A model generated the notes under the pieces. It ran no database searches. It had not been told where the DNA came from and worked only from the letters and a program-made list of their open reading frames with translations. Positions 1 through 29,891 of a stretch of DNA of 29,891 nt are shown piece by piece (the stretch's first letter is position 1; the number at the start of each line of letters is the position of its first letter). Source of the DNA: a virus (Duplodnaviria > Caudoviricetes); IMG/VR virus record IMGVR_UViG_3300044272_001923, positions 1-29,891 of that record; one strand, 5' to 3'. Both the position numbers and the translations under genes were made by a program.

Positions 1-1
1 A

Positions 2-2068
2 GGAAGCATACAAAATTTAAAAATAGCATTGCCTCCAGCACCAAAAAATATTAATAAAGAAAATAATAAATGGACGGTGCAAGAATATCCAAAAGAGCTT
101 TCAAAATTAAAAACTATATTTGATTGGAAAGATTTACCAGCGGATTTTAAAAATAAATGGCATGTTTATATTGATAGAGAATTCACCAAACGCGATGAAG
201 GCTATTGGTTTTACAACAAAGGTAATCCTACTTATATTACTGGGTCTCATTATATGTACTTGCAATGGACCAAGATTGATGTTGGGAAGCCAGAGTTTAG
301 AGAAGCAAACAGATTATTCTTTATATTTTGGGAAGCTTGCAAAGCAGACAACAGATGTTATGGAATGTGCTACCTCAAAAATAGACGGAGTGGCTTTTCA
401 TTCATGGCATCATCAGAGACTGTCAACCAAGCTACCATCTCTTCAGACTCTAGATATGGTATACTTTCAAAATCAGGTGCTGACGCCAAAAAAATGTTTA
501 CAGACAAAGTTGTGCCAATATCAGTTAACTACCCATTCTTCTTTAAACCAATACAAGATGGAATGGATAGACCAAAAACAGAGCTGGCATATAGAGTTCC
601 CGCAAGTAAATTTACTAGGCGTAAAATAGTTGCAAATGAAAAAACTGAAGAACTGGCTGGTCTTGATACCACAATTGATTGGAAAAATACTGGTGATAAT
701 AGCTACGATGGTGAAAAGCTTGCGTTACTTGTACATGATGAGGCCGGTAAATGGGAAAGACCCGAAAACATTTTAAATAACTGGCGTGTAACTAAAACTA
801 CATTAAGGTTGGGATCTAGAGTTATAGGTAAATGTATGATGGGTTCAACAAGTAATTCACTTGATAAAGGTGGAGAAAACTTTAAAAAACTATATAATGA
901 TTCAGACGTTACAAAAAGAAACCGCAATGGACAGACTCGCTCGGGACTATATAGTTTGTTCATACCTATGGAATGGAACTTCGAAGGATTCATTGATTCT
1001 TTTGGATTACCTGTATTCAATACGCCAGAAAAACCAGTTGAAGACAATTATGGGCAGTACATTGACGTCGGCGTTGTTGAACACTGGGAGAATGAAGTTG
1101 AAGGGTTAAAAGGGGATCAAGACGCACTAAATGAATTTTATAGGCAATTTCCAAGAACTGAAGAACATGCTTTCAGAGATGAAACTCGCAATAGCATATT
1201 TAATCTTGCTAAGATTTACGAACAAATTGACTACAATGAAGAAGCTAGATACGATGCTGTTATCACTCGTGGCAGTTTTCAGTGGCAAAACGGGATCAAA
1301 GATACGGAAGTAACATTTGTACCTAATTTAAATGGCAGATTTAATGTTTCTTGGGTTTTACCTAATAATTTGCAAAACAGAACAGTAATAAAAAATGGAA
1401 TTAAATATCCTGGTAATGATCACATTGGAGCTTTTGGCTGTGATAGTTATGATATATCCGGCACAACAGATGGTAAAGGATCTAAAGGTGCTTTGCATGG
1501 TCTCACTAAATTTAGTATGGAAGAAGCGCCTGCTAATAAGTTTTTTTTAGAATATATAGCTAGACCAGCTACAGCTGAAATGTTTTTTGAAGATGTATTA
1601 ATGGCATTAGTATTTTACGGTATGCCAATACTTGCAGAAAATAACAAACCTAGATTATTATATTATTTAAAACGTAGAGGATATAGAGGTTATTCAATGA
1701 ATAGACCTGATAAGGTTTGGAATAAATTATCTGTAGCAGAAAAAGAAATAGGTGGTATACCAAACTCAAGTGAAGATATTAGACAGGCTCACGCCGCTGC
1801 TATTGAAACTTATATTAATAATTATATTGGCGTTAAACCTACTGGTGATTATGGTGATATGTATTTTAATACTACATTAACAGATTGGGCAAAATTCGAT
1901 ATAAATAAAAGAACAAAATTTGATGCAGCTATTAGTTCAGGTTTAGCTATTATGGCATGTAATAAAAATTTATACGCACCAAAAGCTATGGTCAAATTAC
2001 AAGATAAAGTTAATTTTAGCTTTGCTAAATATAACAATAAAGGAAATTTTTCAAAAATAATACGATAA
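2..2068 (+). CDS. terL: Terminase large subunit (5'-truncated by window edge)
   Basis: Deviant Walker A LKNRRSGFS, Walker B LLVHDEAGKW, coupling motif MGSTSN, RNase H-like nuclease acidic residues (FGCDSYD, LAENNK, FDAAIS). Frame is open from base 2 (GSIQNLKIALP...), so the TTG at 29 is probably not the real start. Directly upstream of a portal-sized gene. Confidence 0.93.
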   Translation, partial: GSIQNLKIALPPAPKNINKENNKWTVQEYPKELSKLKTIFDWKDLPADFKNKWHVYIDREFTKRDEGYWFYNKGNPTYITGSHYMYLQWTKIDVGKPEFREANRLFFIFWEACKADNRCYGMCYLKNRRSGFSFMASSETVNQATISSDSRYGILSKSGADAKKMFTDKVVPISVNYPFFFKPIQDGMDRPKTELAYRVPASKFTRRKIVANEKTEELAGLDTTIDWKNTGDNSYDGEKLALLVHDEAGKWERPENILNNWRVTKTTLRLGSRVIGKCMMGSTSNSLDKGGENFKKLYNDSDVTKRNRNGQTRSGLYSLFIPMEWNFEGFIDSFGLPVFNTPEKPVEDNYGQYIDVGVVEHWENEVEGLKGDQDALNEFYRQFPRTEEHAFRDETRNSIFNLAKIYEQIDYNEEARYDAVITRGSFQWQNGIKDTEVTFVPNLNGRFNVSWVLPNNLQNRTVIKNGIKYPGNDHIGAFGCDSYDISGTTDGKGSKGALHGLTKFSMEEAPANKFFLEYIARPATAEMFFEDVLMALVFYGMPILAENNKPRLLYYLKRRGYRGYSMNRPDKVWNKLSVAEKEIGGIPNSSEDIRQAHAAAIETYINNYIGVKPTGDYGDMYFNTTLTDWAKFDINKRTKFDAAISSGLAIMACNKNLYAPKAMVKLQDKVNFSFAKYNNKGNFSKIIR

Positions 2069-4483
2069 ATGGCACAAACATTTAAACACGGTATTTTTCC
2101 TAGTCAGTCAGTACCTGACGTTGAGAAAGCAGATTCAAAATATGGAATGCAAGTAGCTAAAGCTATAGAGGCTGAGTGGTTTAAAAAAGATTCAGGAAGT
2201 ACCCGTTATTTTGCTAATAGAGATAATTTTCATAGATTAAGATTATACGCTAGAGGTGAACAAAGTATACAAAAATATAAAGATGAATTATCTATTAATG
2301 GTGATTTATCTTATTTAAATTTAGATTGGAAACCAGTACCAATTGTACCTAAGTTTGTAGATATAGTTGTTAACGGTATTTCAAATAGAACTTATGATTT
2401 AAAAGCATATTCAGTTGATCCTGTTGCTACTAAAAGAAGAACAGAATTTGTTGAAAATTTATTAAATGATATGTATGCTTCAGATTTTGCAAATAAAATA
2501 CAGCAAGGTTTAGGAGTAAATACATTTTTTAATGAACAACAAAATATACCTGATGATGAAGAAGAGCTGCAAGTTCATATGCAATTAAGCTATAAACAAA
2601 GTATAGAAATTGCACAAGAACAAGCAATAACTAATGTATTTGATTTAAATAAATATGATTTATTAAAAAGAAGATTAGATTATGATATAGCGGTTGTTGG
2701 TATGGCGTCTGTTAAAAATAGTTTTAATACAGCTGAAGGAATTAAATTAGAATATGTTGATCCTGCAAATTTAGTTTATTCATATTCTGAGTCACCTTAT
2801 TTTGATGATTTATATTATGTTGGTGAAATAAAAACAATAAGTCTTGTTGAACTTAAAAAACAATATCCTTATCTTACAGAAGAAGATATAAAACAAATAG
2901 AGGGTAGAGGTTCAGATACAAGATTACATAATAAATCTTATAGTGCTGAAAGTCAGGATAAAAATTTTGTAAATATATTATATTTTGAATATAAAACATT
3001 TGAAAATCAAGTTTATAAAATTAAAAAAACTTCAACTGGTGCAGAAAAAGCTATAGAAAAAACAGATCAGTTTAATCCTCCTAAAGACGCAAGGTCTAGA
3101 TTTGAAAAAGTAAATAGATCAATAGAGGTTTTATATGAGGGCGCAAAGATAGTTGGGCATGAAAATTTATTAGAATGGAAAAAATGTGTTAACATGACAC
3201 GTCCGAAAGCTGATATAACAAAAGTACAAATGAGTTACAATATAGTAGCTCCTAGAATATATAAAGGAAAGCCCGAATCGTTAGTTAGTAGAATGACTAC
3301 ATTTGCTGACATGATTCAAATAACGCATCTAAAATTACAACAAGTATTATCTAGACTTGTTCCCGATGGGGTATTCTTGGATGCGGACGGCATTGCTGAA
3401 GTGGATTTAGGTAATGGAACAAATTATAATCCGCAAGAAGCATTGAATATGTATTTTCAAACTGGTAGTGTTATTGGTAGATCAATGACACAAGACGGTG
3501 AATTTAATAATGGTAGAGTACCTATTCAAGAATTAAGAGCATCTGGAGGTAATACAAAAATTGCAAGCTTAATTCAGTCTTACAATTATTATTTACAAAT
3601 GATGCGAGATGTAACTGGCCTTAATGAAGCAAGAGACGGTAGTATGCCAGATCAAAAATCATTAGTAGGTTTACAAAAATTAGCAGCAGCTAATAGTAAT
3701 ACAGCCACAAGACATATATTACAAGGAGGATTATATCTTACATTAAAAACTGCAGAAGCAGTTTCACTTAGAATATCAGATGTTTTAGAATTTTCAAATA
3801 CTAAAAGATCTTTTATTCAATCATTAGGAAGATTTAATATTGGTGCAATGGAAGAATTATATAGTCTGCATTTGCATGATTTTGGAATATTTTTAGAGTT
3901 AACGCCTGACGATGAAGAAAAACAATTGCTTGAAAATAATATTCAAATGGCAATTACTCAAAAACAAATTGAACTTGAAGACGCTATTGATGTTCGTGAA
4001 ATTAAAAATTTAAAATTAGCTAATCAATTATTAAAGCTAAGAAGAAAAAGAAAAGAAGAAAGAGATCGAGCTCAGCAACTAGAAAACATTCAAGCACAAT
4101 CACAAGCTAATGCTCAATCAGCACAGGCGTCTGCACAAGCTGACATGCAAAAACAAGCGGCAATTACAGAAAGTAAAGTACAAATTGCTAATGCACAAAG
4201 TAAGTTTGATATACAAAAAATGGAAACTGAAGCAGCTATTAAAAAAGAATTAATGGAATATGAGTTTAAATTAAATATGCAGCTTAAACAAGTTGAATCA
4301 GATGTAATTAAAAATAAAGAAAAGTATAAGGAAGATAGGAAAGATGACAGGACAAAAATACAAGCTAGTCAACAAAGTGAATTAATAGAACAAAGAAAAA
4401 ATAATACACCACCTAAAGATTTTGAATCGGCTGGCTTTGATACCTTAGGTGGATTTGGATTAGAACAATTTGATCCAAGATAA
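2069..4483 (+). CDS. Portal protein
   Basis: 804 aa, abuts terL (TAAATG). N-terminal LNLDWKPVPIVPKFVDIVV, helical core, 'MRDVTGLNEARDG' segment, Gln/Ala-rich C-terminal coiled coil typical of podovirus-type portals. Confidence 0.85.
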   Translation: MAQTFKHGIFPSQSVPDVEKADSKYGMQVAKAIEAEWFKKDSGSTRYFANRDNFHRLRLYARGEQSIQKYKDELSINGDLSYLNLDWKPVPIVPKFVDIVVNGISNRTYDLKAYSVDPVATKRRTEFVENLLNDMYASDFANKIQQGLGVNTFFNEQQNIPDDEEELQVHMQLSYKQSIEIAQEQAITNVFDLNKYDLLKRRLDYDIAVVGMASVKNSFNTAEGIKLEYVDPANLVYSYSESPYFDDLYYVGEIKTISLVELKKQYPYLTEEDIKQIEGRGSDTRLHNKSYSAESQDKNFVNILYFEYKTFENQVYKIKKTSTGAEKAIEKTDQFNPPKDARSRFEKVNRSIEVLYEGAKIVGHENLLEWKKCVNMTRPKADITKVQMSYNIVAPRIYKGKPESLVSRMTTFADMIQITHLKLQQVLSRLVPDGVFLDADGIAEVDLGNGTNYNPQEALNMYFQTGSVIGRSMTQDGEFNNGRVPIQELRASGGNTKIASLIQSYNYYLQMMRDVTGLNEARDGSMPDQKSLVGLQKLAAANSNTATRHILQGGLYLTLKTAEAVSLRISDVLEFSNTKRSFIQSLGRFNIGAMEELYSLHLHDFGIFLELTPDDEEKQLLENNIQMAITQKQIELEDAIDVREIKNLKLANQLLKLRRKRKEERDRAQQLENIQAQSQANAQSAQASAQADMQKQAAITESKVQIANAQSKFDIQKMETEAAIKKELMEYEFKLNMQLKQVESDVIKNKEKYKEDRKDDRTKIQASQQSELIEQRKNNTPPKDFESAGFDTLGGFGLEQFDPR

Positions 4484-4503
4484 CCTTTTAAAAAATAATA
4501 ACT

Positions 4504-4860
4504 ATGGGAATGAGAGGCAAAGACTTTCCGGAAAACGTTGTAGGGTCTGTTTTTACAACCGCAAGTAGCGACGCTATAATTCCACCTACAAATCATATAT
4601 TTGTTGCATTTACTGTTTTAGCAGCAGCAACATTTGATGCTAGTGGTGGCTTAATAGCAGAATCAGCAACTCAGTTTGCTAATACTCAAGACGCAGCTGG
4701 CGATTTAGCCGCAGGATCTGAAACAAATAATGAAGGATCAGGTGGTGTACAAATTACAAATTCTAATGCATCGTTTCCTGCAGGCGTAACTATTCACGGT
4801 AGATATACTGAAATGGACGTTGCAGGTGGAAGCATTATTGCGTATTACGCAAGAAAATAA
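4504..4860 (+). CDS. Small beta-rich putative virion/decoration protein
   Basis: 118 aa, Ala/Gly/Thr-rich, C-terminal FPAGVTIHGRYTEMDVAGGSIIAY; lies within the head module. Function inferred from context only. Confidence 0.5.
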   Translation: MGMRGKDFPENVVGSVFTTASSDAIIPPTNHIFVAFTVLAAATFDASGGLIAESATQFANTQDAAGDLAAGSETNNEGSGGVQITNSNASFPAGVTIHGRYTEMDVAGGSIIAYYARK

Positions 4861-4891
4861 ATAATTTTAAATAATCATATAATATTTTATC

Positions 4892-6154
4892 ATGGCAGAA
4901 GAAGTAAAAGTAACAGCGTTAGACGCTGAGCCAAAAACTATGGCTGAAAAAGAAGAAACGGTAGCAGAGAACGCCGGTATGCCCATTGACAAAGATGGTG
5001 TATACAAATTAGATCTCAATAAGTTTAACGAAGAAAATAAACAAGAAGATGCCGTTCAAGAGCAAAGCACAGATGAGGTTCCTGTACAAGATGCACCCGC
5101 AGATAGCGAAAAAGTGGTCGAAGAAGTACAAGCAGAAACAAAAGAACCTGCCGGAGAGAGCGATGCAGATGTGCAAGAAACACCGATAATAGAGGAAATA
5201 ACCGATGAAACCAATGAAACAAATACAACTGACGAGACAGGAGTGGATGGAAGCGCTGAAGCTGCCGACCCCGCACCGGAACAAGAAGAAGTATTACAGA
5301 AAACAGAAACACAAGAACCAGTAGATCTACCTGAAAATATACAAGACCTTGTAGATTTCATGAATGAGACTGGTGGAACATTAGAAGATTATGTAAAATT
5401 AAATGCAGATTATTCTAATACAGATGACAATACTCTTTTGGTTGAGTATTATAAAAAAACCAAACCACATTTAAGTTATGACGAAATTGCTTTTTTAATG
5501 GAAGATAAATTTTCTATTGATGAAGAATTAGACACAGACAAAGATGTAAAAAGAAAAAAATTAGCTCTTAAGGAGGAGGTTGCAAATGCCAAAAACTTTT
5601 TGACATCGCAAAAGGATCAATATTATAAAGAAGTCAAGTTGGGTTCTAAATTATTACCTGAGCAGCAAAAAGCAATTGATTTTTTCAACCGCTATAATGA
5701 CGAGCAAAAATCAGCTGAAGAATTATTGCAGAAGCAAACATCACATTACAACAGTGAAACTAATAAAGTTTTTAATAGTGAATTTAAAGGTTTTAACTTC
5801 AAAGTAGGGGACAAAAGATACAGGTTCAATGTTAGTGATGTAAATAAAGTAAAAGAAAACCAAAGTGATTTATTAAATGTTTTTAATAAATATGTTACAG
5901 AAGATAAACTTCTTACTAACGCACAGGATTTCCATAAATCTTTATTTGCCGCTTCTAACCCAGACGCTATAGCTAATCATTTTTATGATCAAGGCAAAGC
6001 CGATGCTATAAAACAAATGACTGCAGAAGCTAAGAACATTAACATGGATCCTAGAAAAACTGCAGACGGTGTTGTTGAAGCCGGCGGAGTTAAAGTTAGA
6101 GCATTAACAGGGGATAATAGTTCCAAGCTAAAGTTAAAACTCAAAAACTATTAA
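4892..6154 (+). CDS. Putative capsid scaffolding protein
   Basis: 420 aa, very acidic low-complexity N-terminal third (E/D/T/P-rich), helical C-terminal part; immediately upstream of the major capsid gene. Confidence 0.7.
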   Translation: MAEEVKVTALDAEPKTMAEKEETVAENAGMPIDKDGVYKLDLNKFNEENKQEDAVQEQSTDEVPVQDAPADSEKVVEEVQAETKEPAGESDADVQETPIIEEITDETNETNTTDETGVDGSAEAADPAPEQEEVLQKTETQEPVDLPENIQDLVDFMNETGGTLEDYVKLNADYSNTDDNTLLVEYYKKTKPHLSYDEIAFLMEDKFSIDEELDTDKDVKRKKLALKEEVANAKNFLTSQKDQYYKEVKLGSKLLPEQQKAIDFFNRYNDEQKSAEELLQKQTSHYNSETNKVFNSEFKGFNFKVGDKRYRFNVSDVNKVKENQSDLLNVFNKYVTEDKLLTNAQDFHKSLFAASNPDAIANHFYDQGKADAIKQMTAEAKNINMDPRKTADGVVEAGGVKVRALTGDNSSKLKLKLKNY

Positions 6155-6167
6155 AAATTAATTAAAA

Positions 6168-7610
6168 ATGGCAAATGTATCATTTTCGTTACCTAGTGAA
6201 TTAACTCCTTACGCGAGTAAAGTTGCTAGTTATTCGAATTATTTAAACTTTCACTCTGGAGATGGAACTCCGGTAACTGACTGGGCACAACAGTATTTAC
6301 CTGAGCTTTATAACCAAGAGGTGGAGAGATATGGAAACAGATCTATATCATCGTTTTTAAGAATGGTAGGTGCTGAAATGCCTATGGCATCTGATCAAGT
6401 TATTTGGTCTGAGCAAGGTAGATTACACTTAGCATACGAAGGCGCTGCTGTTACTGACGCAGGTGTTATCACTATCGCAGGTGGTGGTACTCACGCAGTA
6501 AGAGTCGGTCAAACGATTGTATTATCTGATAACCAAGCTTCTCCTACAATTATTAAAGCGTATGTATCTGCAGTTGCGGCTGACAATACTACGTTAACTG
6601 TACTACCTTATGTAGGTGGTGCAACTGTTGGTGCTGTATCTGGATTTGACACAGCAACTGATAGCGGATCAAACACATGTTCGTTCTTCGTTTATGGTTC
6701 TGAATTCAAAAAAGGTGATAGCGCTATGTCTGGTGCTGTTAAACCTGAATTTGAATCTTTCACAAATAAACCAATTATTTTGAAAGACAAATTTGAAGTA
6801 TTCGGTTCTGACGCTGCGCAAATTGGCTGGGTAGAAGTATCTGGTGAAGCTGGGCAAGGTGGTTACTTATGGTATTTAAAAGCTGAAGGTGACACAAGAG
6901 TAAGATTTGAAGATTATTTAGAAACAGCTTTAGTTGAAGCGGTTAAAGGTGATAGTAATACTACAATTGATACTGAAATGGGTGGCTCTAATGGAGACGC
7001 TGTCGGTACAGAAGGTTTATTTTCAGCAATTGAAAATAGAGGTATTGTAGCTACTGGTGCTTATGACGCAATCAATGACGTTATTTCTGACTTTGATTTA
7101 ATTCTTAAAGAATTAGATAAGCAAGGATCAATCGAAGAAAATATGTTATTCTTAGATAGAGATTCAAACTTAAAAGTTGATGATGCTCTTGGTGCGGTTA
7201 ACGCAGCAAATGCAGGTCAATCATCTTTTGGTGTATTTGAAAACTCTGAAGATATGGCGTTAAATTTAGGTTTCAACGGATTTAGAAGAGGTTCTTATGA
7301 CTTCTATAAAACTGACTGGAAATATCTTAACAACAAATCTACAAGAGGATTATTCAATGATATCAAAGGTGTATTAGTACCAGCTGGAACATCTTCAGTA
7401 TACGACCAAATTCTTGGAAACAACATTAGAAGACCTTTCTTACACGTAAGATATAGAGCTTCTGAAGCTGATGACAGAAGAATGAAGTCATGGATTACAG
7501 GTTCTGTTGGTGGAGCTGCTACATCTGGCGATGATAAAATGGAAGTACATTATTTATCAGAAAGATGTTTAGTAACTCAAGCTGCTAACAACTTCGTATT
7601 ATTCAAGTAA
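6168..7610 (+). CDS. Major capsid protein
   Basis: 480 aa after scaffold; WAQQYLPELY...ERYGNRSISSFLRMVGAEMP, FVYGSEFKKG, GTEGLFSAIENRG; codon usage of a highly expressed gene (TTC, AAC, ATC); followed by a strong terminator. Confidence 0.88.
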   Translation: MANVSFSLPSELTPYASKVASYSNYLNFHSGDGTPVTDWAQQYLPELYNQEVERYGNRSISSFLRMVGAEMPMASDQVIWSEQGRLHLAYEGAAVTDAGVITIAGGGTHAVRVGQTIVLSDNQASPTIIKAYVSAVAADNTTLTVLPYVGGATVGAVSGFDTATDSGSNTCSFFVYGSEFKKGDSAMSGAVKPEFESFTNKPIILKDKFEVFGSDAAQIGWVEVSGEAGQGGYLWYLKAEGDTRVRFEDYLETALVEAVKGDSNTTIDTEMGGSNGDAVGTEGLFSAIENRGIVATGAYDAINDVISDFDLILKELDKQGSIEENMLFLDRDSNLKVDDALGAVNAANAGQSSFGVFENSEDMALNLGFNGFRRGSYDFYKTDWKYLNNKSTRGLFNDIKGVLVPAGTSSVYDQILGNNIRRPFLHVRYRASEADDRRMKSWITGSVGGAATSGDDKMEVHYLSERCLVTQAANNFVLFK

Positions 7611-7625
7611 GATTATTTTAAAAGT

Positions 7626-7657
7626 GTTGGGCGCTTCGGCGCTCAGCCCTTTTATTT
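7626..7657 (+). terminator. Rho-independent terminator after the major capsid gene
   Basis: GTTGGGCGC-TTCG-GCGCTCAGC stem (9 bp incl. two G-U pairs) with a cUUCGg tetraloop, followed after two further C's by TTTTATTT. Confidence 0.88.
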
Positions 7658-7679
7658 AACATTTTTATTATATTATATT

Positions 7680-8486
7680 ATGGCAAAAAAACAAAAAGCA
7701 GAGGTGGCTGTTGAGGAACCTGTAGTGGTTGCCCCACCAAAACAAAAAGAAGAGCCCAAGAAAAAAAATACTTGGGAATATAAAGATAGACAATATTATT
7801 TATTAAGTGAAAAAGCACCTGTTGTATTTATTTTAAAATCAAAAGGTATAATGTGGTTTGATGAAAGCGTAGGATATGAAAGAGAAATCAAATATACATT
7901 AAATCAAAAAACACCTTTTGTTGATGAATTTAAAGGTGATTCAAGATTAGATCATATTATTTTTAGAGACGGTGTTTTAAATGTACCAAAAGAAAGAGTT
8001 ATTTTACAACAAATACTTTCAATATATCACCCAGATTTAAATGGATTATATGCAGAAGTTGATAATGAAGCAGCGGCTCAATCAGATTTAGAAGATTTAA
8101 ACTTAGAGTTTGAAGCAATGCAAGCAGCAATGACAATAGATATTGATCATGCAGAAGCAATTGTAAGAACAGAAAGAGGATCTAAAGTATCTAAAATGAG
8201 CTCTCAAGAAATTAAAAGAGATCTATTCTTAATGGCTAAACAACAACCTGAGTTATTTTTAGAATTAGCTAATGATGAAAATATTAGTATTAGAAATTTA
8301 GGTATTAAAGCTGTTGAAATGGGATTAATTATTCTTTCAAGTGATCAAAGAACATTTTTATGGAATAATGGTAGAAAATTATTTACAGTTCCATTTGATG
8401 AAAATCCATATTCAGCTTTAACATCTTGGTTTAAAACTGATGAAGGAGTTGAAGTCTATCAAGTAGTAGAAAAGAAACTTAAATAG
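7680..8486 (+). CDS. Hypothetical protein between head and tail modules
   Basis: 268 aa ORF, Pro/Lys/Glu-rich N-terminal arm then globular region; A-rich leader. Confidence 0.75.
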   Translation: MAKKQKAEVAVEEPVVVAPPKQKEEPKKKNTWEYKDRQYYLLSEKAPVVFILKSKGIMWFDESVGYEREIKYTLNQKTPFVDEFKGDSRLDHIIFRDGVLNVPKERVILQQILSIYHPDLNGLYAEVDNEAAAQSDLEDLNLEFEAMQAAMTIDIDHAEAIVRTERGSKVSKMSSQEIKRDLFLMAKQQPELFLELANDENISIRNLGIKAVEMGLIILSSDQRTFLWNNGRKLFTVPFDENPYSALTSWFKTDEGVEVYQVVEKKLK

Positions 8487-8492
8487 TTTGTT

Positions 8493-8531
8493 TATAGTGG
8501 TTAGGCCGCTATAAGCGGCTTAATCATTATA
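8493..8531 (+). promoter_or_regulatory. Long intergenic RNA hairpin (processing/stability element or atypical terminator)
   Basis: ATAGTGGTTAGGCCGCT-ATA-AGCGGCTTAATCATTAT: 17 consecutive pairs including three G-U wobbles on the + strand; no U-tract follows. Confidence 0.6.
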
Positions 8532-8541
8532 TAAAAATATT

Positions 8542-9255
8542 ATGGCAATATCAGTTGATAAAGTATATAAAACAGTATTATCAATATTAAATAAAGAATC
8601 GAGAGGTTTTTTAACACCGGATGAATTTGAAAGAATAGGTTCACAAGTTCAACTTGATATACTAGATCAAAATTTTCACGATTATAATAAAGCGGTTATA
8701 AAGGCATCTGCAGGTAGAGCTGTAGAAGATTACGGTAATATACCTGAAAAAATTCAACATAAGATTGATCCGTTTTTTGCACAAGCTGATATTACATTAA
8801 CAAATGGTATTGGCACTTTACCTACCGACGTATATAAAACAATTAATATTAGTATAACTAATAAAACTATTCAATTAGAAAAAGTAAATAAAAGTAAATT
8901 ATCATATTTACTATCTTCACCTTTAACAAAACCTACAACATCATTTCCTGTATATTATCAGAGAGCAACAGATATTATTGTTGAACCTGCTTTATCAGAT
9001 GGTAGTTGGACGTTAGGTAATTTACTTATTGAATATATAAAAACACCAGATGACGTAAACTGGAATCATACTGTAAGCGCTTCAACAGGAGCATTAACAG
9101 CTACAGATCCTATGACGGATTTTACATTACACGAGTCGGATAGAGTACAATTAATATTAGGTATATTAAAATATGCTGGATTAGTAATAGAGGACCCTGC
9201 GGTAATACAAGCTGCTAGCGGTGAAGAAACAAAATTAATACAACTAGAACAATAA
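8542..9255 (+). CDS. Putative tail ring/adaptor (tail tubular-like) protein
   Basis: 237 aa; N-terminal helix (VYKTVLSILNKESRGFLTPDEF), beta core, 'IEYIKTP' then C-terminal helix, the layout of short-tail adaptor proteins; first gene of the tail block. Confidence 0.6.
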   Translation: MAISVDKVYKTVLSILNKESRGFLTPDEFERIGSQVQLDILDQNFHDYNKAVIKASAGRAVEDYGNIPEKIQHKIDPFFAQADITLTNGIGTLPTDVYKTINISITNKTIQLEKVNKSKLSYLLSSPLTKPTTSFPVYYQRATDIIVEPALSDGSWTLGNLLIEYIKTPDDVNWNHTVSASTGALTATDPMTDFTLHESDRVQLILGILKYAGLVIEDPAVIQAASGEETKLIQLEQ

Positions 9256-9258
9256 TAA

Positions 9259-10407
9259 ATGGGACTTATAACACAAACACAAGAAGCTTATTACAACAGG
9301 ACCCAAACTTTTACAGGTGATGGTTCAGACAGAACATTTGATTTATTAACTAGTTCATTTACAACATTACCTACTGCTGCATCACAATTTCAAATATCTG
9401 TAAGTGGTAAATTAATAAATACAGCTAATTATAGTTATAGCTCTCCAACAATTACATTTTCAGGCAATACAAATAATACAGACGTATTAGAATCAAATGG
9501 AGCACCCAAAACAGGTTTAAGTATAGTTGTAACTCAAACCGATAAAGCAGAAAAACACGGGCAATACAGATATATATCTTTAACAGATATTATAAATAAT
9601 TATATGATAGCTTTTGTAGGTGAAGGTAAATTAATACCAACATGCAAAAGAACAGATATATTATTTCATGCTAAAAGAGGTATACAAGAATTTAGTTATG
9701 ATATTTCACGAGTTGAAAAAATACAAGAAGTTGAAGTTGGAAATACTTTATCTATTCCTTTCCCTCAAGATTATGTAAATTATGTTCGTTTATCAAGGGT
9801 TGATGATGCCGGTATTGAACACATACTAACGCCAGCAAGATATACATCTAGACCTTCTGAGTCTATATTACAAGACGAAGACGCGGGTTATTTATTTGAT
9901 GCTGATGGTTCAGTGTTAACAGCGCATCCATATACATCAGATAAATTTGCTAATTTTGAGCATGCTAACTTAACTGGTGCGTATAATAACTCTGATTTAA
10001 CTTATGATATTCATAAAGACATTGATAGAATCGGTGAATTTGGAAAAAGATATGGATTAAATCCTGAAATATCTCAAAAAAATGGAGTATTTGTAGTAGA
10101 TGAATTAAATGGTAGCTTTGGATTTAGTAATGACGTATTAAATAAAGTTATTACAATAAAATATATATCTGATGGATTAGGTACTGATGATGAAATGCAA
10201 ATACACAAATTAGCTGAAGATGCAATATATAAATATATAACTCATGCAATAGCAAGCGGCCGAGCAAACTTTCCTGAATATATTATAAATAGATTTAGAA
10301 AAGAAAGAAGAGCTGCAATGAGAAATGCTAAGTTAAGATTATCAAATTTAAAATTAGGTGAGCTTACTCAGGTTATGAGAGGTAAATCTAAACACATTAA
10401 ACACTAG
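9259..10407 (+). CDS. Putative tail ring/adaptor protein with N-terminal beta-sandwich insert
   Basis: 382 aa; 'PFPQDYVNYVRLS' and 'IKYISDG...IHKLAEDAIYKYI' adaptor-like segments; residues ~15-95 form a Thr/Ser-rich insert beginning TFTGDGSDRTFDL. Confidence 0.6.
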   Translation: MGLITQTQEAYYNRTQTFTGDGSDRTFDLLTSSFTTLPTAASQFQISVSGKLINTANYSYSSPTITFSGNTNNTDVLESNGAPKTGLSIVVTQTDKAEKHGQYRYISLTDIINNYMIAFVGEGKLIPTCKRTDILFHAKRGIQEFSYDISRVEKIQEVEVGNTLSIPFPQDYVNYVRLSRVDDAGIEHILTPARYTSRPSESILQDEDAGYLFDADGSVLTAHPYTSDKFANFEHANLTGAYNNSDLTYDIHKDIDRIGEFGKRYGLNPEISQKNGVFVVDELNGSFGFSNDVLNKVITIKYISDGLGTDDEMQIHKLAEDAIYKYITHAIASGRANFPEYIINRFRKERRAAMRNAKLRLSNLKLGELTQVMRGKSKHIKH

Positions 10408-10410
10408 TAA

Positions 10411-13400
10411 ATGCCGGAAATAAAGAATAATTTCATTCAAGGTAAAATGAATAAAGACCTTGATGATAGACTATTACCTAACGGTCAGTATAGAGATGGA
10501 GTTAATATTAAAGTATCTAAGTCAGATAGTTCAGACGTAGGTTCAGTACAAAATATTAAAGGCAATGATTATGAATATAACTCAAGTGACGCATTATCTT
10601 TAAGCAGCACTGATACTATTGGTCATTATGTTGATAATCTTACAGGTGATGTTTTTTGGTTTACTACAGATTTTACAGGAATTACAACTGATGATCCTAC
10701 GCAAATAAGCGGTAGATATGCTACTGGGTCTAATAATTGTAGAATATATTATAAAAAAATTGGCGCATCAGGTGCTCCAACTGCTATAATTGATAGTTTT
10801 AGATTAAACTTTTCAAAAAAACATCCTATATTACATATAAATAAAATTGATGATTTATTATTTTGGACTGATAATTATAATCAACCAAGAAAAATAAATA
10901 TAACAGATGCAATAGCAGGTGAATATACAAATGATGCGTATTTAGAAGATAAAATTAGTGTTGCACAATATTCTCCGCCAACTGCACCTAAAGTTAGAAT
11001 GTCATATGATTCATCTATTAAAAGTAAACATATAGAAGATAAGTTTGTTAAATTTGCTTATAGATTTCAATATGACAATAATGAGTATTCAGTAATATCT
11101 CCCTTTACACAAACATGCTTTCATCCCGGAAAAGACAAGGCTTTTAATTTTGGTGTTATGAGCGATACCGCTAAAGCAGGTACTTTAACTGCTGCGCAGC
11201 AAACAGAAGCTATAGAACAAACAACTGTTGAAATGGTTCAAAATTTAGCAAATGTTGTTGATTTGTTTATTGATTTACCTTCTAATAATGATAAAGATAA
11301 TCATGCCGCTTGTAATGTAAATCAAGCTGGCGGCGCCAGTGGCTCAAGCCCTTATAATATTGATACGGTTAATGGAACTATAGCCGACGGTAATACTGTT
11401 GTAACAGAAAGAGGTGATAATTATATTGCGGCTATTGGATCTGATTCTGGAGATGGAAATGGAAAAGCAACTTTAGGAACTACTGTTGCTATTGATGCTA
11501 AAATACCTTTATTAGATAATCAACGTTTATATTTCTTTTCAAGTATAACAGCTTATGCAAATAATTTAAATATTAAAAAAATACAAATATTATATAGCGA
11601 AGCTGGAAGCTTAGCTTTAAAAGTTGTAGATACAATTGATTTTGAAAAACAAGTTTTAAGTCCAACAGATTCAAGTATTAATAATATAATATATAGGGCA
11701 GAGCCATTAGCAGATAATAACGCTAAACTTATTTATGGTTTTAAATATACATATAATTCAACAAAACCTATACAAACTTTACCATCATCTGAATTATTAA
11801 GAATAAGTGATATAATACCAGTAAAAGCAAAAACACAAGAAGTTAGTGGTAATAGGGTTATATATGGAAACTTTTGGCAAAACAGAGATGTTACTGGTTT
11901 AGATCCAGATCAATTTAGTATTACAAGTGGTGATCAAACTAATTTTAATCCTCAATATTTACTTTCTTCTGTTAAATCAAATAGAGAATATTCTGTAGGT
12001 ATTGTTTTATCAGATAGATACGGTAGAATGTCTCCTGTAATCACGCCTACAGATAATACTGAATTTTTAGACCCTAAAAGTGGCAGTGTTGCTTCATGGG
12101 CACATTATGCTTTAAAATTAGATTTTACAGGAAAAATTGGTGACGCATATGCGGCTGATACAAATCCATTAGGTTGGTACTCATATAGAGTTGTAGTAAA
12201 ACAGGCTGAACAAGAATATTATAATGTATTTGCTCCAACACTTCTTGATAATATACCGTCAGATGAAAAAAGAACCTGGCTTGTATTATCTGGTGATAAT
12301 ATAAATAAAGTACCTAGGGATGTAACTGATATAAATACAGAAGACGGCACACAAGGTTCACAAACTAGTTTATTACCTAAAGTATTAGATACTAATGGTA
12401 CACAATCTCAACAAAATGGAACAGATTATATTGATATAATATCTATAGGTACAAAAAATGAACACGGTATTGGCACAACTATAGGTGATTTTTATTTAAA
12501 TGATAAAAATCCATTGTTAGCGGAGCTGCCTGACGGTCATGGTAGAAATCATGTTTCTGGTACTGAATTTGATAATTTAATTGTTTTAGAAACAAAACCT
12601 GTTTCTACCGCATTGGATTTATATTATGAAACATCAACAGCTGGATTAATTTCACATTTAAATGAGCAAATAGACTCAGGATTAACCGGTTCTGTTCCTA
12701 ACGCTTTAGCTTTAAGCGCAAATACTGTTGCTGAAAGTGCTGCTTCGGGAACTAAGGTTGCTGATTTAACAACTACAGATTCAAGCGGTTCAACTATTAG
12801 TACACCAACATATTCAATAGTTTCAATTGTTGATGGTAACGGTAGCAACAGAGCTGGTGCCTTTGTAATCGACGGAGAAGATTTAGATACAGGAGAAACT
12901 TTTGAATTTAAAAATAATAATGAAGATACTTATACTGTAACAATAAAATCTACAAAGGGTAGTAATTCACAAAATTTTGCAAAAACAGTTACAATAACAA
13001 ATGTTGCGCCTACACAAACCGTAGGATCAACTGTAAGTGTAGCGGCATCAACACCTACAGATACACAAATTAGATTTATAACAGCTGTAAACGGTAGTGC
13101 TAAAACAAGCGCAAATGCAAACGGATTAACTTTTTCAATACAATCTGGCAATACTGATAATGATTTTACAATTGATTCATCTACAGGATCAATAAAAATA
13201 GCAAATGCTTTAACTTCAGGAGATTCATATACATTAGCAATAAGAACAACAGATGTTGGAGGTTTGCAAGATAATGATAATTTAGTAGTAAACGTTACTG
13301 CATCAAACTTTACAAGTTTTTATTTATCTGAGGGTGATTCTAGTGCAACTGATGCCTGTAATAGAGCTGTGGGTACATTAAGATACCATAATGGCACTGA

Positions 13401-13581
13401 TACAACTCCATCAGAAGGAAATACTGTTTATACAGATGCACAAGGAACAACAGTTCTTAATGGAGGCGGCCAAACATTTGCATGGGCACCCGGTGGTGGT
13501 GCACATAATGGTAGCGGAACATCATTTTTTGCTACTATAAGCGCATCAGGTATAGTAGGATCAGTTACTTTATGTAGTTAA
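10411..13581 (+). CDS. Tail stabilization/nozzle-like protein (N-terminal part) with C-terminal cadherin-like domains
   Basis: 1056 aa; starts NNFIQGKMNKDLDDRLLPNGQYRD, has LLFWTDNYNQPRKINI, FAYRFQY, GNRVIYGN, YSVGIVLSDRYGR as recalled for crAss-like stabilization proteins; last ~290 aa are two cadherin/Ig-like repeats plus a small Cys-flanked domain. Confidence 0.7.
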   Translation: MPEIKNNFIQGKMNKDLDDRLLPNGQYRDGVNIKVSKSDSSDVGSVQNIKGNDYEYNSSDALSLSSTDTIGHYVDNLTGDVFWFTTDFTGITTDDPTQISGRYATGSNNCRIYYKKIGASGAPTAIIDSFRLNFSKKHPILHINKIDDLLFWTDNYNQPRKINITDAIAGEYTNDAYLEDKISVAQYSPPTAPKVRMSYDSSIKSKHIEDKFVKFAYRFQYDNNEYSVISPFTQTCFHPGKDKAFNFGVMSDTAKAGTLTAAQQTEAIEQTTVEMVQNLANVVDLFIDLPSNNDKDNHAACNVNQAGGASGSSPYNIDTVNGTIADGNTVVTERGDNYIAAIGSDSGDGNGKATLGTTVAIDAKIPLLDNQRLYFFSSITAYANNLNIKKIQILYSEAGSLALKVVDTIDFEKQVLSPTDSSINNIIYRAEPLADNNAKLIYGFKYTYNSTKPIQTLPSSELLRISDIIPVKAKTQEVSGNRVIYGNFWQNRDVTGLDPDQFSITSGDQTNFNPQYLLSSVKSNREYSVGIVLSDRYGRMSPVITPTDNTEFLDPKSGSVASWAHYALKLDFTGKIGDAYAADTNPLGWYSYRVVVKQAEQEYYNVFAPTLLDNIPSDEKRTWLVLSGDNINKVPRDVTDINTEDGTQGSQTSLLPKVLDTNGTQSQQNGTDYIDIISIGTKNEHGIGTTIGDFYLNDKNPLLAELPDGHGRNHVSGTEFDNLIVLETKPVSTALDLYYETSTAGLISHLNEQIDSGLTGSVPNALALSANTVAESAASGTKVADLTTTDSSGSTISTPTYSIVSIVDGNGSNRAGAFVIDGEDLDTGETFEFKNNNEDTYTVTIKSTKGSNSQNFAKTVTITNVAPTQTVGSTVSVAASTPTDTQIRFITAVNGSAKTSANANGLTFSIQSGNTDNDFTIDSSTGSIKIANALTSGDSYTLAIRTTDVGGLQDNDNLVVNVTASNFTSFYLSEGDSSATDACNRAVGTLRYHNGTDTTPSEGNTVYTDAQGTTVLNGGGQTFAWAPGGGAHNGSGTSFFATISASGIVGSVTLCS

Positions 13582-13602
13582 TAAAACATGTAATAATTAA
13601 TT

Positions 13603-14853
13603 ATGGGATATTCTATAGACATACAGTTCTTTAATACCTTTATTATAAGGTCTGCAAATTCCGCTCTTCATTTTGAAGAATCGAGAATAAAAGGCGGATT
13701 TAATGAGCCGTTTGTTGCTATTGGTCCAAAAGCCCACATTGTGGATGAAAATTTTGCAGGTCAAAGAAGAAGTAATGCTTTAATATATTCTGGCATATAT
13801 AATTCTAGAACAGATGTTAATAGAACAAATGTATTTAGTGCTGCAGAACCAATAACAAGAGCTTTAGATCCAGCAAATGGGCCTATACAAAAGCTACATG
13901 CTGAAGATACCAATTTAAATATATTACAAAATGACAAAGTAAGTTATGCGTTAATTGATAAAGATGCATTGTTTACGGCTGAAGGCGGACAATTAACTGC
14001 TTCTGGTGCAGCTGTTATAGGGCAAATAGTACCTTATCAAGGAAAGTATGGTACACAACATCCTGAAAGTTTTGCTTTTAAAGGTATAAGAAAATATTTT
14101 GTAGATAAAAATAGAGCAGCTGTTTTAAGATTATCTAGAGATGGTATTACTGAAATATCAAATTATGGTATGCGTGATTGGTTTAGAGATAATTTAAATT
14201 TAGTAACTTCTGATTATCCTGATGATAAAGCTGTTGGCTTTTATGATGATCATGATGACCAATATGTGGTATCTTTACAAGGATTAGCAGGTGGCACTGA
14301 ATATTATACTTTATCGTTTGACGATAGTGTAAACGGATGGGTAAGTTTTTATGATTATAGACCAGATTTTGGTTTTAGTCATAATAAAAAGTTTTTTACT
14401 TTAAATAGTAATAATTTATATGAACATTATAAATTAGATAGTAGCCGTAATACATTTTATGGAACTGGAAACGCATCATATATTACATTTATTGCAAATG
14501 CAGAGCCTTCAATGGTTAAAAACTTTTTAGCCATAGATTACGAAGGAAGTTCATATTGGGCAATGGAATCAGCTAAATCTGAAGATGGAATAAGAAATGA
14601 AGTTCAAAAAGCTTATAAAATTGATAACGCAGAACTTAGCTTAACTGGTGATATATTAAATCAATTTAAAAAGAAGGAAGATAAATACTATTCTCATATA
14701 AAAAATAATACAGGCGTTGTAAAAAACGGTGTTGTTGGTTTAGATACAGCTGGAATAGCAGGGCTATTTTCTGTAGTTCAAATGAGTAATGGATATACTG
14801 GAGGTGAACAAGAATTATTTAGTGTATCTCACAATATAACAAAATCAAGTTAA
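13603..14853 (+). CDS. Tail stabilization/nozzle-like protein (C-terminal beta-propeller part)
   Basis: 416 aa; LDPANGPIQKL, YGTQHPESFA, YFVDKNRAAVLRLSRDGITEIS, TLSFDDSVNGWVSFYDY segments resemble the C-terminal half of crAss-like stabilization proteins. Confidence 0.65.
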   Translation: MGYSIDIQFFNTFIIRSANSALHFEESRIKGGFNEPFVAIGPKAHIVDENFAGQRRSNALIYSGIYNSRTDVNRTNVFSAAEPITRALDPANGPIQKLHAEDTNLNILQNDKVSYALIDKDALFTAEGGQLTASGAAVIGQIVPYQGKYGTQHPESFAFKGIRKYFVDKNRAAVLRLSRDGITEISNYGMRDWFRDNLNLVTSDYPDDKAVGFYDDHDDQYVVSLQGLAGGTEYYTLSFDDSVNGWVSFYDYRPDFGFSHNKKFFTLNSNNLYEHYKLDSSRNTFYGTGNASYITFIANAEPSMVKNFLAIDYEGSSYWAMESAKSEDGIRNEVQKAYKIDNAELSLTGDILNQFKKKEDKYYSHIKNNTGVVKNGVVGLDTAGIAGLFSVVQMSNGYTGGEQELFSVSHNITKSS

Positions 14854-15249
14854 ATGAAATTAAATATACGCAGACTCGAAGAGTCAGACTATGAAACATT
14901 AGTTAAATGGTGGGAAGGTTGGAAATGGCCTGCTTTACCAAAAACTTTTTTGCCAGATACCGGCTTTATAGTTGAAAAAAACAAAATAGGTATAGTAGCG
15001 TGTTACGTTTATATGACTAATTCTAAGGCTGCTTTACTTGAATGGGTTATATCTAATCCAGAATACAGAGAAAGTGACAGAAAAGACGCGATAACGCTCT
15101 TAATTCAAGCCGTAGAGCATGTTTTAGCTCAACAAGGAATAAAACATATATTTACAATAGGTAGAAACAAACATTTAATAAATGTGCATAAAAAATTAGG
15201 ATGGGATGTTGATAAAAAACCATCATACGAAATAATAAAAAATTTATAA
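14854..15249 (+). CDS. GNAT-fold (acetyltransferase-like) virion assembly protein
   Basis: 131 aa; NIRRLEESDY start, WVISNPEYR motif A-like segment, HKKLGW end; position between nozzle and ejection genes as for T7 gp13-like genes. Confidence 0.65.
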   Translation: MKLNIRRLEESDYETLVKWWEGWKWPALPKTFLPDTGFIVEKNKIGIVACYVYMTNSKAALLEWVISNPEYRESDRKDAITLLIQAVEHVLAQQGIKHIFTIGRNKHLINVHKKLGWDVDKKPSYEIIKNL

Positions 15250-15252
15250 ACA

Positions 15253-15831
15253 ATGGCAATATTTAGTGCAATAAATGCGGGTAAAGCTAGGAAAGCTCAG
15301 GGTAAAGCACAGGATAAAATTGATAATTTTAAATATCAAGATATAATAAATCCATATGAAGGTGTAACAGACTTGAGTGGCATGGTTACTAATCCTTTTG
15401 CTAATTTACAAGTTGCAACAGGAGCTGCTGAATTTCAAGCTGAGCAAGCAGATATATCTTTAGCAAATACTCTAGATACATTAAGGGCAACAGGTGCGGG
15501 CGCAGGTGGTGCTACAGCACTAGCTCAGGCGGCAGTACAAAGTAAAAGAGGTATTGCAAATACAATACAACAACAAGAAGCTCAAAATGCAATGGCAAGA
15601 GCACAAGGTGAACAAGCGGCTCAAGCTCAAAGAATAGCTCAAAAACAAAGAGTTGAACAAGCTGATATATTAGGTAAAACATTCAAATTCCAAGCACAAG
15701 AGTCAAGAGATATTGCTAAGCTATCAAGAAATGCTGCAATGGTTCAACAATATGGGCAACAAAGAATGGACGCGTTAGGAGGAATGGGAGCAAATACAGC
15801 GTCAGCTCTAGGCTCTTTCTTTATGGGATAA
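15253..15831 (+). CDS. Putative small ejection/internal virion protein
   Basis: 192 aa, Ala/Gln/Gly-rich helical protein with ATGAGAGGATALAQAA and a hydrophobic Gly-rich C-terminus; first of three size-ascending genes. Confidence 0.6.
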   Translation: MAIFSAINAGKARKAQGKAQDKIDNFKYQDIINPYEGVTDLSGMVTNPFANLQVATGAAEFQAEQADISLANTLDTLRATGAGAGGATALAQAAVQSKRGIANTIQQQEAQNAMARAQGEQAAQAQRIAQKQRVEQADILGKTFKFQAQESRDIAKLSRNAAMVQQYGQQRMDALGGMGANTASALGSFFMG

Positions 15832-15843
15832 AATTATAAAAAT

Positions 15844-17367
15844 ATGGCATTACCAATAGTTACATACGGAAAATACAATTACGGACAATATGCTAATCCT
15901 ACACCTATAAAATATAAAGGTGGTTTTGGAGAAGCATTAACGGGTGGTATTGCAGCTGTTGCTGCATCTGAAAGAAAGAAAAAAGCACAATTTAAAGAAG
16001 CTCAAGAAACTAGTTTAATGATGAGTATGCAATTTAATTCTCAATTAAATCAAGCTTTTGGAAAAGCTGCTGCTAATAATAGACAATTTTTAAGAGAACT
16101 AAAACAAGAATATGGTGATACTGTAAAATCATATAAATTAGGTAATTTAGGATTTGACGCATACGAAGAAAAAATGACTTATTATCAAAATATATTAGAT
16201 CAATCTATGCAGCTTGCTAGTATTATGAAACCTATTATAGAAAGCGACACTGATGTTACTTTTGATATGGCTAGAAGCGACGCCGATAATCAAGCAGCTG
16301 TTTTAGCTAGATATGGCGTTAGAAACGGTAAATATATTTTAGAAAGAGATGAAAATGGATTAAGAGTTGTAGTACCTCACGGGCCTGGCGCTTCAAAAAT
16401 GGAGCCTAGATCTATTTCCGCTGCTGAGCTTATTACAAATGTTAAATATATTAATCCAGAAATGAAGTATGATAACAGGAAAAATAAAAAATATGGTGAT
16501 ATGTTAACTTTAGTTGCAGGTAATTTAAAAACTAAAGATGCTTTCTTAACGTCTAGAATAGAAAAAGATTTAGGTATAAAAGTATTTAATTTAGATGCTA
16601 ATGCACAAGAAGCTATTGTAAGCGAAATAGCAAAAAGAGATGATTTATTAAATATATTTAATGATAATGATGAAAAAAGAATTTATTTTGAAGATGAAAT
16701 TGGAGGGACATATGCTGGTACAGAAGAACAAAATAATGCTATAAAATTAAGTTTAGCTAATAACATATATAGTTCGTTACTTAATAAAGATATACATGCT
16801 GTGAAACATGTTCCTGAATCTGCGTCAATTATTGATCCTAGAACTGGATTGCCTATGGATAAAAGTGATATGACCGCTTATAAAAAAGAATTATTACTTA
16901 ACCAAGAGCAACAAAAATATTTAGATCAAAATAAACTTTCAATATATCAAGCTTCTTTTGGAAATGTTTTAGAAAAAACTAAAGGATCTAGAGGGGCAAC
17001 GTCAGAAAGATTTGGTAAAGGTCTTAAAAAGAAATTAGATGCAATACCAGGATTAGAAACGGATTTCAGACCTTTTGGTGATGGTGTGACTGCTGGATCT
17101 ATTGAAATTAAAGCGTCTACTGAGCATAGGCAAAAATATGGTATAGGTAAAGATAAAGTATACATAACTCCTGGAATGAGTGAACAAGAAATTAATGACG
17201 CTATATATTTTGCATTAGGATTTAATAAGGCACAGTCTGAACGAGCACAAGGTGATGTTAAATTAAGGTTTGGAATTGATAATCCCACGGTATTTAATCC
17301 ATCATTAATTGAAAATTTTAATCAAGACGGCACAATAAAAGATCTTAGAGGTCTAAAAACTAAATAA
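15844..17367 (+). CDS. Putative middle ejection/internal virion protein
   Basis: 507 aa; N-terminal GFGEALTGGIAAVAA followed by helical region; positional inference. Confidence 0.5.
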   Translation: MALPIVTYGKYNYGQYANPTPIKYKGGFGEALTGGIAAVAASERKKKAQFKEAQETSLMMSMQFNSQLNQAFGKAAANNRQFLRELKQEYGDTVKSYKLGNLGFDAYEEKMTYYQNILDQSMQLASIMKPIIESDTDVTFDMARSDADNQAAVLARYGVRNGKYILERDENGLRVVVPHGPGASKMEPRSISAAELITNVKYINPEMKYDNRKNKKYGDMLTLVAGNLKTKDAFLTSRIEKDLGIKVFNLDANAQEAIVSEIAKRDDLLNIFNDNDEKRIYFEDEIGGTYAGTEEQNNAIKLSLANNIYSSLLNKDIHAVKHVPESASIIDPRTGLPMDKSDMTAYKKELLLNQEQQKYLDQNKLSIYQASFGNVLEKTKGSRGATSERFGKGLKKKLDAIPGLETDFRPFGDGVTAGSIEIKASTEHRQKYGIGKDKVYITPGMSEQEINDAIYFALGFNKAQSERAQGDVKLRFGIDNPTVFNPSLIENFNQDGTIKDLRGLKTK

Positions 17368-17369
17368 AT

Positions 17370-20300
17370 ATGTTTGAGTATCAAGGTGTTTTATATACTT
17401 ACCGCGATTTGAACAATCATGCAAAAGCGCAGGGTACTACTATAGAAAATCTTTTAAAACTTAATCCTGAAATTAAAGAAAGAAAAGAGTTATTAAACTT
17501 TGATAAAAGAGGGCTTTTAGATTTTACAGAAAATAGTTTATTAGAACAAGGAATTTTAATTCCAGATGACGTAGATACTTCATCAGAATTACAATCAATA
17601 GAACGAGGTAAAGTAAAACCTATACCAGCTCCTGGTTATGTTGGAACTTTTACAGATTATCAAGATTTTACTAAAAAAATTGTTAGAAGACCAAAAAAAG
17701 CTGTTGAAAATTTAACTTTTGATCAAAAAAAAGCTTATGATAAATATAAAAAAATATATAATGAAGCTTTATGGTCTGAAAGATTATTAGACGCTAAAGA
17801 AATTTCTAAAGAATTAAGTAAAACAGATGCTGACATGCTAGCAAATAGCTTTCTATCGTTTAGCAACCAGTTATCCGATTTTGTTCCTAATACAGCTATT
17901 AGTATTTTAGGGTTAACAAATACTTTATTTGGAGTAGGAGAAGAAAACTTAATAAAATTATCAGAAGAACAAATTATAGAACAAGCTGAAAGAGGACGAA
18001 CAGGAAGTTTGGTTAAAGGTTTTAAAGAAGGTAAACCATTAGAATTATTAGGCGGCACAATAAATGCAATTGGCTCTTTAGGGGCATCTGTAATAACAAA
18101 TAGAGTAACTGGAGGTGTTGGTATATATACAGATTTTATTGGAAGAGGATTTACAACAGTAAATAAAGCTAGAGCTGATAAATTAGGTATAAGTATATCT
18201 GAATTAATTGAAACAGATCAAGAGGATTATTTAGGAACTTTAATAACTTCTGGGTTAATGGGTGTTATGGAAAGATTTGGTCTTGGTATGATTGATGACG
18301 CTATAAGTAAGTCTACTAAAGCTGGTTTTTTTCAATCATTAATGTATAGATTATCTGCTGGAACGGCTGAAGGAATTACAGAGCTTGGACAAACTGGCAT
18401 GGAAAATGTTCAAGTAGGTATAGGACAGAAAAAAGATGCTAAAGGATTAGGATCAGATTTTATTAATGGCATGTTTAGTGAAGAAGGACTAGAAAGTTTT
18501 TTACAAGGATTTGTAGGAGGAGGAATAATTACCGCGGCGGGTGCACCTAAACAACAAGATATAGGTTTGGTTGCAGCACTTGGCTCATTAGCCGCTGGTG
18601 GTGGTGATGGATTTATTTTAGCTGGAGGTTTATCTCCTCTTGTTGCAGCAAGCGCAGGCAGAAGATTAAAAGGTGAAGCGGCAAGAAAAAGAGAAGAACA
18701 GTTGTTTAAAGAAATGCACGAGCTAAAAAATAAGCTTTTAAAAGCAAATGATCCTAAAAGTAAAAAAAGACTTCAGAAGGCTTATGAAAATAAAAAACAA
18801 GAATTAACAGATTTTACAAAAAATCAAAATGTACTTATAAATCAAACTGAAGAATCCGATTTAAAAGATATTGCTTCAATACAATTAAATTTTACACAAC
18901 AATCTGCAGAATTACAAGAAAAAAGAAATAATAATGAAATTAGTCAGTCGGAGTATGATGTTCAAAGACAGTTATTGAAACAAGAATATGAAGCTAATTA
19001 TAAAAAATTAAATAATAAAATATCCGACGTTTCACAAAAAAATCAAAATATATCACAAAAAAATGATGATCTTATAAAAATTATAAAAGATCCAAATGCT
19101 ACCCCAGCAGCAATTGAAAAAGCTAAAAATGATTTAGTTGAAAACAATAAAGGATTTATTGAAAAACTTATAAAAAGTACATTCAATCCTACATTAAAGA
19201 GTGGATTATCAGAACAAGACTATAGAGCAGCAATAAATTTAGAATTTGCAAAGATTATAAACTCTTACAAAATAAAAGAAAATGTACCGTTTGGTGCATA
19301 CTTACAACAAACTTTGCCTAAAAGATTACCAGCTATATTTGATTTAGCAATTGAAACAAATGAACAGGGTGAATTTATTGTAAAAACAGATGTAACTGAA
19401 TCTGATAATATAATAGGTGATAAAGGTATTAATATAAATACAAAATCTAATAATAATCTTGCAAATAATATAATAGGTATTACAGGTTTAAATAAAGAAG
19501 AAAGTAATACTAAAGGTAAAGAAATATTAAGTGGTAAACTTCCAGGTGTAACAGAAAAAGTAAAAGGTGATCAAAACCCATTTTTAACAGCTATAGAAAA
19601 AGCTGCTGAAGGTAAGTTTTTTCAAGCTATAATGGATGCAATGGGTGGTAATTTTAAACAAAACCCTGATGCTCTAAGTGAATATGTTACATTTTTAGAA
19701 ACTAATATTGCAGACATAAAAGCTGTTATTGAGGAAGCTGGTAATAAAGATTACAATAGGTATAAAAATAAAATGCTTAAAGGCTTGTATAAAGGTAAGA
19801 AAAAACCTGGAGCCGCAGGTAGAGCTAAAATGGGAGAAGGGGGTACAGCTGTTGGTGAAGGAAGATATGACTATCAAACGCCTACCGATGCAGAAATTAT
19901 TTCATACTTTAGTGAAGGCAATTTAACTACTGTTGTTGAAAGAAAAAAAACATTATCAAAAATATTATCTCATTCTGTTGGTAAACAAGCAGTAGCTCAA
20001 GCGATTAAAGATCCTGCTGTTGCTGAAAAATTTAAAGGTATACAAGAGCTATTAGGCAAAGAAGTTCCTGCTAATGTTGAATCACAAGTAATAACTAGAT
20101 TAGATAGAGTAATTAAAACACTTGAAGACGCGAAGCCGGACCCTAATGTTTTAAGAGCTGATTTTGGAGCTGGAGCTATTATAAATTTAGGTAGACAATC
20201 TTTATTAGGGTTTTTAAAATCAATAAGACAAATTTTAAAAGCTGGTGCAAATTTTAATAAAGCAAAATCTCAATCAATAAAAATTGCTGCAAAAGATTTA

Positions 20301-23249
20301 AATTTAAGTAAAAATCAAGAACAAATATTTACAAGAGAGTTAGGTCCTTTATCAGCTGAACTAATTGATAGTAATGAGTTTGAAGTAATATATCTTGCCG
20401 CTATACGAGAAACTGTTAAAGATAGGCTTAAACAAGACTCCGGTCGTATAGTAAAGAATATAAAAGAAAAACTTAATGATAAAAAATTAAGTAATGAGCA
20501 AAAAGCAGAATTTGTGTTTGATTTTTTTAAATATGAACATTCAGCATATGTTAAAAATAGCAAACTACATGGTCTTTGGGAAGGCGCTAGCAACGAAGTT
20601 TCTTTTAAATATTGGGAAAAGCAGTTTGGCATTAAATTAAAAACATTAGGTTTTAAAATACAAGGTAGCTCTATATTTCATAAGGATAAAGATGGCAAGT
20701 TCAAAAAAATTACTGAATATGTAGGAAGACCTAGTAGTCATCAAAATAAAAGAAAATCTGATAGAGCAACATTAGTGCAATATTATGAAAAAAATATTGA
20801 AGCAATGGATGCGCAGGCTGAAGTAAATAAAAATTGGTTTGTATCTCAAGTAGCGAAACTTTTACTTACAGAAGGTAAACAAGCTGCTTTTGATTTTATA
20901 AGCATACAAGGATTAGCTAGCGATAGTACATTAAGAATGATTGGTAAATTAAGGTATGTTGAAAAAGCAGAAGGCCCATTTACATATGAACATACGCCAC
21001 CAATTAATGATTTACAACAAGACATGTACGCGGCTATAAACTCTACCAATAATGTTTCTGAAATTTTAGCTAATATAGATAATATACTTTCTAATAGTAA
21101 AGTTGATTTTATTTCTGATGCTACAATGAAAAAAGTTGATGCGGTAAATAAAACAACAGGTAAAGATATTACAAGATATAAACCTGGTAATCTTACTAAA
21201 AAAGGTTTACAAGAATTAAAAAGACCTAAACAAAAAGTTCAAGAATCTACACAAGAGCAAGATTTAAATGGAGAGTTTAATAAAATAGTAGAACAAAGTA
21301 CAGGCATAAAGGCTGAGTCCAGATTTAAAGGCGTAAAAGGAAGAAGAGGTGATGTAAAAAGAAGATTTAGATTATCTAGTATATTTATACCATATACTGC
21401 AGAAGATTTGAACGGATTAATGTATGCAGTATTACCTAAAGGCGAAGCTGGGGATAAAGCTTATAAATGGATAAAAGAACATATATATAAACCATTTAGT
21501 CGTGCAAATGAAAATATCATTAGAGATAGAATGGCAACCATGAATGATTATGATGCTCTTAAAAAACAAATGCCTAATGTTGTTAAAAAGCTAAAAGAAA
21601 AAACTGATGCAAGTAAACCATTTTTTACAAAACGAGATGCCGTAAGAGTATGGATATGGAATCAACAAAATATGGAAATTCCAGAATTATCCCAATCAGA
21701 TAAAAATAGTTTATTGCAAACAGTAAATAATGATCCTGAATTAATACAATTTGCTCAAAAACTTATTGGTATTACTAAAGAAGGCGGTTATGGTGCACCT
21801 AATCCAGCTTGGGACTCAGGCACAATAACTACAGATTTACAAGAAAATATAAATGTAAATAAAAGAGCTAAATATTTAGAACAATGGCAAGATAATGTTG
21901 ATACTATTTTTGATGAAGCTATGTATAATAAATTACGAGCTGCCTATGGAGATAGTTATGTGAGGTCTTTAAAAAATATATTATTAAGAATGAAACTTGG
22001 TCGTAACAGAACAGGTGGAGGTAATCCTCAAATAGATGCTTGGTTAGATTGGTTAAATAATTCGGTAGGAGCTATAATGTTCGTAAACGTTAGATCAGCT
22101 GTGCTGCAGACTATATCAACTGTAAACTATATGAACTGGCACGACAATAATCCATTAAAAGCAGCTAAAGCTTTTGCAAATCAAAAACAATTTTGGTCAG
22201 ATTTTTCAATGATATTTAATTCTGATTATTTAAAAGCTAGAAGAGGTGGATTACAATTAAATGTACAAGAATCTGAAATTGCTGAACAAGCAAAAAAGAA
22301 AGGTGTAAGAGGAGTTATTAGTTATTTATTAAATAAAGGTTTTATATTAACAAGAGCTGCAGATAGTTTTGCTATTGCAAACGGTGGTGCAGCAATGTAT
22401 AGAAATAGAGTTAATACATATTTAAAACAAGGTAAAACTCAGCAACAAGCTGAACAAGATGCTTTTTCAGATTTTATGGAATTAACAGAAGAAGCACAAC
22501 AATCATCTAGACCTGACAGAATATCTATGGAACAAGCTGGTCCACAAGGTAGAGTTATATTAGCATTTGCTAACACACCAATGCAGTATACTAGATTAAT
22601 GAAAAGATCTGTACAAGATTTAGTTAATAAAAGAGGTGATGCAAAAACAAATATGTCTAAATTAATATACTACGGGGCTGTTCAAAACTTTATCTTTAAC
22701 GCAATGCAACAAGCTTTATTTGCATTAGGATATGATGATGAAGAAGAAGAAGAAAAAATAAAAGAAAAATATCAAACTACAGCAAATAGTATGTTAGATT
22801 CGATATTAAGAGGTACTGGTATGGTTGGTAATGCTGTAATGGTTGCTAAAAACTTTGCGATAGATATTGCTAAAAGAAGCAAAAAACCAAAACCAAATTT
22901 TGATGATGCAGCGTGGAAACTATTAGATATATCTCCACCTTTAGATTCAAAAGTAACAAAAGTAAGATCTGCTTTATATTCATTAGAATATGATGAATTT
23001 GATGAAATGGCTATGGCACAAACCATATCAGCATTTACAAACGTTCCAGCAGATAGAGTTATAAGATTATATCAAAGTGTAAGAGCTGCTGTAGCAGAAG
23101 ATACTGAAGCTTGGCAAAGAGTAGCTCTATTATTAGGTTGGAATACCTGGGAGTTAGGTATAAAACCAGAAGACGACATTAATATATCAAATGGTGGTCG
23201 TCTTTCAACAAGAAGTAGTAAAAGAGGTTCAAGAAAATCAACAAGATAA
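17370..23249 (+). CDS. Large multidomain ejection/internal virion protein
   Basis: 1959 aa; Gly-rich hydrophobic N-terminal region, coiled coil, sigma-70 region 2-like segment, EHxxP segment, C-terminal helical region (QQSSRPDRISMEQ...ILAFANTPMQY) typical of large podovirus ejection proteins; Arg/Ser-rich basic tail. Confidence 0.7.
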   Translation: MFEYQGVLYTYRDLNNHAKAQGTTIENLLKLNPEIKERKELLNFDKRGLLDFTENSLLEQGILIPDDVDTSSELQSIERGKVKPIPAPGYVGTFTDYQDFTKKIVRRPKKAVENLTFDQKKAYDKYKKIYNEALWSERLLDAKEISKELSKTDADMLANSFLSFSNQLSDFVPNTAISILGLTNTLFGVGEENLIKLSEEQIIEQAERGRTGSLVKGFKEGKPLELLGGTINAIGSLGASVITNRVTGGVGIYTDFIGRGFTTVNKARADKLGISISELIETDQEDYLGTLITSGLMGVMERFGLGMIDDAISKSTKAGFFQSLMYRLSAGTAEGITELGQTGMENVQVGIGQKKDAKGLGSDFINGMFSEEGLESFLQGFVGGGIITAAGAPKQQDIGLVAALGSLAAGGGDGFILAGGLSPLVAASAGRRLKGEAARKREEQLFKEMHELKNKLLKANDPKSKKRLQKAYENKKQELTDFTKNQNVLINQTEESDLKDIASIQLNFTQQSAELQEKRNNNEISQSEYDVQRQLLKQEYEANYKKLNNKISDVSQKNQNISQKNDDLIKIIKDPNATPAAIEKAKNDLVENNKGFIEKLIKSTFNPTLKSGLSEQDYRAAINLEFAKIINSYKIKENVPFGAYLQQTLPKRLPAIFDLAIETNEQGEFIVKTDVTESDNIIGDKGININTKSNNNLANNIIGITGLNKEESNTKGKEILSGKLPGVTEKVKGDQNPFLTAIEKAAEGKFFQAIMDAMGGNFKQNPDALSEYVTFLETNIADIKAVIEEAGNKDYNRYKNKMLKGLYKGKKKPGAAGRAKMGEGGTAVGEGRYDYQTPTDAEIISYFSEGNLTTVVERKKTLSKILSHSVGKQAVAQAIKDPAVAEKFKGIQELLGKEVPANVESQVITRLDRVIKTLEDAKPDPNVLRADFGAGAIINLGRQSLLGFLKSIRQILKAGANFNKAKSQSIKIAAKDLNLSKNQEQIFTRELGPLSAELIDSNEFEVIYLAAIRETVKDRLKQDSGRIVKNIKEKLNDKKLSNEQKAEFVFDFFKYEHSAYVKNSKLHGLWEGASNEVSFKYWEKQFGIKLKTLGFKIQGSSIFHKDKDGKFKKITEYVGRPSSHQNKRKSDRATLVQYYEKNIEAMDAQAEVNKNWFVSQVAKLLLTEGKQAAFDFISIQGLASDSTLRMIGKLRYVEKAEGPFTYEHTPPINDLQQDMYAAINSTNNVSEILANIDNILSNSKVDFISDATMKKVDAVNKTTGKDITRYKPGNLTKKGLQELKRPKQKVQESTQEQDLNGEFNKIVEQSTGIKAESRFKGVKGRRGDVKRRFRLSSIFIPYTAEDLNGLMYAVLPKGEAGDKAYKWIKEHIYKPFSRANENIIRDRMATMNDYDALKKQMPNVVKKLKEKTDASKPFFTKRDAVRVWIWNQQNMEIPELSQSDKNSLLQTVNNDPELIQFAQKLIGITKEGGYGAPNPAWDSGTITTDLQENINVNKRAKYLEQWQDNVDTIFDEAMYNKLRAAYGDSYVRSLKNILLRMKLGRNRTGGGNPQIDAWLDWLNNSVGAIMFVNVRSAVLQTISTVNYMNWHDNNPLKAAKAFANQKQFWSDFSMIFNSDYLKARRGGLQLNVQESEIAEQAKKKGVRGVISYLLNKGFILTRAADSFAIANGGAAMYRNRVNTYLKQGKTQQQAEQDAFSDFMELTEEAQQSSRPDRISMEQAGPQGRVILAFANTPMQYTRLMKRSVQDLVNKRGDAKTNMSKLIYYGAVQNFIFNAMQQALFALGYDDEEEEEKIKEKYQTTANSMLDSILRGTGMVGNAVMVAKNFAIDIAKRSKKPKPNFDDAAWKLLDISPPLDSKVTKVRSALYSLEYDEFDEMAMAQTISAFTNVPADRVIRLYQSVRAAVAEDTEAWQRVALLLGWNTWELGIKPEDDINISNGGRLSTRSSKRGSRKSTR

Positions 23250-23251
23250 TT

Positions 23252-23386
23252 ATGGCAAAAGACGCATGTTATAACAAAGTAAAGGCAAGGTACAAAGTAT
23301 TTCCTTCTGCATACGCTAGCGGAGCTATCGCAAAATGTAGAAAAGTGGGTGCCGCTAACTGGGGTAATAAATCTAAAAAGAAATAA
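23252..23386 (+). CDS. Small basic protein, 44 aa (not in ORF track)
   Basis: Translated by hand: MAKDACYNKVKARYKVFPSAYASGAIAKCRKVGAANWGNKSKKK; begins 2 nt after the upstream stop; PSAYASG motif recalled from marine virus DUF5872-like proteins. Confidence 0.8.
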   Translation: MAKDACYNKVKARYKVFPSAYASGAIAKCRKVGAANWGNKSKKK

Positions 23387-23388
23387 TT

Positions 23389-23532
23389 ATGGCAGATCAA
23401 AAAGTAAAGCCACATAAAATGTATTGTAAAGATGGATCAGTACATGATGTAAAAACTTACAAAGAGCATAAAGCTTTAATGAAAAAAGGATGTGGTCATA
23501 AAAAACCTAAAGATGGCAGTAAGGAAAACTAA
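23389..23532 (+). CDS. Small basic His/Cys-containing protein, 47 aa (not in ORF track)
   Basis: Translated by hand: MADQKVKPHKMYCKDGSVHDVKTYKEHKALMKKGCGHKKPKDGSKEN; same TAATTATGGCA junction as the previous gene; fills the gap between neighbours. Confidence 0.72.
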   Translation: MADQKVKPHKMYCKDGSVHDVKTYKEHKALMKKGCGHKKPKDGSKEN

Positions 23533-23791
23533 AAAAGGTGCACAACTTAAACGTTGGTTTAAAGAAAAATGGGTTGATGTAAGAACCGGTAAGCCTTGCG
23601 GTAGAAAGAAAGGTGATGGTAGAGGTGTACCATATTGTAGGCCTAGTAAAAGAATATCAAGTAAGACTGTAAAAACAGCAGGTGAAATGTCAGCTTCTGA
23701 AAAAGCAGCTAAGATAAGAGAAAAGAAATCATTAGGTCAACCAGCAGGTAAGCCAAGAAGAGTAAAAAACGTTAAAAGAGGTAAAAAATAG
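23513..23791 (+). CDS. Small basic protein, DUF5872-like (92 aa)
   Basis: LKRWFKEKWVDVRTGKPCGRKKGDGRGVPYCRPSKRIS motif; ATG at 23513 (MAVRKTKKG) preferred over the track's GTG at 23492. Confidence 0.75.
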   Translation: MAVRKTKKGAQLKRWFKEKWVDVRTGKPCGRKKGDGRGVPYCRPSKRISSKTVKTAGEMSASEKAAKIREKKSLGQPAGKPRRVKNVKRGKK

Positions 23792-23808
23792 GTAATTAAA
23801 TATATCAT

Positions 23809-24111
23809 ATGGCAACAGAAATTTCTCAAGATACTCAATTAAAATTAGACCTTAAAACAATTGGAATAATTGTAGCGGGAGCAATATCTCTTGCAAGCAT
23901 GTACTTTGTAATGGCTGCTGACATAGAAGAAGCTAAGAAGTTACCCGTTCCTCCTGTTGGTGAAGTTGAATTTAAATATAAAGACGAAATGGTTCGTAAA
24001 ACAATTGAATTAACTCAAAAAGACGTAGAAGCAATAAAATCTGATGTAGAGTCTATGAAAATAACATTAGAAAAATTAGATTCAAGGCTTTACGAAATAT
24101 CTCGTAACTAA
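23809..24111 (+). CDS. Single-TM coiled-coil membrane protein, copy A (i-spanin/holin-like topology)
   Basis: 100 aa; one hydrophobic helix (IGIIVAGAISLASMYFVMAA) followed by heptad-patterned C-terminus; paralog of 25681..25986. Confidence 0.7.
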   Translation: MATEISQDTQLKLDLKTIGIIVAGAISLASMYFVMAADIEEAKKLPVPPVGEVEFKYKDEMVRKTIELTQKDVEAIKSDVESMKITLEKLDSRLYEISRN

Positions 24112-24470
24112 TGAAAAAAATTACTTTAATAGATATTATATTGCTTATTTTTATGTTGGTTGTTGTAAGTCAAGTTACATATTCTCAATATAAAGATGGT
24201 ATATCAGTAGTACAATTTAGTGCTGAGTTTGTAAAAGAAAATGAAATATCATTAAAAAAATTTAATGATCATAATACACATTTATTTTATTTAAGTAAAC
24301 ACAGTGAACATTTTACAAAAGAAGAAATAATATATATACCAACTGTTATATTATTTCATAACGGTGAACAAATATTAAAAATTGAATCAGGTGTTACATT
24401 AAAATTACCTGAAAATACAGCGGATAAAATAGAAAACGCTATTGACGAAATTTTAGAGAATACATTTTAA
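24111..24470 (+). CDS. Secreted thioredoxin-fold protein lacking CxxC, copy A
   Basis: 119 aa; signal peptide then ISVVQFSAEF (Trx beta strand before the active site), IYIPTVILFHNGEQILKI (cis-Pro loop and beta hairpin of Trx); no cysteine. Confidence 0.65.
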   Translation: MKKITLIDIILLIFMLVVVSQVTYSQYKDGISVVQFSAEFVKENEISLKKFNDHNTHLFYLSKHSEHFTKEEIIYIPTVILFHNGEQILKIESGVTLKLPENTADKIENAIDEILENTF

Positions 24471-24473
24471 CAT

Positions 24474-25676
24474 ATGAAAAAACTACTATTAGCACTTTGT
24501 TTATTAATTTCATTTAATTCAAACGCACAGTTTTTAAAAGAACTATATAAAGACTTTTTAAAATATGGCACGTTTTATGTAGCAGGAGATGCTTCAAATG
24601 CGTACGAACAAACATATAAAGATTACTTTGTAGAAAGACCCGCAGATGGCGATTTATATGGTATACCAAGAGTAATTGATGTAACTGACTATTATCCAAT
24701 GGATTACCGTATTGGCGTAGGTTTTAGAAAATTAGCTAGATTTGGTTATGAAGTAAAAGCTAAAGAATATTATGATGGTACTGAAAATAATAAATCGTTA
24801 TCAGCACCAACATCATCAGTTAAAGGGCTTGAATATTTATTTCATTATGAAAAAGAAAGAGATAGAGGAGAAGAGTTTTTTAATTCAAGATTTTTTATAA
24901 GACACGTAGGTAAATATCATATTGTTAAATTAGAACAACGCGAACAAGGTAATGTTGGTTTTAAATATCAATCAGCTGAAGTAAGAGGTAGATTACCAAT
25001 AGGTAAAAAGTTTAGTTTATCAGCCGGTGCAATATATCGTACACATCAAACACCATATGGTTATAATCCAATTGAAATATGGTTAAATGAAACAGAATCA
25101 TTTATTGATCCAGATGGGAATGAAATAGAATATCCTAAAAATCCCTGGTATACACTTGGGTATGAATATGGGTATACTGATAATTTTACTAAGTATACTG
25201 ATATGAATACTAATGAAGAAAGGTTTGATTGGATATGGAAAGATGCCGATGGCAATATTGTTGCTTGGAGTGATAGAGATTTCCGTAATAGCATATTTGG
25301 TGATTTAATGAACTTATATAATAGAGAGCAATGGGATTTATTAGACGCTTTTGGTGAAGTTGCACCAGTAGTTGGATTTGATTTTTATCATTATCGATCT
25401 AACTTTTGGCTTCATGCTTATGGTAATTACATATTACCTTACCATCAATATATTGTTGGTGATGAAAACGTAAGTTATTTAAATAGAAACAACTGGGGAA
25501 AAGGTGGATTAATAGAAGATTCACAATTAGAGCAATGGGATGACTATCAAGCTGGAATAATATTTGGCTGGAAATTAAGCAAAGCAATAGGAATATTTGC
25601 TGAAGGAGAATATACTAAATTTTGGGATTCAGAAATTTATAATTCTTCCGTAGGCATAAACTTTACATTTAGATAA
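24474..25676 (+). CDS. Predicted outer-membrane beta-barrel protein
   Basis: 400 aa; Sec signal MKKLLLALCLLISFNSNA|Q; aromatic-rich alternating strands (YRIGVGFRK, FSLSAGAIYR, VVGFDFYHY, FWLHAYGNY, AGIIFGWKL, IGIFAEGEY); ends SSVGINFTFR, resembling a BAM beta-signal. Confidence 0.72.
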   Translation: MKKLLLALCLLISFNSNAQFLKELYKDFLKYGTFYVAGDASNAYEQTYKDYFVERPADGDLYGIPRVIDVTDYYPMDYRIGVGFRKLARFGYEVKAKEYYDGTENNKSLSAPTSSVKGLEYLFHYEKERDRGEEFFNSRFFIRHVGKYHIVKLEQREQGNVGFKYQSAEVRGRLPIGKKFSLSAGAIYRTHQTPYGYNPIEIWLNETESFIDPDGNEIEYPKNPWYTLGYEYGYTDNFTKYTDMNTNEERFDWIWKDADGNIVAWSDRDFRNSIFGDLMNLYNREQWDLLDAFGEVAPVVGFDFYHYRSNFWLHAYGNYILPYHQYIVGDENVSYLNRNNWGKGGLIEDSQLEQWDDYQAGIIFGWKLSKAIGIFAEGEYTKFWDSEIYNSSVGINFTFR

Positions 25677-25680
25677 AAAT

Positions 25681-25986
25681 ATGGCAACACAAATTGGAGA
25701 AGATACTCAAGTACAACTTGACCTTAAAACGATTGGAATGATCGTTGGAGGAGCAATCGCTTTAGCGGGGATGTGGTTTACTTTACAGGGTGATATTAAA
25801 GAATTACAAAATGCAAATAACCCTGAAGAATTTGTAAAACAGATGGAATTCCAACTGAAAGACGAATTAATTCGAACAACAATAATACAAATTGAAAAGT
25901 CTACTGAAACGCTAAAAGAAGATATACAAGAAAATAAAGAGCAAATAGAAAAAAACACAGATAAAATTTACGAACTATCAAGATGA
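25681..25986 (+). CDS. Single-TM coiled-coil membrane protein, copy B
   Basis: 101 aa; MATQIGEDTQVQLDLKTIGMIVGGAIALAGMWF aligns with copy A MATEISQDTQLKLDLKTIGIIVAGAISLASMYF; shared EFxxKDE and YE(I/L)SR motifs. Confidence 0.72.
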   Translation: MATQIGEDTQVQLDLKTIGMIVGGAIALAGMWFTLQGDIKELQNANNPEEFVKQMEFQLKDELIRTTIIQIEKSTETLKEDIQENKEQIEKNTDKIYELSR

Positions 25987-26315
25987 AAAATTTAATTACA
26001 ATTATATTAATAATGTTTGCATTCGTAGCAAACGCACAAGACATAACTTTACTACACGTTAATGCAAAATGGAATCAATCAAATGACTATAACTTAAGAG
26101 GTATACGTCATGCAAAAGTTTTAATGGTTAATTTAGAAGATCAAAGCGCTGAATTAAAAGCACAAATTAAAGCTGTACCTACAATTGTTGTAATAGGTAA
26201 AGATGGCAAACCAAAAGGTCAATGGCAAGCTGATTTATCATTTAAATTAACTGTACCAAGAGAAGAAATACAAAATAGAATTAATTTTCTTTTATTTGGT
26301 GAAAGTAAAAACTAA
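25983..26315 (+). CDS. Secreted thioredoxin-fold protein lacking CxxC, copy B
   Basis: 110 aa; signal peptide ...VANA|Q, LLHVNAKWNQSN in place of F-x-A-x-WCGPC, IKAVPTIVVIGKDGK cis-Pro loop; no cysteine. Confidence 0.65.
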   Translation: MKNLITIILIMFAFVANAQDITLLHVNAKWNQSNDYNLRGIRHAKVLMVNLEDQSAELKAQIKAVPTIVVIGKDGKPKGQWQADLSFKLTVPREEIQNRINFLLFGESKN

Positions 26316-26779
26316 TGAAAAATATAAGTGAACACATTAGTTATAGTGAAGGTGTGTATAGTATTACAGCAAAAAGATTAGGAATAGACAACACACCAAA
26401 TAGCTATCATTTATCTAATATGGAGTTATTAGCAGAAAAAATATTTGAGCCTCTTAGAAAGCACGTAGGAGGTCCTATAAAGATCAATTCATTCTATCGT
26501 TCGCCTGAACTTAATCAAGCGATTGGTGGGAGTTCAAAATCGCAACATTGTAAAGGCCAAGCAATTGATATTGATGACACATACTCTTATATGAGTAATG
26601 CCGATATGTATAGATATGTAAAAGAAACTTTATCATTTGACCAAATGATATGGGAATTTGGAGATGGAGTAAATCCTGACTGGGTACATATTAGTTATGT
26701 AAATGAAGATGATAATAGAAATAGATGTTTAGTAGCTTATAAAGACGATAATAATAAAACAAAGTATAAAACTATATAA
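26315..26779 (+). CDS. Endolysin, peptidase M15 family (Zn-dependent peptidoglycan peptidase)
   Basis: PIKINSFYRSPELNQAIGGSSKSQHCKGQAID (SxHxxGxAxD) and WVHISY give the H, D, H zinc ligands of M15. Confidence 0.9.
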   Translation: MKNISEHISYSEGVYSITAKRLGIDNTPNSYHLSNMELLAEKIFEPLRKHVGGPIKINSFYRSPELNQAIGGSSKSQHCKGQAIDIDDTYSYMSNADMYRYVKETLSFDQMIWEFGDGVNPDWVHISYVNEDDNRNRCLVAYKDDNNKTKYKTI

Positions 26780-27168
26780 TGAAACTATGGAAAATTGTCC
26801 TTTTTGCGGTAGCTGTACTTGTCACTAGTTGCTCAATACAGCCAAAACCTAAATTACAAATTACTCACGTATTAGCTGTAACACATGAAGGTGATACTTT
26901 AAAATTACCTATTGATGTTATAAGACCTGTTAATTATAGAATTATAAATTATAGTTCAGGATATGGTTATGGGTGGAATAACTGGTATAGACCTTATTAT
27001 CATAATTATGTTCCGAGTTATGGAAACAGTGGTAGAGGTAGTAATAACAATAGCAGTAGTAATGCTGGTAGTAGTAAAAATAACTACGGTCAAACACCTA
27101 ATCCTAAATCTGTTCCAAGTACAGATAGATCTTCCAATTCAGCAACTGTCAAAGAGCCAAGGAAATAA
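26779..27168 (+). CDS. Lipoprotein (possible o-spanin-like lysis accessory)
   Basis: 129 aa; MKLWKIVLFAVAVLVTS|C lipoprotein signal; Tyr/Trp/Gly-rich middle and Asn/Ser/Pro low-complexity tail; overlaps endolysin stop (TAATG). Confidence 0.65.
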   Translation: MKLWKIVLFAVAVLVTSCSIQPKPKLQITHVLAVTHEGDTLKLPIDVIRPVNYRIINYSSGYGYGWNNWYRPYYHNYVPSYGNSGRGSNNNSSSNAGSSKNNYGQTPNPKSVPSTDRSSNSATVKEPRK

Positions 27169-27170
27169 AA

Positions 27171-27977
27171 TTATTGTTTAGATTGTGGTAAAATTTTTGA
27201 TATTTTAGAATATCGAGGAGCAGTCTTCATTATTTTTTGTCCTTGCATCCAACCTGTATAAGGAACCTTCCCCACACTTAAATCACTAAGCATATGCCAA
27301 TTTATTAATCCTCTTCTTTTAAGAGAGCTCATATATTGTTGTTCCATATCTTTATCATGTGCTGGTCTGTTTAACACATATACTGGCAAATGCCAACTAT
27401 GTGGATCGCAATTACTAACTTTACCACGTTTGTCTTTGGGTCTTGCTTTTATAGTTTTAGCAAAGAAATCAAAACCTATAAGATCAATACTTTTATATGT
27501 TTTTATTTTATCAATAAACCATATAATACTTATAAATCCTGCACTAGGTCTATAATCATTTACACCTAATAAATCTTTATCAAACTCTTTCATTATTTTA
27601 ACTAATTCATCATCAGAATACATTTGTGTATATTTAGGAAAATCTTTTGGTAATCTATCTTCTAATATCCAGTCTTTTAATTTTAAATTTCCTCTACATC
27701 TATTAATTAAAATTTTAGTATTTTTAAATTTACCATTAGTAAATTTTTTTTTTACATTATTATATGATGGTGCTCTAAACTGCCCTGTAATCCATATATC
27801 ACATTTAGTACCTAAAGATTCTTCTTGTAAAGGTGTAGCTTCAATAGCTCTACCAAATCTTACAACAATATCATATTTATCAATAAACTTTGCAAGTTTA
27901 TGATTCATAATCTCTACAGAGTTACCAACAAATATAATACGTTTATTTTTTACAAACTGTTGTATACTTTCCACCAT
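27171..27977 (-). CDS. Glycosyltransferase family 29 (sialyltransferase-like)
   Basis: Sialylmotif L-like RIIFVGNS...IDKYDIVVRFG...LGTKCD, motif S-like RPSAG...IDLIGFDF, motif III-like PHSW and VS-like HxxxxE (HDKDME). Confidence 0.78.
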   Translation of the reverse strand: MVESIQQFVKNKRIIFVGNSVEIMNHKLAKFIDKYDIVVRFGRAIEATPLQEESLGTKCDIWITGQFRAPSYNNVKKKFTNGKFKNTKILINRCRGNLKLKDWILEDRLPKDFPKYTQMYSDDELVKIMKEFDKDLLGVNDYRPSAGFISIIWFIDKIKTYKSIDLIGFDFFAKTIKARPKDKRGKVSNCDPHSWHLPVYVLNRPAHDKDMEQQYMSSLKRRGLINWHMLSDLSVGKVPYTGWMQGQKIMKTAPRYSKISKILPQSKQ

Positions 27978-28603
27978 TCTTCTGATAGTTCACCATTTTT
28001 ATATTCATCAAACCAAGGCCCACCATTTGTATAATGTAATGCTTTAGCATTTTTGCAATCATAATGTCCAACTAAACAATTAAAATCTTTAGGTATTGAA
28101 CCTATATTTTTTTCATTAATAAAATGAAATTCATGTAGCTGTGCAGGTGTTGCATTATCTAAATATTCTTTTGTTAATTTATTTTTAAATTGATCACATC
28201 TAAATACCATTAATGAACTCCAGTTCTTTTTTGGATATGATTTGTTTTGTATACCATTCATTTTGTTAGATTCTGCTTCATAATCATCATGCTTAACAAC
28301 TGCCATTGGCTCATTACCATTTACATATCTTCTTATGTTTCTTGGATCACCCTTCCATAAAAAATCATTATCACAAAACATAGCTATTCCTTTATAATTA
28401 CATAAAAAAGGTACATAAAATCTTGTAAAAGAAAATTCTGTAGATTCTCCTTCTACATCTTCTCTGCCATATATACCAGCTTTTATTAATGCAGCTTTAT
28501 CTAAATAAGTAATGTCTGCTTCTGGCCAGTAATTTAATATAGACTGCTTACATACTTTTGTAGCGTCTTTGTATCTTGAGTCGTGTCCTATAAATATTCT
28601 CAT
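27950..28603 (-). CDS. GT-A fold glycosyltransferase (GT8-like, plant CDI-like)
   Basis: MRIFIGHDSR, STEFSFTRFYVP, DxD (FCDNDF), YPKKNWSSLM, LHYTNGGPWF. Confidence 0.85.
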   Translation of the reverse strand: MRIFIGHDSRYKDATKVCKQSILNYWPEADITYLDKAALIKAGIYGREDVEGESTEFSFTRFYVPFLCNYKGIAMFCDNDFLWKGDPRNIRRYVNGNEPMAVVKHDDYEAESNKMNGIQNKSYPKKNWSSLMVFRCDQFKNKLTKEYLDNATPAQLHEFHFINEKNIGSIPKDFNCLVGHYDCKNAKALHYTNGGPWFDEYKNGELSEEWWKVYNSL

Positions 28604-28604
28604 T

Positions 28605-28949
28605 TTATACTTGTTTACCTGATGTTCTTCTGTTTATATCATCGTGATTAAATTCAGCCCAATATAATTCAAAAGCTACACCATTTTTTAATCCTTCAAA
28701 TTGATGGAACTTACCAGGTTTGACCATAGTAAAGTCTCCAGCTTTTAATATTGTTTCGTCAACAAGACCTTGATCATCTTGCCATACTCTTACGAGCATT
28801 TCACCGGATTCAACAAAAAATCCGTTCCATTTATATTTATGTTCGTGTTCTGAACATTTATATCCTTTATTAAATTCTATTCTGTGAAATTCTAATACAC
28901 CATTTTTATGTATCATCTTGGTATTACCCCAAATTTTACCTGCTTTCAT
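28605..28949 (-). CDS. Cupin-domain protein (sugar isomerase-like)
   Basis: 114 aa; KIWG start, CSEHEHKYK (cupin motif 1) and LKAGDFTMVKPGKFHQF (motif 2). Confidence 0.8.
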   Translation of the reverse strand: MKAGKIWGNTKMIHKNGVLEFHRIEFNKGYKCSEHEHKYKWNGFFVESGEMLVRVWQDDQGLVDETILKAGDFTMVKPGKFHQFEGLKNGVAFELYWAEFNHDDINRRTSGKQV

Positions 28950-28951
28950 TT

Positions 28952-29200
28952 TTATTTACTTATTGGTGACCAAGGTTCTTTAACATTCATATCAAATTTT
29001 TTATTTATATCATAGTACCATTTTTTATATTTTACTGAATCAATAATAACTAAATTATTTGGTACTTCAAACCATTCTCCGTCTGGCATTATAAAAGCAA
29101 CATAACCAACTTTTACTTTTGGTGGTGGTGGACATTCCGGGCAGGAATCAATATTATTTGTAAATAATATTAATACTAAATATATTATTAAATTTTTCAT
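28952..29200 (-). CDS. Small hypothetical secreted/membrane protein
   Basis: 82 aa; hydrophobic N-terminus, CPECPPPP motif; 4-nt overlap with the upstream gene. Confidence 0.55.
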   Translation of the reverse strand: MKNLIIYLVLILFTNNIDSCPECPPPPKVKVGYVAFIMPDGEWFEVPNNLVIIDSVKYKKWYYDINKKFDMNVKEPWSPISK

Positions 29201-29889
29201 AGTTTATTAAAATAAGGTTTAGACCAATTAGCTTTATTCATAAGTCTAGCTTGACTTTGAATTTTTTGTTTTTGTTTAGGTTGCCAATTAATCCAAACAG
29301 GTCTTTTGTTTTGTTTATTTGTAGTTACTTTAAATTTTTCTAATGTTTGATTTGGTTTATTTTTAAAGTGTATACTTATTAATATTCTTGGTCCAATAGT
29401 ATCAACTTTATGATATTGATATTGTGGAATGTATAGCAAATCGCCTGGTTCTAAAATAAACTCTTCAGCTATTTCATTTGGTTTAGCAGGAGCAAATTCT
29501 TTATATACAGTCCATTTAGTTTTACCTTCGGTATGAAATAAAAAGTTTTCAGTACCATCTGCATGAGCAGGAAATGATTTTGAATTAGCTTTAGGTGAAG
29601 CATATACATTTGCTTGACCGTGACCAAAATACTTTTCAAATTCAAAACATATATCAACTAAACTTTCTTTTTCATATTCAACAAATGGTATAACAAAAGT
29701 TCTATCTTCGTTAGTCCATTGTTTATACATTTCTTTTTTAGATAAAAGTATTTCTTGTAATTTATTATTTCTTACTTTATCTAAACACCATCGACCATCG
29801 CCTTCTTTACGATAATCAATAATTTGCAAACCTTTTACATGAGGGTATCTATTTAAATAATTATTAAAATCATTCCACGTAAATAAATT
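29197..29889 (-). CDS. JmjC/cupin_4 2OG-Fe(II) oxygenase (YcfD/ROXA-like), 5'-truncated
   Basis: ANVYASP...FPAHAD (HxD), EGKTKWTVY, LEPGDLLYIPQYQYHKV (distal His). Frame stays open to the window edge (NLFTWNDFNNYLNRYPHVKGLQII...), so the track's start at 29829 is not the true start. Confidence 0.85.
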   Translation of the reverse strand, partial: NLFTWNDFNNYLNRYPHVKGLQIIDYRKEGDGRWCLDKVRNNKLQEILLSKKEMYKQWTNEDRTFVIPFVEYEKESLVDICFEFEKYFGHGQANVYASPKANSKSFPAHADGTENFLFHTEGKTKWTVYKEFAPAKPNEIAEEFILEPGDLLYIPQYQYHKVDTIGPRILISIHFKNKPNQTLEKFKVTTNKQNKRPVWINWQPKQKQKIQSQARLMNKANWSKPYFNKL

Positions 29890-29891
29890 TT

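Follow-up and report, generated by a model that had tools for sequence, protein, structure and literature searches.

A conserved coiled-coil, thioredoxin-fold and β-barrel gene module as a candidate spanin-like lysis system in marine phages

Results

The window, meaning the whole 29,891-nucleotide stretch of DNA analysed here (IMG/VR record IMGVR_UViG_3300044272_001923), is a fragment of a crAss-like podophage (46% complete), in which Pfam and PHROG matches place a terminase, a portal and structural genes, together with crAss muzzle domains, upstream of the locus under study. The locus lies between the last very large gene of the structural region with three small basic ORFs on one side and a reverse-strand block on the other. 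The initial annotation had placed five genes here, A, B, C, A′ and B′, coupled by overlapping stop and start codons to an endolysin and a lipoprotein. All five ORFs are present (Table 1), as are the four overlaps (A–B −1, A′–B′ −4, B′–endolysin −1 and endolysin–lipoprotein −1). Genes are tightly packed throughout the window, with a gap of ≤4 at 15 of 23 junctions, and true overlaps occur at those four and at one other junction only. Signal peptides and transmembrane segments were called from sequence with simple scripts. A Gln directly follows the predicted signal peptide in B, B′ and C and in 171 of 176 B relatives, a pattern described as the Q-rule of Bacteroidota (PMC5837995), and on the basis of this residue we infer a Bacteroidota-type host.

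Table 1 Genes of the locus in window coordinates
Feature	Position	Strand	Description
A	23809-24111	+	100 aa; ORF, predicted single-pass membrane protein, i-spanin-like topology
B	24111-24470	+	119 aa; exported thioredoxin-fold protein without Cys, C-terminal Phe; predicted adaptor to C
C	24474-25676	+	400 aa; signal peptide, predicted 12-stranded outer-membrane β-barrel
A′	25681-25986	+	101 aa; A paralogue, opens second module
B′	25983-26315	+	110 aa; exported Cys-free thioredoxin-like protein, separate clade, no terminal aromatic
Endolysin, peptidase M15	26315-26779	+	Peptidase_M15_3 E 2.9e-16 (Pfam); phrog_894 endolysin E 6.6e-30
Lipoprotein, optional	26779-27168	+	lipobox, low-complexity tail; weak phrog_1119 (Cor) E 5.7e-4

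A and A′, proposed at the outset to be paralogues, are 47% identical (E 4e-32). Each has one N-terminal hydrophobic segment flanked by an invariant K16 and followed by a heptad-variable helix; in A, the transmembrane segment (about residues 17–35) leads through a Pro-rich linker to a C-terminal coiled coil, with a predicted N-in/C-out orientation inferred from charge. Across 85 aligned family members K16, E54, K58, D59, R63, K89 and R93 are invariant, and length varies by exactly one heptad, residues 71–77 being absent in 43 of the 85. The periplasmic part spans only about 65 residues, and the cytoplasmic N-terminus is conserved. Profile matches of the family are weak and generic, with phrog_1296 (holin) found for 12 of 38 proteins versus phrog_739 (Rz-like spanin) for 5 of 38, the latter at E 0.022 and the sole likeness to a spanin family. 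Spanins are very divergent in sequence. In the ESM Atlas, nothing named scored above 0.9 for A. A′ lacks the tip Arg carried by A proteins that are paired with an aromatic-ended B. This Arg was considered as a marker of C dependence (initially 128 of 128 versus 0 of 36) and then rejected, given that 9 of 22 C-less A proteins keep it.

B and B′ do not match significantly in a pairwise comparison (E 0.11), but their family profiles do (probability 99.1, E 1.9e-18), so that the proposed paralogy is borne out at profile level. The B-family profile matches PDB thioredoxins (best E 7e-10), Pfam Thioredoxin is hit at E≤0.1 in 27 of 44 family members, and a structure model of B (pLDDT 89.9) has a secondary structure consistent with the thioredoxin fold; a B′-only profile returns thioredoxin-fold matches exclusively, none of them significant (best E 0.17). 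The description of both as secreted, Cys-free thioredoxin-fold proteins thus agrees with profile and model for B, and for B′ with its link to the B family. Beyond the fold, B shares with thioredoxin (PF00085) the proline in the cis-Pro loop (P77), which is invariant together with Q26, A38 and F40, whereas the B family differs in being exported, in lacking CxxC (0 of 171 mature proteins) and in ending in Phe in its C-linked forms (F119, conserved in 90% or more). Neither B nor B′ of the window contains any Cys, and where the lipobox of an o-spanin would stand, a Gln follows the signal peptide instead. The B′ family forms one clade (SH-aLRT 98); B′ proteins have no membrane anchor, and the B′ of the window has no cationic tail either, a feature of some other B′ proteins.

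As modelled by AlphaFold2 (pLDDT 72.6, pTM 0.64; residues 90–116 below pLDDT 50), C has 12 long strands, 11 of which alternate lipid-facing hydrophobic and polar faces. Its best structural match is Tsx (Z 16.0, rmsd 4.0, 192 aligned), followed by EstA (Z 13.9), KdgM (13.3), NalP (13.1), NanC (12.5), LpxR (11.2) and OMPLA (10.6), and Foldseek agrees on outer-membrane barrels. The signal peptide, the even number of amphipathic strands and the aromatic-containing C-terminal last strand of the model are likewise features of such barrels, and the annotation of C as an outer-membrane barrel is therefore supported, as a model prediction. The matching 12-stranded barrels (Tsx, KdgM/NanC, the autotransporter translocators EstA and NalP, OMPLA, LpxR) share the fold with the model, but C is only 7–11% identical to them, has no sequence match to them, carries large unique insertions and occurs almost only on phage contigs. 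No sequence match to C was found in Pfam, PHROG or PDB, and in the ESM Atlas it falls in virus-only clusters, with outer-membrane protein families as the nearest named. Outer-membrane barrels usually have both ends in the periplasm. With both ends of C placed there, segment 87–117 would face the periplasm and the 100-residue insert 192–292 the outside; both are conserved. Mean column identity is 57%, the polar lumen is conserved, conserved Arg, Glu and His residues sit on the polar strand faces, and H314 is nearly invariant in the deep alignment. In that alignment no invariant Ser-His-Asp/Asn set stood out, nor any set matching the catalytic residues of OMPLA or LpxR. C may act as an anchor instead of as an open pore.

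Relatives of C number 2398 in the protein collection at 90% clustering (354 clusters at 50%), and IMG/VR yielded 351 matches. We collected 164 C-anchored loci (the best 80 of 351, the best 80 of 155 viral matches and 4 contigs from metagenome-assembled genomes (MAGs)) and counted the 91 distinct loci with 2.5 kb on both flanks, dropping the others; these loci are best-scoring ones and kin to one another, so that the counts are not independent. A and an aromatic-ended B are present in all 91, and conserved linkage, as expected from the annotation, therefore holds for A-B-C, despite changes of order and inserted genes. The main orders are C-A-B-endolysin and A-B-C-endolysin-holin, on backbones that differ (podo- and sipho-like, with different neighbouring structural genes), and at 119 of 184 distinct A–B junctions the two genes share 1 or 4 bases. 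The symmetric five-gene unit described initially did not hold up, given that A′-B′ lies beside C in only 10 of the 91 loci, B′ always being a second copy there. Hence, the conserved unit is A-B-C, the locus consists of two modules, and the symmetry seen in the window is incidental and stems from the second module.

Covariation analysis of A, B and C (85 matched rows, effective 41, a depth too shallow to be informative) gave top scores no higher than within-clade shuffles for every pair. An A–B fusion (P0271, which retains the internal signal peptide of B) and a C–A fusion (P0272) were set aside as interaction evidence, both being single-member clusters and likely read-through errors. In the species-genome collection, C was found on 4 contigs, all from MAGs (labelled Maricaulis, Bacteroidetes and Woesearchaeota); a cellular origin was rejected, since the gene context of these contigs is that of phage loci and they are likely mis-binned. 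Another 300 genomes from that phylum sample contained no C, and A gave only 2 weak matches in 400 further genomes. In the annotated phage collection, no cultured relative of C, A or a distant C was found, and a long B retrieved true thioredoxins only. Contigs from two marine metatranscriptome studies cover parts of C and of A′-B′ at high identity; the same contigs also cover the rest of the stretch and so do not demonstrate transcription.

The proposed tie to lysis genes is upheld by an endolysin within ≤3.5 kb of C in 81 of 91 loci, 70 of the M15 type and 11 amidases (Amidase_2), which are two unrelated families; the remaining 10 loci have none within 3.5 kb. A holin-family gene (phrog_3427, E 8.6e-18; Pfam below cut-off) is adjacent in 33 of 91 loci. 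It also lies at another place in 4 of 5 podo-like records that were searched, one of them a relative that has the layout of the window, so A is not needed as the only holin. The lipoprotein, noted initially for its stop/start overlap with the endolysin, is present near C in only 14 of 91 loci: it is optional and stands outside the fixed core. In the window it has a polar low-complexity tail without a transmembrane segment and so lacks the shape of a u-spanin.

A, B, C, A′ and B′ have no lipobox. In a heuristic lipobox scan of every ATG, GTG and TTG start in 9 near-complete genomes, no credible lipoprotein was found in 5 (G003, G008, G009, G313 and G316, the last with one doubtful ORF). Each of the remaining 4 has a single lipoprotein, and three types are represented among them. 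No protein of G003 and G008 was flagged as membrane-bound or exported apart from A, B′, a holin and one or two small transmembrane ORFs that are unrelated. By the criterion of Kongari 2018 (PMC6139136), the sequences of these five genomes encode no recognisable o- or u-spanin. That survey reports about 13% of surveyed phages as being without a recognisable spanin, including Bacteroidota phages, lists Bacteroides and Croceibacter phages among them, and raises the possibility, as one yet to be tested, that an outer-membrane protein could serve as o-spanin. A later survey states that Bacteroidetes phages use u-spanins only (PMC12596118), and a u-spanin is reported in some flavobacterial isolates (PMC8776804). 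Lysis can involve further factors in addition to holin, endolysin and spanin, Lcc6 of LambdaSo being a known case.

Among 168 related endolysin loci, 32 lack A-B, and a search of these 32 for a spanin-like gene that might take its place revealed none. A holin-like protein of ~51 aa, matching phrog_920 (E 0.0016), is present in 24 of the 32 loci without A-B, in 5 of 24 with A-B and in 0 of 112 with A-B-C, counts that come from a profile seeded from the loci without A-B and from clustered lineages. This protein may be an additional holin or, like phiKT gp28, a small protein that disrupts the outer membrane.

A-B without C occurs in 10 records that are at least 97% complete (whole-record searches, positive controls passed), one of which, G315, looks like two joined phages. 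Searches not starting from C retrieved A-B′-endolysin-holin clusters without a nearby C, a layout also seen in small complete genomes. Loci retrieved through the holin (best 80 of 426) or the amidase (best 80 of 107) contributed 30 distinct A proteins that lie next to an endolysin in loci without B, and 28 of these have a strongly basic tip (7–9 Lys/Arg in the last 20 residues). Within lysis clusters, the family thus ranges from A by itself through A+B′ to A+B+C, and A′-B′ is a paralogous second module, which other phages have without C.

The terminal residue of B follows the presence of C. Among 193 distinct A-linked B proteins, the last residue is aromatic in every one of the 149 main-type proteins that accompany C, but in none of the 22 that lack a neighbouring C and in none of the 22 B′ second copies. 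On a tree for which the last four residues had been removed, the loss of this aromatic amounts to two changes, one at the B′ clade and one at L428/L432 inside the short-B clade, and the complete records of L428 and L432 are without C (positive control in the same search). Because the aromatic is kept with C and was lost twice without it, the sequences suggest that B docks on C via this residue. The loss events are only two, yet both go in the same direction.

Discussion

The reading that we prefer, tentatively and at slightly short of an even chance, is that A-B-C is a spanin-like lysis bridge anchored by a barrel in a Bacteroidota-type host. A would form oligomers in the inner membrane with its coiled coil in the periplasm and would bind B, as suggested by their near-universal gene coupling; the redox-dead B would dock on C by its terminal Phe, as suggested by their co-loss. 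After removal of the wall by the endolysin, the coiled coil would, by analogy, draw the two membranes together and thereby break the outer membrane. A′-B′ would grip the outer membrane in another way, either via a protein of the host or via a cationic tail. Several observations count against such a bridge. Neither B nor C is obligatory in view of the C-less records and the solo A proteins, B′ lacks a membrane anchor, the short periplasmic part and the conserved cytoplasmic N-terminus of A, like its weak matches to holin families, are closer to a regulatory or holin-type protein, and C is more conserved and elaborate than a plain anchor needs, with its polar lumen and surface insert. In addition, the distribution of the ~51-aa protein would also be compatible with A-B-C having taken over a holin-type function, the endolysin loci without A-B show no spanin substitute, and 10 of 91 C loci have no endolysin within 3.5 kb.

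Compared with two-component spanins (lambda Rz/Rz1), A-B is alike in having a type II inner-membrane coiled coil with a downstream exported partner in a lysis cluster, and the combined periplasmic length of A and B (about 160 residues) is within the 62–300 range given for spanins in PMC6139136. It differs in that B has a thioredoxin fold behind a signal-peptidase-I-type signal and is not an outer-membrane lipoprotein, in that a 12-stranded barrel is added as the product of a third gene, in that versions without B or C exist, and in that A-B-C has no significant likeness to spanin families. A unimolecular spanin combines an N-terminal lipobox and a C-terminal transmembrane segment in one protein, a combination found in neither the module nor the lipoprotein. 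phiKT gp28, a disruptin, is described as a single cationic peptide of 56 aa (bioRxiv 10.1101/515445); the likeness would lie in a route to outer-membrane disruption without a spanin, and the cationic tails of solo A and some B′ are reminiscent of it, whereas the module here comprises two or three proteins, among them a barrel, and its coiled coils are acidic.

The main rival is a lysis timer in the manner of T4 T/RI, with A as a holin or holin regulator that has a periplasmic domain, B as a soluble periplasmic antiholin-like protein and C as an optional outer-membrane sensor, which would pass a surface cue (superinfection or a solute) via B to A and so delay lysis; it seems to us rather unlikely, although the predicted topology fits. 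A barrel is not known to take part in the T4 system. The T4 pair combines a single-pass inner-membrane protein that has a conserved short cytoplasmic end with a small soluble periplasmic protein bearing a signal peptide (PMC8385771, PMC12162936): RI reaches the periplasm via a cleavable signal peptide and binds the holin T (PMC8385771), and the short cytoplasmic region of T is essential (PMC12162936), which compares with the conserved, K16-bearing N-terminus of A. Optional regulation would fit the series from A through A+B to A+B+C; the absence of the phrog_920-like protein from all 112 A-B-C loci and the conserved surface insert of C also speak for a timer. However, the periplasmic part of A is a short coiled coil and not globular, B has a thioredoxin fold, Pfam and PHROG scans give no sequence likeness to T or RI, and a separate holin-family gene accompanies A-B; a timer would also leave outer-membrane disruption without a candidate gene in G003, G008 and G009, and the origin of the ~51-aa profile in clustered loci without A-B weakens that part of the case.

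We regard as improbable that the genes are an envelope moron, with C as a solute channel or as a receptor decoy for superinfection exclusion, B and A as its partners, and the proximity to lysis genes explained by late expression. The small-solute channels among the best fold matches (Tsx, KdgM, NanC), the conserved charged and His residues on the polar strand faces, the variable lipoproteins (one weakly Cor-like) inserted in the same region and the 10 of 91 loci without a nearby endolysin point this way, but a barrel fold alone shows no function and autotransporter barrels score nearly equally. Nor does a channel explain the retention of A and B in lysis clusters that lack C, and the few MAG contigs, set against no find in the further genomes, offer no evident host source for one. 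Least probable, in our view, is that there is no concerted machine, A-B being a pair and C an independent, hitch-hiking late gene such as a lipase: A-B does occur without C, the distance correlation is higher for A–B (0.69) than for B–C (0.40) and A–C (0.26), and OMPLA and LpxR are among the fold matches, but all 91 C loci have both A and a B with an aromatic end in spite of changed gene order and inserted genes, the aromatic was lost twice together with C, and no invariant Ser-His-Asp/Asn set stands out in the deep alignment of C.

Judged from its sequences, the module appears to be undescribed, having neither the lipoprotein by which both spanin classes are recognised nor the CxxC of thioredoxins, and no description of it was found in the main text of open-access papers. 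It is a concrete and abundant candidate for the outer-membrane-protein-as-o-spanin idea raised in PMC6139136. If the timer reading were true instead, the genes would form a surface-sensing lysis timer, also undescribed. Somewhat more doubtful than the bridge itself, although still well within reach, is that A-B-C represents a third architectural class of spanin, widespread among marine phages with Bacteroidota-type hosts, in which an inner-membrane coiled coil is linked by a redox-dead thioredoxin to a phage barrel that stands in for the lipoprotein, and the series swaps the grip on the outer membrane. The conserved surface domain of the barrel may also allow an outside signal to gate the last step of lysis. 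The terminal Phe of B, the barrel and the natural versions without either provide testable handles, and two versions of the module stand side by side at this locus.

Parts of the A-B-C unit also occur outside the three-gene arrangement, and another putative lysis gene is found where the unit is missing (table). The solo forms of A, the membrane coiled-coil protein, carry a coiled coil of greater length and a C-terminus that is strongly basic, and neither B (the exported thioredoxin-fold protein) nor C (the predicted outer-membrane barrel) is present in their loci (L447, L465 and L479). A divergent class of A paralogues, marked by a conserved insert, is found either as an additional gene next to C-A-B or standing alone. 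A membrane protein of about 51 aa that weakly matches the holin family phrog_920 occurs in lysis clusters without A-B-C and is present in 0 of the 112 A-B-C loci. May this be a second holin, or a disruptin-like peptide?

Features of the window and of compared loci
Feature	Location	Strand	Remarks
Muzzle-like protein (crAss), split over two ORFs	window 10411-14853		Cadherin domain in first ORF
GNAT acetyltransferase	window 14854-15249		After muzzle-like ORFs, within structural block
Three tiny, very basic ORFs	window 23252-23791		44, 47 and 92-99 aa
Optional lipoprotein	window 26779-27168		Short conserved N-terminal core; Tyr/Asn/Ser-rich tail
Reverse-strand block	window 27171-29889	minus	GT29 sialyltransferase-like gene, second unnamed gene, cupin, JmjC oxygenase
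Solo A proteins	L447:4746-5189; L465:6347-6802; L479:5674-6129		Downstream of amidase
Divergent A paralogues	L059:1353-1658; L075:4299-4613; L053:7848-8183; L345:5670-5972		Conserved WPRG-containing insert
Membrane protein, ~51 aa	L350:5452-5607; L429:3842-4000; L465:5837-5998; and relatives		Directly upstream of endolysin

Matches to C were also found in two MAGs, five in a Woesearchaeota-labelled MAG and three in a Maricaulis-labelled one (G005: L084, L085, L214-L218; G007: L082). Because the gene context of these contigs agrees with that of the phage loci, they are likely mis-binned phage DNA. The C gene of L008 (about 5001-6188; record G312) is broken into ORFs of 177 and 122 aa, which may reflect an assembly error or a real loss; the same record carries the paralogous A'-B' module too. 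Three C relatives (P0132, P0133 and P0148) have Asp-rich, DxDxNG-like stretches, which we take to be reminiscent of calcium-binding loops, in a predicted surface insert that matches residues 236-260 of the window C.

Two phages seem to have been joined in record G315 (95,752 bases), where the A-B' set, the endolysin and the holin each occur twice. One of the sampled Bacteroidota genomes has a prophage-like lysis cluster (L314:1486-2837) with a weakly A-like gene, a TM coiled coil resembling Rz, a small protein with several TM segments, and a further protein that lacks a lipobox but has a signal peptide with Gln as well as a TM segment at its C-terminus.

The window lipoprotein gives a weak Cor-like match, and in relatives other, unrelated lipoproteins are inserted at its site (L040:6970-7626, G321 and G322). 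Two of the three basic ORFs match DUF5872 halves or phrog_727, and all three are retained in close relatives only. The minus-strand genes, whose GT29 assignment rests on a match under the cut-off, are possibly surface or virion modification genes.
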